From: an uncultured Methanosarcinaceae archaeon
Lineage (GTDB): Archaea > Halobacteriota > Methanosarcinia > Methanosarcinales > Methanosarcinaceae
Assembly: GCA_963847185.1 (NCBI GenBank)
Contig: CAWJYV010000008.1
Location: 32,001 to 96,000, forward strand
Reading direction: 5' to 3'
Length of the DNA stretch: 64,000 nt
The notes under the pieces were generated by a model, which was not told where the DNA came from, did no database searches, and was given only the letters and a program-made list of their open reading frames with translations. The position numbers were made by a program, and so were the translations under genes. Shown here in pieces: positions 1 through 64,000 of the stretch. The stretch's first letter is position 1. Every line of letters starts with the position of its first letter.

Positions 1-47
1 TTAATTCTGAAAAGTCAGAAATGTGAAAAGTAGACAGAGGAATTCAT

Positions 48-791
48 ATAGTAAAAATTGTACATCTTTCAGACATTCATTTCTCAGAGGCTTACTATGT
101 CCCTGAGATTGCAGATTCAATGCTTCAAAATATAAACCGGAGTTATCCTGATATTGTAATCATTACCGGCGACCTGACAGAGAATGGACTTGCAGCAGAG
201 TACAATGGGGCAAAGAACTTCATTGACAGAATAGAATGTAAAAACAAGGTAATAGTTCCGGGAAACCATGATTCCAAAAATGCCGGTTACCTTTTCTTTG
301 AGGATATTTTCAAATCCAGATCGACCTTCGGGCACTTTGGTGAAGTAACTGTTGTAGGGCTTGATTCTTCTCAGCCTGATCTTGAAGAGGGACACATAGG
401 AAGGGAAAATTATGACTGGATAGGGAAGGCTTTCTCAGGAAACGGTTTCAAAGTTTTTGCCCTGCACCATCATCTTATCCCGATTCCCAGGACTGGCAGA
501 GGAAATAATGTACTTGTAGATGCAGGAGACGTTCTGGAACTTCTGGATCGCTCAGGTGTAAATCTCGTCCTTTGCGGGCACTGGCATATTCCATGGTTCT
601 GGAGATTAAACAACATGCTTGTTGTCAGTGCGGGAACTGTCTGTTCTTCTAAAATCCGTGGAAAGACCTCTCAGTGTTACAACCTGATAGAACTTGATGC
701 GCCAGAACCCGAATCTAAGCGCTGGCATATACGAATTCACAGAGTTTTCTCAAAAGGAGAAAAAGAACGGGTTGTCGATTGTATGATATGA
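48..791 (+). CDS. Calcineurin-like metallophosphoesterase (Icc/CpdA-like); start probably ATA at 48, first ATG at 120
   Basis: Motifs TGDLT, VPGNHD, LHHH and CGHWH in the ORF; the first motif KIVHLSDIH lies in frame upstream of ATG120, and an in-frame TGA at 24-26 bounds the frame. Confidence 0.85.
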   Translation: MVKIVHLSDIHFSEAYYVPEIADSMLQNINRSYPDIVIITGDLTENGLAAEYNGAKNFIDRIECKNKVIVPGNHDSKNAGYLFFEDIFKSRSTFGHFGEVTVVGLDSSQPDLEEGHIGRENYDWIGKAFSGNGFKVFALHHHLIPIPRTGRGNNVLVDAGDVLELLDRSGVNLVLCGHWHIPWFWRLNNMLVVSAGTVCSSKIRGKTSQCYNLIELDAPEPESKRWHIRIHRVFSKGEKERVVDCMI

Positions 792-1119
792 GCGCTTAGT
801 TGATCGCATGATATAATACATATAAAAGATTAGTTCTGAAGAATGAATCAATTACTAAGAGGATCTTTTCAGGACATATTATCTACAGTAGTAAAAATAT
901 GCAAATCAGCTAATTCTGGTGAAAATTAGAATTCCTTTCTTCTTTTTATTACTCATCTTCTTTTTGAAGACTATTTTCTTTTCGATTTAATTTTTCTTCA
1001 TCCAGTGAACAAGTTTTTATTTATGTTCAGTTACTTCCTTCAATCAGGATTATTATTTTTATCTAATACTATTCTATTCTGGGAATTGAATATTTAGTCA
1101 GGAGTAAGGAGTAAAGACA

Positions 1120-2406
1120 ATGCGAAGGGACTATATAGATATCGGCTACAGCCCGAAAGACACGGATCTGGTCTGTGAATTCCACATCGAACCGACAGCA
1201 GGAGTGAATTTTGAGGAAGCTGCAACTCATATGGCAGGAGAAAGCTCTATAGATTCCTGGACTGAAATTGCCACGCTGAGTCCAGAGCTTGCAGAGAAAC
1301 TGAAGCCTCATGTCTTTTACGTGGATGAAAACGCACAGACCGTAAGGGTAGCTTATTCAGAAGACCTTTTTGAGCTGGGCTCGGTTCCGCAGGTTCTCAG
1401 TGCAGTTGCAGGAAATATCCTGAGCATGAAAATCGTTGACAACCTCAGGCTTCAGGATATTGCTTTCCCGAAATCAATGCTTCGAGAGTTCAAAGGTCCC
1501 AAATTCGGTCTGTCGGGTATCAGAGAACTGGTTGGCGTGCAGGATAGGCCTCTTATAGGGACTATTGTAAAGCCGAAAGTTGGGTTAAATTCCGAAAAAC
1601 ATGCTGAAGTTGCTTACAATTCCTTTGCAGGCGGCTGCGACCTCGTTAAAGATGACGAAAACCTTACGGACCAGAAATTTAACAGCTTTGAAAAAAGAGC
1701 CGAACTGACTCTCAAGCTCGCAGAAAAGGCAGAGTCTGAAACAGGAGAGCGCAAAATGTACCTCTGCAACATTACAGCCGCTACATGTAAAGAGATGACC
1801 CGGCGCCTGAATGTTCTCAAAGATCTAGGTGCAAGTTATGCAATGATTGATGTTGTACCTGCAGGCTGGACTGCCCTTCAGACCCTTCGGGAAGAATCTG
1901 AGGATGCGGGACTGGTTCTTCATGCCCACCGTTGTATGCACTCAGCTTACACCCGAAATCCCCGTCATGGTATAAGTATGGTCGTTGTTGCCAAGCTCTG
2001 CAGACTCATCGGGCTTGACCAGCTCCATATAGGCACAGTTGTCGGAAAGATGCATGGAGAAAAGCATGAGGTTCTAACTCTTCGCGACGAGTGTGTGCTT
2101 GATAAAGTCCCTGCTGATGAAAGCCAGCACACCCTGTTCCAGGACTGGGGAGGATTAAAGCCTATGTTCCCGGTCGCATCCGGAGGACTTGCTCCCACAA
2201 TGATTCCTGACCTTTACTCTATCTTCGGAAAAGATGTTATTATGCAGTTCGGCGGCGGAATCCATGCTCATCCCATGGGTACGGCAGCCGGAGCCACTGC
2301 CTGCAGGCAGGCCCTTGATGCAACCCTTGAAGGAACCACTCTGCAAGACTACGCAAAAAACCACAAAGAACTTGAAGTTGCTCTTGGTAAATGGTTGAAG
2401 AAATAA
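1120..2406 (+). CDS. rbcL: Form III ribulose-1,5-bisphosphate carboxylase
   Basis: GTIVKPKVG, catalytic DLVKDDENL, HAHR, ASGG and GGGIHAHP motifs; 428 aa. Confidence 0.95.
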   Translation: MRRDYIDIGYSPKDTDLVCEFHIEPTAGVNFEEAATHMAGESSIDSWTEIATLSPELAEKLKPHVFYVDENAQTVRVAYSEDLFELGSVPQVLSAVAGNILSMKIVDNLRLQDIAFPKSMLREFKGPKFGLSGIRELVGVQDRPLIGTIVKPKVGLNSEKHAEVAYNSFAGGCDLVKDDENLTDQKFNSFEKRAELTLKLAEKAESETGERKMYLCNITAATCKEMTRRLNVLKDLGASYAMIDVVPAGWTALQTLREESEDAGLVLHAHRCMHSAYTRNPRHGISMVVVAKLCRLIGLDQLHIGTVVGKMHGEKHEVLTLRDECVLDKVPADESQHTLFQDWGGLKPMFPVASGGLAPTMIPDLYSIFGKDVIMQFGGGIHAHPMGTAAGATACRQALDATLEGTTLQDYAKNHKELEVALGKWLKK

Positions 2407-2503
2407 TGGCTTAAAACGGCTAAAAGTAGCTCAAAATGGTTGAAGAAATAAGCTACAAAAATCAGGAAAAAGAAAATAACAATCCTAAAGGGGTTCATCT
2501 CCA

Positions 2504-3595
2504 GTGCAGGCAGAAAACGGAAATAAGATAGAAACCAGGATTTTTCGGATTTCCGAAGAAAACTTTGAAGCCATTCTTAATGAGGCGGCAGCAATAATAA
2601 GGAGTGGCGGAACTGTAGCTTTTCCCACGGAAACCGTTTACGGGCTTGGAGCCAATGGCCTGAACCCCGAGACGGTCCGAAAAATTTTCGAGGCAAAAGA
2701 GCGTCCTCCGGGAAACCCTCTTAGTTTGCTTGTCCATTCCAGGGAAGACGTTGAGAAAGTTGCAAAAAATATCCCCGAGCAAGCTTTGAAGCTTATGGAA
2801 GCCTTCTGGCCAGGACCCCTTACAATTATTCTGGAGAAAAAAGATACTGTTCCTGAGATAACTTCAGGAAATCTGCAGTCAATAGGATTACGCATGCCTG
2901 ACCATTTAATTCCTCTTGAGCTTGTAAAAAGGGCAGGAACACCCCTTGCCACTCCAAGCGCAAACCTTTCAGGAAAGCCCAGTCCCAGCCTTGCAGCCCA
3001 TGTAATAGCTGACCTTGATGGCAGAATCGATGCAATTATTGACGGAGGGGAAGCAGTCATAGGACTTGAGTCAACTGTTATTGATATGACTGTCGAACCT
3101 CCTGTTGTGCTCAGACCGGGAGCTGTAGGGATTGAAGAACTTGAAAGAGTTATAGGGAAGATCAGGTCAGGATACAAACAAGGCAAAGCCGGTGCTGATG
3201 AAGTCCAGCTGGAAAAAAAGGCAGGTCAGAAATATGGGCACTATATTCCTGACACAAAGGTAGTACTTGTGGAAGGAGAAAATAAGGCAGTTTCGGAAAA
3301 GATTGTCGAGCTACTTGAAAAAAGCAGGAGTGAAGGGAAGAAAGTAGGACTCCTGCTTAGTGAAGAGACTGCAAGTCTTCTTGCTTTTAAAGGGCCTGGC
3401 GTAGAAGAATATTTTTTATTAGGATCCAGGGAAGAACCGAAAGTGGCTGCCAGAAAACTTTTTGAAGGGCTCAGGGATCTGGACATGAAAGGGTTGGATA
3501 TAATAATAGCTGATGGCTCTTTCAACCGTTCAGGACTTGGGGATGCGCTCATTAACAGGTTGAGAGAGGCATCGTCAATAAGATTTGTTGTTTAG
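2504..3595 (+). CDS. sua5: Threonylcarbamoyl-AMP synthase Sua5 (YrdC + SUA5 domains)
   Basis: VAFPTETVYGLGA, KERP, PSANLSG and STVID motifs plus C-terminal LFEGLRDLD/NRL domain. Confidence 0.93.
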   Translation: MQAENGNKIETRIFRISEENFEAILNEAAAIIRSGGTVAFPTETVYGLGANGLNPETVRKIFEAKERPPGNPLSLLVHSREDVEKVAKNIPEQALKLMEAFWPGPLTIILEKKDTVPEITSGNLQSIGLRMPDHLIPLELVKRAGTPLATPSANLSGKPSPSLAAHVIADLDGRIDAIIDGGEAVIGLESTVIDMTVEPPVVLRPGAVGIEELERVIGKIRSGYKQGKAGADEVQLEKKAGQKYGHYIPDTKVVLVEGENKAVSEKIVELLEKSRSEGKKVGLLLSEETASLLAFKGPGVEEYFLLGSREEPKVAARKLFEGLRDLDMKGLDIIIADGSFNRSGLGDALINRLREASSIRFVV

Positions 3596-3671
3596 GTTTA
3601 ATGTAAAAAGTGAAGAAAGTTTGATCAAACACTTGAGAGGGATGTTTTTGAAGGCAGAGAAAAAGGATAAT

Positions 3672-3881
3672 ATGGTAAAAATGAGAGCTTATAAAAAAGT
3701 CATTAACCAGAACAAGAGAATAAACAAAATTAATCTTGTAGTTCTGGCTGCAGGCCTACTTTTGATGGTTCTGGGCGTGGAAAAAGTAGGAAATTATCTT
3801 CTTTGGGTTGGCATGTTTGTCTTTTTCATAACTGCTCTCTCAGGTATCTTTGCCTCAGGATCTTTTCGCAAGCAAAGATAA
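3672..3881 (+). CDS. Small membrane protein with two TM helices
   Basis: ATG after AAGGA; basic N-terminus followed by two hydrophobic segments. Confidence 0.65.
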   Translation: MVKMRAYKKVINQNKRINKINLVVLAAGLLLMVLGVEKVGNYLLWVGMFVFFITALSGIFASGSFRKQR

Positions 3882-3926
3882 TCAGGTTTTCTATTGTTTT
3901 ATTATTCTGTTAAAAGGGTCTTTTAA

Positions 3927-6900
3927 ATGGGCGAAACGATTGCAAGCAAGGAAATGCATGAATATTTCAATGAACTTGAAACAAGGCTCAAAGAGGCAAT
4001 TGAAATTGCAAACAGAGCTCGGGCTCGTGGAGGAGACCCAAAGCCTATTGTAGAAATCCCCCTTGCCAAGGATCTTGCAGATAGGGTTGAAAATCTCATA
4101 GGGGTGGAAGGAGTTGCTGTAAAGATCCGAGAACTTGAAACTAAGATGTCCAGGGAAGAAGCTGCTCTTGAGATCGGGCGTCTAATAGCTGAAGGAGAAG
4201 TAGGAAGCTTCAGCTCAAAAAAGGATGCGGTTGAGGCTGCAATCCGGGTTTCCATGGCTGTCATTACAGAAGGAGTGGTTGCAGCTCCTATTGAAGGAAT
4301 TGACAAGGTTGAACTGGGTAAAAACGACGACAGTTCTCAATATATCCGAATTTTCTATTCCGGGCCCATCCGGAGTGCAGGAGGGACCGCCCAGGCTCTC
4401 TCCGTGCTTGTTGGCGACTATGTAAGGCGTGGAATAGGGATTGACCGTTATAAACCAAGACCGGAAGAGGTAGAGCGTTATGTGGAAGAAATCCTGCTTT
4501 ACAAGAGAGTTGCAAGCCTGCAATACACTCCCTCTGAAGATGAAATCCGTTTGATAGTTCAGAATTGTCCTGTCTGCATAGATGGGGATCCTACTGAGGA
4601 AGCTGAGGTTGAAGGACATAGGGATCTGGAAAGAATCGGGACAAACCGTGTAAGAGGAGGAATGTGCCTTGTACTTGCTGAAGGGCTTGCCCTCAAAGCC
4701 CCCAAAGTAAAGAAACATGTTAACAAGCTGAAAATGGACGGTTGGGAGTGGCTGGAAACGCTTATAGGAGGGGCAAAAAGCGAAGGGGATGAGGAAAACG
4801 AGCAGAAAAACAAAATCAAGCCAAAGGATAAGTACATAAGAGACCTGATTGCAGGAAGGCCTGTTTTTTCCCATCCCTCCAGGCCTGGAGGATTCAGGCT
4901 TCGCTACGGACGCTCAAGAAATACATCTTTTGCGGCTGCAGGAGTCAATCCTTCTACCATGGTCTTGCTTGACGATTTTATTAGTAATGGAACTCAGCTC
5001 AAGGTTGAAAGACCTGGAAAAGCTGCAGCCATGTCTGCCGTTGATTCGATAGAGGGGCCGACTGTCCGCCTCTGTTCCGGAGATCTTGTCCGTGTAGATA
5101 ATATAAAGGAAGCCTACGAAATTCGCCCTCAAGTAGAAGCAATAGTGGATATCGGAGAAATCCTGATCAATTACGGGGATTTCCTTGAAAACAACCATCC
5201 TCTTATGCCTTCGCCTTATGTTTTTGAATGGTGGCATTATGATTATGAGGCAGCCTGCCCCGAGAAAATATCTGACCAGGAACTGAAAAACCCCTCACCA
5301 GCCCTGGCTCTCAGGCTTGCAGAGGAATTTAACGTGCCCTTGCATCCTAAATTTAACTATCTCTGGCATGATATAAACCGAAGCGAATTTGAGACTCTAA
5401 GGAAATTCGTAGCTGAGAACGGAAATTTTTCTACTGAGGATGGAATTCTCAGACTACCATTGGAAGCTTGCCTGAAAGAGGGTATCAAATATACACTTGA
5501 AAAACTCCTTGTACTGCACAGAGTAAAAGATGACACAATCTGTATAGGTGAGTCTCTACCTTTCATTTTCTGCCTTGGGCTTGATGCGAATCTGAAAGAA
5601 AAGGCTCAGATGCCTGATACTGATAATATGGTGGATGCTGCGGCTTTTCTCAGTGGGTTTAAGGTTTTTCCCAGGGCTCCTTCTAGAATAGGAGCAAGGA
5701 TGGGAAGGCCGGAAAAAGCTGACCTTCGAAAAATGACCCCTGCAGCTCAGGTTTTATTTCCTATTAACAATGCCGGGGGAATTACGCGTAACCTTGTATC
5801 AGCTTCCGAGTACACAGCTTCCATGAATGGAAAGATCGGAGAAATTGAAGTGGAAATGGGAGTCAGGGAATGTCCTGCGTGCAGGAAAGAAACTTACTTC
5901 TGGCGCTGTGAATGCGGAGAATATACTCAGCCCAAACTTTCCTGTCTCCGCTGCAAGATAGACGTAAGAGGAGCTGCGACCTGTCCCAAGTGCGGGAGAA
6001 AACCGACCTCAGTTGCAAATGTCAAACTGGATTTCCGTTCCATTTACAAGCATGCCTTTGAGAATGTAGGGGAAAGGGAAAAAATGAATTTGATCAAAGG
6101 TGTAAAAAGGCTCATGAACGGGCAGATGACTCCCGAACCTCTTGAAAAAGGAATCCTGCGAGCAAAACACGATGTTTATATTTTTAAGGATGGAACTATC
6201 CGCTATGATATGTCAGATATCCCACTTACTCATATAAGGGCTGATGAACTTGGGATTACGGCAGCCAAGCTCATGGAACTCGGCTATCTGGAAGATATTT
6301 ATGGTAATCCCCTCGAGAGGGATGATCAGGTTGTCTGCCTGAAGGTTCAGGATCTTGTGATTTCTTACGGCGGGGGAGAGTATATGCTGAGGACGGCAAA
6401 ATACGTGGACGATCTGCTTGTGAAGTATTATAAGGTTGAGCCTTATTACAACGCCGAAACAATTCAGGATCTGGTAGGTGTATTGCTCATAGGGCTTGCT
6501 CCTCATACCTCTGCAGGAGTACTCGGGCGTCTTATTGGGTTTACAAAAGCTTCAGTCGGTTATGCTCATCCTTTTTTCCATGCTTCAAAACGTAGGAACT
6601 GTGATGGAGATGAAGACTGCATAATGCTCCTTATGGATGGAATCCTTAATTTTTCGAGATCTTACCTTCCAGATAAAAGAGGAGGGAAAATGGATGCTCC
6701 TCTTGTACTCACAACCAGAATCGATCCCAAAGAAGTGGACAAGGAAGCGCATAATATAGATGTACCTGCAAGGTATCCTCTTGAGTTTTACAAGGCCACT
6801 CAGGAAATCAAAAACCCAACTGAACTTGAAAGTATTATGGATCTTGTCAGTGGTCGGCTTGGAACTCCGGAACAGTATGAGCATTTCATGTTCACACATG

Positions 6901-7367
6901 ACACCACTGATATCGCTGCAGGCCCTCTCAAATCCTCATACAAGACGTTGGGAAGTATGATTGATAAAATGGAAGCTCAGCTTTCCCTGGCTAACAAGAT
7001 AAGGGCTGTAGATGCTCCTGACGTTGCTGAAAGGGTCCTAAAATCTCATTTCCTTCCTGACCTTCTGGGAAACCTCCGTTCTTTTTCCAGACAGCGAATG
7101 CGCTGTATCAAATGCGGGGAGAAATTCAGGCGTCCCCCTTTAACCGGTGCTTGCCCTAAGTGCGGAGGTAATGTGGTGCTGACCGTGCACGAGGGAGCTG
7201 TTCGTAAGTATCTTGAAATTTCTAAAGAGATTGGGGAAAGATACGGAGTTTCCAGCTACACCAGACAGAGGATTGAACTTCTGGATAAAGATATATGCTC
7301 TCTCTTTGAAAACCACAAAATCAAGCAGATGGGACTTTCGGATTTCATGTCTGGATCTGCGCGCTGA
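3927..7367 (+). CDS. polC: DNA polymerase D large subunit DP2 (no intein)
   Basis: GPIRSAGGT, catalytic RRNCDGDED, Zn-finger Cys clusters; 1146 aa. Confidence 0.97.
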
Positions 7368-7727
7368 AAAAAATAAAAAAGAATATAAAGAGTCTCAAAA
7401 AAATTACTCTGAAGGGTGGAAAGTAGATAGGGCGTTTTGGAAGTCAAAATATAAGAATTATTTTTTATATATATTCTGAATTTTTCATTTAAAGCCTTAA
7501 TTTCCTTATGGAAAAGTAGCAATTCTAGTATGAACTTTCTCTAAAAGGCAAAACTTTCTCCTATCCAAATTAATAATTTTCTGTTTATTTTCCTTGGTAA
7601 TTATATAACCACACTCTTATTTATATGGTATCTGTTTGATTATCTGTATCTTTAGATAAATTAATTTTTTAATTAAGTTTGGGCTTTTTCAGCACTGTGC
7701 CTGAAATTTTTTGGTTATGGACTTATT

Positions 7728-8963
7728 TCATTCCAGAGGCAGTCCCAGTGAGTTGATTTGTTCTATCAATTCAGTAAAGTTTTCGATCTCGAGTTCCAGA
7801 ACTTCTTCTCTGGTCATGCCTATTGACATTTCTCCATCCACAGATAAACGTTCTGGGCCCCTGCGAACTAGCCTATCAATCCCATCTCTTTTAAGAGCTT
7901 CCTTAAGTTCCATATCATGGGCAAAGGCCCTTCCAGGAATGAAAACAGTTTCATCTACTTCTGAGAGGTCGAGTGTCTTAAAATCATCTATCGTTATGAG
8001 GCATCCAATATCTTTTTTAGGGGAAACAACATTTACAGAACCTCCAAGAGCATCAAAGATTTCCTTCATTCTTGGAGCTGCTACCTGGCCTGTGATAATA
8101 GTGGCCTTTTTTGTGATTTTTGGAAGCTTTGCAAGGGCTTCAGGAACGTTTCTGATTGCAAAAGGAGAGCCAATTAGGGGATCTTCAAGAGGAGTACCTG
8201 TGATCCTAAGGGAGGGATGCTTTGCTGCTGAACTGCGTACGAGCTCTGTGAATTCTTGAACGGTATGCGGAATTATTCCTGGAATTATTGGGGAATTATT
8301 CAGAATCAGTCCGTTTTCCGGAAAATTTGCAAATCTCATAAAGATAGCTCCTTTTGCACCCATAGTTTCCAGGTCATTAAGGGTTTTTTCAAGAGCTCCT
8401 CCATCATTTACTCCAGGGATTAGTACGATTGCTCCATAAACTTCACAATGGGTACAGAAATCTCGGAGAACCTGCAGAGAAGCTTCAGGCTCCGGATCTT
8501 TCATGTATTCAGCTCTTAAATCCGGATCAGTTGAAAAGACAGTAAAGCTTACTTCTGTTACTCCACGGTCTATATAGAAAAGAGCATCATCTGGCTTGCT
8601 AAAACCTTTTCCACTTGTATACCCCAGATGTATTGGAGTCTTGAACTGAGACAAAAAAGCAACAAGATTTTTCAGCTCGGGATAACAGCTTAAGTCGCCT
8701 CCTCCGCTGATAGTGAATTTGTCTATCTCTCCAGTTACAAAATAGAGTTTGTTTGCAGCTTCTTCAAGTACCGTTTGAATGGGCTTGAAACCTGAATATG
8801 ATTCCTTTACACTGCGGGTACAGTAGTCACATCCTTTTTTGAAAGGAAGACAATGCTTGCAGCCCAGAGGCTGAGTGTCTTTCACCCTTTTGAAATAGCA
8901 ATATTTACAAAAACCTCTGCAGTCTACCCCGGGGTTTCCACCTACATCGACAACTACTTCCAT
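7728..8963 (-). CDS. mmp10: Methanogenesis marker 10, radical SAM MCR arginine C-methyltransferase
   Basis: CRGFCKYC radical-SAM-type motif, second cluster CKHC...CDYC, divergent from mcrB; 411 aa. Confidence 0.93.
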
Positions 8964-9233
8964 ATTAAACTTTCGTATTATTTAGGATATTACTAAATCT
9001 TTTTGGTTTAATCTCATATCTGAAACTAACATTTAATAAAAATTACCTCCTTTTTCCGGTTTTCTCAGGAGAAAATTTCATTCAGTATTACTGTATATTT
9101 TTGACGTCTTTGAATATCCCCCAAATTCCATTTTTTCTATTGGTATTGTTTTTTAATATATTAATAAAAAAATAGATTTCACCTTAATAAATTATGTTTT
9201 AAAAAAATGTACCAATTCCTCTAGCGGAGAACA

Positions 9234-9382
9234 CAAAAGATTTAAGTACCTTCTAAACGAATGAGAATTCATTGGGAAAGTGGACACTGAAAAACAACGC
9301 GGTACTTGATTATTGAGTGCAAAAGCACTCGAGTAGGTGACCAGTCCCAAAATGATGTTAATAAATTAAGGAGGAAATTAAA
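9234..9382 (+). promoter_or_regulatory. mcrB promoter (BRE/TATA AAAAGATTTAAGTA) and ~110-nt 5' leader with GGAGG RBS
   Basis: Matches the Methanosarcina PmcrB sequence as I recall it (AAAAGATTTAAGTACCTTCTAAACGAATGAG...GACCAGTCCCAAAATGAT...AAATTAAGGAGGAAATT). Confidence 0.85.
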
Positions 9383-10687
9383 GTGTCTGACACAGTAGAC
9401 ATCTACGACGACAGAGGAAAACTGCTTGAGAGCAATGTCGACATCATGAACCTTGCTCCAACAAGAAACGCAGCAATTAAAAAGATTATCATGGACACCA
9501 AAAGGTCCGTTGCAGTCTCCCTCGCAGGTATTCAGGGTGCACTTGCCAACGGCAAGATGGGCGGAAAAGGCCGTCAGATCTTAGGCCGTGGACTCAACTA
9601 CGATATTGTAGGAAACGCTGAAGCAATTGCAGAAAGCGTTAAGAATTATGTCCAGGTTGACGAAGGTGACGATACCGAAGTAAAAATCCTTAAGGGCGGA
9701 AAGAGCCTTCTCATTCAGGCTCCAGCATCCAGAATGATCGCTGGTGCTGACTTTATGGCCTCCAGCACTGTCGGTGCAGCAGCAGTTACTCAGACCATCA
9801 TTGACATGTTCAAAACCGACATGTATGATGCACCTATCGTAAAGGGTGCTGTCTGGGGAAGCTACCCACAGACAATGGATCTTATGGGTGGACAGGTTCA
9901 GAGCATTCTCAGCATCCCCCAGAACAACGAAGGTCTTGGTTTCTCCCTCAGAAACATCATGGCAAACCACGTTGCAGCAATTGCCAACAGGAATGCAATG
10001 AACGCATCAGCTCTCTCCTCTATCTATGAGCAGGCTGGTATCTTTGAGATGGGTGGCGCAGTCGGTATGTTCGAGAGGCATCAGCTCCTCGGTCTCGCAT
10101 GCCAGGGTCTCAACGCCAACAATGTGCTATACGATGTTGTAAAGGAAAATGGTAAAAACGGTACCATCGGAACTGTTATCGAATCTATCGTTAGCAGGGC
10201 AATTGAAGCTGGTGTCATTTCCGTTGACAAGACCGCTCCCTCTGGATACAAGTTCTATAAGGCAAACGACGTCCCCATGTGGAATGCCTTTACAGCAGTT
10301 GGTACCCTTGCAGCCACTCTCGTAAACTGTGGTGCAGGACGTGCAGCTCAGAACGTTTCCTCAACACTTCTCTACTTCAACGACATCCTTGAGAAGGAAA
10401 CCGGTCTCCCAGGATGCGACTACGGTAAAGTACAGGGTACCGCAGTAGGATTCTCATTCTTCAGCCACTCCATTTATGGTGGCGGTGGACCTGGTGTCTT
10501 CAACGGTAACCACGTCGTTACCAGGCACTCAAGAGGCTTTGCAATCCCCTGCGTTTGCGCAGCAGTAGCCCTTGATGCAGGCACCCAGATGTTCACAATC
10601 GAATCAACATCCGGTCTCATAGGCGACGTGTTCGGTTCAATACCAGAATTCCGCGAGCCGATTAAAGCAGTTGCAGGAGCGCTCTAA
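9383..10687 (+). CDS. mcrB: Methyl-coenzyme M reductase beta subunit
   Basis: SDTVDIYDDRG N-terminus, FFSHSIYGGGGPG; GTG start. Confidence 0.99.
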   Translation: MSDTVDIYDDRGKLLESNVDIMNLAPTRNAAIKKIIMDTKRSVAVSLAGIQGALANGKMGGKGRQILGRGLNYDIVGNAEAIAESVKNYVQVDEGDDTEVKILKGGKSLLIQAPASRMIAGADFMASSTVGAAAVTQTIIDMFKTDMYDAPIVKGAVWGSYPQTMDLMGGQVQSILSIPQNNEGLGFSLRNIMANHVAAIANRNAMNASALSSIYEQAGIFEMGGAVGMFERHQLLGLACQGLNANNVLYDVVKENGKNGTIGTVIESIVSRAIEAGVISVDKTAPSGYKFYKANDVPMWNAFTAVGTLAATLVNCGAGRAAQNVSSTLLYFNDILEKETGLPGCDYGKVQGTAVGFSFFSHSIYGGGGPGVFNGNHVVTRHSRGFAIPCVCAAVALDAGTQMFTIESTSGLIGDVFGSIPEFREPIKAVAGAL

Positions 10688-10711
10688 ACACATAAATTAA
10701 AAGGTCTAAAG

Positions 10712-11224
10712 ATGTCAGACTCTGCTTCAAATACAGAAGATTCAATTCAAATCGAAATCTTTCCCAGTAGAATCCTGTCCCCTGAAACAGCTCAGAAACT
10801 CATGGCTGAAATCTACAAGGTGGACGGGATAATCCGCGTTATGGTGCAGGGCAACAGACTGCCAGATAAGGTGGGTTACGGCCCTGGCACCGGGGAAAAA
10901 GTGGAACATCCGCTAAGGAAACCTATTCAGATCGGAGATCAGGTTATTGAACTGAAGATCAGCGTAGGCAGGATCAGGATTGAACTTTCAAACGCCGAAG
11001 CTAAAGAAAAAGTCAGGGAAGTATGTGAAAAAACGCTCCCATTCCCATTTGAATTCAGGGAAGGACATTTCCTCCGGAAAAAGCCTACTGTAACTGACTA
11101 TGCCAAACTTGGTCCTGAAGCAGATCCTCGCTTACTTGGTATGGTAGATCCTAAAGCCAAAATAGATCAAATCGTCTTTGTCGAGAAACAAGAGAAGAAA
11201 GAGAAAAAGGACGAAGATGAGTGA
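10712..11224 (+). CDS. mcrD: MCR operon protein D
   Basis: QIEIFPSRIL, GPGTGEKVEHP, PTVTDYAK; position in operon. Confidence 0.96.
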   Translation: MSDSASNTEDSIQIEIFPSRILSPETAQKLMAEIYKVDGIIRVMVQGNRLPDKVGYGPGTGEKVEHPLRKPIQIGDQVIELKISVGRIRIELSNAEAKEKVREVCEKTLPFPFEFREGHFLRKKPTVTDYAKLGPEADPRLLGMVDPKAKIDQIVFVEKQEKKEKKDEDE

Positions 11225-11230
11225 AAAAGT

Positions 11231-11830
11231 ATGATGATCGATCGGGAAACGCAGGTAGTTGACTGCAGATGTGGTGCGGGACTTGGCAAAGGAGGAGGAC
11301 TTGCTCAGCGAGGTACTCTCTCGGAAGCTGGCCGTGCTGAGGTCGTAGCTATTGCCATGAGTCCCGGCCAGAGACATATCACAAAACCGGTATGTGAGAT
11401 CACATACGGCATGAGGAAGGAAAACATTCAGGTCAGTGTACTGGTGCTCTACTCAGGCTCTGGAATTCCAGAGTCAGGTATGAGGACAGGGTCTTTTGTA
11501 CTGAGTCCGGTAGAAGTCTCGCAGATTGAAATGCACAAGCTGGCTGTTATCCACCTCGGAAATATCAAGGACCATGTGATCAGGAAAGCTAGGGAAATCC
11601 TGAGTCAGGCTAATATTCCGGCGATTGTAGTTAGCCAGATCCCGGTAGATTTTGAAGATTTTGCAGAAGCAGGGATTAAGACGAGATTAGTGATGCCAAG
11701 GGATGAAAATATCCGTACAAAGGGAATTGTGATGGATATGGTAAGTGGAGTTACACGAGGTGACTCTTGTCCCAGGGATAAACTAAATTTGATCGTCAAA
11801 GAAGTCAAGACTACATTAGACCATTTATAA
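11231..11830 (+). CDS. mcrC: MCR operon protein C
   Basis: VDCRCGAGLGKGGGLAQRGT, HITKPVCEIT. Confidence 0.97.
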   Translation: MMIDRETQVVDCRCGAGLGKGGGLAQRGTLSEAGRAEVVAIAMSPGQRHITKPVCEITYGMRKENIQVSVLVLYSGSGIPESGMRTGSFVLSPVEVSQIEMHKLAVIHLGNIKDHVIRKAREILSQANIPAIVVSQIPVDFEDFAEAGIKTRLVMPRDENIRTKGIVMDMVSGVTRGDSCPRDKLNLIVKEVKTTLDHL

Positions 11831-11852
11831 AATCATAAAGGAGTTGCATGAG

Positions 11853-12599
11853 ATGGCTTACGAAGCACAATATTATCCAGGCGCAACATCAGTTGGCGTT
11901 AACAGAAGAAAGCATATGTCTGGAAAACTTGAGAAACTCAGGGAAATTTCAGACGAAGACTTAACTGCAGTCCTCGGACACCGTGCCCCAGGTAGCGACT
12001 ACCCAAGCACCCACCCACCACTCGCAGAGATGGGAGAGCCTGCATGCTCAACACGTGAAAACGTTGCAGCTACACCTGGTGCAGCAGCAGGAGACAGAGT
12101 CAGGTACGTTCAGTTCGCTGACTCCATGTACAACGCTCCTGCTACCCCATACTTCAGATCATACTTCGCAGCAATCAACTTCAGAGGTGTAGACCCAGGT
12201 ACCCTTTCCGGTCGTCAGATCGTTGAAGCCCGTGAAAGAGACATGGAACAGTGCGCAAAGGTCCAGATGGAAACCGAAATGACTGACCACGCACTCGCAG
12301 GAATGCGTGGTGCAACTGTGCACGGTCACTCTGTCCGTCTCCAGGAAGACGGTGTAATGTTCGACATGCTCGACAGGAGAAGACTCGAAGGTGGCGTCAT
12401 CATTCAGGACAAGGACCAGGTTGCAATCCCACTCGACAGGAAAGTAAACCTCGGCAAGCCTATGTCCAGCGAGGAAGCCGCAAAGAGAACCACCATCTAC
12501 CGTGTGGACAATGTAGCCTTCAGGGACGATGCAGAAGTCGTTGAATGGGTACAGAGAATATTCGATGAGAGAACAATTTACGGATTCCAGCCGAAATGA
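11853..12599 (+). CDS. mcrG: Methyl-coenzyme M reductase gamma subunit
   Basis: [34 protein letters not shown]. Confidence 0.99.
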
Positions 12600-12609
12600 G
12601 GTGACCACA

Positions 12610-14325
12610 ATGGCAGCAGATATTTTCTCCAAATTCAAAAAATCAATGGAAGTCAAGTTCACACAGGAATTTGGTTCAAACCAGCAGAGTGGTGTAGACA
12701 TCACAGGCAAGACAGAAAAGTTCCTGAGACTTGGCCCTGAGCAGGATGCCAGGAAAGTCGAAATGATTAAAGCCGGAAAGGAGATCGCAGAAAAGAGAGG
12801 CATTGCATTCTACAACCCAATGATGCACATGGGTGCCCCACTCGGTCAGCGTGCAATTACACCTTACACCATCTCCGGAACTGACATTGTTGCAGAACCA
12901 GATGACCTGCACTACGTCAACAACGCAGCAATGCAGCAGATGTGGGACGACATCAGGAGAACCTGTATCGTCGGTCTTGACATGGCTCACGAGACACTCG
13001 AGAAGAGACTCGGTAAGGAAGTTACCCCTGAAACCATCAACCACTACCTTGAGGTTCTTAACCACGCTATGCCTGGTGCAGCAGTGGTTCAGGAAATGAT
13101 GGTCGAAACTCACCCTGCCCTTGTCGACGACTGTTACGTCAAGATCTTCACAGGTGACGACGAGCTTGCAGATGAAATTGACAACCAGTTTGTCATCAAC
13201 ATCAACAAGATGTTCAATGAGGAACAGGCAGCCCAGATTAAGGCCTCCATCGGCAAGACAACCTGGCAGGCAATCCACATCCCAACAATTGTCTCCAGAA
13301 CAACTGACGGTGCTCAGACCTCCAGATGGGCAGCCATGCAGATCGGTATGTCCTTCATCTCCGCATACGCAATGTGTGCTGGTGAAGCAGCAGTCGCTGA
13401 CCTGTCCTTCGCTGCAAAGCACGCAGCCCTTGTCTCCATGGGTGAAATGCTTCCAGCAAGGCGTGCACGTGGTCCAAACGAGCCTGGTGGACTGTCCTTC
13501 GGTCACATCTCAGACATCATCCAGACAAGCCGCACAGTGACTGACGACCCAGCAAAAGTTGCTCTTGAAGTCGTCGGCGCAGGCTGCATGCTCTACGACC
13601 AGATCTGGCTCGGATCCTACATGTCCGGTGGTGTCGGGTTCACCCAGTATGCAACAGCTGCATACACTGATGACATCCTCGACAACAACGTGTACTATGA
13701 CGTTGACTACATCAACGACAAGTACAACGGTGCTGCAACCATCGGCAAGGACAACAAAATAAAGGCAACCCTCGAAGTCGTAAAGGACATCGCAACCGAG
13801 TCCACAATCTACGGTATCGAGACCTACGAGAAATTCCCAACTGCCCTTGAAGACCACTTCGGTGGTTCCCAGAGAGCAACCGTTCTCGCAGCCGCAGCCG
13901 GTGTTGCATGTTCCCTTGCAACCGCAAACGCAAACGCTGGTCTTTCTGGCTGGTACCTCTCCATGTACCTGCACAAGGAAGCATGGGGCCGTCTCGGCTT
14001 CTTCGGATACGACCTGCAGGACCAGTGTGGTGCCACAAACGTTCTGTCCTACCAGGGCGACGAAGGTCTCCCAGACGAACTCCGTGGTCCAAACTACCCC
14101 AACTACGCAATGAACGTCGGTCACCAGGGTGGATACGCAGGTATCGCTCAGGCAGCCCACTCCGGACGTGGAGACGCATTCACCGTCAACCCACTCATCA
14201 AGGTCTGCTTCGCTGACGATCTCATGCCATTCAACTTCGCTGAGCCCAGAAGAGAGTTCGGCCGCGGTGCAATGAGAGAGTTCGTGCCTGCTGGTGAGAG
14301 AGCCCTCATCATCCCGGCAAAATAA
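12610..14325 (+). CDS. mcrA: Methyl-coenzyme M reductase alpha subunit
   Basis: MAADIF start after GAGGTGA RBS; [35 protein letters not shown]. Confidence 0.99.
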
Positions 14326-14353
14326 TCTCAATAAATTAAACACTTTAAAACAG

Positions 14354-14390
14354 AGTAGGCCTTCGGGCCTGCTTTTTGTCTCTTTTTTCT
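14354..14390 (+). terminator. mcr operon terminator: UUCG-capped hairpin followed by a T-tract
   Basis: AGTAGGCC-TTCG-GGCCTGCT then TTTTGTCTCTTTTTTCT. Confidence 0.85.
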
Positions 14391-14507
14391 TACACTCGTT
14401 TTTCTTATTATTCTTCCAGAATTAAGCTGGACGTTAAGCTTCCTACTGGCGCTTTCATGAAAAAACGGACCAATAAAGCATTTATAATAAATAACTAAAT
14501 AAAATGT

Positions 14508-15502
14508 ATGGAAAGTTGTCCAGTAATCAAAGGTTATTACCTCGTGATTGGGGGAGGTAAGATCGGTACTGACTTTCTTCGATACGCTAAGAAGAATGAA
14601 TTTCCTTTTGTGCTGGTCATTGATAGAGACGAAAATGCACCTGCTTCAAGGGAAATAAAAGTTCTTAAAACTGAAAATGAGCTTGTAAATCTTCTGAGAA
14701 ATAAGGCATTATTGGCTCTTCCTGAAGAGAAGCCTGAAATTTCCAGGGTAGAAAAAGAAAATAAACGAAAAAATGAAGGAAAAATTGAAATAGAAAATAA
14801 AGAAAAAAATAATGACTTAGAAGCTTATTTTTACAAAATGAACATGCACAATGTTCCTTCTCTTTTCACTTCCGGAATTCCTGAATATATTATTCCTGCA
14901 GTGCCCTGTCATGCAGTTGCTTATATGCTCGCAGATTTTCTAAAGTTCTTTAATCAGGAACTCAGTGCAAACGAGGTTCATGAAGAAAAAAGCCCTGTGA
15001 AAGAGCTTTTCATAAAACCTGAAGATTCCCAACTCAGGTCTTTTTTTGAAGATATGCCGCTGCTTTTCCTGAAGATGTTATAGCAGGCCGCTATCCTGAA
15101 CAGGGTATGCTGTTTTTTTCTTATGCAAAGGAAGGAGAAATCTGTCCTGACGGCTGCCCTGGTCCAAGAGACCGCTGCCCGACCTTTGGGCGGAAAAAAC
15201 CGGAAACAATTACGGAATATACAGGGAAACTTGTAGATAAGTTCCCGGGCTGGGTTTTTGAGAGCCACCAAATGAAGCCTGGCATAGGAGGTCTGAAAGG
15301 AGAAGAGTTAAAGCAAAACTTGCTGGAAATCATGGAGTTTGTAAAAAAAGTTCAGGAAAATAAGAATGGAGATAAAGATAGAGATAAAAGTAGAACTGAA
15401 GATGATGGTGGAAATAAAGCTGAGAAAATAGGAGAAAGGGCTTTTTTCATTTCAACTACGTGCACCTGTCATGGAGTCTTGAATCTTTTTCATGTTACCT
15501 GA
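14508..15502 (+). pseudogene. Frameshifted Rossmann-fold protein with Cys-rich C-terminal domain (uncharacterised)
   Basis: VIGGGKIG and IIPAVPCH in 14508-15083; the second frame is open from 15050 (AAAFPEDVIAGRYPEQG..ICPDGCPGPRDRCP..TCTCHGV); one base missing near 15055. Confidence 0.7.
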
Positions 15503-15761
15503 TGATATTTTTTGGATTGACTTTCCATTATAGTAATCCTATGTTTTGTGCATCAAAGCATGTTTACCATAACCTCACTGAATTGCAAAAAATATGACGT
15601 AATTTGAAAGCGGTTTTGAAATTAACATCAACCAACTAATAGTTCATGACTGGCTTTTTCATAATGGCATAAATTCCAGCATTGGATAATGGTTCCCATC
15701 TTTTAATTGGATGAGGGCCGTTAAACAATATTCCTCTCCATTCTAAGCTCATAATTCTTCT

Positions 15762-16742
15762 TCAAATCACGACAACTTTCTTGCCTAATTTGCCTGCGGC
15801 TTCCACAAATTCTGTTGTATCTACACCAGGAAATGCATCTATAATGCAAATATCAAATTTTTCATCTAAACAATTCACTAATTCTCTTATATCCATACTA
15901 TAAACTTCGAATTTATCTCCGGATGCTATTAATTCTTCTTCACTGTCTGAAAGTTTGACTGGAAATCCATTAGCTTCTAAATTAATCAAAGTAGCTTCTA
16001 TTGCAGGATTCCATATATCATTAAAAACAACTTTTCGCGCACCGGCTTTAAGGCATGCGATTCCTAAAGTCCCAGGACCACATGTACAATCAAGAACAGT
16101 AGGCCTCTCATACTCTTTCAAAGCTTTTTCAAGTATCTCTATTTTGGGCGATTCTATCTTTGGAAACTCTATATGAATTTCATGCTGATATTTACATATT
16201 CCTAAAGCACCGTAAGGAGTCTGTATAATATCACATCTTAAATCGCATCCAGCAAGAAGTTCATATACATGAGGATTAGAATCAGAATCTTTTATACCTA
16301 CAGTTTTTCTTATATCTCCCTTTAAAACTCCTTTAACTTCCCCCACTTCCTTTACAATTGTTTCAGCACATATTTTATCTACTTCATTAGATAATATTAC
16401 CAAAGAATCCTTAGGCAAATAGGGAATAGAATTAGTTGGATAGCCAGGAGTCACAAGAGGAACACATGCATTCCTTAAATTAGCTTTTTTATCTTTTATT
16501 CCTTCATCCATCATTACTTTTAGCACATGAGATATTACAGTATCAAGATGCCTCTTACCGCATTTACAACTTCCAAAATGGTTATCTATTTCATCTAAGT
16601 TAATCTGTTCTGCCAGAGGAGAGAATTTCTTTATTTTTTCTGCTTTGCAATCATTGCATGGTTTGTAGAACAATTCAATGTCTTTTAGTGCCTCCGAAAT
16701 AGGCCTTATGCACGTATCTCCACACCTGCACCTTATTTCCAT
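15762..16742 (-). CDS. mcmA: SAM-dependent methyltransferase, probable MCR cysteine S-methyltransferase McmA
   Basis: VLDCTCGPGTLG SAM-binding motif, Cys-rich N-terminus; convergent on mcrA and next to aroA as in M. acetivorans. Confidence 0.8.
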   Translation of the reverse strand: MEIRCRCGDTCIRPISEALKDIELFYKPCNDCKAEKIKKFSPLAEQINLDEIDNHFGSCKCGKRHLDTVISHVLKVMMDEGIKDKKANLRNACVPLVTPGYPTNSIPYLPKDSLVILSNEVDKICAETIVKEVGEVKGVLKGDIRKTVGIKDSDSNPHVYELLAGCDLRCDIIQTPYGALGICKYQHEIHIEFPKIESPKIEILEKALKEYERPTVLDCTCGPGTLGIACLKAGARKVVFNDIWNPAIEATLINLEANGFPVKLSDSEEELIASGDKFEVYSMDIRELVNCLDEKFDICIIDAFPGVDTTEFVEAAGKLGKKVVVI

Positions 16743-16973
16743 AGGTTAAATATGGAATTTTGTGTTAAAGTACTATTCTATTTCTTTTTATTCCTGAATT
16801 TTTTCAGATTCGTTTAGACGGTAAATGATTTCTTTGATCGATTGGATGTTAGTTCAAAAAAGAAAATACTGAGAGTCTGAGGATTCATCTCATTATCAAT
16901 TATCAAAGCTAAATAAAATCTGTATTTAATCTGCATCTAATCTGCACTTAGAAATCCAGATTGTTTTTTCAAT

Positions 16974-18266
16974 TTATTCTTCTGAGATTGTTTCAATCTT
17001 TACCCCAAGCCTGGACATATCTTTAAAGAAGTCAGGGTAAGAGATTGCTACAGATTCAGTCGTGTCAACTGTCGTATTTCCTGCTATCATTCCTGCCAGT
17101 GCAAGGGACATGACAATTCTGTGGTCATCCCAGCCGTGAACTGCTGCTCCTTTCAGTTTTCCTCCAGTAATGGTCAGGCTGTCTTTCTCTTCTTTAAGCT
17201 GGACTCCAAGCTTTGGAAGTTCGGTTGCTAGGGCGCGAAGCCGATCAGTTTCTTTATATCGGACATGTTCGGCATTTTCTATCCTGCTTGTACCTTCAGC
17301 AACTGCAGCCAGGACAGCGACAGTAGGGACAAGATCAGGAGTTGCTCCGGCATCAAAGGTTATCGCTTTTAATTTTCTTCCTCCTCTGACAGTTACGATA
17401 CCGGCATCTCTGTCCCATACAATATCTGCTCCCATTTGCTTCAAAGTCTCAATGATAACTTTATCACCTTGCTCTGAAGGGAAGAGGTTTTTAACAGTAA
17501 CTTCGGATCCATCTGTTATAGCTGCAGCTGCGAGCAGGTAAGATGCAGAGGAAAAATCACCTGGAATAGTGTACTCTTTAAGATCGTATTTCTGTTTTCC
17601 AGGAATAATGAATTTGGTGCCGTTATTATCATCTGTATGGATTTTTACTCCTGCAAGTTCAAGCATCTCAATGGTTACGTCTACATAAGGTCTTGACTTC
17701 AGTTTTCCTATAATTGAAAGTATTGTGCTGTTCTCTGCAAGAGGGCAGGCTATAAGAAGGGCGGAAATAAACTGCGAACTGATGGACCCGTCAATGCTCA
17801 CTTCCTTTCCTTCAAGTCCTCCTTTAACAACAAGAGGAGCTTTCTCGTTTCCTCGGGTAGAACAGACACTTGCTCCCAACTGGTTGAGGACTTTGAGAAG
17901 AGGACCATTTGGCCGGGTTCGAAGGGAAGAATCTCCTGTAAGCACTGTAATCCCATCAGTAAGAGCTGCTATTGCAGTCATGAAGCGAAGGGTTGTTCCT
18001 GAGTTTGCAGCATCAATTACATTGTCAGGAACATAGGGTTTTCCGTTAACTCCGTGAACGATGAGCCTGTCTTCTTTACTTTCAATCGAAGCTCCGAATA
18101 GCTGGGAAGCCCGGATTGTAGCCAGAGTATCGGCTGAGAGCAGAGGGCGATAGATGATCGATTCTCTTGAAAGGGCTGCAAGGGTTATGGCCCTGTGGGT
18201 GTAACTTTTTGAAGGTGGGGCAAAGACTTCCCCTTTGACTGAGGATTTGCTAATAGAGACACGCAT
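16974..18266 (-). CDS. aroA: 3-phosphoshikimate 1-carboxyvinyltransferase
   Basis: PPSKSYTHRA, NSGTTLRF, SSQFISALL, KETDRL, DDHRIVM. Confidence 0.97.
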   Translation of the reverse strand: MRVSISKSSVKGEVFAPPSKSYTHRAITLAALSRESIIYRPLLSADTLATIRASQLFGASIESKEDRLIVHGVNGKPYVPDNVIDAANSGTTLRFMTAIAALTDGITVLTGDSSLRTRPNGPLLKVLNQLGASVCSTRGNEKAPLVVKGGLEGKEVSIDGSISSQFISALLIACPLAENSTILSIIGKLKSRPYVDVTIEMLELAGVKIHTDDNNGTKFIIPGKQKYDLKEYTIPGDFSSASYLLAAAAITDGSEVTVKNLFPSEQGDKVIIETLKQMGADIVWDRDAGIVTVRGGRKLKAITFDAGATPDLVPTVAVLAAVAEGTSRIENAEHVRYKETDRLRALATELPKLGVQLKEEKDSLTITGGKLKGAAVHGWDDHRIVMSLALAGMIAGNTTVDTTESVAISYPDFFKDMSRLGVKIETISEE

Positions 18267-18352
18267 GTGTATCAGAGCTCACTTATTTTTTATTTCTGGA
18301 CTCTTTTGTGGGGATCACTTACTTGCTTTTCGCTTTGCATAGTTAGAAGTAC

Positions 18353-19006
18353 TTAGTTCTTACCTCTTACAATATCTTCTACCATGTCCCAATCATGGTC
18401 ATAAACATGGGCTGAAATACTAATAGTAGTTATGGTTCCTGGTTTTTCGTCTATTCTATCGGCTACATATTCAAGGAGTTTTGAGAGCCCATAGAGATTT
18501 GCAGGGTAAGCTCCCCCAAAATCGTGGCTTCTGAAGAGAGTGGTGAGATGTACTTTCCCATCCCTGATCTTGAAATCGTCCAGCATCATGCAGGGAACCT
18601 CACCTACTTTCGTGTCTACAGGCGGGATCCAGGTGATGGCTATTGCTCGTCTGGAGGTGGGGTTTTCCTGCAATTTTTCGATTACGTACTCAATCTGGTC
18701 TACTTTTCCATTCCAGTTCCGAAGACGCTGTCCATACGTGTACTCGAAATCCTGTACGTTTTCTCCCGAGATCAGCTGTTTTGCGTACTCTTCAAGCCTT
18801 TCTTCATTCCAGGCAGTATCTTCGGGAATTCTGTTAGTAAAGGGATCCTCTATTACTACCATTAAGTCCATAAATTCCCTTATCTGGTTTCCTCTCTCAT
18901 CGGTAATTATCTGCCCGTGATTCCAGATTACGTTAAGCCCGCGGTACCACGCATCAGAAATATTCTTTGCCCTGATGATCCTGCCAATTTCGAACTTGCT
19001 TTCCAT
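18353..19006 (-). CDS. thyA: Archaeal-type thymidylate synthase
   Basis: YTYGQRL, SRRAIA, VPC catalytic Cys, FRSHD, SAHVY. Confidence 0.92.
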   Translation of the reverse strand: MESKFEIGRIIRAKNISDAWYRGLNVIWNHGQIITDERGNQIREFMDLMVVIEDPFTNRIPEDTAWNEERLEEYAKQLISGENVQDFEYTYGQRLRNWNGKVDQIEYVIEKLQENPTSRRAIAITWIPPVDTKVGEVPCMMLDDFKIRDGKVHLTTLFRSHDFGGAYPANLYGLSKLLEYVADRIDEKPGTITTISISAHVYDHDWDMVEDIVRGKN

Positions 19007-19399
19007 TGAAAATTTCCCCTCAAATTTAGGCCAGGTTATGGACAATTTATATCAGCTAATTTTTTTCTCCTGAGTCTATTTTTGTGCTTACTTTTTATCT
19101 ATTACTTTCTTTTATAAGTGTTCTCTCCAGCATAAGTATTAAACTTCTATGTTCATTGTTAGCATATAACACACTCCTTTAATATAATTTCGGATAAGGG
19201 TGAATCGTGTGAAGAGAACGGAGAAACACTTGGGATATAATATTAATAAAATTAATAAAAAGAGCCTGAAGAAACTAAATTTATTAAAAAAGGTTCAATA
19301 AAGTTAAATTCGCTAAAAAATTTCCATAATAAATTACTAAAAAAGCTTAACAAAGCAAAATTAAAGAGAAGTAAAGGAGTAATAGGTCTGAGAATATTC

Positions 19400-20260
19400 T
19401 CAGAACCTCATAGCCCTCAGGCGTTTGACTCTCTCCTCGGTTACCGGGTGAGTCCTGAAGAGAGACTGGATCGACCCTCCTTTGAGAGGGTTAACGATAA
19501 ACATGTGGGCACTGCTTTCCTTTGCCTGAACATCTGATATTTTTGGCTGATAGTGAGAGTTTCCATATTCGAGTTTTTCAAGAGCACTGGCAAGAGCCCA
19601 GGGTTTTCTACAAATCGCGGCTCCTTCTGCATCGGCTGCAAACTCTCTTGATCTTGAGATTGCAAGCTGGATAAGAGTTGCAGCGATAGGTGCTACAATG
19701 GCCATTGCAATAAGGCCTATAATTCCGCCATTATCATCATCTCTGCTGCCAAATCCACCAAAAATTGCAGCCCACTGAGCCATACTGGCCAGCATTGTGA
19801 CAACACCTGCAAGGGTTGCAGCTACAGCACTTATCAGGGTATCCCTGTTTTTTACGTGTGCAAGCTCGTGTGCCAGAACGCCTTCCATCTCTTCATAAGA
19901 GAGCAGCTCAAGAATTCCGGTTGTTGCAGCTACAGCTGCATGTTTTGGATCTCTGCCGGTTGCAAAGGCATTGGGCATCGCAGACTCTACAATATATACT
20001 TTGGGTTTAGGTATTCGTGCCTTCATAACGAGTCCATCAACGATCCTGTGCAGGTTTTGGGCTTCCGCAGGGGAAACTTCCTTTGCCCTGTACATCTTGA
20101 GGACTATTTTGTCACTGTACCAGTAACTTCCAAAGTTCAGAATTACTGCAAACAGGAATGCGATGATCATTCCACTTGGACCACCAATCTTGCCTCCTAT
20201 CAGAATCAGGAGACCTGTAAGGGCAGCAAGCAAAACTGTAGTTTTAAGCATGTTCTTCAT
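19400..20260 (-). CDS. htpX: Zinc metalloprotease HtpX
   Basis: [25 protein letters not shown]. Confidence 0.96.
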
Positions 20261-20721
20261 GACTTCTCACGTGACGTCCTCCCAGGCTAACGTCTGGGTT
20301 TTCAGTCTTTGATTCTTATTTTTGGACTCATTTTTATAAATTAGACCGATTAGAATCAAATGTATATATCCGAAATACAGATATATATTTTTTCTCTTGC
20401 ATAAAGCAGGTTGGTACAATTGTGCCATTTCGATTTCCGTATTTACCTGTATCAACCTAAAATTCTACCAAAACGGAAATTTATTCTCAAATGGGAAAAT
20501 TTCATTCAAGAAATTCTATTTTTTTCCTCGAATATCTCCTTATTTAAGCTCCATCAATAACTAATATTTCTGTTTTGGTATATTTACATTTGCACATTTT
20601 AGTATTGATTTAGTTAGAAATCAAACTATTATTGTAACTTTAAGTATATCTATTTATTGAAAGACATCTCTCGTTGAGCTTGTTTATTTAGTAAATGAAG
20701 ACAGATGACTAAGAATGTAAT

Positions 20722-21633
20722 TTATATTGCTCCGTCGTCAAAATAATCCGTGTCCATCTTTTTAACATCGTAAGACTTTACTTTCGAAACTCCCACATCA
20801 TACTCAATCATCAGCCTTGCAAGCATTTCCCCATCAATCAAAACAATGTTTCCTGTGATATCGGCATATTCAATAGCTTCTTTCGAAAAATTCGAGGTCG
20901 TTATGAAAACTCCTTTTTTAGCCTTCTTTCCTATTAGAGCTCCAGCGAATTTCTGGATTTCAGGTCTCGTGACCGTACCTTCCCACCTTTTTGCTTGGAT
21001 ATAGATTACATCAAGTCCAAGTCTGTCTTCTTTTATGATACCGTCAATGCCACCATCGTGGCTTTTTCCGACTGCTTTTCCTGCATCTGTCCTTGAACCT
21101 CCATACCCCATTTTTGTCAGAACATCAACTACCAGTGATTCAAAGAAAATAGGAGAGCATTTTTTAGTGGTAGAAAGAATTTCTGAAACAAGCTCATTGT
21201 GAAGCTGCTGGTAGGAGAGTTCTAGATTTTCTCCTGGATCTAGCTCTTCATTTTTGTTGCCTTTTTCTAACTCGACAGGTTCAGCTTGTTTCCCTCGACG
21301 AAATTCGTTAAACTCTTCGTATCGCGTTAAAAAATTAACATCTATTGATATAATATCCTCTCTCAATACAGCCATTCCTTTTTGAGTAATGGAAAAGTAT
21401 CCCTTTTTTCCGGAATTAAGTAAACCAGCTTTTTTAAGATAAGTGCTAGCCCATCCTACTCTATTTTTAAAAACAGCTTGCTGACCGCTTGGCAGTAGTT
21501 CTTTTCTTTCTTCTTCACTTAGCCTGAATTCTTCAGCTAATTTTTCTACTGCATCACGTATTCTATGTTCTTTGCCGTCTCCTGCATATTTTAGCAAAGG
21601 AAACATTACGGATTGATAATCTGGAATTACCAT
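20722..21633 (-). CDS. mrr: Mrr-family type IV restriction endonuclease
   Basis: IPDYQSVMFPLL N-domain, NRVGWA, DGGIDG...IQAKRW, GVFITTS. Confidence 0.93.
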   Translation of the reverse strand: MVIPDYQSVMFPLLKYAGDGKEHRIRDAVEKLAEEFRLSEEERKELLPSGQQAVFKNRVGWASTYLKKAGLLNSGKKGYFSITQKGMAVLREDIISIDVNFLTRYEEFNEFRRGKQAEPVELEKGNKNEELDPGENLELSYQQLHNELVSEILSTTKKCSPIFFESLVVDVLTKMGYGGSRTDAGKAVGKSHDGGIDGIIKEDRLGLDVIYIQAKRWEGTVTRPEIQKFAGALIGKKAKKGVFITTSNFSKEAIEYADITGNIVLIDGEMLARLMIEYDVGVSKVKSYDVKKMDTDYFDDGAI

Positions 21634-21708
21634 TAAATCACTCAAAATCTGGATTGACTATGTTAAGAACTTTGAGTGGCTTTCTTTTTATTGTTTACTA
21701 TTTTTACT

Positions 21709-22257
21709 CTATTGTTCTCCAACTTTATACTCCAACCTCACAAGCCCATTTTCATACCTTTCAACCCTTTCATTCCTGAGTTTAATCTCTTTTCCAATGT
21801 GATCAAACAAGGGAATTCCACTCCCAAGAATTATGGGAACAACAAAAACAATCATATCCTGCACAAGGTTTTCTTCGAGAAACGCCTTAATAAGCTGTGA
21901 GCCTCCGACGAGCCAGATATCCTTTTCAGTATTTTCCTTTAGCTGGCTCACAAATTCCCCTATGTTCCCGGAAATGAATTCTACGTTTTTTTCGCGCTGC
22001 AGGAGTTCTTTTTGTCTGGTAAATACGTATGCTTTTTTCTCGCCGTAGGGCCAGTCTCCGAACCCAAGAACCTGTTCATAGGTTTTTCTGCCCATAAGTA
22101 CTGTGCCGATTGATTCATAAAATTCTGAATAACCATAGTCTGTTTCAGGGTTATTTTCATATTGTGTTAACCAATCTATACTGCCGTCTTCTTGGGCTAT
22201 GAAGCAGTCGAGGCTGCAGGCGATGTAGAGCTTTATTCTGGGCGTGTCTTTTGTCAC
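21709..22257 (-). CDS. Dihydrofolate reductase family (RibD C-terminal domain) protein
   Basis: IACSLDCFIA..DG, MGRKTYE, IWLVGG, PIILGSGIPLF. Confidence 0.9.
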   Translation of the reverse strand: MTKDTPRIKLYIACSLDCFIAQEDGSIDWLTQYENNPETDYGYSEFYESIGTVLMGRKTYEQVLGFGDWPYGEKKAYVFTRQKELLQREKNVEFISGNIGEFVSQLKENTEKDIWLVGGSQLIKAFLEENLVQDMIVFVVPIILGSGIPLFDHIGKEIKLRNERVERYENGLVRLEYKVGEQ

Positions 22258-22483
22258 TGTTTCACTCCCCTATTTAGTGATTATTTCATGTTTTTATCTG
22301 CTTTTTGCCTTTTTATGTTGATTTCGCTCTTATTTGTTATTTCGGTGTTTTATATTTCAGGCCTTTCGCAAGCGAACGGGACAGAGATCAAATACCCAAA
22401 GAATGATCTCCTGCAAAGATGCTTTCCTGCAAAAATCAGCAGATCCAAACCTTTATACCTTTTCCATTCCCAAAAATCCGTCT

Positions 22484-23581
22484 ATGTCCTCTCCGAGCAT
22501 TCCGGTTACCCTAAAAACCGAACACTCTATTAAAGATCGCCTTTACTGGAATTTCCTTAATTTTATCCCCTTTCTTATCGGTTCAATTGCAATTGCCAGA
22601 GATTCGCTCAAATGGGTATCAGTCTACATAGGAATAGCCCTCATTTTCTTTCTTGTTATTGAATTCCGCTTCGTTTGCACTCACTGCCTTTATTATATCC
22701 GGAGTAAGGGCTGCATAAGATGTATGATGCTTCCTGGGGTGCCAAAAATTTTTAAGAACAGGCCAGGTCCCCACAGCCCTTTTGAAAAAGCTATTGCAAC
22801 TCTTGGAGCTCTACCTGTGTTTCTTTTTCCGGTTTACTGGCTTGTCAGGGATCCAATGCTGCTGGGAGCTTATGCAGTTGCCTGGGCACTCTTCTTTTTG
22901 ACTGTCCAGAGATACGAATGCATCAGATGCATTAATTTCGAGTGTCCTGTAAACAGGGTGCCGGCTGAGAGAAGAATAGACTTTGAGAAAAGAAATAACT
23001 ATATTGATAACTTCGGTATTTCAGAAGGAAAATCTCGGGGATCATGTTTAAGCAAATGTGCTTCTCTTAAACTAAAACACGAATTTAAGGATTTTCTCTA
23101 CTGGAATTTTGTAACCCTGATTCTGCTATTCTCGGCTGGAATTTCAATTGGTATTTATTCAACAGGGTGGCTGCTTGCCTACATTTTCTTAGTCTTCTTT
23201 CACTTTAATATTCTGGAGCAGCGTTTTTTCTGCACTCACTGCCCTTACTATCCTAAGGAAGGGAAAAAACTGAGATGCATGATGAATTGGGGCTGGCCGA
23301 AGCATTTCAGACCCAGACCATACCCTCCAGGTAAATTTGATCTTGGAATTACTACTCTGGGGTTCATAGTTGTAATTCTCTTCCCTATTCCCTGGCTTTT
23401 GAAAGAGCCGTTTCTGCTGGGCGCTTATTTAGTTTCGATTTCGGTTTTCTTGCTAACTATATGGCGGTACGAGTGTTCCCATTGTATCTACTTTGGATGT
23501 CCTTTTAACAGGGTTCCGGTTGAAGTGAGGAAGGAATTTGAAGGGAAAAAGATAGTTGAATATGATTTTGGAGATAATTAA
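22484..23581 (+). CDS. Membrane protein with two tandem Cys-rich 4-TM repeats (unknown function); probably leaderless
   Basis: Two copies of H..KD.LYWNF / RF.CTHC.YY / YEC..CI.F.CP.NRVP.E; TTTATA at 22452 lies ~30 nt before ATG22484. Confidence 0.75.
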   Translation: MSSPSIPVTLKTEHSIKDRLYWNFLNFIPFLIGSIAIARDSLKWVSVYIGIALIFFLVIEFRFVCTHCLYYIRSKGCIRCMMLPGVPKIFKNRPGPHSPFEKAIATLGALPVFLFPVYWLVRDPMLLGAYAVAWALFFLTVQRYECIRCINFECPVNRVPAERRIDFEKRNNYIDNFGISEGKSRGSCLSKCASLKLKHEFKDFLYWNFVTLILLFSAGISIGIYSTGWLLAYIFLVFFHFNILEQRFFCTHCPYYPKEGKKLRCMMNWGWPKHFRPRPYPPGKFDLGITTLGFIVVILFPIPWLLKEPFLLGAYLVSISVFLLTIWRYECSHCIYFGCPFNRVPVEVRKEFEGKKIVEYDFGDN

Positions 23582-24632
23582 GGTTTGATTTTGGGAAGGT
23601 CAGAATGTAAATATAAGTTTGGGGAAAATTAAAATTAGTTTATTATCAAATTGATTTCTGTGTCAGTTAGGTAGGTCAGATAAAAATTGAAAAAAGAGAA
23701 ATTAACCTCTTAAATAATAATTGACTCTGTCTGAAAATGCTTTCCATACCGGTTTGTTCCTTTCTTTTTTTGAATAGGGCCATCTAATGTCTGCGTCTCT
23801 GTAAAAGTCTTTTTGGGTTAATTCATTTAATTCAAGCGAAACATTTTTATTCATATTTACGGTAATGAGTTTCCGTAGTTATCCTATTAAATAGGTGACT
23901 GAACTTCTGAAAAGGAGATCCAAGATATGAAAGAAACAACACTGGAGAAATCTCAAAAACCCATTTTACATGGATTTTTGTTAGGCAATGGAATTTGTCA
24001 CTCCCGCTGAAATGAGAGTAATGGGGAGTCTTGGAGTCATCCGCACAACAAAAATTTGAATTAGAAAAATGAACCGGAAAAGGGCATGATAAAAAGGTCA
24101 AAAGTCTGTCAAAGATGTCTTAAATAACCTCTCAAAATCCAACAAATAACCTCAATAAGCTCAAAAATCCAACAAATAACCTCCAACAATTAATAAAAAA
24201 CTGCAGAAAACTAGAGTGGTTATTACCCCTAATAATTCGTTCTAGAAGTTATTTCGCTCAAAAATAACTATAGAAGCCGAATCAATAGAATAAGAAAATA
24301 GCAGCAGATTAATAATTTGTGGATTAATAATTTGCTGAAAATTATTAATTGACCTTTAATCTTTGTGTCCTTTCTGTGTTCAAATTTTCAATTTCTCTTC
24401 TTTTTAGCAGGCACACCTGCAATTGTAATCTTTACATTGAATCGATTTGTGTCTTCTCAAAGAACAATGTCCCTTCTTTAAATGAATAATTGTTCTCTTT
24501 CTGAAATGTCCAATCCAGAATTTGTACTATTTAAAAATGCACTATACGAAACTTTAATCTAAAGTTAGAGAGTAGAACTGGGAGTAGAACTACTTTACAA
24601 AACAAAGTAACTTATATTCATTCAAGGTAAAA

Positions 24633-25442
24633 GTGACAACTATGAAAGCTGCCTGCATCCAGATGAATATCTCCCTTTGCTCAAAGAATGAAAACCTTGA
24701 ACGTGCCCTTATTCTGGCAGAAGAAGCGGTTTTGGAAGGAGCCGAATTACTCGTCTTTCCGGAAGTTTTCTCTACCGGTTTTTGTTATGAGCGAATTGAA
24801 GAAGTGGCTGAAACTGTCTATGGTCCTACCTTCGAAGCTCTTTGCGCCTTTTCAAAAGAACATGACTGTATTCTTGCAGGCTCAATGATTGAAAAAAGAG
24901 AATCAGACGTAATAAACACAGAAAAGCAAATTCCTTCTCAACTCAACCTTGGTTTTTGCATAGAATCCGGAAAAATTGCAGGCCTGCACAGAAAGACTCA
25001 CCTCTATGGTCCTGAAAAAGAACATTTTGCACATGGAGATCAAATAGCTCCTATCAAGCTCCAAAAATATGGACTTACTATAGGGCTCATGGTCTGTAAC
25101 GAACTCCGCTACCCTGAAGTTGCAAGAAAACTGGCTCTTGAAGGAGCTGATATTCTGGTTTCTGCTGCCGAAATCCCAGATTTTTTCATAAACTCCTGGA
25201 GGACTATCTCACTTGCCAGGGCAATTGAAAATGAAATTCCGCATATTGCCTGTAACCGTGTAGGAAGAGACAAGTATTCCACTTATCCCGGGTGTTCTTT
25301 TATCGCAGATGGCTGGGGCCGTATTCTGGCAGAAACCTGGAAAGGTGAATGCGCCCTTATAGGTGAAATTGATCTTGATGAAGCAAGAGAAATGAAGAAA
25401 ACTACTTCGATTTTTGAAGGTCGGAGACCTGAACTCTATTGA
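24633..25442 (+). CDS. Carbon-nitrogen hydrolase (nitrilase family)
   Basis: FPE, HRKTHL and VCNELRYPE catalytic Glu-Lys-Cys triad, RAIEN. Confidence 0.92.
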   Translation: MTTMKAACIQMNISLCSKNENLERALILAEEAVLEGAELLVFPEVFSTGFCYERIEEVAETVYGPTFEALCAFSKEHDCILAGSMIEKRESDVINTEKQIPSQLNLGFCIESGKIAGLHRKTHLYGPEKEHFAHGDQIAPIKLQKYGLTIGLMVCNELRYPEVARKLALEGADILVSAAEIPDFFINSWRTISLARAIENEIPHIACNRVGRDKYSTYPGCSFIADGWGRILAETWKGECALIGEIDLDEAREMKKTTSIFEGRRPELY

Positions 25443-25632
25443 TTAATCTCTATTGGTGTATTTTATAGATCAGCTCGATCTACACAAAACCAGAGTGTAA
25501 AAAGTGTATCTTGAGAGCGCGAATTCCTGTTAGATAAGTGAAAAATAAATATGAAAAAAGTTTAATAAAGTCTAAAAAATTTATTAAAAAAGCAAACTAA
25601 GAAAAAAATTGAAAAAGGTGAACCCTGAAGGG

Positions 25633-27120
25633 TTATCCTTTCAATTCTTTCAAAATCAGTTCGCGTGCAGTTTTTGCATCTGCTGTGCCTTTTGTCTTCT
25701 GCATGACCTTGCCTACAAGGAAGTTCAGGGATTTTTCCGCACCTCCAAGGTAGTCCTGGACTGCTGCTGCATTTTCGGCTATTGCTTCGGCAACTGCTTT
25801 TGTTACCAGATCGTCTTCGGCTTTGAAAAGGCTTTTTTCTTCGATAATCTGGGATGGTGTATTTTCTTCCTTGCCGTCCAGAATACTGCGGATAACTTCA
25901 ACTGAAGCTCTGTCACTGATTTTACCTTCTGAAAAGAGGGTAACCAGTTCTACCATATCCGAGACTTTAAAGGAGTTTTCTATTTCCGGATCTTTAGTGT
26001 GGATAAAGCTGATCTTTTTCCCGTCATAAGAGGAAATCTCAAGGTCACGGTAATTTAACTCTCCGAGGAAGACATCAGCGGTCCAGGTAGCTGCAGTCTT
26101 TGGGTCAATACCTTCTGCGCAAACACTTTCGTAGAAATCAGCGAGCATGATCTTGGACGTGAGGGCTCTTGCATGCATATCCGTGATGCCGTACTGATCT
26201 ACGAAACGTGCACGCTTTGCATCCGGAAGTTCAGGCAAAGTCTCTCTAACTCCGGGAACCCATCCAGCTACACGCATTGGCATAAGATCCGGTTCGCGGA
26301 AGTAGCGGTAGTCTTCTGCCTCTTCTTTTGTCCTCATTGAGAGCGTTACTCCCCTGCCCTCGTCGAAGTGGCGTGTCTCCTGCACGATTTTTCCGCCGCG
26401 GCGTATCACGTTCTTCTGGCGCATGATCTCGTAGAGAAGAGCTCTTTCAACTCCTTTATGGGATGAGATATTTTTGATTTCAACACGAGTGCCCCAGTAA
26501 ACCGAGACGTTTGCATCCACACGCATTGCTCCCTCAAGATTGCCGTCAAAAACGTCAAGATATTCAAGAATATTCCTGAACTTGTCAAGGAAACGCCTTG
26601 CTTCCTTGGGGGTGCGCATATCAGGTTCCGTAACAGTTTCTATCAGGGACATGCCTGATCTGTTGTAATCTATAAGAACACCTTTGGACTTTTCAATGCT
26701 TCCAATGTGCACAAGTTTTCCAGGGTCTTCTTCCATATGGGCTCTTGTGATCCCTACAACGTGTTCCCCATCTTCTCCTTCAATCACTACTTTTCCCTTG
26801 CCTACTATGGGAAAATCATACTGGGTGACCTGGAAACCTTTGGGAAGGTCAGGATAGAAGTAGTTCTTTCTGTGGAACTGAGTCTCTTCTGCAATTTCCC
26901 CTTCAAGGGCAAGTCCGATCTTAATTGCAGCTTCCACAGCTTTTTTGTTCAGAACCGGAAGCGATCCAGGAAGGCCCAGACAAATCGGACAGGTGTGGGT
27001 ATTTGGAGCTGCGTTGTGGTAATCAGTAGAACATCCGCAAAACATCTTTGTCTTAAGTTTGTTAAGCTGGACGTGGATTTCAAGCCCTATCCTTATACCG
27101 TCAGGATTTTCATAGACCAT
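25633..27120 (-). CDS. gatB: Asp/Glu-tRNA amidotransferase subunit B
   Basis: IGLEIHVQL, RKNYFYPDLPK, DYRYFREPD. Confidence 0.98.
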   Translation of the reverse strand: MVYENPDGIRIGLEIHVQLNKLKTKMFCGCSTDYHNAAPNTHTCPICLGLPGSLPVLNKKAVEAAIKIGLALEGEIAEETQFHRKNYFYPDLPKGFQVTQYDFPIVGKGKVVIEGEDGEHVVGITRAHMEEDPGKLVHIGSIEKSKGVLIDYNRSGMSLIETVTEPDMRTPKEARRFLDKFRNILEYLDVFDGNLEGAMRVDANVSVYWGTRVEIKNISSHKGVERALLYEIMRQKNVIRRGGKIVQETRHFDEGRGVTLSMRTKEEAEDYRYFREPDLMPMRVAGWVPGVRETLPELPDAKRARFVDQYGITDMHARALTSKIMLADFYESVCAEGIDPKTAATWTADVFLGELNYRDLEISSYDGKKISFIHTKDPEIENSFKVSDMVELVTLFSEGKISDRASVEVIRSILDGKEENTPSQIIEEKSLFKAEDDLVTKAVAEAIAENAAAVQDYLGGAEKSLNFLVGKVMQKTKGTADAKTARELILKELKG

Positions 27121-28548
27121 TTATTCCACCTCTGGGGGTCTCTTTGTGTGGTAATCGGTATTCTGCTCGAAAGTGTAGGCTGCACGAAGGACAGTTGGCT
27201 CGTCAAAGGGCTTGCCCATAATCTGCAGTCCTATCGGAAGGCCTTCAGTAAAGCCGCAGGGTACTGAAATTGAAGGTACGCCTGCAAGGTTTATGGGGCA
27301 GGTATTGACATCCGAGAGGTAAAGGGTGAGAGGATCTTCAATTTTCTCTCCTATTTTGAAAGCAGGATTTGGCATGGTCGGAGCCATGAGCATGTCAACT
27401 TTTGAAAGGGCTTTATCAAAGTCCTGTTTCACAAGGGTTCTTATTTTCAGGGCTTTTAAGTAGTATTTGTCGTGATAGCCTGCAGAAAGCGCATAAGTTC
27501 CCAGAAGAATTCTTCTTTTCACTTCCGTGCCGAACCCATCAGCTCTGATCTTTGAAACCATGGAATGCCAGTTTTCCCCGCTCTCTCTAAATCCATAACG
27601 AGTTCCGTCAAAACGGGCAAGGTTCGAGGACGCTTCACTCATTGCAATGATATAATATGAGGCAAGGGCGTACTTTATATGAGGCATGGAAACCTCTTCC
27701 CAGGTAGCTCCAAGACTTTCGCATTTGTGTATAGCGTTCCATACTGCTTTATCAACATCCGGGTGAATGCCTTCACCAAAGAATTCTTTCGGAACCCCTA
27801 TTTTCAGGCCTTTTACATCGTCAACCAGAGCTTTCTGGTATTCTATTTTACTGTCAATGGATGTGGAGTCTCTTTGGTCATATCCGGCTATAACATCCAT
27901 GAGTACTGCGATGTCTGTCACATTGTTTGCAAGAGGCCCTATCTGTTCAAGGGAGTTTGCGTAAGCTACCACCCCATATCTGGAAACTGCTCCATAAGTC
28001 GGTTTAAGCCCGACAACACCACAGAAAGCTGCAGGACAGCGTACGGACCCCCCGGTATCAGAACCAAGAGCAAAAGGAGCCTCTCCTGCTGCAACTACTG
28101 CAGCACTGCCTCCTGAAGACCCACCAGGTACTCTTTCAAGGTCCCAGGGATTTGCAGTAGGTCCAAAGTGGCTGGTTTCTGTTGACGATCCCATTGCAAA
28201 CTCATCCATGTTGGTTTTTCCAAGGATTACTGCGCCTGCAGCAAGAAGTTTCTCAATAACATGGGCATTGAATGGAGGAACATATCCCTCAAGGATCTTC
28301 GAACCGCAGCTGTTTGGAAGCCCTACTACAGAGATATTATCTTTAATTGCAATTGGCACTCCTGCAAGAGGACCTTTATGGCCTTCGGAATCGATTTTTT
28401 TAGCCCGCTCAAGGGATTTTTCAGAAACCGTTGTATAGCCATTTATTTTGCTCTTTCCTATAGCCTCAAGGTATTGAGCTGTTACTTCTTCGGCTGAGCT
28501 TTCTTCAATTTTCTGTTTTATCTGTGCAACACTCATCCACTTTGCCAT
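27121..28548 (-). CDS. gatA: Asp/Glu-tRNA amidotransferase subunit A
   Basis: Amidase signature [21 protein letters not shown]. Confidence 0.98.
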
Positions 28549-28559
28549 TTAAAATCCCC

Positions 28560-28841
28560 TCAGCCGATTTTCGGGACTCTGAAGTACCCGTCCTGTTTGT
28601 GTTCGGTATTTGCAAGAACAACTTCCTGCGGAAGAGATTCTTCCACCACATCCTCCCTGAACACGTTATAGATCTCAGCCACGTGATATGTGGGAGCCAC
28701 ATCTTCGGTAGGCAGCTCGTCAAGCTGTCCGAAGTACCCCAATACTGAATTAAGTTTTTCCATATATTCGACTGTCTCCTTTTCGCTAATCTCGATGCGA
28801 GCAAGCCAGCCGATATGTTCTACATCTTCTTTTGTGATCAT
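28560..28841 (-). CDS. gatC: Asp/Glu-tRNA amidotransferase subunit C
   Basis: ITKEDVEHIGWLAR, NVFRED, GYFRVPK; first gene of gatCAB. Confidence 0.96.
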   Translation of the reverse strand: MITKEDVEHIGWLARIEISEKETVEYMEKLNSVLGYFGQLDELPTEDVAPTYHVAEIYNVFREDVVEESLPQEVVLANTEHKQDGYFRVPKIG

Positions 28842-29189
28842 GAGAATTCCTCAAAAATAGAATAATTCTGAGTTGAATGCCATTGGCAACTGCATAATAG
28901 AAGCAGGCTAATGAAATAAATATATATTCTTCTTATCTCTGTGAGAGGATAAGTTAGAAGGGGTTTTTAATACTATTTAATGTAGTATCTTCTTCATTTT
29001 ATATTGGACACTGGTGATATCTTTTAACCTTTTAAGTTTTATATTGGAGTGTCAACCTTGAATACAATTATCAATCTTTTTTAAAAGTTTCAAATGTTAT
29101 TGATAACTCAGCTATCTTTAATCTTAACCTGTTTTTCTAGTACATTCAATTCTGATCATTTTCACATTTAACTAAAAATATGTTTTTGC

Positions 29190-29460
29190 AACTACCTTCT
29201 CCAAATGGACTGCAATGGAAGGTATAGTACTCAATCAGTTTAAGATAAAGGTAAGAGCTGACATGAATCTAAGCGCGAGTTTTGGAATTTTTCAAGAACC
29301 TTCAATTCCTATTTACGGTTTTATTAGATTCGAGATTTTAGTTGATTCAGGAATGAGCATAGAAGAAATCCAGAAATTTAGTGAGATAACAAAGCAGCGA
29401 TGCTCGTGCTATTACTGTTTGACTACCGTAATTATTCTCGAAATCGTTTTACAGATGTAA
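29190..29460 (+). pseudogene. Probable 5'-truncated OsmC/Ohr-family remnant
   Basis: TTFSKWTAMEGIVL...IRFEILVDS...KQRCSCYYCL resembles the C-terminal half of the OsmC fold; no N-terminal half visible. Confidence 0.4.
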
Positions 29461-29503
29461 ATCAGGAAGTTTAAATCAGGTGTGTTTACTTATTTTTTCC
29501 TCA

Positions 29504-29565
29504 CCCGAGTTTCGCTTCGGGAGCACGAAGTCCTTTTCCCTCGCTTCGCTCGCTCAAGAGGACTA
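29504..29565. repeat. GC-rich palindromic REP-like element
   Basis: CCCGAG-TTTCG-CTTCGGG hairpin and AGTCCTTTT...AAGAGGACT stem enclosing CTCGCTTCGCTCGCTC, in AT-rich DNA. Confidence 0.5.
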
Positions 29566-29686
29566 ACTTCTGGCTTAGAGTCCTGTTCAGCTCTTTGAAC
29601 CGCTTTCGGGATCAGAGATTCTTTTCTCTGAGGAGGACGAATAGGCGCAGAAAATTATCGAGCTTCTATTATGCGGAGTAAAAAAG

Positions 29687-29725
29687 ATGAGCAAGAGACT
29701 TGAGAATAAATAATCTCTTGCTCAT
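29687..29725. terminator. Inverted repeat downstream of the FrhB-like gene
   Basis: ATGAGCAAGAGA...TCTCTTGCTCAT 12-bp stem with A-runs on both sides. Confidence 0.55.
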
Positions 29726-29757
29726 GAAAAATCTTTTTGTCTATTTTTTATTCTATC

Positions 29758-30921
29758 TTATGATTTCTCTCTTCTGTGGAGATCGTACATCTGGACTTTT
29801 TTCATTTTTGCCAGGTTGAGTACTCTTTCAAGTTCGTTGTCAGTAAGTTGACGGGCCTCAATGTAGCCGTTGTCTACGGCTTCGTTAAAGATTTCGTATC
29901 CTATGGATGAGCGGGTTAGAACTGTGGTCCAGCCCTTTGGGCTTCCAACTCCACCGAATGAGATGTCTGAGTTTTCGGCGGTGAGGTCAGTGCAGAAACG
30001 GCAGGAAGAGCTTCTGTATTCATCAAAGTCACTGAGTTCGAAGATGTGTTCTTTTCCGTCTTTGAGAGTGACTTCAAACTTTCCTTTCCGGATTTTCATA
30101 GCATCTACGTTTTCGAGTGTGATTCCATAGCTTTCAAGCACGGTTTTGATGCCTTCATATGAAAAGGTGTCCATGCAAAAGAGGCCCAGTTTGAGAACCC
30201 TTGCGCGCATAAAAAGGTGCAGGAAGCCATAGGAACTTTTCTGCATTTTTGTGACGGCATCTATGTTGCAGCTGGTTCCTACAAAGGCAATGCTGTTCAT
30301 TCCCTGTTTGACTGCGCTCATGAGGGCTTCAAGCGTCATTGAATGGGAATAGACGCTGCCGCTGCTTTCAAGAATCTCTTCCCTAGTTTTTGCTACAATT
30401 GGAACTGGTTTCCAGGGTTCTTCTTTTGAGCGGGTTGTAACTACAGCAGAGTCGATCAGTCCTTCATCCAGGCCATAAAGGAGGAGAGAGGTTACAACTC
30501 CCCCATCCTGACCCTTTATTTCAGGAATAGCTGATCTTGCAGCATATGCAAACCGGAAACTTCCAACGAGTCCCTCTTCTGTGGTGATGGTTCTTGGACA
30601 CTGGTAGTAACAGACTCCACAGGCTTTACAGGGGCCAACCAGTTTTGGTGCTCCATTCTCAATGGTTATGTACTCGCAGCTTGCTGCACAGGCTCCGCAG
30701 AGAGTGCAAATGCCTGGTTTTATAATATCTTTTTTAAGTTTTCCAAAGGAAATCTTTTCTTTTTCACTAAGGGTTCTTTTGAGTCGAATTACACTTTTCT
30801 CCAGTACATCGAATTTCTGTTTGCATTCGGGACTGCAGAAATAATATTTTTTTCCCCCGTAATCCGAAACGTATTCCGTATTGTTAGATATAATCTTCTT
30901 GCAAATGGGATCCAGTGGCAT
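29758..30921 (-). CDS. F420-binding FrhB/FpoF-family protein with N-terminal YHS/TRASH domain and 2x[4Fe-4S] ferredoxin
   Basis: DPIC...YYFCSPEC; CTLCGACAASC and CKACGVCYYQCP; GQDGGVVT, GLFC, CRFCTD, DISFGGVG. Confidence 0.88.
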   Translation of the reverse strand: MPLDPICKKIISNNTEYVSDYGGKKYYFCSPECKQKFDVLEKSVIRLKRTLSEKEKISFGKLKKDIIKPGICTLCGACAASCEYITIENGAPKLVGPCKACGVCYYQCPRTITTEEGLVGSFRFAYAARSAIPEIKGQDGGVVTSLLLYGLDEGLIDSAVVTTRSKEEPWKPVPIVAKTREEILESSGSVYSHSMTLEALMSAVKQGMNSIAFVGTSCNIDAVTKMQKSSYGFLHLFMRARVLKLGLFCMDTFSYEGIKTVLESYGITLENVDAMKIRKGKFEVTLKDGKEHIFELSDFDEYRSSSCRFCTDLTAENSDISFGGVGSPKGWTTVLTRSSIGYEIFNEAVDNGYIEARQLTDNELERVLNLAKMKKVQMYDLHRREKS

Positions 30922-31685
30922 TAAAGGCCTCCGATGCAGATTAAACGAAAACTTCAGAGATTATTACCGGATGAGATATTTTCAGAATGAATATGATGTC
31001 AGCCTTAAAGGGTTTTGAATATCTCTATCAAATGTATATACATCTTTTTATAGTTGTATTCTTTATAATTTATACTCTTATAATTATGTACTATAATTTA
31101 TCCTTATGGGTATTTATAGGGCTTCTTCTGGAAGTGATACTTTTGGGTAAACATTTCCCATAAAATAAACTTGAGCGTATGAAAAATGAGTGCTAAAGGC
31201 AGACCGATAAATTGAACCAGTAAATCTGAACTAAATAAAAAAAGTTATTTCAAATCTGAAAGTCTGATTCATTTTCGCTAGGCATGAGTATAATAACATA
31301 TGCAGAAAAAATATGTAAATGTTGTAAATAATGATAAAGATTAAAATATGAATCAAATTAAAATATGAATTAAATTAAAATCGATGTTAATTGCCTATTT
31401 GAAATATTTTAGCAAAGGTTAATTATAGGCTTTGCTAAATAGTTCCTTTAAACTTCTAATAAAATATCCTCTTGTCTGAACTTTTTTTAGAGTTCTTAAG
31501 AGATTGCCTCCCCCTAAACATTCCAATGTTCAAACATTAGTTCTTATGTAACAAAGCGGCTCACTCTGCTTACTTCAGCGTAGCCTGTAATTTTCAAATA
31601 GGCCTGAATATCTTCAGATTAAACTCATGAAATAATTCGTTTTAAAATTGAATTTTATATACAGATCCTCAGGAAGGAATTAAAA

Positions 31686-33119
31686 ATGGCTTTGAAACCT
31701 AGAATTACAGAATCTCCTCAGGTTCGTTTGATTGACCTTAAGTCAAAACCTTTCTTTATAGTAGCTTCCGTAGAAGTCGGAAATACTACTACTAAATCCA
31801 TCCTTACGGCTACAAACATGGATACCGGCAGGACCCATATTATTAATAAAGTCGTGAGGATGACCAGAGATGTTCGCCCTCCCAAGCCTGGAGAGATCGT
31901 ATTCGGAAAAACTCTTACGGGTGTGGAACTTACCCGCGAGGGTGTTGCGGAACTTGTGAGAAGCACCCTGACCGAATCAATGGAAAAAGCCAGTCTGGAC
32001 ATAAAAACCGATCTGAATTTTGTTGTTCGCTCTACCGGAGTAGTCGCAGGTTTTGATTCTCCGGAAGAAGTAGGTGAATTCATAAAAGCTCTGGCAGACG
32101 GTTGTCTCATGGCAGGAGTCCCTCCAAAGAATATGACTCCACCGATGTCCATCTTGAATATCTCTAAAAAACTCCAGAAATACAGTAAGCTGGAAAAAGT
32201 AATTTTTGATGGGGCTGTAGCAAGTGTAGTACCACCTATAGGTTCCACTGGGGTTGAAATTGTTGCAAATGAAATGGAAGGAGAGCTCGCAACAGCAGGA
32301 ATTAAAGAAGCAGCCAAGCTTACAGATGTTGATTTTAGGAATCCCTGCATTTCAATTGACTTTGGGACAACTCTTGACGGCAGGATCACAAGTACTGATC
32401 AGCCGTATGCAAAAACAATAGGAAACTTCTGCGGCTATGCTGGGGCAATTCCCGATGCTATTATCCGGGGATCAAAGATAGTGGATTCCAAAGTCGGAAC
32501 TGCTCTTGAAATTTTTGAAAAACAAAAACCACCTTCTTTCCTTACCTTGAAAATGAAGGCCAAAGCGATTGAAGAATACGCAAAACGTATTCATGAACTC
32601 ATTATCATAGAAAAGGTTCCAAAAAACAGGAAAAGATATGGAAGTGTACCTGTAAGACCAGATGCTGCCGAGGAATTGGGTGTGATTCTTATAGGTTGCG
32701 ATGTAGGTGAGAACGGTACCGATATGGGTAAGCTCAGTGCTATTGGTATGGAAATTTGTAAAAATCACGGTCTTCCGATTGTTTACGCTGTAATTGACGA
32801 GGTAATGGCAGGGGTAGTCTGCAGGCTGATTAAAGTCGCAAAAGAAGAGAATCTCGTTTTTGAAGACACAACGATCGGAATTACAGGCAGGGCAGGCATT
32901 ACAGGGAACAAACCCAAACTGATCCTGAAGTGCCTGGACGAAATGAACATTGCTCCGAAAATAGATGAACGTGTTGTTTTTGTCGATGACGGGCTTGCCA
33001 GAGGTGCAGCCGTGATGGCTCGATGCATGAATTCTCTGGGCTCGCCACAAAATCCTCTAGGCGGCAGACATGGAGGAAAATGCATTCTTGCTCAAAGGAT
33101 CAAGTTACAGAATAAGTGA
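31686..33119 (+). CDS. Methanogenesis marker protein 14
   Basis: ASVEVGNTTTK, VRSTGVVAGF, ANEMEGELA, DFGTTLDG, DDGLARGAA. Confidence 0.85.
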   Translation: MALKPRITESPQVRLIDLKSKPFFIVASVEVGNTTTKSILTATNMDTGRTHIINKVVRMTRDVRPPKPGEIVFGKTLTGVELTREGVAELVRSTLTESMEKASLDIKTDLNFVVRSTGVVAGFDSPEEVGEFIKALADGCLMAGVPPKNMTPPMSILNISKKLQKYSKLEKVIFDGAVASVVPPIGSTGVEIVANEMEGELATAGIKEAAKLTDVDFRNPCISIDFGTTLDGRITSTDQPYAKTIGNFCGYAGAIPDAIIRGSKIVDSKVGTALEIFEKQKPPSFLTLKMKAKAIEEYAKRIHELIIIEKVPKNRKRYGSVPVRPDAAEELGVILIGCDVGENGTDMGKLSAIGMEICKNHGLPIVYAVIDEVMAGVVCRLIKVAKEENLVFEDTTIGITGRAGITGNKPKLILKCLDEMNIAPKIDERVVFVDDGLARGAAVMARCMNSLGSPQNPLGGRHGGKCILAQRIKLQNK

Positions 33120-33224
33120 TATTTGGAATGAATCTCCAGCAAAACTACTTGCAAACGTAAAGGTAGAGTGTTAAAAAGAAAGACAAAAAGATAAAAGAGA
33201 GTTTGTCAAATGCAGGCAGGGAAA

Positions 33225-33551
33225 TTAACCTCCTGCTCCTCCACCTCCGGCTTTTCCAACATCGAATTGTTGCATTGTTTCTTTTTCTTTTCTGAATCTT
33301 TCTTCCAGCTCTTCTGGGGTAAATTCCCTTTCTTTTTTCTTTTCTTCAGGTTTGATGTCAGTTGGTTCCAGAGTTTCTTCTTTGTACCAGAGATTTGTAC
33401 TTTCGAGCAAAACCCACACTTTTCCCTGATCGTCTTTTTTGATCTCTGTCACGCGGCTTAAGGTGTCACTATTTACGTACTTAACGACATTCCCTATTTT
33501 GATGGTTTTTTTGTTCCGCCCTACCGCTGTGATTACTTCATCTTCAGCCAT
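33225..33551 (-). CDS. DUF2098-family methanogen protein
   Basis: IKIGNVVKYVN...VWVLLESTNLWY, Gly-rich C-terminus; GAGGTGA RBS. Confidence 0.7.
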   Translation of the reverse strand: MAEDEVITAVGRNKKTIKIGNVVKYVNSDTLSRVTEIKKDDQGKVWVLLESTNLWYKEETLEPTDIKPEEKKKEREFTPEELEERFRKEKETMQQFDVGKAGGGGAGG

Positions 33552-33744
33552 ACTCTCACCTCGAGGGTTTTCAGGTTTCTGACGTAGGCCCTGCAAGTCC
33601 CTTTTTATTGTATTTGCTTATAGTTTGTCAGGCCCTGTAATAAACTTTATGTGACTGAAGTCCTCAGAGGTCTCTGTCTAGCTCTTTAGAGCTTTTCCAG
33701 AGACTTCCAGGATTTTAAAATAAAAAAGAAATTTAATATCTTTA

Positions 33745-34704
33745 TTAACTTTGGCTAATTTCCGTTCTGAGATCTCCCATGAGGGCAATTCTTTCAGCAT
33801 AAGCATTATGCCTGTGGATACTTTCCTCATTAGTCTGTTTGATAGTAATTACCGCATTATCAGGGAGATTCGGAAACTCTTTTACTATATTGTCTGCCAT
33901 AGTCCTTACGCAGTCTTCCACGAATTTCGGATTCGTATGTGCAGTTTCCACAACAACTTTTTCATCTGAGCGTTTTAATACCTCATACACGCTGGAACTC
34001 ATGGAGCGCTCAATAATATTGATTATGCTTTCAAGGGAAACGTCAAAGTCGTGTGCGACCTTAATTGAGATAATACCTCTTCCTCGCTGATTATGGGTTG
34101 CCATGGGAACCTTTTCCAGGAATTTTATAATTGTACTTTCCTCAACTCCAAGTGCGGAAAGTTCGTTTGCAGCCTTATCTCTCATAATTTCCTGAGCACA
34201 GGGACATGCTGTCATCCCCACAACTTCAGCACCGATGAGCTTTTTTACATCAAAGTAATCCTCGTTACCGTTTCCTCTTACAGCTGATGCTTCGGCAAAA
34301 ATATTTACAACTTCCTGGCATTTTATTCCTGTTGAGGGAGACGCACGCCTGATCATATACTCACTTTTCATACGGACTTCGGCCTGGTTGGCGTATTCAT
34401 GCCGACCAAGCAAATTGTGTGCGATATCACTGCAGAGTTGCTCAATTTCGTACACTGGCATACTGAGTACTTTTTCCAGCACTTCGTCTACAGCTTCGAA
34501 GTTCCGTGAAAGATTTGCTCCCTTCCGGTCGGAGGGCAGGTCAACAAAAACGTCAAAAGTTGAAATCAGAACGATAGGACGTTTATCTTTACGTTTGATC
34601 TCAACGAGCTTTTTCATATTTGTTACCCCTACACGGGTAAGGTTGATAGCTACGCTCGGTTTGCTGGCCTGGACGTCCGGGAGGTTGAAAGTACAATGTT
34701 CCAT
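33745..34704 (-). CDS. mptA: GTP cyclohydrolase MptA (methanopterin biosynthesis)
   Basis: [43 protein letters not shown]. Confidence 0.93.
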
Positions 34705-35103
34705 GTTTAACCAGATCCATAAAAAGATGAATTTAATTTGTAGAATGACTTTTGACAAATATTAATTTTATATCAACTTAGAAAATATAATCACCATAAG
34801 GACTTCTAACATGTAAACCTTATGCTTTCCAAACTCTTTTTCCAAATGTACAATAAAATATAAATTTCAAAAGTGTTCAAAACCCACTTCCTGAAACCTA
34901 TTTTGGATCGCATTTCTAACAAGATATAAATATTTAAATATTTCCCATTTTCTCAACAATATTTAAAAATTTAGTTTATATATCCTTCGCAGATTAAAGG
35001 CAATTTCGCATAAACCACTAACTATAGGCAACATCCTGAAGAAAGATTTTATATACTTTAAAAATTAATCAGTGTCTAGCAATACATTTGCGAGGTGACC
35101 TTT

Positions 35104-35388
35104 ATGTCCAACACAAGAAATTTTGTTTTACGAGACGAAGACGGCAATGAGCACGGAGTTTTCACTGGAAAACAGCCCCGGCAGGCCGCTCTGAAAGCTG
35201 CAAACAGGGGCTCCGGCACCAAATCCAAACCTGATATCATCCGCCTCAGAGAACGCGGGACAAAGAAGGTGCACGTTTTCAAGGCATGGAAGGAACTGGT
35301 CGAAGCCCCCAAAAACAGGCCTGACTGGATGCCGGAGAAAATCAGCAAGCCCTTTGTCAAGAAAGAAAAAATAGAGAAACTCGAGTAA
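35104..35388 (+). CDS. Non-histone chromosomal protein MC1
   Basis: SNTRNFVLRDEDGNEHGVFTGKQPRQAALKAANRG is the MC1 sequence. Confidence 0.96.
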   Translation: MSNTRNFVLRDEDGNEHGVFTGKQPRQAALKAANRGSGTKSKPDIIRLRERGTKKVHVFKAWKELVEAPKNRPDWMPEKISKPFVKKEKIEKLE

Positions 35389-35632
35389 TATAATTACTTT
35401 CCATGCCCTGAAAATCGGGGTTCTTTCTCTTTTCCTTTCGATATCAATATACTGAATTAGCCTGGACAGCTCTTGTTTTAGTACTATCCGGGCTGGCTTA
35501 TTTTCAGTAATGTCTAATAATATGTTCTAAGTCTTTTTTATTATATTGTTTTAATTCTTTGTAAAGTCTTCAGGGGTTTTATCCCGAAATTTTAACGATA
35601 AGTTTAAAAACAGATTTTCTGATTCCTACATC

Positions 35633-36532
35633 ATGGAACTGAAAAGAGAGAACGTGCTCATTGAAGCCCTGCCTTATATGCAGGAATTTTATGATTCAAT
35701 TATGGTTATCAAAGTGGGCGGAAACGCAATGGTCAGCTCCCAGATAATGGAGGATATCATAAAAGATGTTGTTCTCCTGCGTTATGTGGGAATAAAACCT
35801 GTTATTGTTCACGGCGGGGGACCCGAAATTACAGAAAAAATGGAGCGTATGGGCAAAAAAGCTGAGTTTTTCCAGGGCCTGCGTATTACAGATGATGAGA
35901 CCATGGAGATTGCCAGGATGGTCCTTGTGGGAAATATCAATACCAAAATCGTGTCCCTTATCGGAGTTTCCGGAGGAAAGGGTATTGGGCTTACGGGTCA
36001 CGACGGAAGAATGATTTTGGGGCATAAACAGGCTGCTAAAAAAGTAATCGTTAATGGTGTTGAGACCGAAGTGGATATCGGATGGGTTGGAGAAAGCGAA
36101 GTCATCAATCCTGAGATTCTCCATATAATGCTCGAAAGCGGTTATATTCCGGTTATCTCTCCCATTGCGGTTGATGCAAAAGGTAATGCTCTTAACATTA
36201 ATGCAGATACAGTAGCAGGTGATATTGCCGCAGCCCTGAATGCTAAAAAACTGATTCTAATGACTGATGTTTCAGGCCTCCTGAGAAACGTAAAGGATTC
36301 GAGTAGCCGCATATCTCACATAACTCTGGATGATATCGATCCTCTTATCGCTGAAGGTGTTATACAGGGGGGTATGATCCCTAAAATTAAAGGCGCTGCA
36401 GTAGCAGTAAAAGGTGGAGTTGAAAGGGCTCACATAATAAATGGAAGCGTTTCTCATTCCATGCTTCTTGAACTCTTTACCGACTGTGGAGTCGGAACCA
36501 TGGTCCGCAGGCCCGAAAAACAAGAAGAATGA
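35633..36532 (+). CDS. argB: Acetylglutamate kinase
   Basis: VIKVGGNA, VHGGGPEI, NINAD, GGMIPK. Confidence 0.96.
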   Translation: MELKRENVLIEALPYMQEFYDSIMVIKVGGNAMVSSQIMEDIIKDVVLLRYVGIKPVIVHGGGPEITEKMERMGKKAEFFQGLRITDDETMEIARMVLVGNINTKIVSLIGVSGGKGIGLTGHDGRMILGHKQAAKKVIVNGVETEVDIGWVGESEVINPEILHIMLESGYIPVISPIAVDAKGNALNINADTVAGDIAAALNAKKLILMTDVSGLLRNVKDSSSRISHITLDDIDPLIAEGVIQGGMIPKIKGAAVAVKGGVERAHIINGSVSHSMLLELFTDCGVGTMVRRPEKQEE

Positions 36533-36651
36533 TTATAGGTTATTCGATGACTTTACAGAAGAGTTAGAATTTTGATATTTCTTGGCAAATATTGACAAAT
36601 CTTCGTAAATTTTGACAATACGATAAATAATGAGATAATTCATGAAGATCT

Positions 36652-37156
36652 ATGGATTTATTTCTCAGGCCTGTCAGGTTAAGTGATGCTGAAGACATCA
36701 ATCAGATAAGAAGACAAAAGGAGATCAGGGTCAATACGCTTGCCCTGACTACTGAGACCGTTGACTTTACGGAAGGATTTTTGAGAAGCATGGGCAGTGA
36801 TGACTATTTACTGATAGCCGAACTCAAAGGAAAAGTTATTGGAAAGGTAGGGTCCATCTTATAAAAAGCGCCAGGCAAAGGCGTTCTGCCTTCCTTGGAA
36901 TTATGGTAAGGACTGAATATCAGGGACAGGGCATTGGGAAAATCTTGATGGAAAACATTCTTACCTAGTAGATAACTGGCTCATGCTTGCAAGGATCGAG
37001 CTTGAAGTTAGTACAGACAATGAAAAAGCTATCAATTTTTACCAGTCTTTTGGTTTTGAGGCCGAAGGAAAGAAGAGATACGCAATAATAAAAGATGGGG
37101 AGTATGCCGACCTTCTCATGATGGCCAGGTACAATATTCCCGCTCAATTTAAATAA
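36652..37156 (+). pseudogene. GNAT acetyltransferase (YhhY/AaaT-like) with two frameshifts
   Basis: Three frame segments join into one GNAT (..GKVIG / LGIMVRTEYQGQGIGK / DNWLMLARIELEV..DNEKAINFYQSFGFEAEG..MAR); breaks near 36852 and 36963. Confidence 0.8.
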
Positions 37157-37176
37157 ATGAGAAATCTTTTGTGACT

Positions 37177-38217
37177 TTAATCTAAAATGGGTGTTCCGTA
37201 GGTAAAGTCATCAAGTTCCAGGACTTTTTTCCAGAGCTCTTTGCATTCGCAGTCTACTCTGCTGAGGTCAGCTGGGTTCTGGGTAAGTGAAAAAGTCCTC
37301 AGGGAATCTGCAACTTCTGAGCTGCATTTTTTACAGTTGCGAGGGCCACGTTTTGAACCTGCTCCGACAGGATCAGACATGAGTGGGAGGTCTGGATGGG
37401 CTGCTTTTGCTTTCTGCAGGATATCCACTATGCTCCAGAGCCACGGGGGTCGGTACTGGCCTTTTTCCCAGAAAGCCTCAACAAGGGTTCCTTTCTGGAC
37501 ATTGCAAAGATTGATGGAGATTGTGTCAGCATAAGGAGCTGCGTCATCTATTGAACGCAAGATGTCTTCTAAGGCCTGGCGTTCGGAAAGGAAGAGAGGT
37601 TTTAACATCAGGTAAGCTTTTACGGTTGCACCGTGTTTTTTTGCAATTTCTGCTGCGCGGACAAAGTCTTTGAAGGTGAAACCTTTGTTTATTGAGTCTT
37701 TTCGGATTCTGTCCGAACTTGTTTCCAGTCCGAAAGCCAGCTCAAAAGGCTTGTACCCCAGAGTTTTGAGGCATTCCTGCACATTTTCTTCGGTTACATA
37801 GTTGGGACGAGTTTCCACAAGTACTTTAGTAACTCTTGAATCGTCTGCGAGAGTTTTAAGGATCGTATCTCTGGCTTCCCCGGGAACTTCCTGTTCGTCA
37901 AGGAAACTACCTGAGGTAAAGATTTTGACCATAAACTCAGGGAATTTCTCGGCTTTCTTCATTGCTTTTGCAAGCTGGGCTTTATAATCTTCCAGGGTCG
38001 GAGGTTCACTTGCGCAGTCATAGACGTAACCGCACATTGTACAACCCCCAGCTTTCCCCCAGCGGCAGCCCGCGCTCTTGAAGATTATAGTGAGGGTCTT
38101 TATTTGAATCCCGTCTACAAGGTCTACTCCTGTCCAGCTTGCCGCAGGTTCGTCTGTAGGAGAGGGCTTTACTTTAATCCGCTGCCGGATTTCTATTACT
38201 GCTTTATTCAGGGTCAT
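37177..38217 (-). CDS. Archaeosine biosynthesis radical SAM protein RaSEA (TIGR01210-like)
   Basis: GCRWGKAGGCTMCGY, KIFTSGSFLD, ETRP, YRPPWLWS, RGPRNC. Confidence 0.85.
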   Translation of the reverse strand: MTLNKAVIEIRQRIKVKPSPTDEPAASWTGVDLVDGIQIKTLTIIFKSAGCRWGKAGGCTMCGYVYDCASEPPTLEDYKAQLAKAMKKAEKFPEFMVKIFTSGSFLDEQEVPGEARDTILKTLADDSRVTKVLVETRPNYVTEENVQECLKTLGYKPFELAFGLETSSDRIRKDSINKGFTFKDFVRAAEIAKKHGATVKAYLMLKPLFLSERQALEDILRSIDDAAPYADTISINLCNVQKGTLVEAFWEKGQYRPPWLWSIVDILQKAKAAHPDLPLMSDPVGAGSKRGPRNCKKCSSEVADSLRTFSLTQNPADLSRVDCECKELWKKVLELDDFTYGTPILD

Positions 38218-38342
38218 GGGCGAAAAACTCGCTTTATAATTCTTGGAATTCGTAAAACAGGTTTTGAAGCTGAAAAGACAGCTTCATTATTCTTTATACT
38301 TGATTATTCTGTATTTCTTTTGCTTTATTTTTGTTCAAATTT

Positions 38343-39260
38343 TTATTCAAACTCAATTGTTGCAGGAGGCTTGGGAGTAATATCATAGACTACTCTAGCT
38401 ACCTTCGGGATTTCGGAAGTAATTCTGGCTTCCAGGTGCTTGAGGACATCCCAGGGAAGCTCGAGAGCTTCTGCAGTCATTCCGTCTCTGGATCCTACAG
38501 CCCTTACAGCTATGATCCAGCCGTAAGCCCTGATATCTCCTTTGACTCCTGTTCCCTTTCCAAGCACGGCAGCAAAAGTCTGCCATGGACAGAATCTGTC
38601 AAGAAGTTCTTCTTCTACAATTGCATTTGCCTCGCGCACGACCTCCAGTTTCTCTTCGGTAATTTCTCCTAGAATCCTAACAGCAAGCCCTGGTCCGGGG
38701 AAAGGCATCCTTTCGCAGATTTCGTCAGGAAGCTGGAGAGCCCAGGCAACTTCTCTCACCTCATCCTTGTAAAGATCTTCAACAGGCTCAACGATTTTCT
38801 TGAAATCCATTACACTCGGCAGTCCGCCTACATTGTGATGAGACTTGATTCCACCTTCGGACTCAATCCTGTCAGGATAAATCGTGCCCTGAATCAGGTA
38901 ATCGGCTGCAAGCTTCTTTGCTTCCTCTTCAAATACCCGGATAAAAGTCTCGCCTATAGCTTTTCTTTTCTCTTCAGGGTCAGTGACGTCTTTCAGGGCT
39001 GCAAGAAACTTATCCTTTGCATAAACAACATCAAGATTCATGTGAGAGAAGATGTGCTTTATTCTCTCAGTTTCTCCTTTCCTCATTAGCCCTGTATCTA
39101 TATAGATAGGCTGCAGTCTGTCTCCAATTGCTCTATAAGCCAGTTCCGCACAAACAGAACTGTCCACGCCGCCTGAAAGTGCAATAATCGCCCTTCCGTC
39201 CTTAATTTCCTTGCTGATTTTCTCAATCGCTTTTGGGATGAATTTATCGGGTTTTACCAT
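38343..39260 (-). CDS. guaAB: GMP synthase subunit B (ATP pyrophosphatase)
   Basis: [43 protein letters not shown]. Confidence 0.96.
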
Positions 39261-39764
39261 TCAAATTCTCCTGAAATGATGCTAAACTGGATTCCGTTGA
39301 AAAAATGATCGTGATCAGTGAACACTATATTAATTATATGAACTTGATTATATTTTATTGTGATATATGAGTCTGTGCAAGGGGTTTTTGATATTTAAAG
39401 GTATCATAAATGAAGTTTAAATTATGTAAAAATATTAAAATCAATGTAAATGTTGAAAAAGAGTCTTTAAATCCAATTTTTTTATAAATGAGATTATGTT
39501 CTTTTAAATTTACATCCTAATGTTTTCGTTTTATATCTCACTGATCAGTAACTTACTAGCTGGTGAGACACATAAAAGAGGGTTGAAAACTATTTTTTGA
39601 ATATTTTGTGAAAAATCAAAAATCTGAGGCAGGAGAATAAGTAAAATTTTTTAGACAAATCTAAATTTCTTTCAACGCTCTTCAAAAAATCAAAGATTAT
39701 TGTTATATACAAAGCTTTTCCAAAAATATTCCCATTACTAAATGGACAGGAATTGGTGATAGAA

Positions 39765-39908
39765 ATGAGCAATGAGAATTACGAACTGATCGACAAACTT
39801 GAAAATATTGCAAAATCTCTTGAGAGTCTTGCAGAATCCCAGAAAAGGATAGCTGACACCCTGGAATGGATAGTGAAAGAAAAGGCGATTGTGAGTTTAG
39901 ATAGCTGA
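39765..39908 (+). CDS. 47-aa small protein, predicted coiled coil (not in ORF track)
   Basis: TTATATA at ~39703, GGTGAT RBS, MSNENYELIDKLENIAKSLESLAESQKRIADTLEWIVKEKAIVSLDS. Confidence 0.7.
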   Translation: MSNENYELIDKLENIAKSLESLAESQKRIADTLEWIVKEKAIVSLDS

Positions 39909-40241
39909 AATTTACTTGATAACATGCAGAAAGAGTAAAAGACTATTAAATTAGGATTGGAATCCGCTTAAAAACAGTGAAGACTTTCCGAAGATTCAGG
40001 GGAAAAAAGTCTGAGAGAAAAACTATTTTGGAATGAAGGCAGTTCTGAAGTAAAAACTGATACTGTAAAACTTAATACAAAATCAAGTTGAATCTCAGTA
40101 ATTTAATGCCTTGATTTCTTCTGGACAAGTTCTTTTTGAATTTTCTGTTTGGGATTAATAACCTTTATAAATAAGCGATTTTACTTTTGACCATTTATTT
40201 TGCATTTCCAGCATGTATTTTGCATTTCCAGCATTTTACAC

Positions 40242-40916
40242 TTACCATATTTTTGGAATTAATCTGTTAGTTCTTTTCATGTAATCACCGTATCCTTCAA
40301 CTTCTCGAATTAGGACTTCTTCTTCAAACTTTAGCCTGGTAAGAAAGAGGATTATTAGCAGTACTGATATGCCCAGGGAGCAGTAAGCATTGAGAGTAAG
40401 AGGAATGCCAAGGGTCTGAATTATGTTTCCTGCATAAGCCGGATGTCTTATGAATTTATAAGGACCGCTTTCCACAAGTTTATGGTCGTCTTTAATCTCT
40501 ATATGGACAGAGAAGTATTTTCCCAGTGTCCACATACCCCAGGCGCGTAGGCCTGTACCTAATACTATCAGAGCTGCTCCTGTGATTGTAATGATAAGAT
40601 TATATCTCGGATAGAAGCTGTATTCAAGAAGAGGAAAAGTTAAGAGGAAACTCCAGGAAAATAAAAGCGAATAACGGGTCCATTTTTTTGACTGGCCTCC
40701 TTTAATTTCCGAACCTCTGTACGCAATTCTTTCCATAACCAGATAAAAAAACAGGGCTCCTGCATAAATATAAACTGGAAAATGGTTCAAAGAATCCCAT
40801 CTTTCGTCCAGAACTCTACAGGTTTCAGAAGCCAGCAAAATCATGAGGATACCTATAGCCCAATTTATCCATTTTTCAGTTCTGTTTCCTTCTATTCGGG
40901 TTTCAGACTTTTCCAT
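40242..40916 (-). CDS. Isoprenylcysteine carboxyl methyltransferase (ICMT/Ste14) family membrane protein
   Basis: LGKYFS...HKLVESGPYKFIRHPAY, EEEVL, Y..YMKRT.RLIP. Confidence 0.9.
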   Translation of the reverse strand: MEKSETRIEGNRTEKWINWAIGILMILLASETCRVLDERWDSLNHFPVYIYAGALFFYLVMERIAYRGSEIKGGQSKKWTRYSLLFSWSFLLTFPLLEYSFYPRYNLIITITGAALIVLGTGLRAWGMWTLGKYFSVHIEIKDDHKLVESGPYKFIRHPAYAGNIIQTLGIPLTLNAYCSLGISVLLIILFLTRLKFEEEVLIREVEGYGDYMKRTNRLIPKIW

Positions 40917-41133
40917 CTAATCTTTTAATAAAAGTAATTCTTTTTGTACTTTTTCCAGGAATTGTATAGAGCTTAGAAAAATACTTCAGAAAAGAGAGTC
41001 AGAAAATAAATCCGAATAATATGTGAGTTTTCAAATTCTCAAAACATAGTTAAAAGAGCTTTAAGAATACAATCATAGAATACATAAAAACAAACCGTCA
41101 AAGATATTACTATTGGAAGCTTCATTCAGCAGT

Positions 41134-41682
41134 ATGAAAGAAGCCCTTCTCCTTATTGATATCCAGAACGACTATTTTTCAGGGGGCAAGATGGAACTTG
41201 TGGGTATGGAAGAAGCATCAAAAAAGGCAGCAAAAATTCTTCAGGTATTCCGTGCCGCAGAGAAGCCTATTTTCTTTATCAAGCACCTCTCTACTAGACC
41301 AGATGCCACTTTCTTTATGCCTGGAACTCCAGGAATAGAGATTCATACAAGTATCAGCCCTTTACCTGAAGAGAAAGTAGTTGAGAAAAATTTTCCAAAC
41401 AGCTTTTTCCAGACTGAACTCCTTTCTCTTCTGAAAGAAAAAGATGTGACGAATCTTGTAATTTGCGGGGCAATGAGCCACATGTGTATAGACACGACTG
41501 TCAGGGCTGCAAAAGAAATTGGTTTTACATGTACTTTGATTGCTGATGCCTGTGCCACCCGCAGCCTTATGTTTAAGAATGAAACTTTACCTGCACAGAG
41601 TGTCCATACAGCCTTCATGGCGGCTCTGAATGGTATGTTTGCAACTGTTATAACTGCTGGTGAGTTCGTTTCTGATATTTAA
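41134..41682 (+). CDS. Isochorismatase-family cysteine hydrolase
   Basis: ALLLIDIQNDYF, K..PNSF, GAMSHMCIDTT. Confidence 0.92.
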   Translation: MKEALLLIDIQNDYFSGGKMELVGMEEASKKAAKILQVFRAAEKPIFFIKHLSTRPDATFFMPGTPGIEIHTSISPLPEEKVVEKNFPNSFFQTELLSLLKEKDVTNLVICGAMSHMCIDTTVRAAKEIGFTCTLIADACATRSLMFKNETLPAQSVHTAFMAALNGMFATVITAGEFVSDI

Positions 41683-41832
41683 TTTTTGAACTTTTTTTCT
41701 AAAACTATTTTTATCATAGCTTTATAAATCTCTGATAATAAAAGAAAGGGTAAAAAGGTAGTTGCAAAGATAAATAACGTAGTAGCAGAGATAAATAAAG
41801 AACTACTACCTTAAATACTATTTTTAAATAAA

Positions 41833-42228
41833 TTAAGTTGCCCTGCCATTTTGACAGAAGTGATTATTCGGATTTGCATCCTTGAGATCATACTTTTCCC
41901 ATACTTCACATGAACCACAAATACATTGTCTGTCAAAATTGAGATCCTGGCAGGTAGCTTTTCCTGTTGAGCAATACATTCCTGCAAAATCCTCTTGATC
42001 CGGAACTTCTCCTTCAGGCATGCTTTCCATTGCTTTTTTTGAACTCTTAACTTTATCCCGTGTACAATTACTTTCAGCCTGAACCGGACACTGTTGGCAT
42101 CTACATCTGTTAATATTTACAGATATATAAGGAACTACAAAATCCGTGCCTCTTTCAAAAGTTATATCTCTGTCTCTGGGCGTTATAGAGCCCCTCTCTT
42201 CGGTTGATGTGTTTCTTCCTTTATTCAT
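41833..42228 (-). CDS. DUF2769-like Cys-rich protein
   Basis: CRCQQCP, MYCSTGK, CICGSCEVW, FCQNG. Confidence 0.7.
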   Translation of the reverse strand: MNKGRNTSTEERGSITPRDRDITFERGTDFVVPYISVNINRCRCQQCPVQAESNCTRDKVKSSKKAMESMPEGEVPDQEDFAGMYCSTGKATCQDLNFDRQCICGSCEVWEKYDLKDANPNNHFCQNGRAT

Positions 42229-42521
42229 ATTATCCCCAAATTAATATCCAATTGGTTTTCCCATTTTAGGTTTTAGTTTTAGGACATAAAAGTGTTTTCA
42301 GTTTTAGAACGAATATACAGTATTAGCTTTAATTTTCTTTACAACTGAATTCAATAATAACTTGAGTTCCCAAAAAAATAAAGCTAAGAGGTATTGAAAA
42401 CTCGAAAAAAATGAAACAAGGAATAAGAAAGCAGCTTTCTTTCCGAGCAGTTAAGAGAGAGTATCTACATCCAGAAAGATTGATCACAATTTCAGAAAAA
42501 ATGTTTATTTTCTTAGTTTCT

Positions 42522-42872
42522 TCAATTACTGGTAACAGGATATCCGGCGTTTACCCAGGCACTGATGCCACCAGCCATATTATATACCTGTGAATATCCT
42601 GCATTTATAAGGATTTTACTTGCTGCTGTACTTCTATGCCCTGTTCTGCAGTAAATCAGTATCTTTTTATTTTGAGGAACTTCATTTATCCTTGTTTCTA
42701 AAAGCATGTTTGAACTCAGGTTTGATCCAAAAGCATTATTTACGGGAATTAGAGTTGCCCCTTTGACATGCGACGAGTTAAATTCAGCAGGTGTTCGGAC
42801 GTCAAGTACGAACACATCATCGCCTTCTTCAATCATTTTCCTGGCTTCTTCTACACTTACATTCTTAAACAT
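42522..42872 (-). CDS. Rhodanese-domain protein; N-terminal anchor apparently detached by a frameshift (original start TTG 42967)
   Basis: LDVRTPAEF..SHVKGA, YCRTGHRS active loop, NMAGGISAW. Confidence 0.85.
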   Translation of the reverse strand: MFKNVSVEEARKMIEEGDDVFVLDVRTPAEFNSSHVKGATLIPVNNAFGSNLSSNMLLETRINEVPQNKKILIYCRTGHRSTAASKILINAGYSQVYNMAGGISAWVNAGYPVTSN

Positions 42873-43313
42873 TGCCGGGTCCCTTTCGTTTTCAGTTGTA
42901 ATGATTAATACAGTTGCTATAAGTTGAAAATGAGAGTGCCAAAAACATAAAATATTTCTTTAATCAAGTTCTTCCCTTATTAAAGGCATCTGGAGTTAGT
43001 TTGATGCATACTTTGTAAGTACGCTATCGTTTGTATATGATGTGCTTCTTGAATATAATTCTGATTACTTTTGTTACTTGCAAAAATTATTGGTCTCCTT
43101 TACATCGTGTCTACATGTTTAGGCCAGCTTTTATTTATATAATATCTGCCAGGTAGGTAAAAATCTCCAGATTCAATAATTTCTGGAAGAATATGCTGAT
43201 GAGAATCGGTGATGGAAAACTGAATCCCGGCTGAAAAGAGAGTCAAAAACCAGAAAATTTAAGCATTTTTGAATTTTCTTCACCAGATTTTTAATCATAA
43301 AAATGTGAATAGA

Positions 43314-43439
43314 CTCATTCGTCGGTCAACTTTGACGGTTGTCGGTCAGTATCAAGAAAAAACTTCTAATGCATTTTTTGATTTTGATAGGGCTTATTCT
43401 TACTGACGTTGCAATCCAGCTCAAGATTGGACGAATGAG
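43314..43439 (-). ncRNA. Candidate structured 3' RNA element, copy 1
   Basis: Closing stem CTCATTCGTC/GACGAATGAG, inner stems CAATCT/GGATTG and GTCAGTA/TACTGAC; homologous copy at 44677-44799. Confidence 0.4.
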
Positions 43440-43494
43440 ATGTTGTAGGTGTTTTAAATTTAGTCTAATTTATGTTCGACTTGTCAACGGTTTA

Positions 43495-43860
43495 TTAGAA
43501 TATATCGTCAAAACCGTCAAAAAAGCCAGCACCACCTATACCAAAAGGACTGTTATAGAGAGCTGCAATCAGAACGTCATTACAGCTTGGACCACAGCCG
43601 CAACCCCAGCCACAACCGTTACCCCAGCCGCCGATACCCAAGTCATCGCCGATACCCAAGTCATCGCCGATACCCAAGTCATCGCCGATACCCAAGTCAT
43701 CGCCGATACCCAAGTCGTCGTCTGCAACTTCTTCTGCAACTTCTTCTACCACTTCGGTTTTACATGCACTCGCTGACACAGCTGTCAATGAAATCACAAA
43801 AAAGATTGCCATCAAAATAGCCAGTGCTTTTCTTATTCTGTCAAATGTTTGTTTCCCCAT
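43495..43860 (-). CDS. Secreted small repeat protein A: signal peptide, (DDLGIG)5 core, conserved C-terminal tail
   Basis: GGAGGG RBS; Sec signal RKALAILMAIFFVISLTAVSASA; paralog at 44863-45213. Confidence 0.85.
   Translation of the reverse strand: MGKQTFDRIRKALAILMAIFFVISLTAVSASACKTEVVEEVAEEVADDDLGIGDDLGIGDDLGIGDDLGIGDDLGIGGWGNGCGWGCGCGPSCNDVLIAALYNSPFGIGGAGFFDGFDDIF
43630..43719. repeat. In-frame 18-bp tandem repeat x5
   Basis: GCCGATACCCAAGTCATC, four exact copies plus one with a single change. Confidence 0.95.
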
Positions 43861-44676
43861 TTATCTATCCCTCCGACATTTTGCTCAATTTAATGCTGTT
43901 TAAGGTCGTTGGTACTTTTATCCGCTCTCCGTCGGCAGATTAATTCTTTTTACTAATGCTATTTTACTAATTAGTCATCCAGATCCATTTCTGGAAAAAT
44001 ATAACATTAGTAAATTCTCTCTGTTTATATGCTAAGAAAAATCTGCCAATGAAAAAGTTTCAAATTTTCCCATCAAATGATATTTATCCATAGAATATAA
44101 TGTATATAGAAATATAGATTAGTAATTCTTAATAAGTAAAAATTAATATTATTCTATAAAACGAATAATTATATGCCAAAAATTAATATTTGATTTTTAA
44201 TTGCCTCGTATATTCCTCAAACTACAACTAAAATCAGTAAAATTCCATAATTTAATATATTTAACGGAAATAATTCTCATTTTAATATGGTTATTCTAAT
44301 TATCTAAAAGCCAGACGAAAACCACAGGTATATTGAGTCATAAAATTATAGCATCAATTGTCATCAATTTCATTCAGGTTCTTCAGTTATTTCTTTTATA
44401 TTACTCATTAAATCAATAACCTCAATTAAGTAACAGCAGCCTGTACTTATATATTCCTTCAATAAAAAAGACAAGGGGCTGATGATAGGCATAAGCGCAT
44501 TTGGAATATTTGCAAGAAACTACAATTCTAAAAATTAAAACCGGATAATCTAATATCCGGTTTACTGGAGGGAAATTGTTTTCATCAGGATTCTATAAAT
44601 CATTGTCAATTCTCAATATGACAACGCCAGCTTTATTTCAGCTTCTGAATCAGTTCATTAAAAATGTAAAATAAGA

Positions 44677-44799
44677 TTCATTCGCCTGTCCACATTGGTA
44701 GTTCCGGCAAGCACCAGAAAAACCTCTCAATACATTTTTGATTTGACAAGGTTAAGAAATTACTGTTTCTACAATCCAACTTGGGACTGGACGAATGAG
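44677..44799 (-). ncRNA. Candidate structured 3' RNA element, copy 2
   Basis: Closing stem TCATTCGTC/GGCGAATGA and hairpin CAGTCC/GGATTG are retained through G-U pairs on the minus strand. Confidence 0.4.
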
Positions 44800-44862
44800 G
44801 AATTCTCGATTGTACATTTTAGAGTTAGTTTAGTATTAATGGTTCAACTTGTCAACGGTTTA

Positions 44863-45213
44863 TTAGAATATATCGTCAAAACCGTCAAAAAAGCCAGCAC
44901 CACCGATACCAAAAGGACTGTTTTGGAGAGCTGCAATCAGAACGTCATTACAGCTAGTTCCACAGCCGCCACAGCCGCCACAGCCGCCGAACCACCCATC
45001 ATTCCAGTCACAGCCACCGCAGCCGCCACAGCCGCCACCACAGCCGCCGAACCACCCATCATTCCAGTCACAGCCGCCACAGCCGCCACCGCAGCCGCCC
45101 CAACCTCTGTTCCAGCCACCTGCGCTTGCTGATGCAGCTGTCAATGACACTACAAAAAAGACTGCCATCAAAATAGCCAACGTCTTTTTTACTTTGTTAA
45201 ATTGTATTTTCAT
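44863..45213 (-). CDS. Secreted small repeat protein B: signal peptide, GGC/DWNDGWF core, conserved C-terminal tail
   Basis: GGAG RBS before ATG45213; signal KKTLAILMAVFFVVSLTAASASA; 60-bp internal repeat. Confidence 0.85.
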   Translation of the reverse strand: MKIQFNKVKKTLAILMAVFFVVSLTAASASAGGWNRGWGGCGGGCGGCDWNDGWFGGCGGGCGGCGGCDWNDGWFGGCGGCGGCGTSCNDVLIAALQNSPFGIGGAGFFDGFDDIF

Positions 45214-45748
45214 CTGTCCACACTCCAAAAATTTTATTAAAAAAGATACAATTTTAAGGCTTTTGATTTTTCAATTTACTCCCATCGTCAAATGCACTGT
45301 CTATATAGTATTTTACCAATTAATCATCCCAGTCTCTTTAGTAAGGTCATATTTCAATATTTATTTATCCCGGGGTTGATCATTGGTTAAATAACTCCTT
45401 TATTCAGTACAAATGGTATTGTGTCGATAGGCGTAATTTCAAATTGTATCATTGGAGTATTATTAATCAAAGAATATAATAGATAGCGAAATATAAATAA
45501 GGAATCCATATTAAATCAATCATTATGTTATTTAGACAAAAATAAATAAAATTAGTAAAATAATACCATTTATCAAAAATCTATCTCCTCAAAATATATA
45601 GTTATTATCTGGATATCGATGGTCTTATCTTTCTAATCAAAAGTAATAGTTATTTAGTCTAAAGTGAATACAATTATCTAAATATATTCTTTCAAACTAA
45701 AATTAGATAAAAAATCACATAGCCAGGTTATGTATTGATATTTTATAT

Positions 45749-46682
45749 ACTATGTTTAAGTAATAATACTGATCATATTTCTTATTAATTTCTAATTTTG
45801 GCGAGAAAAAGACTCAAGATAATTGCTCAAAAGTTAGAGGGAAACTACATTGATTATGGCTGAGATCCTGAAATCTCATCCTGTTAAGTTTTAGTAGATT
45901 TATGCTATTAATAATCTATGTAAAGAATATGTTAAACTCGTGGATTGATTTCAAACTACGGAAATAAGACTGAACTTTGAAATTGACATTGTTCAATATA
46001 GTTTTTAAGAAAAGAACTACAACAGACACGGATCAACACTAATCTATACAGTCTAGATCCATTTGTATTTTCTTTATTTTGTTTTATTGAGGATATGGAA
46101 TCATTCAATAGAAAAGAAAAGTAAAGGGCTGTAAACTGAATTACAAGCTTGCAGCCTTCAATTTAAGCCGAAATCAATAACTTACAATCGTTAAATGTCT
46201 TATCCATGCTTTACAACTATGTTTAAGTAATAATACTGATCATATTTCTTATTAATTTCTAATTTTGGCGAGAAAAAGACTCAAGATAATTGCTCAAAAG
46301 TTAGAGGGAAACTACATTGATTATGGCTGAGATCCTGAAATCTCATCCTGTTAAGTTTTAGTAGATTTATGCTATTAATAATCTATGTAAAGAATATGTT
46401 AAACTCGTGGATTGATTTCAAACTACGGAAATAAGACTGAACTTTGAAATTGACATTGTTCAATATAGTTTTTAAGAAAAGAACTACAACAGACACGGAT
46501 CAACACTAATCTATACAGTCTAGATCCATTTGTATTTTCTTTATTTTGTTTTATTGAGGATATGGAATCATTCAATAGAAAAGAAAAGTAAAGGGCTGTA
46601 AACTGAATTACAAGCTTGCAGCCTTCAATTTAAGCCGAAATCAATAACTTACAATCGTTAAATGTCTTATCCATGCTTTACA
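45749..46682. repeat. Exact 467-bp tandem duplication (45749-46215 and 46216-46682)
   Basis: Both units run ACTATGTTTAAGTAATAATACTG...TTATCCATGCTTTACA; no differences seen by eye. Confidence 0.93.
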
Positions 46683-46704
46683 TGAACACTTTTACGATCA
46701 GTTA

Positions 46705-47874
46705 TTACATATTTTCAGTCATGTTACTTATTTTCCCATTTATTCCGGCCATATTACCCATATTTTCAATTTGAATGGTTTTTTCAGTAATGTTACATGT
46801 GAAAGTTTTAGTCATAACTTGAGTTGTATCATCCATTTTTTGAATTATAAGTATCTTTTTGGTTATATTCTCCATTTCACTCATTTTTTCATCCATTTCA
46901 GCCGTATTATATATTTTTCCATCCATTCCAAACATATTCTCCATTTCTCCAGTCTCTTCACTCATTTTTCCGAGTACAGTCATGTCTTCACTTATTTTGA
47001 CCATTTCCATACTTTCGTCCATTCTGGTGCTGTCCATATCACGGAATATAAGCATAGTTCCAGTCATATCACATGTCATTGGACCAGTCATATTACTCAT
47101 GTTTCCGGCCGTTCCAGTCATATCACTCATATTTCCTGCCGTTTCAGTCATATTAGTCATGTTTCCGGCCATTCCGTGCATCTTACACATATTTCCGATC
47201 ATTTCGGTCATATTACCAATATTTTTGATTACAACCACTTTTCTAGTCATATCACCTGTTACGGTTGCAGTCATATTTCCAGTCATGAGCACACCCATAT
47301 TATCCATATTTTCGCTCATTCCGGTCATATTATTCATATTTCCAGTCATGTTTGCCATGTTTCCGGTCATATTATCCATGTTTCCGGTCATGTCAAGTGT
47401 CACGGTTGCAGTCATATTCCCAGCCATGATTATGGTCACATTGCCCATTTTTTCGGTTAGGTTACCTATATTTCCGTCAATTCCAGGCATTTTCATATGT
47501 TCATCCATTTCGGGCATATTATTCATTTTTCCGACCATAATCACTTTTCCGGGGATATTGTCCATTTTTCCGATAATAACCACTTTTCCGGGCATATTAT
47601 CTAAGCTTTTGATTATAGCTATCTTTCCGGTTACAGTCCCTGTTTTTGGCGTGTTACTCATATTTCCGGTCATATTTTCCATTTTTCCGGCAACGTTCAT
47701 ATTTCCGATTACAGCTGCGTTTCCAGTCATGTTGCATGTAATGGTTTTAGCTATATTTTCTGTCACTATTACATTCATGCTATCCATGTCAGCCGTGTTA
47801 GTCTGTGCTTGCACCGATACAACAGATAAGATCAGGCATATCGCTAACAGAGGAACTATTAGTTTCATTTTCAT
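46705..47874 (-). CDS. Secreted Met/Asn/Thr/Gly-rich low-complexity repeat protein
   Basis: GGGGG RBS, signal peptide ending VQA, recurring MTGNMxN heptads and KxxIIxxMDN units. Confidence 0.85.
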   Translation of the reverse strand: MKMKLIVPLLAICLILSVVSVQAQTNTADMDSMNVIVTENIAKTITCNMTGNAAVIGNMNVAGKMENMTGNMSNTPKTGTVTGKIAIIKSLDNMPGKVVIIGKMDNIPGKVIMVGKMNNMPEMDEHMKMPGIDGNIGNLTEKMGNVTIIMAGNMTATVTLDMTGNMDNMTGNMANMTGNMNNMTGMSENMDNMGVLMTGNMTATVTGDMTRKVVVIKNIGNMTEMIGNMCKMHGMAGNMTNMTETAGNMSDMTGTAGNMSNMTGPMTCDMTGTMLIFRDMDSTRMDESMEMVKISEDMTVLGKMSEETGEMENMFGMDGKIYNTAEMDEKMSEMENITKKILIIQKMDDTTQVMTKTFTCNITEKTIQIENMGNMAGINGKISNMTENM

Positions 47875-48249
47875 TCTTTACCCCCCGTATTTGAGTTCGA
47901 CTATCGAGTCGATTATATATTAATTAAATAAAAAAATAATTTAATATAAAACAATAATAATAAATAGCTGTCTTATAAATAATTAATCTTTGTTAACTAT
48001 GAAGACTAGTCCAGATTTAAAGAGCATGAAGCGTTTTAAAAGTAACTATCAGTTATAGATTTATTCTATTTGATAACAGATGTTGAGTAATATAATCTAA
48101 AAATCGCAGTAATTATTTTATTTGAAAAGTTCTATTTTAATGCTTACCTTGAAACATCTGTAATCCATCTCTCTGCTTCTACATAAACATCGTCTGAAAC
48201 TTCTTTCAAGCTATGACAGTGTTTTGCGTATTTTGATCCTTTTAGGTTC

Positions 48250-48480
48250 GTTTGCAAGATTATGCATATCCTAAGTTGCTTGGAGGTAAGGTTTCGTCTG
48301 CCCTGCAATGGATTGAAATTACTGATATACTTCCAGGAAGGAAAGAGACCGGACTCTATTCCATAGTTTTGAGTGGAGAGTGTAACTGCGGTCTTTAAAC
48401 TTTCTTCATTGAACACCGTCTGAACAACAAATGTACCTCCAAAAGAGTGCCCTATAGACCAAATTTCTTTTTATATTGGG
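48250..48480 (-). pseudogene. Degraded alpha/beta-hydrolase remnant
   Basis: In-frame IGHSFGG nucleophile elbow followed by KTAVTLSTQNYG; no intact N- or C-terminus. Confidence 0.55.
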
Positions 48481-48755
48481 AATATTAGTTTCAGTTTTTC
48501 TACCCCGTTTAGTTTCCTTTATGTCCTGCATAATTTAATCTAAAACTTCTGCATATAGCAGGAGAAATACAATTTATTTATGTCCAAAACCAGATATTAA
48601 GGCTGTATTACCCAGTTACCGTTGGGATATGCCTAGGACAATAATTGAATTAATAAAATTAGAAAATGAGTCAATAAATACAGTTAGAAAGCATAACTTT
48701 AATTAAAAATATGGAGAATAACCCCGACTTTAGTGACAATAATTGGAGTTAGTAT

Positions 48756-49163
48756 ATGGAAGATATTATACAGTTTTTTAAGAAAGATCACTTTGCTACG
48801 AGCTCAGGAATAGAACTGCTAAATGTATCTCCTGGATATGCAAAAACCAGGATGAAAATTGAAGAAAGACACCTTAACGCTTTAAACGCAGTGCAGGGAG
48901 GTGCAATTTTCACCCTTGCAGACTTCGCTTTTGCCGCAGCTTCAAATGCACATGGAAATGCTGCAGTTGGCATCAATGCAAGCATTTCGTTTGTAAAGGC
49001 TGCAATAAAAGGTACTCTCATAGCCGAAGCAAACGAGACATCAATAAATCCTAAAATTGCCACCTATACCGTAAATATCACTGATGACGAAGGAGATCTT
49101 GTGGCAATATTTCAGGGGATGGTCTACAGGAAAAAATTTACAATTGATTTTTCTGATGTTTAA
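48756..49163 (+). CDS. PaaI-family hot-dog thioesterase
   Basis: HLNALNAVQGGAIFTLAD, VGINASISFVK. Confidence 0.9.
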   Translation: MEDIIQFFKKDHFATSSGIELLNVSPGYAKTRMKIEERHLNALNAVQGGAIFTLADFAFAAASNAHGNAAVGINASISFVKAAIKGTLIAEANETSINPKIATYTVNITDDEGDLVAIFQGMVYRKKFTIDFSDV

Positions 49164-49246
49164 TTCAAAAAATGGGAATTTTGCTGAAAATAGTATTAAA
49201 ATAAATACGTTATCTTTTTTTAAATTGAGATTAAAAAAGCTTAGAG

Positions 49247-49318
49247 TGCGACTGCCGGGATTCGAACCCGGGTTCTAAGCTTGGGAAGCTCAGGTCATAG
49301 CCACTAAACCACAGTCGC
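49247..49318 (-). tRNA. tRNA-Gly(CCC)
   Basis: Acceptor GCGACTG/CAGTCGC, anticodon arm TGAGC-TTCCCAA-GCTTA, T arm CCGGG-TTCGAAT-CCCGG; no intron, CCA not encoded. Confidence 0.95.
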
Positions 49319-49531
49319 ATATTGTTATAAAAAGTGCTATGTATTCTTCTCATGCATCTTTTAGATATTAAAGGTTTCGGTAATGAGAAGAGAATGGCTA
49401 TGATAGCTGTTTTAGTTGGAAAAAGAGGAAAGATTCTATCCTTAAAATTTGAGAGTGCAAAGCGATAAAGACCGGATGGGAAAATAATATTGTAAAGGAA
49501 AGTTTTAAAGAGCTTTTCGGGGAGGGGTAAA

Positions 49532-51268
49532 ATGGTTCTATTTATGGAGCTTGCAGAACACTTTCAGGAGCTTGAGAAGATAAGTTCCCACAAGAAAATC
49601 GTCCAAAATATTGCTAGTTTTTTTTAGAAACTTAAAGGAGAGGAAGTAAAGGATAGTGCGTATCTATTTCTAGGAAGCATAGGCCCTGCCTTTGAGAATA
49701 TAACACTTGGAATTGGAGAAAAGCTCGCTTTAAGAGCTATTGCAGATGCATATGGAGTTTCCGAAGAGGAAGTAGAAGAGAAATATGCAATTACAGGAGA
49801 CCTTGGAGACGTTGCATTTGAATTGAATAAGACCCAGGAAAGTTTCCTGACTATTGAAGAGGTTTTCACAAGGCTCAGAGAAATAAAAAAAGTCTCAGGG
49901 AAAGGAAGTCATGAGGAAAAGAACAGACTCCTCTCTGAAATTCTGCAAAAGTCCAGACCTGAAGAAGGGAAATATATAGTTAGGCTTGTTCTCGGGAATC
50001 TTAGACTGGGTTTTGGAGACCAGTTTTTGCTTGAAGCATTTTCTATCGCTTTTACGGGAGATAGAAAACATATTGGAAAAATCAAAGAAAGCTACAGTGT
50101 TTGTACTGACATAGGTGAACTTGCGGAATCTCTTGCCAAATATGGGCCCAGAGCTCTGGGGGATTTTTCTATTAAATTAGGTAGACCTGTCAGGTCAATG
50201 CTTGCCCAGCGCATGGAGCTTTTTGAAGAAGTAGGGAAAAGAATGTCTGGGAAGATAGCAGCCGAAGAAAAGTACGATGGAGAGAGAGTGCAGATCCATA
50301 AAAACGGTAACGAGATTAAAGCCTTCTCTAGAAGACTTGAAGATATAACTGCTCAATATCCTGATATTGTTAAGGCTGTGAGGGAAAATGTCCTTGCAGA
50401 TAAGATTGTCCTTGATGGAGAAATAATTGCTTATATTGAGGACGGAACCAGGGGGACAGAAGAATTTCACTCGTTTCAAAAGCTTATGCAAAGGCGCAGA
50501 AAGTATGAAGTTAAAAAATATATTGAAATGTTTCCTGTAGCTGTATTCTTTTTTGACATTCTCTACCTTGAAGGAAGCCCTCTTCTGAAAGAACCCTATC
50601 AAAAAAGAAGAATGTTTCTTGAAGAGCATATAAAGGAAGCAGGAATAATTCGTCTGGCCAGAAGAATTGTGACCGAAAATCTCGAAGAGATTGAAGACTT
50701 TTTCAATGAAACCCTTGAAAAGGGGCTTGAAGGAATCGTTATTAAATCCACGAGTGATCTTTCTATTTACGAAGCTGGAAAAAGGAGCTGGTTCTGGCTT
50801 AAATGGAAAGAAGAGTACGCAGAGGGAATGAGGGAGACTTTTGACCTTGCCATAGTCGGGAGATATTACGGGCGAGGAAGAAGGAAAGGCTCATTCGGAG
50901 CTCTCCTCTGTGCAGCCCTTAATGAAGACGAACAGCGTTTTGAGACTTTTACAAAAGTAGGGACTGGTTTCACCGATGCGGATGCAAGAGAAATCGATAA
51001 CCTGCTTTCAGGGCATATTATAACTGAAAGCCCGAAAAATGTCCTTATAAAAGGGAAAATGCTTCCTGATACTTTCATAGAGCCAGCTGTGGTTATTGAA
51101 GTTTTTGGTATGGAAATTACAGAAAGTCCAGGGCATACGGCTGGAGAAAGGGAAGGTAAAAAAGGATTAGCCCTCCGTTTTCCCCGTTTTTTACGTATCA
51201 GATATGATAAAGGACCCTATGATGTCACAACGATTAAAGAAATAGAGAATTTGAAAGAAAGATTGTGA
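49532..51268 (+). CDS. lig: ATP-dependent DNA ligase with in-frame TAG at codon 32 (pyrrolysine read-through or nonsense allele)
   Basis: GGAGG RBS, ATG49532; TAG at 49625-49627 in frame with EEKYDGER, EGIVIK, WLKWK and LRFPRF motifs. Confidence 0.88.
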
Positions 51269-51418
51269 GAATATATTTGAAAACGAGAAGAAAGATGATA
51301 AATAGTTCTGAAAAGTCAAGAAAATAGAAATGGGAATGAAAGGGGATTAAAAGAAGTAAGAGAAAATTAAAAGAGGAATAAAAGGGGAGAAATCAACTAA
51401 AGTGGGAAGGGGAAGGCT

Positions 51419-53173
51419 TTGAAAAATCGTGAGGTTGCCGAGTTATTTTATGAAATTGCTGATATTCTTGAATACCAGCAGGTTGAGTGGAAACCAAGGG
51501 CTTACAGAAAAGCAGCCCAGATGATAGAGAATCTTGGAGAAGATATTGAGAAAATTTATGAAAAGGAAGGAAAAAAAGGACTGACTGAAATTCCAGGTGT
51601 TGGGGAATCCATTGCTGATCACATTGCAGAGTATCTGGAAACCGGTAAGGTAGAAAAATTTGAAAAGCTTGAAGAAAAAGCTCCCTCCGGCACTGTGGAG
51701 CTGATGGAAATCAGGGGTCTTGGAGCAAAGAAAATGAAAAAGCTTGCTGATGCTCTTGAGATAAGGACTCTTCAAGATCTCAAAAACGCAGTCAATACTC
51801 ACAAAATCAGAGAACTGGAGGATTTCGGAGAAAAAAGTGAAGAAAACCTCGCAAAGGCAATTGAGCAGTACGAAAAAAGTCATTCTAGAATAAATCTCGG
51901 AAAGGCACTTCCACTTGCAGAAGAGATCATTTCAGCCCTGAAAGCCGAGTGTGAAAACAGGGTATGTAAAACTGACCTCTCGAAGATAATCTATACAGGC
52001 TCACTCCGCAGATTAAAAGAAACAATCGGAGACATCGATATTCTGGCAGAAGCAGAAAAGGAAGACGCATTAAAGGTAATGGACATCTTTACCTCCCTCC
52101 CTGATGTCGAGCAAGTTGTCTTGAAAGGCAGCACAAAAAGCAGTGTTATTTTGAGGGAAGGCACAGCTATTGATCTGAGGGTAGTCCCCCCAGAAAGCTA
52201 TGGAGCAGCACTTCAATACTTTACAGGTTCAAAGGAGCATAATATAGAACTTAGAAATATTGCCATAAGAAAAGGTTACAAGCTTTCCGAATACGGACTT
52301 TATTTAAAAAATTCAGGAAAACAGGTTGCAGGTGATAGCGAAGAGGGGATCTATGAGAAACTGGGTCTCGCATATATCCTGCCAGAACTCAGGGAAAGCA
52401 GAGAAGAAATTAAAGCTGCTGCATCAAATGAACTTCCCAGACTCATAGAACCCGGAGACATCAGGGGAGATCTCCATATGCATACAAATTATAGCGAAGG
52501 GAGAGAAAGTCTCGAAACTATGTTAAGTGTAGCCGAGGCTCTTAACTATGAATATGTTGCTATAACCGACCATTCCCGTTCTCAGAGGGTTGCCGGTGGG
52601 ATGGAAATAGAAAAATTAAAAACTCAATGGAAGGAAATTGATAAACTTTCCAAACTTTTTAAGATAAAAATTCTTAAAGGTTCTGAGGTTGAGATCCTGA
52701 GGGATGGAAGTTTAGATTATCCTGATGAAGTTCTCAAAGAATTCGATATTGTTGTAGGGGCAGTGCACTCCGGCTTTTCAGCCCCTGAAGAACGAACAAC
52801 AGAAAGAATAATTACTGCTCTGGAAAACAGGCATCTTGACATTCTTGCTCATCCCTCAGGCAGGCTGCTCGGAAAAAGAAAAGCTTATGAAGTAGATTTC
52901 GAAGAAGTCTTTGAAGCAGCGGCTGCAAATGGAAAAGTAATTGAGATCAACAGTCAGCCTTCGAGACTTGATCTTAACGATGAGCTTATTCTCAGGGCAA
53001 AAGATTTCGATCTGAAGTTTTGCATCTCCACTGACAGTCATTCTATTTCGGACCTTGCCTCCATGCGATATGGACTTGGGCAGGCTCGGAGGGGCTGGAT
53101 TGAAAAAGAGGATGTTGTGAATACCTATCCTTATCATAGGCTCAACGAATTTTTCAAGAAACTTAAGACCTGA
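51419..53173 (+). CDS. polX: DNA polymerase X / PHP exonuclease
   Basis: AYRKAA, GSLRR..TIGDIDIL, YFTGSKEHN, PHP motifs HMHT, ITDHS and TDSH. Confidence 0.95.
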   Translation: MKNREVAELFYEIADILEYQQVEWKPRAYRKAAQMIENLGEDIEKIYEKEGKKGLTEIPGVGESIADHIAEYLETGKVEKFEKLEEKAPSGTVELMEIRGLGAKKMKKLADALEIRTLQDLKNAVNTHKIRELEDFGEKSEENLAKAIEQYEKSHSRINLGKALPLAEEIISALKAECENRVCKTDLSKIIYTGSLRRLKETIGDIDILAEAEKEDALKVMDIFTSLPDVEQVVLKGSTKSSVILREGTAIDLRVVPPESYGAALQYFTGSKEHNIELRNIAIRKGYKLSEYGLYLKNSGKQVAGDSEEGIYEKLGLAYILPELRESREEIKAAASNELPRLIEPGDIRGDLHMHTNYSEGRESLETMLSVAEALNYEYVAITDHSRSQRVAGGMEIEKLKTQWKEIDKLSKLFKIKILKGSEVEILRDGSLDYPDEVLKEFDIVVGAVHSGFSAPEERTTERIITALENRHLDILAHPSGRLLGKRKAYEVDFEEVFEAAAANGKVIEINSQPSRLDLNDELILRAKDFDLKFCISTDSHSISDLASMRYGLGQARRGWIEKEDVVNTYPYHRLNEFFKKLKT

Positions 53174-53387
53174 TAGAGTAATCTCAAAAACGATAACCTT
53201 TGAAATATCTATCTTTGAACCAATTTTCTTTAAAATAGGTAACTTTAAACAATTTCTAGAGCTGGCTAGCCATTGAAATTACCAGGTTTTTGTGCCCGGT
53301 ATCACAGGTCGGAGAAAAACTAATAAAGGAGTAAAAGTTCAAATTGATGTAAAGCTCATAAACAAAAATCAAATAAAAGGTAATATC

Positions 53388-54650
53388 ATGTTTTCAAAGG
53401 ATCTTCCCTTCACAAAAAAGGATATTCTGGAAATAATGGAAAAATATCCTACTCCGTTTCACATTTACGATGAAAGAGCCATTCTGGATAATGCCAGAAA
53501 AATGAAAGCAGCTTTCAGGGAAGTTCCCGGTTTTAAGGAATTTTTTGCCGTAAAAGCACTTCCAAATCCATTTATTCTTAAGATCCTCAAAGAAGAGGGT
53601 TTTGGCGCGGATTGCAGTTCCCTGCCTGAGTTAATCCTTGCTGAAAGAGCAGGAATGACTGGTGAAGATATTATGTTTAGCTCAAATGACACTCCTTCCG
53701 AAGAGTTCGTGAAGGCAAAAGGGCTTGGAGCTTACATAAATCTTGATGATATAAGCCATATTGACTACCTTGAGAAACATGCGGGACTTCCGGAAATCGT
53801 CTGTTTCAGGTATAATCCAGGCCCTCTTAAGGAAGGAAATGCCATCATAGGAAAACCGGAAGAAGCAAAATACGGTTTTACAAGAGACCAGCTTTTTGAG
53901 GGCTACCGCATACTCAGGGATAAGGGAGTTAAGCGTTTCGGGATGCACACAATGGTAGCCTCAAACGAGCTCAATCCTGATTATTTTGTGGAAACCGCAA
54001 GACTTCTCTTTGAACTGATAGTCGAAATCTCAAACGAGCTCGGCATAGTGTTTGAATTTGTGAATCTTGGCGGAGGCATAGGAATTCCCTACAGGCCTGA
54101 TCAGGAACCTGTTTCCTTGGAAGCCGTGGCAAAAGGTGCCAAAGAAGCTTACGAGACTACAATCACTGCAAACGGGCTGCATCCGCTTAAAGTCTTCCTT
54201 GAATGCGGTCGTGTAATTACAGGTCCCTATGGTTACCTTATTTCCCAGGTAAGGCATCTCAAGCATACTTACAAGGACTATGTTGGAATGGATTCCTGTA
54301 TGGCCAACCTGATGCGTCCGGGCATATACGGCGCTTACCATCACATAACTGTGCTTGGAAAAGAAAAGGAGGCTCCTGTCCGAAAGTACGACGTAACAGG
54401 TTCCCTCTGCGAGAACAATGATAAATTTGCAATCGACAGGCCTCTTCCTGAAATAGAAATCGGGAATATCCTAGTAATTCACGATGCTGGAGCTCATGGG
54501 CATGCGATGGGTTTCAATTACAATGGAAAACTCCGTTCTGCCGAACTTCTCCTGAGAGAGGATGGAAGCGTTGTGCAGATCCGCAGGGCAGAAACCATCG
54601 AGGACTATTTTGCAACCCTTGATTTCCAGGCTCTGGAAAACTTCAGGTGA
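53388..54650 (+). CDS. lysA: Diaminopimelate decarboxylase
   Basis: TPFHIYDE, FAVKALP, NLGGGIG, ECGR, GSLCE. Confidence 0.92.
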   Translation: MFSKDLPFTKKDILEIMEKYPTPFHIYDERAILDNARKMKAAFREVPGFKEFFAVKALPNPFILKILKEEGFGADCSSLPELILAERAGMTGEDIMFSSNDTPSEEFVKAKGLGAYINLDDISHIDYLEKHAGLPEIVCFRYNPGPLKEGNAIIGKPEEAKYGFTRDQLFEGYRILRDKGVKRFGMHTMVASNELNPDYFVETARLLFELIVEISNELGIVFEFVNLGGGIGIPYRPDQEPVSLEAVAKGAKEAYETTITANGLHPLKVFLECGRVITGPYGYLISQVRHLKHTYKDYVGMDSCMANLMRPGIYGAYHHITVLGKEKEAPVRKYDVTGSLCENNDKFAIDRPLPEIEIGNILVIHDAGAHGHAMGFNYNGKLRSAELLLREDGSVVQIRRAETIEDYFATLDFQALENFR

Positions 54651-54715
54651 AAGGCATTCAATAAAAGTTAGAAGTGCATTCAAAGAAATGCATTTCAAAA
54701 AAGAATCAATTAATA

Positions 54716-54748
54716 CAGGTAGCAGCAGAAGATCTAACTGCTTACCTG
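54716..54748. terminator. Hairpin between convergent lysA and DUF2148 genes
   Basis: CAGGTAGCAG...CTGCTTACCTG. Confidence 0.45.
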
Positions 54749-54818
54749 AATAATCTTTTTTAGTTGGATAGATTTAATATAAACAGACTTCGACAAAACA
54801 GGTCTAAAACTTTATTTC

Positions 54819-55373
54819 TCAACCTTTTCTCGTGGATTCCCGATCAAAGAAGATATTCTTTCCTTTCACACTTAGAGGAAGTCCCATAGCCACATCTGCA
54901 TCTATCATTTTGAAGTAACAGGCAGCAGCGCCTGCGGAATAAAGGACGCGGTTGTCAATACAGAGATCTTTTGCCTTTGCAGCTGCAGATCCAACGGCAA
55001 TCCCAAGATCAAGGTACTTAATCATACACTGAGGACCGAGAAACTCTTTTTGCACTTTTTCGTGCTCAAGCATTTCCTTACAGGTTCCAAATCCGCAGCC
55101 CCCGCAGTCCAGATTGCTCACTCCGGATGCCTTTAAACCTATAAGAATAATGGCGTCAGAATCTCTTAAGTTTTGAGCATCCCTGATGAGAAACTTCAGG
55201 TTTTTGATTTCGCTCAACTCTTCCATTCTATTTGCAAGTTCGGATTTCTCTTCAGGAGAAAGTAGAAAGGTTACAATATCGTCTATACCTTTACCTTTAG
55301 GAGCTGTCCGGGCTGCGGTGAGGATAATTTTAGCAAGCATATCAAGCGATTCGAGTTCAGGATTCAATTTCAT
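54819..55373 (-). CDS. DUF2148 ferredoxin-domain-containing (nitroreductase-like) protein
   Basis: AARTAPKGKG, DCGGCGFGTC, DLGIAVGSA, DNRVLY, KNIFFDR. Confidence 0.85.
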   Translation of the reverse strand: MKLNPELESLDMLAKIILTAARTAPKGKGIDDIVTFLLSPEEKSELANRMEELSEIKNLKFLIRDAQNLRDSDAIILIGLKASGVSNLDCGGCGFGTCKEMLEHEKVQKEFLGPQCMIKYLDLGIAVGSAAAKAKDLCIDNRVLYSAGAAACYFKMIDADVAMGLPLSVKGKNIFFDRESTRKG

Positions 55374-55487
55374 GAGAAGAAGTTGGAAATAATATTATTT
55401 ATATTCTGAACCACCCAAGGAAGGAGTTTGACTTTAGCTTTTTACAAAATTATTTAGATGCTCAGAACGATATATTAATGATCACAT

Positions 55488-55826
55488 ATGACTCCTGAGG
55501 AAGCTGCAAAAAGAAAAAAAGAATGGGTAGCAAAGATGAAACGCGAAGGCAAAATGAAAGAGGACATGACCGAAGATCATAAAGCCTGCCTCAATGCCCT
55601 TCAGAATCCTGTCCGCAGAAATATCCTTAAAGCCCTGGTTGGGCAGAAGAAATCCTTAGAAGAGATCAAAACCGAGTTCAAGCTTACGGATTCTCAGGCA
55701 AGTTACAATCTTAATATGCTCGAAAGTACTCTCTGCATCGAAAAAGAAGAAAAGGAAAGGGTTACACATTATTTCCTGACTCCAAGGGGAGAAGGATATG
55801 TGGAAAATGTGGAATTGAAAAAATGA
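55488..55826 (+). CDS. ArsR-like winged-helix transcriptional regulator
   Basis: ALQNPVRRNILKAL, YNLNMLE, YFLTPRG. Confidence 0.8.
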   Translation: MTPEEAAKRKKEWVAKMKREGKMKEDMTEDHKACLNALQNPVRRNILKALVGQKKSLEEIKTEFKLTDSQASYNLNMLESTLCIEKEEKERVTHYFLTPRGEGYVENVELKK

Positions 55827-55905
55827 AGCAGGACTCAAGAATATCTTTTGTTCCATGCTTGAGAATCTGCTTTAATATTGGTTATAAGGGCTTAAACAAA
55901 AGGAC

Positions 55906-57072
<1,167 letters not shown>

Positions 57073-57415
57073 TCATTCCTCAATGTTAATTGTAAGTTTA
57101 TTTTTAAAATTACCAAGATATAAATCTGGATTTACGGCTTATTAAGCTCAAAAGAGCCAGTATAATTTTATCTAATCGATACTTCCAGCCAAATTACCGT
57201 ATCTGAAGTTTTCTTTGTATTAAATCAGAATACGCAGAGAATTAATAAAAAAGTATTCCAAAGAGTTAGAAGACTTATATAAAGTAAAGGCTTGCTAAAA
57301 AATACCCCGAGGTCCGCAAGCAAGAAAACTCTGGACCAGTTGAAAAAGAAGGCAAAACGTCTCCTTAAAGACGTTCTTCAGCCATTTTCAATTATTCCTA
57401 AAGTGTTTTGGTATT

Positions 57416-57697
57416 TCAGGCATTTACCGCTTTGCTAAAGACATCAATAAATTCATCACACTCAGCGATAATTATCGAAGCTGCATCCTTTAAGACCTCA
57501 ATAGGGTCAGCACCGTTATTGGTTTTTATGTAAAGGATAGGGTCACTAATGCTTACGTGTTTCATGTCATAAAAGGCAATCTCAACTCTTTCGTCTTTGA
57601 TCAGGAGATCTTTAAGCATATTGAGAAGAGTGTGAGTTTCGCCTTTGAGCTCAACTTCAAGCTCGTTTTCTGTTTTGGAAAGAATATTTAGTTCCAT
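57416..57697 (-). CDS. rpoL: RNA polymerase subunit Rpo11 (L)
   Basis: GETHTLLNML, downstream of csl4. Confidence 0.93.
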   Translation of the reverse strand: MELNILSKTENELEVELKGETHTLLNMLKDLLIKDERVEIAFYDMKHVSISDPILYIKTNNGADPIEVLKDAASIIIAECDEFIDVFSKAVNA

Positions 57698-57773
57698 TGA
57701 TAATCACCTGTAAATGGTGAGTGATATTTTTACTCTGAAGAAACCTTTACTTTTTCAGGAGAGGGGAGAAAAT

Positions 57774-58754
57774 TTATTTGATCCCTTTCCCGTACTCAGT
57801 TGAGATTTTACGAGTTTCAACCATATTGCAGATCGGGCATTTAAGCTTTTTCCCTTCAAGTACCAGTTCTCCTCTGCAATTAGAGCAATAAGCCTTCACG
57901 ACTCCGAGGGAATCTTCAGCTGTGGTCAGGCGCATTCTGTCAGCATCGACGACTCTGGCCCTGATTATGTCGGAGGGTCTGAACTCGTCTGCAAGTCTTT
58001 TTACGTAAGAATCCCTTACATTTGATACATGAACGTCACCAAGCCTTAAGTTTACGATTTCCCTGCTTTCTTTACCTTCAATTCCTGCAACTTCCACCAT
58101 TGCCCCGGATTCACGCACATCTGTGATTCTTCCATATACAATATCTCCCACTTTAAGAATATTGGGAGTAAGGGTATTTGGCTTGACCGAAACTATTCTG
58201 GCTTTTCGATCAATCCTCACATTTCCGGTGGCAGTAGAGAGAATATCTCCTGCAGAAATGGCTGCTCCACTTCCTGGTTTGAACTCCTCTGTTGTTCCAA
58301 TAAGTTCGCCTGGAATGACAAATTTTCCTACTTCAAGCTCACTTTCAGGCGTCTCTCTATCGCGGGGAGTCCTGTAATCAGCAGTGTCTCTATTATCTCT
58401 GGGAGTTTTCTTTGGATAAGGAGCCCGCCTTTTTTTGCCCTGATCTCGAGCCTGATCTCTGGGCTGACTCTTATATTGGTCTCGAGCCTGATCTCTTGAT
58501 TGCCCCTTATACTGGTCCCTTGCCTGATCTTTAAATTGGTCTCGAGCCTGATCTCTTGACTGCCCCTTATACTGGTCCCTTGCCTGATCTTTAAATTGGT
58601 CTCGAGCCTGATCCCTTGGCTGCCCCTTATACTGGTCCCTTGAGTAATCCTTATTTTCTGAAGCAACCTGAGTTTCTTTCTCAGAAACCGGCTTTTCTTC
58701 TCTTGGACCTGTCAATTTCTTCCTTGTAGTCTTATTTTTTCGGATTCTAATCAT
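57774..58754 (-). CDS. csl4: Exosome RNA-binding protein Csl4 with long repetitive N-terminal extension
   Basis: FVIPGE, S1 domain, Zn ribbon CSNC...CPIC..ETRK; DQ(Y/F/A)x repeats in the N-terminus. Confidence 0.92.
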   Translation of the reverse strand: MIRIRKNKTTRKKLTGPREEKPVSEKETQVASENKDYSRDQYKGQPRDQARDQFKDQARDQYKGQSRDQARDQFKDQARDQYKGQSRDQARDQYKSQPRDQARDQGKKRRAPYPKKTPRDNRDTADYRTPRDRETPESELEVGKFVIPGELIGTTEEFKPGSGAAISAGDILSTATGNVRIDRKARIVSVKPNTLTPNILKVGDIVYGRITDVRESGAMVEVAGIEGKESREIVNLRLGDVHVSNVRDSYVKRLADEFRPSDIIRARVVDADRMRLTTAEDSLGVVKAYCSNCRGELVLEGKKLKCPICNMVETRKISTEYGKGIK

Positions 58755-58812
58755 GATCCCTCGTTATAATTATCATTAGTAGCGGATATCTCGTAACCGT
58801 ATCGATTCATGA

Positions 58813-58895
58813 ATTAAGTTCTTAGAGTATTGTCAAATATTAAGTTCTTAGAGTATTGTCAAATATTAAGTTCTTAGAGTATTGTCAAATATTAA
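58813..58895. repeat. 26-bp intergenic tandem repeat x3
   Basis: ATTAAGTTCTTAGAGTATTGTCAAAT at 58813, 58839 and 58865 with no spacers. Confidence 0.92.
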
Positions 58896-59029
58896 TATCA
58901 AGTGTCAAATACTAATATCAAGTATTAGATCTACCAAGTATTAGATCCCAAATATATTCACCTTTTGAAATAAAGCCCTGAGGCATGATGCTATAAAGCG
59001 TGAAGCTGAAACAGTACTGAATTCCGAAT

Positions 59030-59623
59030 TCATTCAGAGACAGTGATCCTGTAGATCTCTACTTCAATCACTTCTCTTTCCTTTTTATGAAAGTCGAAGG
59101 TTCGTTTTATAGGGAACTTCGCAACGTAAGAATGTGTAATGATCGCAGGCTTAATGAACTTTTGGATAAAAGCAAGGCTTCCACGATTGTGAATTGAATA
59201 TATTACTTCACTTGTTCTTAATGCTGACGAAAGAAATGGCCTGTCTCTTCCCTTTGTCCTTGCCCCGAACGGAGGGTTCATAAGCGTCGTTTTTACGTGT
59301 TCCGTGACTTCCGTAATATCCGAAAGTACAAACTCAACTTCTGCTTCAAGCCTTCTGGCGTTTTCTTTTGCAATTTCAAGTGCTTTTGGGTCCGTATCGT
59401 ACCCCACAGCCTTTCTGGCTCCCAGCAGTTTTGCCCCGATTGCAAGGATCCCTGTCCCACAGCCCAGATCCTGGACCGAGTCCTCAAGATCCCCCTGCAT
59501 ATAAGCGAAATGCAGAATCTCTGCAGCTAGAAGAGAGGGAGTCTGGTACTGCTCCAGCTCAAGTTCCGGATCGGAAAATCCCTCTATTTCTTCAAGCAGT
59601 ATTTCAAGTTTTCTTTGTTTCAT
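59030..59623 (-). CDS. METTL5-family RNA methyltransferase
   Basis: [21 protein letters not shown]. Confidence 0.9.
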
Positions 59624-59703
59624 TTCATTCCGACTTCAATTTCTTAAATAAACCAGATTTTAATTTCTTATATCAAACCTGATCTAATCCCTGAATTAGA
59701 AGT

Positions 59704-60711
59704 TTATACTGGATCTTCTGTAATTTCATCGAGCACAAGCTTTTCCCATTCCCTTTCTCCAAGGACAATCTCAAACTCCTGAGGTGTAAGCATAGGAGAC
59801 GGGAAACGCCCTACCTCATCAACAGCAAGCCTTGGACAGGCTGTATTTACGAAAGCGTCCACTTTAAACTGGAGTAACTGGTCAGGAGTAACCAGATCAA
59901 TCAGGATTAGATATGCTTCTTTTCCATGCTTTTTTGCAAGTTCCTTCAAAGAAGAAGCAAGTCCCATTCTTTTCTGCCCGTTTTTGCTTGAAACTATTAT
60001 CCCGAAGACCTTAGCATCCAGAGACTTTGCGATTACCGCACTCCTCTGACGGAGAACTCTTGAAGGATCAACCTCGCGAACCTCTCCTGAAAGAGGGTCA
60101 GCTGCAAGAACGCGTTTCTTTGTGGAAAGAGCTACACCTAAAGGATGGAAATCTCCGCTTCCTATGTAAAGGTACTCATCGCAGCTTTCAGCCCTTGCTG
60201 CCGAAAAGTTACAGCCCAGCACCTGCCCGGGATAGGCAAGTCTGGAATCCCCATGCCCGATCACACAGATCTTTCCACTGGCCTCAAGGACAGCGCAGGC
60301 TTCAGGCAGTTTATGGACGTGCTGAACCGTGGTAATCAGCCCTATTTTCTGCCCTTCAAGCTCAGGCACAGCTTTTTCAACAACAGGCCGGACATCAACT
60401 GCAGAACGTGTTTCTATGAAATAAACCTTCTCTGAGAGTTTTGCGTCCTCAAGTTCCGCATGCCCAAAGTGGAAGAGAATTTCCACCTGCTCAAGCAAGG
60501 TGCTGTCCAGGTCACAGGCCCCAAAGCAGGGATCTCCGGAAATGAGAATTTCAGCTCCAGTAGCCTCCTCTACTCTTTTTGCAAGCTCAGCACCTTTTCT
60601 TTTGAGCCCCTCAGGAAACTGAAAGCCAACTGTCTTTGCTCCCGACTTCCTGATCACATTAATAATATATTCAGGCCTTAAGTCAAAAGCTTCACTGATC
60701 CCCAAAGACAT
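59704..60711 (-). CDS. dph2: Diphthamide biosynthesis enzyme Dph2
   Basis: QFPEGLK, CFGACD, GQVLGC, NTACPR. Confidence 0.94.
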
Positions 60712-61264
60712 TCTGAATCTCCACACCTTTCTCGCTCACATCAATTGTGACGAGAATCTTGGGTTCAACCCCAAGCTCCTTTATTTTTAAATAGCCGTCT
60801 CCTCTTCCGATAACTGAAATCACATCAAGGATCTCAACACCCATGTTCTTCAGTGCCTTCACGAGTGCGAGTAATGTTCCACCAGTACTGATTACATCAT
60901 CCACGATAATTACTCTGTCTCCTTTCTTAAGCCCATTTATATAAAGGGCTCCTTTTGAGTACCCCGTGCTCTGAGAAAGCTCAACTTCTCCTTCAAGGAA
61001 ATAAGGCCTCTTCCGAACAATAGTCAAAGGAATTCCTGTTTTCAGAGAAAGGGCATTTGCTACTGGAATACCCATAGCCTCAATCGTAAGAATGGTGTCG
61101 ATCTTCTTAATATCGGTAATCTGGAGAATATATTCTGCGATCTCCTCAACCATATGGGGGTCTATTGAAGGTACGCCGTCAGATATCGGATGGATAAAGT
61201 AATTGTATTCTCCTCGCTTGATTATAGGAGAATTGATGAGGGAGCTTTTAAGTCTTTCAAGCAT
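60692..61264 (-). CDS. hpt: Hypoxanthine/guanine phosphoribosyltransferase
   Basis: [27 protein letters not shown]. Confidence 0.9.
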
Positions 61265-61631
61265 AGTATTAACTTCCTTTGGCTTTTATAATGTCCTGTA
61301 AGTGGTAATCTGGTTTAAATAATTCCTTTGAAGAATCCCGCAATATTATCGTAAGTCAGATACATTGTCACATATAAGCAGGCATACATATGCGAACATA
61401 CTATGGAAGGAGGAAAAATTAATTTCAGGAAAAATCAAAGTACAATAAATAACTTTGGTTTTTCTAATCCGTGCATCTAGCCTCATGAAAACTAACAGTA
61501 AATAATCATATCAGTATTAATAAGTTTAAGGATAAATCTGAAGCAAATAAGATAATCAGAAAATTTGAAGAAACTGTGCGTATAAAAGGTGTGTGTATAA
61601 AAGGAAATATTATAAAGTAAAGATTAAAAAA

Positions 61632-62561
61632 TCAAGGACAGACAATAGTATCAAAAAGTCCTGCTACTAATTCTGCCAGTTCCTTGCTCTTTTCAATAGA
61701 GGTCATCAGGGTGTCGGCACGGGCAGCGCGGCATCCAAGTCGTTCAAATGCGAATTCGTCTGCCTGATCTCTTTCATCAAAAACAAAAATATCCAGGAAG
61801 TCCTGATAATATTCTGCAACCCCCATTGAGGAGACTTCAAGCCCACAGGCCTGCATAAGCTTTCCGGCAGGTCCGCTTACAGGGGCATTTCCAATAATGG
61901 GGCTAACTGCAACGACCTTTTTCTTTTCCAGTATTTCTTTCATTCCCGGAAGAGAAATAATAGGACCTATACTCGTAATTGGGTTACTTGGGCCTATAAG
62001 GACTTTATCGTCGTTTTCAAGAGCTTCGAGTACCTTTGGAGATATTGAAGCTTCAGGAATTCCCCTTATGTCAACTCCGAGAACCTCGGGCTCCCCATGT
62101 TTTCCGACCCAGAAATCCTGGAAATGCATGATACCTTCAGGGGTTTCTATATAAGTAGAAACAGGATCATCAGACATTGGCAAAATTCTTGCGTCAATTC
62201 CGAAAACGGAAGCGAGTTTTAAAGTTGCCTCTGTGAGGGAACCTCCATCCCTTATTAAATTCGAGCGAATGATATGGGTTGCCCGGTCTTTGTCTCCTAG
62301 CTTCATATTTTCATTGACTCCCAGTTCCTGCATGCGCTCATAGGTCTCAAAGGAGTCGTCTTTTATTCCCCACCATCTCTTCCTGTCAATCTGATCCGAG
62401 AACAGGTAGAGTACCGTATCCAGATCCGGACAGATCAGGTTTCCCGAAATCCAGAGATCTTCGGCAGTATTTACAACAACGGTCAGTTCCTCTTCTGGGA
62501 GGATTTCCTTGAGTCCTTCAAGGAGCTTTGGAGTTCCGGTGCCGCCTGAAAATATAATCAT
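61632..62561 (-). CDS. cofD: 2-phospho-L-lactate transferase (F420 biosynthesis)
   Basis: SGGTGTPKL, CPDLDTV, HFQDFWV, GPSNPITSI, SGPA. Confidence 0.95.
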   Translation of the reverse strand: MIIFSGGTGTPKLLEGLKEILPEEELTVVVNTAEDLWISGNLICPDLDTVLYLFSDQIDRKRWWGIKDDSFETYERMQELGVNENMKLGDKDRATHIIRSNLIRDGGSLTEATLKLASVFGIDARILPMSDDPVSTYIETPEGIMHFQDFWVGKHGEPEVLGVDIRGIPEASISPKVLEALENDDKVLIGPSNPITSIGPIISLPGMKEILEKKKVVAVSPIIGNAPVSGPAGKLMQACGLEVSSMGVAEYYQDFLDIFVFDERDQADEFAFERLGCRAARADTLMTSIEKSKELAELVAGLFDTIVCP

Positions 62562-62674
62562 GATAATACCTTTCCAGATTTTTTTAAATATTCGGATAGA
62601 GGGTACTTCTGCAGGTATTAATAGCATTTGAGTAATAGTAACAGCAATATATAATGACATCTGTCTAAAGAATT

Positions 62675-63871
62675 ATGAGAGTTGTCCTTGATCCCATACA
62701 CGGCTACATCGAACTGGATGATTTAGTTAGGGAACTTCTTGATACTCCCCAGATGCAGCGCCTCAGAAGGGTCAGACAGCTTGGATTTTCAAACCTTGTC
62801 TATCCAGGAGCAAACCATACTCGCTTTGAACACTCTCTCGGTTCAATGCATCTTGCTTCTATGCTGGCCAGAAATTTGGATTCAGTTGAAAAAGACAAAA
62901 AAAATGAGATAAGGGCTGCAGCCCTTTTGCACGATGTGGGACACGGGCCTTTTTCCCATGTTACGGAAAATGTTATTGACAAATACACGCGGTGCAGGCA
63001 CGATGATATAAAAGAAGTAATTGGAAGGGGAGAAATAAAGGAAATATTGATGAAATATGGAATTTCTCCGGGAAACCTTGCAAAACACGTAAGAGGAGAA
63101 ACTTCTTTAGGGCAGATCCTCAGCAGTGAGATTGATGTGGACAGAATGGATTATCTTGTCCGGGATGCCCATTACACAGGTGTTGCCTTTGGAGTTGTGG
63201 ATTATAACCGTCTGATAAATCAGATGGACTTTTATGAGGATAGACTTGTTGTCAATCAGGGTGGGCTGAAGGCAGCCGAATCCCTCCTTGTCTCACGTTT
63301 CTGGATGAACACATCGGTCTACTACCACCACGTAACCAGAATCTCGGAAGCCATGTGTTCCAAAGCAGTGGAATGCATGATAGAAAACCAGGAACTTGAC
63401 CCCTTCAGACTCAGGCAGATGGATGATATAGACCTTCTTGCAGCGATGAGAAATGCCACAGGATACGCAGGGGAACTTTCACGGCGGCTGGACGCCCGAG
63501 AACTTTATAAGCGCGCCCTATATGTGGGCCTGGAAAATGTAGGAAAAGACGTACTCAGATACAGGGATAAAATCCAGAGGGTGGAAACCGAAATTGCGGA
63601 GCTCGCAGACGTTGAGCCTCAGCATGTCCTTGTGGATATCCCAAAGACTCCTGAAATGTTAGAAATGCGGGCCATGATAAAAACTGACCAAAGGATGATC
63701 CCGCTTAACGAGGTTTCCCATTTTGTATCTATTCTGCAAGAGGCTCATATGGACAACTGGAGAATGGGAGTATACAGCCCAAAAGAACACTGTGAAACTG
63801 TGGGAAAGGCTGCTAAAGATTATTTTGGGGTTAAAAAGGCCCTAAAACAGTTTAAATTAACTGATCTCTGA
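62675..63871 (+). CDS. HD-domain phosphohydrolase (dNTPase/SAMHD1-like)
   Basis: DPIHG, QRLRRVRQLG, HTRFEHSLG, LHDVGHGPFSH, DVDRMDYLVRD. Confidence 0.92.
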   Translation: MRVVLDPIHGYIELDDLVRELLDTPQMQRLRRVRQLGFSNLVYPGANHTRFEHSLGSMHLASMLARNLDSVEKDKKNEIRAAALLHDVGHGPFSHVTENVIDKYTRCRHDDIKEVIGRGEIKEILMKYGISPGNLAKHVRGETSLGQILSSEIDVDRMDYLVRDAHYTGVAFGVVDYNRLINQMDFYEDRLVVNQGGLKAAESLLVSRFWMNTSVYYHHVTRISEAMCSKAVECMIENQELDPFRLRQMDDIDLLAAMRNATGYAGELSRRLDARELYKRALYVGLENVGKDVLRYRDKIQRVETEIAELADVEPQHVLVDIPKTPEMLEMRAMIKTDQRMIPLNEVSHFVSILQEAHMDNWRMGVYSPKEHCETVGKAAKDYFGVKKALKQFKLTDL

Positions 63872-64000
63872 TATAATAGATGAAAAGAGAAATTTAAAGG
63901 AAAAACTATATTTTTCACTTAGAGTCAGGTTTTTTAGAGTCAGATTTTTAAAGGCTGCAGCTTAATAGTTCTGGAGCCTTATATAAAAACAGGATTATTT

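Follow-up and report, generated by a model that had tools for sequence, protein, structure and literature searches.

Several described systems share features with the gene pair considered here, which we call genes A and B. In bacteria, RiPP precursors undergo modification in the cytoplasm and are not known to carry an export signal. Metallothioneins have a high Cys content arranged in C-x-C and C-x-x-C motifs and contain few or no aromatic residues, and plant glycine-rich proteins are structural components of the wall. The genus Methanosarcina is set apart from its sister genera by its capsule, aggregation and surface-mediated electron and metal exchange, and we know of no protein partners for the Methanosarcina capsule matrix. 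The closest known counterparts of A and B are uncharacterized hypothetical proteins encoded at the same locus, for example WP_048121680.1 of M. barkeri MS and the type represented by WP_422544242.1 / MGV8076014.1 in G255, the next relative of the present genome (G000) after its sister species (G267). Like A and B, these proteins of 101–156 aa are encoded upstream of a rhodanese gene, have the same type of signal, and combine short tandem repeats and Cys runs with an aromatic/Gly-rich C-terminal end. Unlike A and B, which carry DDLGIG and CGG/DWNDGWF repeats, they carry HKDKC/CDWG repeats and lack the exact 30-aa tail that A and B have in common.

The window, meaning the whole 64,000-nt stretch of DNA that was analyzed, contains the pair with the following features.

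43495..43860, minus strand: gene A, 121 aa (open reading frame and sequence; syntenic 119-aa orthologue in G267)
44863..45213, minus strand: gene B, 116 aa from the ATG at 45213 (open reading frame and sequence)
43765..43860, minus strand: gene A signal peptide, residues 1–32, predicted cleavage after S-A-S-A (inspection of the translation)
45121..45213, minus strand: gene B signal peptide, residues 1–31, predicted (inspection of the translation)
43629..43720, minus strand: 18-nt tandem array, 5.1 copies, 98% match, encoding (DDLGIG)5 (Tandem Repeats Finder)
44960..45096, minus strand: 60-nt tandem array, 2.3 copies, 90% match, encoding CGG/DWNDGWFGG units (Tandem Repeats Finder)

Both genes have a GGAGG-like, Shine–Dalgarno-like motif ∼10 nt 5' of the ATG. 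An in-frame TTG at 45228 is a less likely start for gene B because it overlaps the Shine–Dalgarno-like GGAGTG. Gene A is ordered as signal peptide, acidic EEVA/(DDLGIG)5 repeats (two EEVA units plus the DDLGIG series), a short Gly/Trp/Cys run and the 30-aa tail; gene B is ordered as signal peptide, GGW/CGG/DWNDGWFGG repeats (GGC/CGG runs and two DWNDGWFGG units) and the 30-aa tail. The last 30 residues of the two proteins differ at a single position (Y versus Q). At the DNA level the tails are identical at 87/90 nt, with similarity running ∼25 nt beyond the stop codon (27/31), and the signals are identical at 78/99 nt. This sharing of signal and tail is far beyond chance. The translations and the repeat analysis confirm what a first-pass annotation, made from the letters alone, had described: a co-oriented pair with a common signal and a near-identical tail, and cores of EEVA/(DDLGIG)5 in A and GGCGG/DWNDGWF in B. 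The gene directly upstream of the pair encodes a Met/Asn-rich secreted protein.

By inspection, each signal opens with an n-region rich in K/R, continues through ∼17 hydrophobic residues and closes with a c-region of the S-A-S-A cleavage type, these being the features of a Sec-type signal peptide and signal peptidase I substrate, and cleavage is predicted for both. In an AlphaFold2 model from a 13-row alignment, the signal is the only confidently modeled helix (pLDDT 66–80), and the mean pLDDT of 48.7 is too low for a fold search. The same signal type is present on at least 14 small low-complexity ORFs of the genome, and the tail on only two. The signal had been proposed as a leader specific to the pair or its family; judged by its features and its genus-wide occurrence, it is a generic export signal typical of the genus.

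A profile (A2) built from an alignment dominated by the signal matches 52 of 58 other genomes of the genus and none of the 118 genomes in 15 other (sister) genera at E ≤ 1e-8, with about half of the listed matches covering little beyond the signal part. Genes A and B match this profile over positions 2–103 of 105 (E 6.5e-24 and 1.6e-24), scores that arise partly by construction, both genes being rows of the alignment. In the protein database it finds 34 proteins, all of 55–199 aa, and nearly all have the same kind of signal followed by short repeats. One related database protein (P0032) carries the precomputed Pfam assignment PF27846.1. The position of these genes was compared using a neighboring anchor:

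42522..42872, minus strand: rhodanese-domain gene, synteny anchor, downstream of A (Pfam PF00581, E 1.1e-22)

Orthologues of the rhodanese gene are found in 43/59 genomes of the genus, the present one included. All 20 syntenic loci fetched from the genus contain at least one gene of the family and 10 contain at least two, with a range of 1–4. The members at this locus have the same signal type, differing short repeats and an aromatic/Gly-rich C-terminal end; repeat types elsewhere in the genus include CDWKDK, RFDKFD and VMDRDR. Genes A and B belong to this family: they have the genus-typical signal, fall within its length range of 80–190 aa, contain short tandem repeats and lie upstream of the rhodanese gene. 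We set aside a functional link to the rhodanese, given a spacer of ∼620 nt and an N-terminal hydrophobic segment of the rhodanese that varies among species (it is lacking in G000 and G267 and found in others). All database copies checked are annotated only as 'hypothetical', and our literature searches returned no description of the family, which agrees, as far as that literature goes, with the earlier suggestion that it is undescribed. By its distribution and sequence diversity, this appears to be a fast-evolving family of small exported repeat proteins, apparently restricted to Methanosarcina.

The cores of A and B had been taken to be unrelated. The G267 orthologue of A, however, has two DDLGIG units, compared with five in gene A, followed by GWNDGWLGGCG, and so joins the acidic repeat of A to the Trp/Gly/Cys motif of B. 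Because this protein bridges both core types, the two cores are, as far as their sequences can tell, related. Similarity to more distant members is largely confined to the signal. When A and B are compared with the G255 genes by BLASTP, only the signals align (residues 1–34 or 3–41), and the tail match is weak (E 0.0175 per genome, 50% over 28 aa); orthology with G255 is assigned from synteny, the signal and this weak tail match. Gene A matches at least seven loci in genome contigs; among the matches listed, six cover only residues 1–39, the signal, and one, from Methylobacterium, covers residues 41–73 of the acidic repeat. A homologue search with B gave three weak matches, which have its signal and Gly/Cys runs in common and lack the tail. 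Using hhalign, we compared A-type with barkeri-type mature regions, and the last 36 aa with acetivorans-type ends, and neither alignment was better than reversed or shuffled controls (probability 3.3% versus 5.4% for the reversed control; for the C-terminal ends, the score of the real alignment was equalled or exceeded in 164/200 column shuffles). A homology between the tail and the ends of other genus members, the barkeri and acetivorans types included, has no statistical support and is not demonstrable. Neither A nor B showed similarity to any solved or named protein in searches of Pfam, NCBIfam and the PDB, where the best phmmer hits (E 0.089 for B and 0.023 for A) were low-complexity noise, and an ESM Atlas search gave no usable match.

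The tails and their 3' flanks are located as follows.

43471..43600, minus strand: gene A tail, stop codon and ∼25 nt of 3' flank, putative conversion tract, tail codons 43498–43587 (DNA alignment)
44839..44970, minus strand: gene B tail, stop codon and ∼25 nt of 3' flank, near-identical to A, tail codons 44866–44955

The exact tail is present in 2 of the 284 genomes of the order, twice in G000 (E 7e-20 and 5e-16) and once in G267 (E 3e-18), and every other match in these genomes has E ≥ 0.008. A phmmer search of 1.84 billion representative proteins with a 35-aa tail gave no matches at E ≤ 1e-3, self included; the exact A and B sequences are absent from a collection of 15 billion proteins; and a degenerate DNA pattern for GGAGFFDGFD found four stretches in metagenome contigs, all in unrelated frames. 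The first-pass annotation had named restriction of the tail to these two duplicates as the outcome that would count against it, and the search across the order comes close to that, with a single additional copy in G267. The G267 contig stops 261 nt upstream of its orthologue of A.

Comparison with the G267 orthologue reveals a mosaic pattern of identity. In the upstream 200 nt, A and B are identical at 129/218 positions and A and its orthologue at 180/201; the corresponding values are 87/90 and 85/90 in the tail and 199/329 and 264/304 downstream. The A–B identity is thus 97% in the tail DNA against 59–60% in the flanks, and the tail of A is closer to that of B than to that of its own orthologue. 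Among codons for the same amino acid, synonymous changes between A and B number 5/20 in the signal and 1/29 in the tail (Fisher p 0.035, a small test), and 3/29 separate the tails of A and its G267 orthologue. G255 has both A-like and B-like paralogues, and their tails differ. The mosaic pattern argues that the A and B tails have probably been homogenized by gene conversion over ∼130 nt at the 3' ends. The near-identity of the tails, which had been read as conservation, is most simply explained as a copying over between A and B rather than as a constant recognition sequence of ancient origin. Strong purifying selection on the nucleotides themselves, as on an RNA element, could likewise keep the tails alike; an Rfam search of 42800–48200 at E ≤ 0.1 found nothing, a result with which such an element is still compatible. 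A predicted complex of four tail copies scored 0.02, which bears neither for nor against association of the tails.

These results also bear on whether A and B are RiPP-like precursors, with the constant tail serving as a follower that brings in a trans-acting maturase and the repeated core serving as payload. As in cyanobactins and fungal dikaritins, conserved ends surround a variable, repeated middle within this genome, and Cys and Gly are abundant in the cores. Unlike in those systems, the leader is a Sec-type signal, generic for export, conservation of the tail is limited to one narrow lineage, and there is no cognate maturase nearby. Pfam searches of 21 neighboring ORFs and NCBIfam searches of six identified no maturase or protease, and within ∼5 kb there is no gene for a YcaO protein, radical SAM maturase, peptidase or ABC exporter; the nearest radical SAM gene (37177–38217) encodes the archaeosine enzyme RaSEA (TIGR01210, E 2e-115). 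The absence of an adjacent maturase had been noted from the outset, and a trans-acting one is possible. The repeats, moreover, are contiguous units of 6 or ∼20 aa without flanking conserved or protease recognition sites, so that the pair lacks protease-bounded core units as well as a nearby modifying enzyme or protease and a recognition sequence conserved across the family. With the tail in so few genomes, its identity fitting gene conversion and the G255 paralogue tails differing, the proposed architecture of constant tail and variable payload does not hold, and we regard a RiPP-like role as extremely unlikely.

An archaeosortase sorting signal was likewise rejected. Like the PGF-CTERM, PEF-CTERM and related substrates, A and B are predicted to be exported and have a conserved C-terminal segment with a P-F-G triplet, but unlike PGF-CTERM the tail has a hydrophobic run that is short, not of transmembrane length, and no basic end, ending instead in acidic D-D-I-F, and so does not have the tripartite C-terminus. 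NCBIfam sorting-signal models did not match A or B at E ≤ 1, and the exosortase/archaeosortase model PF09721 had no matches in the 99.83% complete genome, whereas the control matched in M. jannaschii.

Genes with no recognizable family, fold or name, whose turnover is very fast and whose exact sequences are missing from the 15-billion collection, might be ORFs that are spurious, decaying or close to neutral under selection, lying in a variable, AT-rich region. Several observations make this very improbable. In 20/20 fetched loci the syntenic site retains the ORF and its signal, Shine–Dalgarno-like motifs are present, and genes A and B have a G+C content of 47% and 52.7% within spacers of 28–29%. 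Two RNA libraries of one study yielded contigs (696 and 620 nt) that span gene B together with its flanks, to which they are confined, and leave out the 710-nt intergenic stretch; they represent the metatranscriptome of a close relative, a related strain, and are no proof of transcription. They differ from gene B by in-frame lengths of 69 and 12 nt, one 69-nt repeat unit being skipped (45008→45078), and all length differences found in these contigs and the G267 orthologue are in frame (69, 12 and 3 nt). For gene A the coverage consists of 48-nt repeat pieces alone, and RNA runs X3 and X5 yielded short pieces only. The initial view of the genes as real, small, exported (by their signal) and uncharacterized is supported.

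The composition of the mature chains invites a second reading, in which A and B are extracellular metal- or sulfide-binding proteins resembling metallothioneins or metallophores. On this view the Cys runs (C-G-C, C-G-G-C) would act as chelators of thiophilic Zn, Co, Ni or Cu in an anoxic, reducing setting and the acidic repeats as ligands of Ca or Mg, with trace metals buffered or stored in the capsule. Cys, regularly spaced, makes up 12.9% of mature B and Gly 38.8%, Asp+Glu account for 22.5% of mature A, and many relatives in the genus have C-x-C or HKDKCDC repeats. The Met/Asn-rich secreted protein encoded next upstream would also suit such a role. As in metallothioneins, the chains are short and Cys/Gly-rich with C-x-C spacing, and thiolate metal binding is plausible by this analogy; unlike cytoplasmic metallothioneins, A and B are predicted to be exported, contain only 5.6% and 12.9% Cys, and have many Trp and Phe residues. 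Co and Zn are reported to be localized to the M. barkeri capsule, and the part of that study available to us names no protein ligand (preprint 10.64898/2026.02.14.705942). On the other side, neither A nor B matches a metallothionein family in Pfam at E ≤ 1, a result to which the HMMER bias filters, which may suppress low-complexity matches, could contribute. The aromatic content is high (15.3% in B), mature A has only five Cys residues, and no metal transporter or regulator was recognized by Pfam among the neighboring ORFs. Many members of the family lack Cys, and several at syntenic sites, the RFDKFD types among them, contain little or none, so that thiolate chemistry is not a family-wide role. 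We consider metal or sulfide binding as the main function rather unlikely.

Plant cell-wall glycine-rich proteins (PF07172 GRP) offer a different comparison, in that a signal peptide is again followed by Gly-rich repeats. Gene A matches PF07172 with E 8.5e-4 and 20.4 bits, under the 30-bit gathering cut-off, and gene B does not match. The proteins come from a different kingdom, and the likeness is one of composition and architecture in which homology is not demonstrable.

Hypervariable cores at a fixed locus with 1–4 copies per genome, and repeat numbers that vary between close strains, could also reflect diversifying selection on small, predicted exported peptides with an antagonistic or defensive role, be it that of an archaeocin-like toxin or of a virus decoy or coat. 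Tandem arrays, fast turnover and lineage restriction would all be accounted for in this way. However, the mature chains are strongly acidic by composition, which is unusual for membrane-active peptides; Pfam and NCBIfam searches of the neighbors recognized no immunity, transporter or processing gene, and there is no similarity to solved or named proteins. An antagonistic role is in our judgment improbable.

The reading that we slightly favor overall is that of a pair with converted tails within a diversifying family of exported envelope or matrix repeat proteins. Its evolutionary part we hold with good confidence. Genes A and B would be old tandem paralogues in a rapidly diversifying, Methanosarcina-specific family of small, Sec-exported, low-complexity proteins, arranged as arrays of 1–4 genes upstream of the conserved rhodanese gene. 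Each member would consist of the genus-typical signal, cleaved after A-x-A, a short-tandem-repeat core that lengthens and shortens by replication slippage, and an aromatic/Gly-rich C-terminal end; gene conversion over the ∼130 nt at the 3' ends would have produced the near-identical tails in this genome. The functional part, drawn from composition, is tentative. After export, the acidic, Gly-rich and largely disordered chains of 85–89 aa may remain in the envelope or capsule and serve there as non-enzymatic components of a matrix or coat, in which Asp carboxylates and Cys thiolates might bind cations or cross-link and the hydrophobic, aromatic tail might promote association. A bolder extension, to which we assign little weight, is that the locus upstream of the rhodanese gene is, throughout the genus, a diversity-generating array in which slippage and gene conversion keep remodeling secreted Cys/Asp/aromatic repeat peptides; these would form a protein phase of the Methanosarcina capsule, cross-linking or decorating methanochondroitin and holding the Co, Zn and other metals reported for the capsule of M. 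barkeri, and could thereby aid aggregation or cytochrome-independent extracellular electron uptake.

If the favored reading is correct, the pair would not represent a new peptide natural-product system. It would be a clean, small case of concerted evolution, in which a conversion tract of ∼130 nt mimics an 'invariant functional motif', and a reason for care when precursor peptides are sought by their motifs. It would also mean that annotation hides many small, exported low-complexity repeat proteins with a common signal peptide in Methanosarcina, including one hypervariable array of such genes at a fixed chromosomal site that is apparently restricted to the genus. Since M. barkeri and M. acetivorans are genetically tractable, the genes of this array would be cheap and testable candidates for protein components of the matrix.

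Genes A and B are co-oriented in an AT-rich, gene-poor stretch of the window:

43495–43860, minus strand: gene A, 121 aa
44863–45213, minus strand: gene B, 116 aa counted from the ATG

The genes have G+C contents of 47% and 52.7%, compared with 28–29% for the spacers and 40.7% for the window, and a GGAGG-like motif lies ∼10 nt 5′ of each ATG. At both N-termini a basic n-region precedes ∼17 hydrophobic residues and then S-A-S-A, which by inspection reads as a Sec/signal-peptidase-I type signal. The last 30 residues (the tail) differ by a single Y/Q change, and the cores are encoded by tandemly repeated DNA: an 18-nt unit in 5.1 copies (98% match) gives (DDLGIG)5 in A, and a 60-nt unit in 2.3 copies (90% match) gives CGG/DWNDGWFGG units in B. 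These translations confirm the paired genes with a common signal, near-identical tails and repeat cores described in the first-pass annotation. Mature A (89 aa) contains 24.7% Gly, 22.5% Asp+Glu and 5.6% Cys, and mature B (85 aa) 38.8% Gly, 12.9% Cys and 15.3% Phe+Trp+Tyr.

The cores had been taken to be unrelated, a view overturned by a gene in the sister-species genome G267. This gene is the orthologue of A: it too is followed by the rhodanese and isochorismatase genes, and identity is 90% over the 200 nt upstream and 87% in the downstream flank. Its core, two DDLGIG units followed by GWNDGWLGGCGNGCGCGCGWDFGCGCGCG, unites A's acidic repeat and B's Trp/Gly/Cys motif. In essence, therefore, B corresponds to A with the acidic module missing and the Gly/Cys/Trp module expanded.

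The tail is restricted to one narrow lineage. In the organism's own genome (G000) it is found only in A and B (next best E = 1.2), and when 284 genomes of the order were searched in six frames, convincing matches came from just two, at two places in G000 and one in G267 (E = 2.6e-18), a same-genus draft that is 81% complete; the remaining 57 genomes counted as tail-matching all have E ≥ 0.008. A 35-aa tail query (phmmer) had no match among 1.84 billion representatives, a collection that lacks the exact A and B proteins, and four metagenome contigs, none of them related, matched a degenerate DNA pattern based on ten residues of the tail. The gene A scan of genome contigs returned, among the matches listed, only signal matches and one chance acidic-repeat match. 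When the A/B tail was aligned to the C-terminal ends of other family members with hhalign, the probability was 3.3% versus 5.4% for a reversed control, and the real alignment was equalled or outscored by 164 of 200 column shuffles; homology could not be demonstrated. An archaeosortase-type signal is ruled out, because the tail has neither a transmembrane stretch nor a basic end and G000 has no exosortase/archaeosortase match.

Identity of A to B and to the G267 orthologue of A, by segment
Segment; A–B; A–orthologue
Upstream 200 nt; 129/218 (59%); 180/201 (90%)
Signal; 78/99; 89/96
Tail; 87/90 (97%); 85/90
Next 31 nt; 27/31; 28/30
Further downstream; 199/329 (60%); 264/304 (87%)

Because A is closer to its orthologue than to B in the flanks, the A/B duplication predates the split from G267. 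The two G000 tails are nevertheless nearer each other than the tails of A and its orthologue are. Among codons compared only where the same residue is encoded, differences between A and B number 5/20 in the signal and 1/29 in the tail (Fisher p = 0.035), with 3/29 between the tails of A and G267. In the next relative, G255, whose rhodanese is 81% identical, the same site carries two tandem genes, one B-like (136 aa) and one A-like (156 aa), whose tails are unlike each other. The A-like tail retains C-x-C-I-T-A-A-L-...-P-F-G-V-G-G (a weak match, E = 0.0175, 50% identity over 28 aa) and the B-like tail G-F-F-D-G-...-I-W. The tail of G000 resembles a combination of the two before they diverged. 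Only the signals align between A/B and the G255 genes by BLASTP, so this comparison rests on synteny and weak similarity. The A/B tail identity is best explained by gene conversion.

These results bear on the RiPP precursor explanation, in which a constant signal and an invariant tail would flank variable cores. The pattern of invariant tail and unrelated cores is a local product of concerted evolution in a fast-evolving family, and is no evidence for a precursor-peptide system. The neighbors are housekeeping genes, and the sole radical SAM gene within ∼5 kb is RaSEA, in keeping with the earlier remark that no such maturase is adjacent.

The signal is not confined to these two genes. Searching with both signals (tblastn) located the same type of N-terminus at >20 further places in G000, and 14 ORFs, A and B among them, match a strict signal pattern, the others with very different low-complexity cores (e.g. 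Lys/Trp-rich, GGAS-rich or Asn/Tyr-rich). Besides A and B, at least 12 small ORFs of G000 carry nearly the same signal on unrelated low-complexity cores, often as tandem pairs, at places outside the window such as C8:222996-224742, C8:1026700-1029900 and C10:167084-170221. Candidate 37–86-aa ORFs that lack a signal peptide (C1:35411-35620, C4:45367-45552 and C4:107825-107869, also outside the window) contain Gly/Cys/Phe/Trp/Arg runs (GFGG, CGGGCGG, GFDG) that echo the composition of B.

Profile A2, built from 13 syntenic proteins, matches 52 of 58 other Methanosarcina genomes at E ≤ 1e-8, at up to 19 places per genome, and none of 118 genomes from the family's 15 other genera; of the listed matches, about half extend little beyond the signal part of the profile. 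Within a 1.5-kb flank, 11 of 29 non-self loci have a small signal-bearing ORF upstream of the rhodanese orthologue. With 4–10 kb fetched from 20 genomes, 1–4 such genes were found by pattern in 19, the twentieth (G216) has one by eye and profile match, and 10 loci have at least two. This genus-wide locus is hypervariable: repeat units vary by species (CDWKDK, HKDKCDC, CGNDCNWG, RFDKFD, VMDRDR, KCDPKI, DDWGG), and the C-terminal ends are rich in Phe, Gly, Trp, Asp and Cys. Against a 5.8-billion-cluster database, A2 matched 34 proteins of 55–199 aa, nearly all of the same build, and every name shown was 'hypothetical protein' or 'uncharacterized protein'. No Pfam model exceeded its cut-off for 12 family members, and none from Pfam or NCBIfam did so for A or B, the best being plant GRP (PF07172, 20.4 bits versus a 30-bit cut-off, A only). 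We found no description of the family in the literature, and as far as that search reaches it is, as first suggested, an undescribed archaeal family. One database match, the 114-aa P0032 with CKDKCDWG repeats, has the precomputed Pfam label PF27846.1; this recent Pfam family may already cover part of the class.

That A and B are neutral ORFs is a further rival explanation. Searches for the pair found no solved relative, Atlas neighbor or Rfam element. Reading frame, signal and position are preserved across the genus, and the length differences seen are all in frame (3 nt in G267; in RNA-library contigs, 69 nt skipped and 12 nt inserted). The A/B pair is a real feature. Two metatranscriptome runs of one bioreactor study gave contigs of 696 nt (depth 55.8) and 620 nt (depth 15.5) spanning 44594/44615 to 45271/45368, that is, gene B and its flanks, in which the Q codon reads Y and the tail is identical to that of A. 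No listed RNA-library piece covers the 710-nt spacer (43868–44577), and gene A is represented by 48-nt repeat pieces only. These data are a weak hint of transcription in a close relative and do not prove it. Other transcripts among the RNA-library contigs match only the ∼50-nt signal-coding stretch (45118–45171), at depths up to 458; with the other signal-bearing ORFs of G000, they point to a signal module that can be reused.

Several neighboring features were also recorded. Between B and the next gene, the spacer (27.6% G+C) contains a perfect 467-bp tandem duplication (45749–46682; 2.0 copies, 100% match), each copy with the same 50-aa ORF (45956–46108, 46423–46575), which could be a very recent event or an assembly artefact. 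An exported 389-aa protein (46705–47874, minus strand), with a different signal type, Met/Asn-rich GNMTGNM-like repeats and many N-x-T/S sequons, has no Pfam or NCBIfam family; it could be a surface protein, either heavily glycosylated or Met-rich and metal-binding. A Cys-rich 131-aa ORF (41833–42228, minus strand) between the isochorismatase-family and rhodanese genes has no match in Pfam (E ≤ 1e-5) or NCBIfam (E ≤ 1e-3). Rhodanese orthologues of most other species (L034, L041, L047 and other loci, at ∼1400–1600) begin with a hydrophobic segment, possibly a membrane anchor; the G000 (42522–42872, minus strand) and G267 proteins lack it, with a stop codon before the Met. An FrhB/FdhB-family protein (29758–30921, minus strand) has an N-terminal YHS domain (E = 4e-11).

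AlphaFold2 gave a mean pLDDT of 48.7, with only the signal helix confident and a weak helix at residues 92–103; such a model fits disorder, but low scores prove little when the alignment is shallow. Most likely, the proteins would be exported by Sec and cleaved after A-S-A, and the acidic, Gly-rich and probably disordered mature chain would be retained in the envelope or capsule, serving as a matrix or coat component without an enzymatic role; there, carboxylates and thiolates would bind cations or form cross-links and the hydrophobic/aromatic end would promote association. Rivals to this coat role are an antagonistic or decoy peptide and dedicated metal binding. Co and Zn are reported from the capsule of M. 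barkeri, with no known protein ligand, in a preprint (10.64898/2026.02.14.705942), and the sections covered of a 2025 review-type paper on Methanosarcina surfaces do not mention such proteins (PMC12369344). The family would evolve via slippage, tandem duplication and conversion, and the profile's matches, in 52 of 58 other Methanosarcina genomes and in none of the sister genera, parallel, as a correlation only, the genus-specific capsule.
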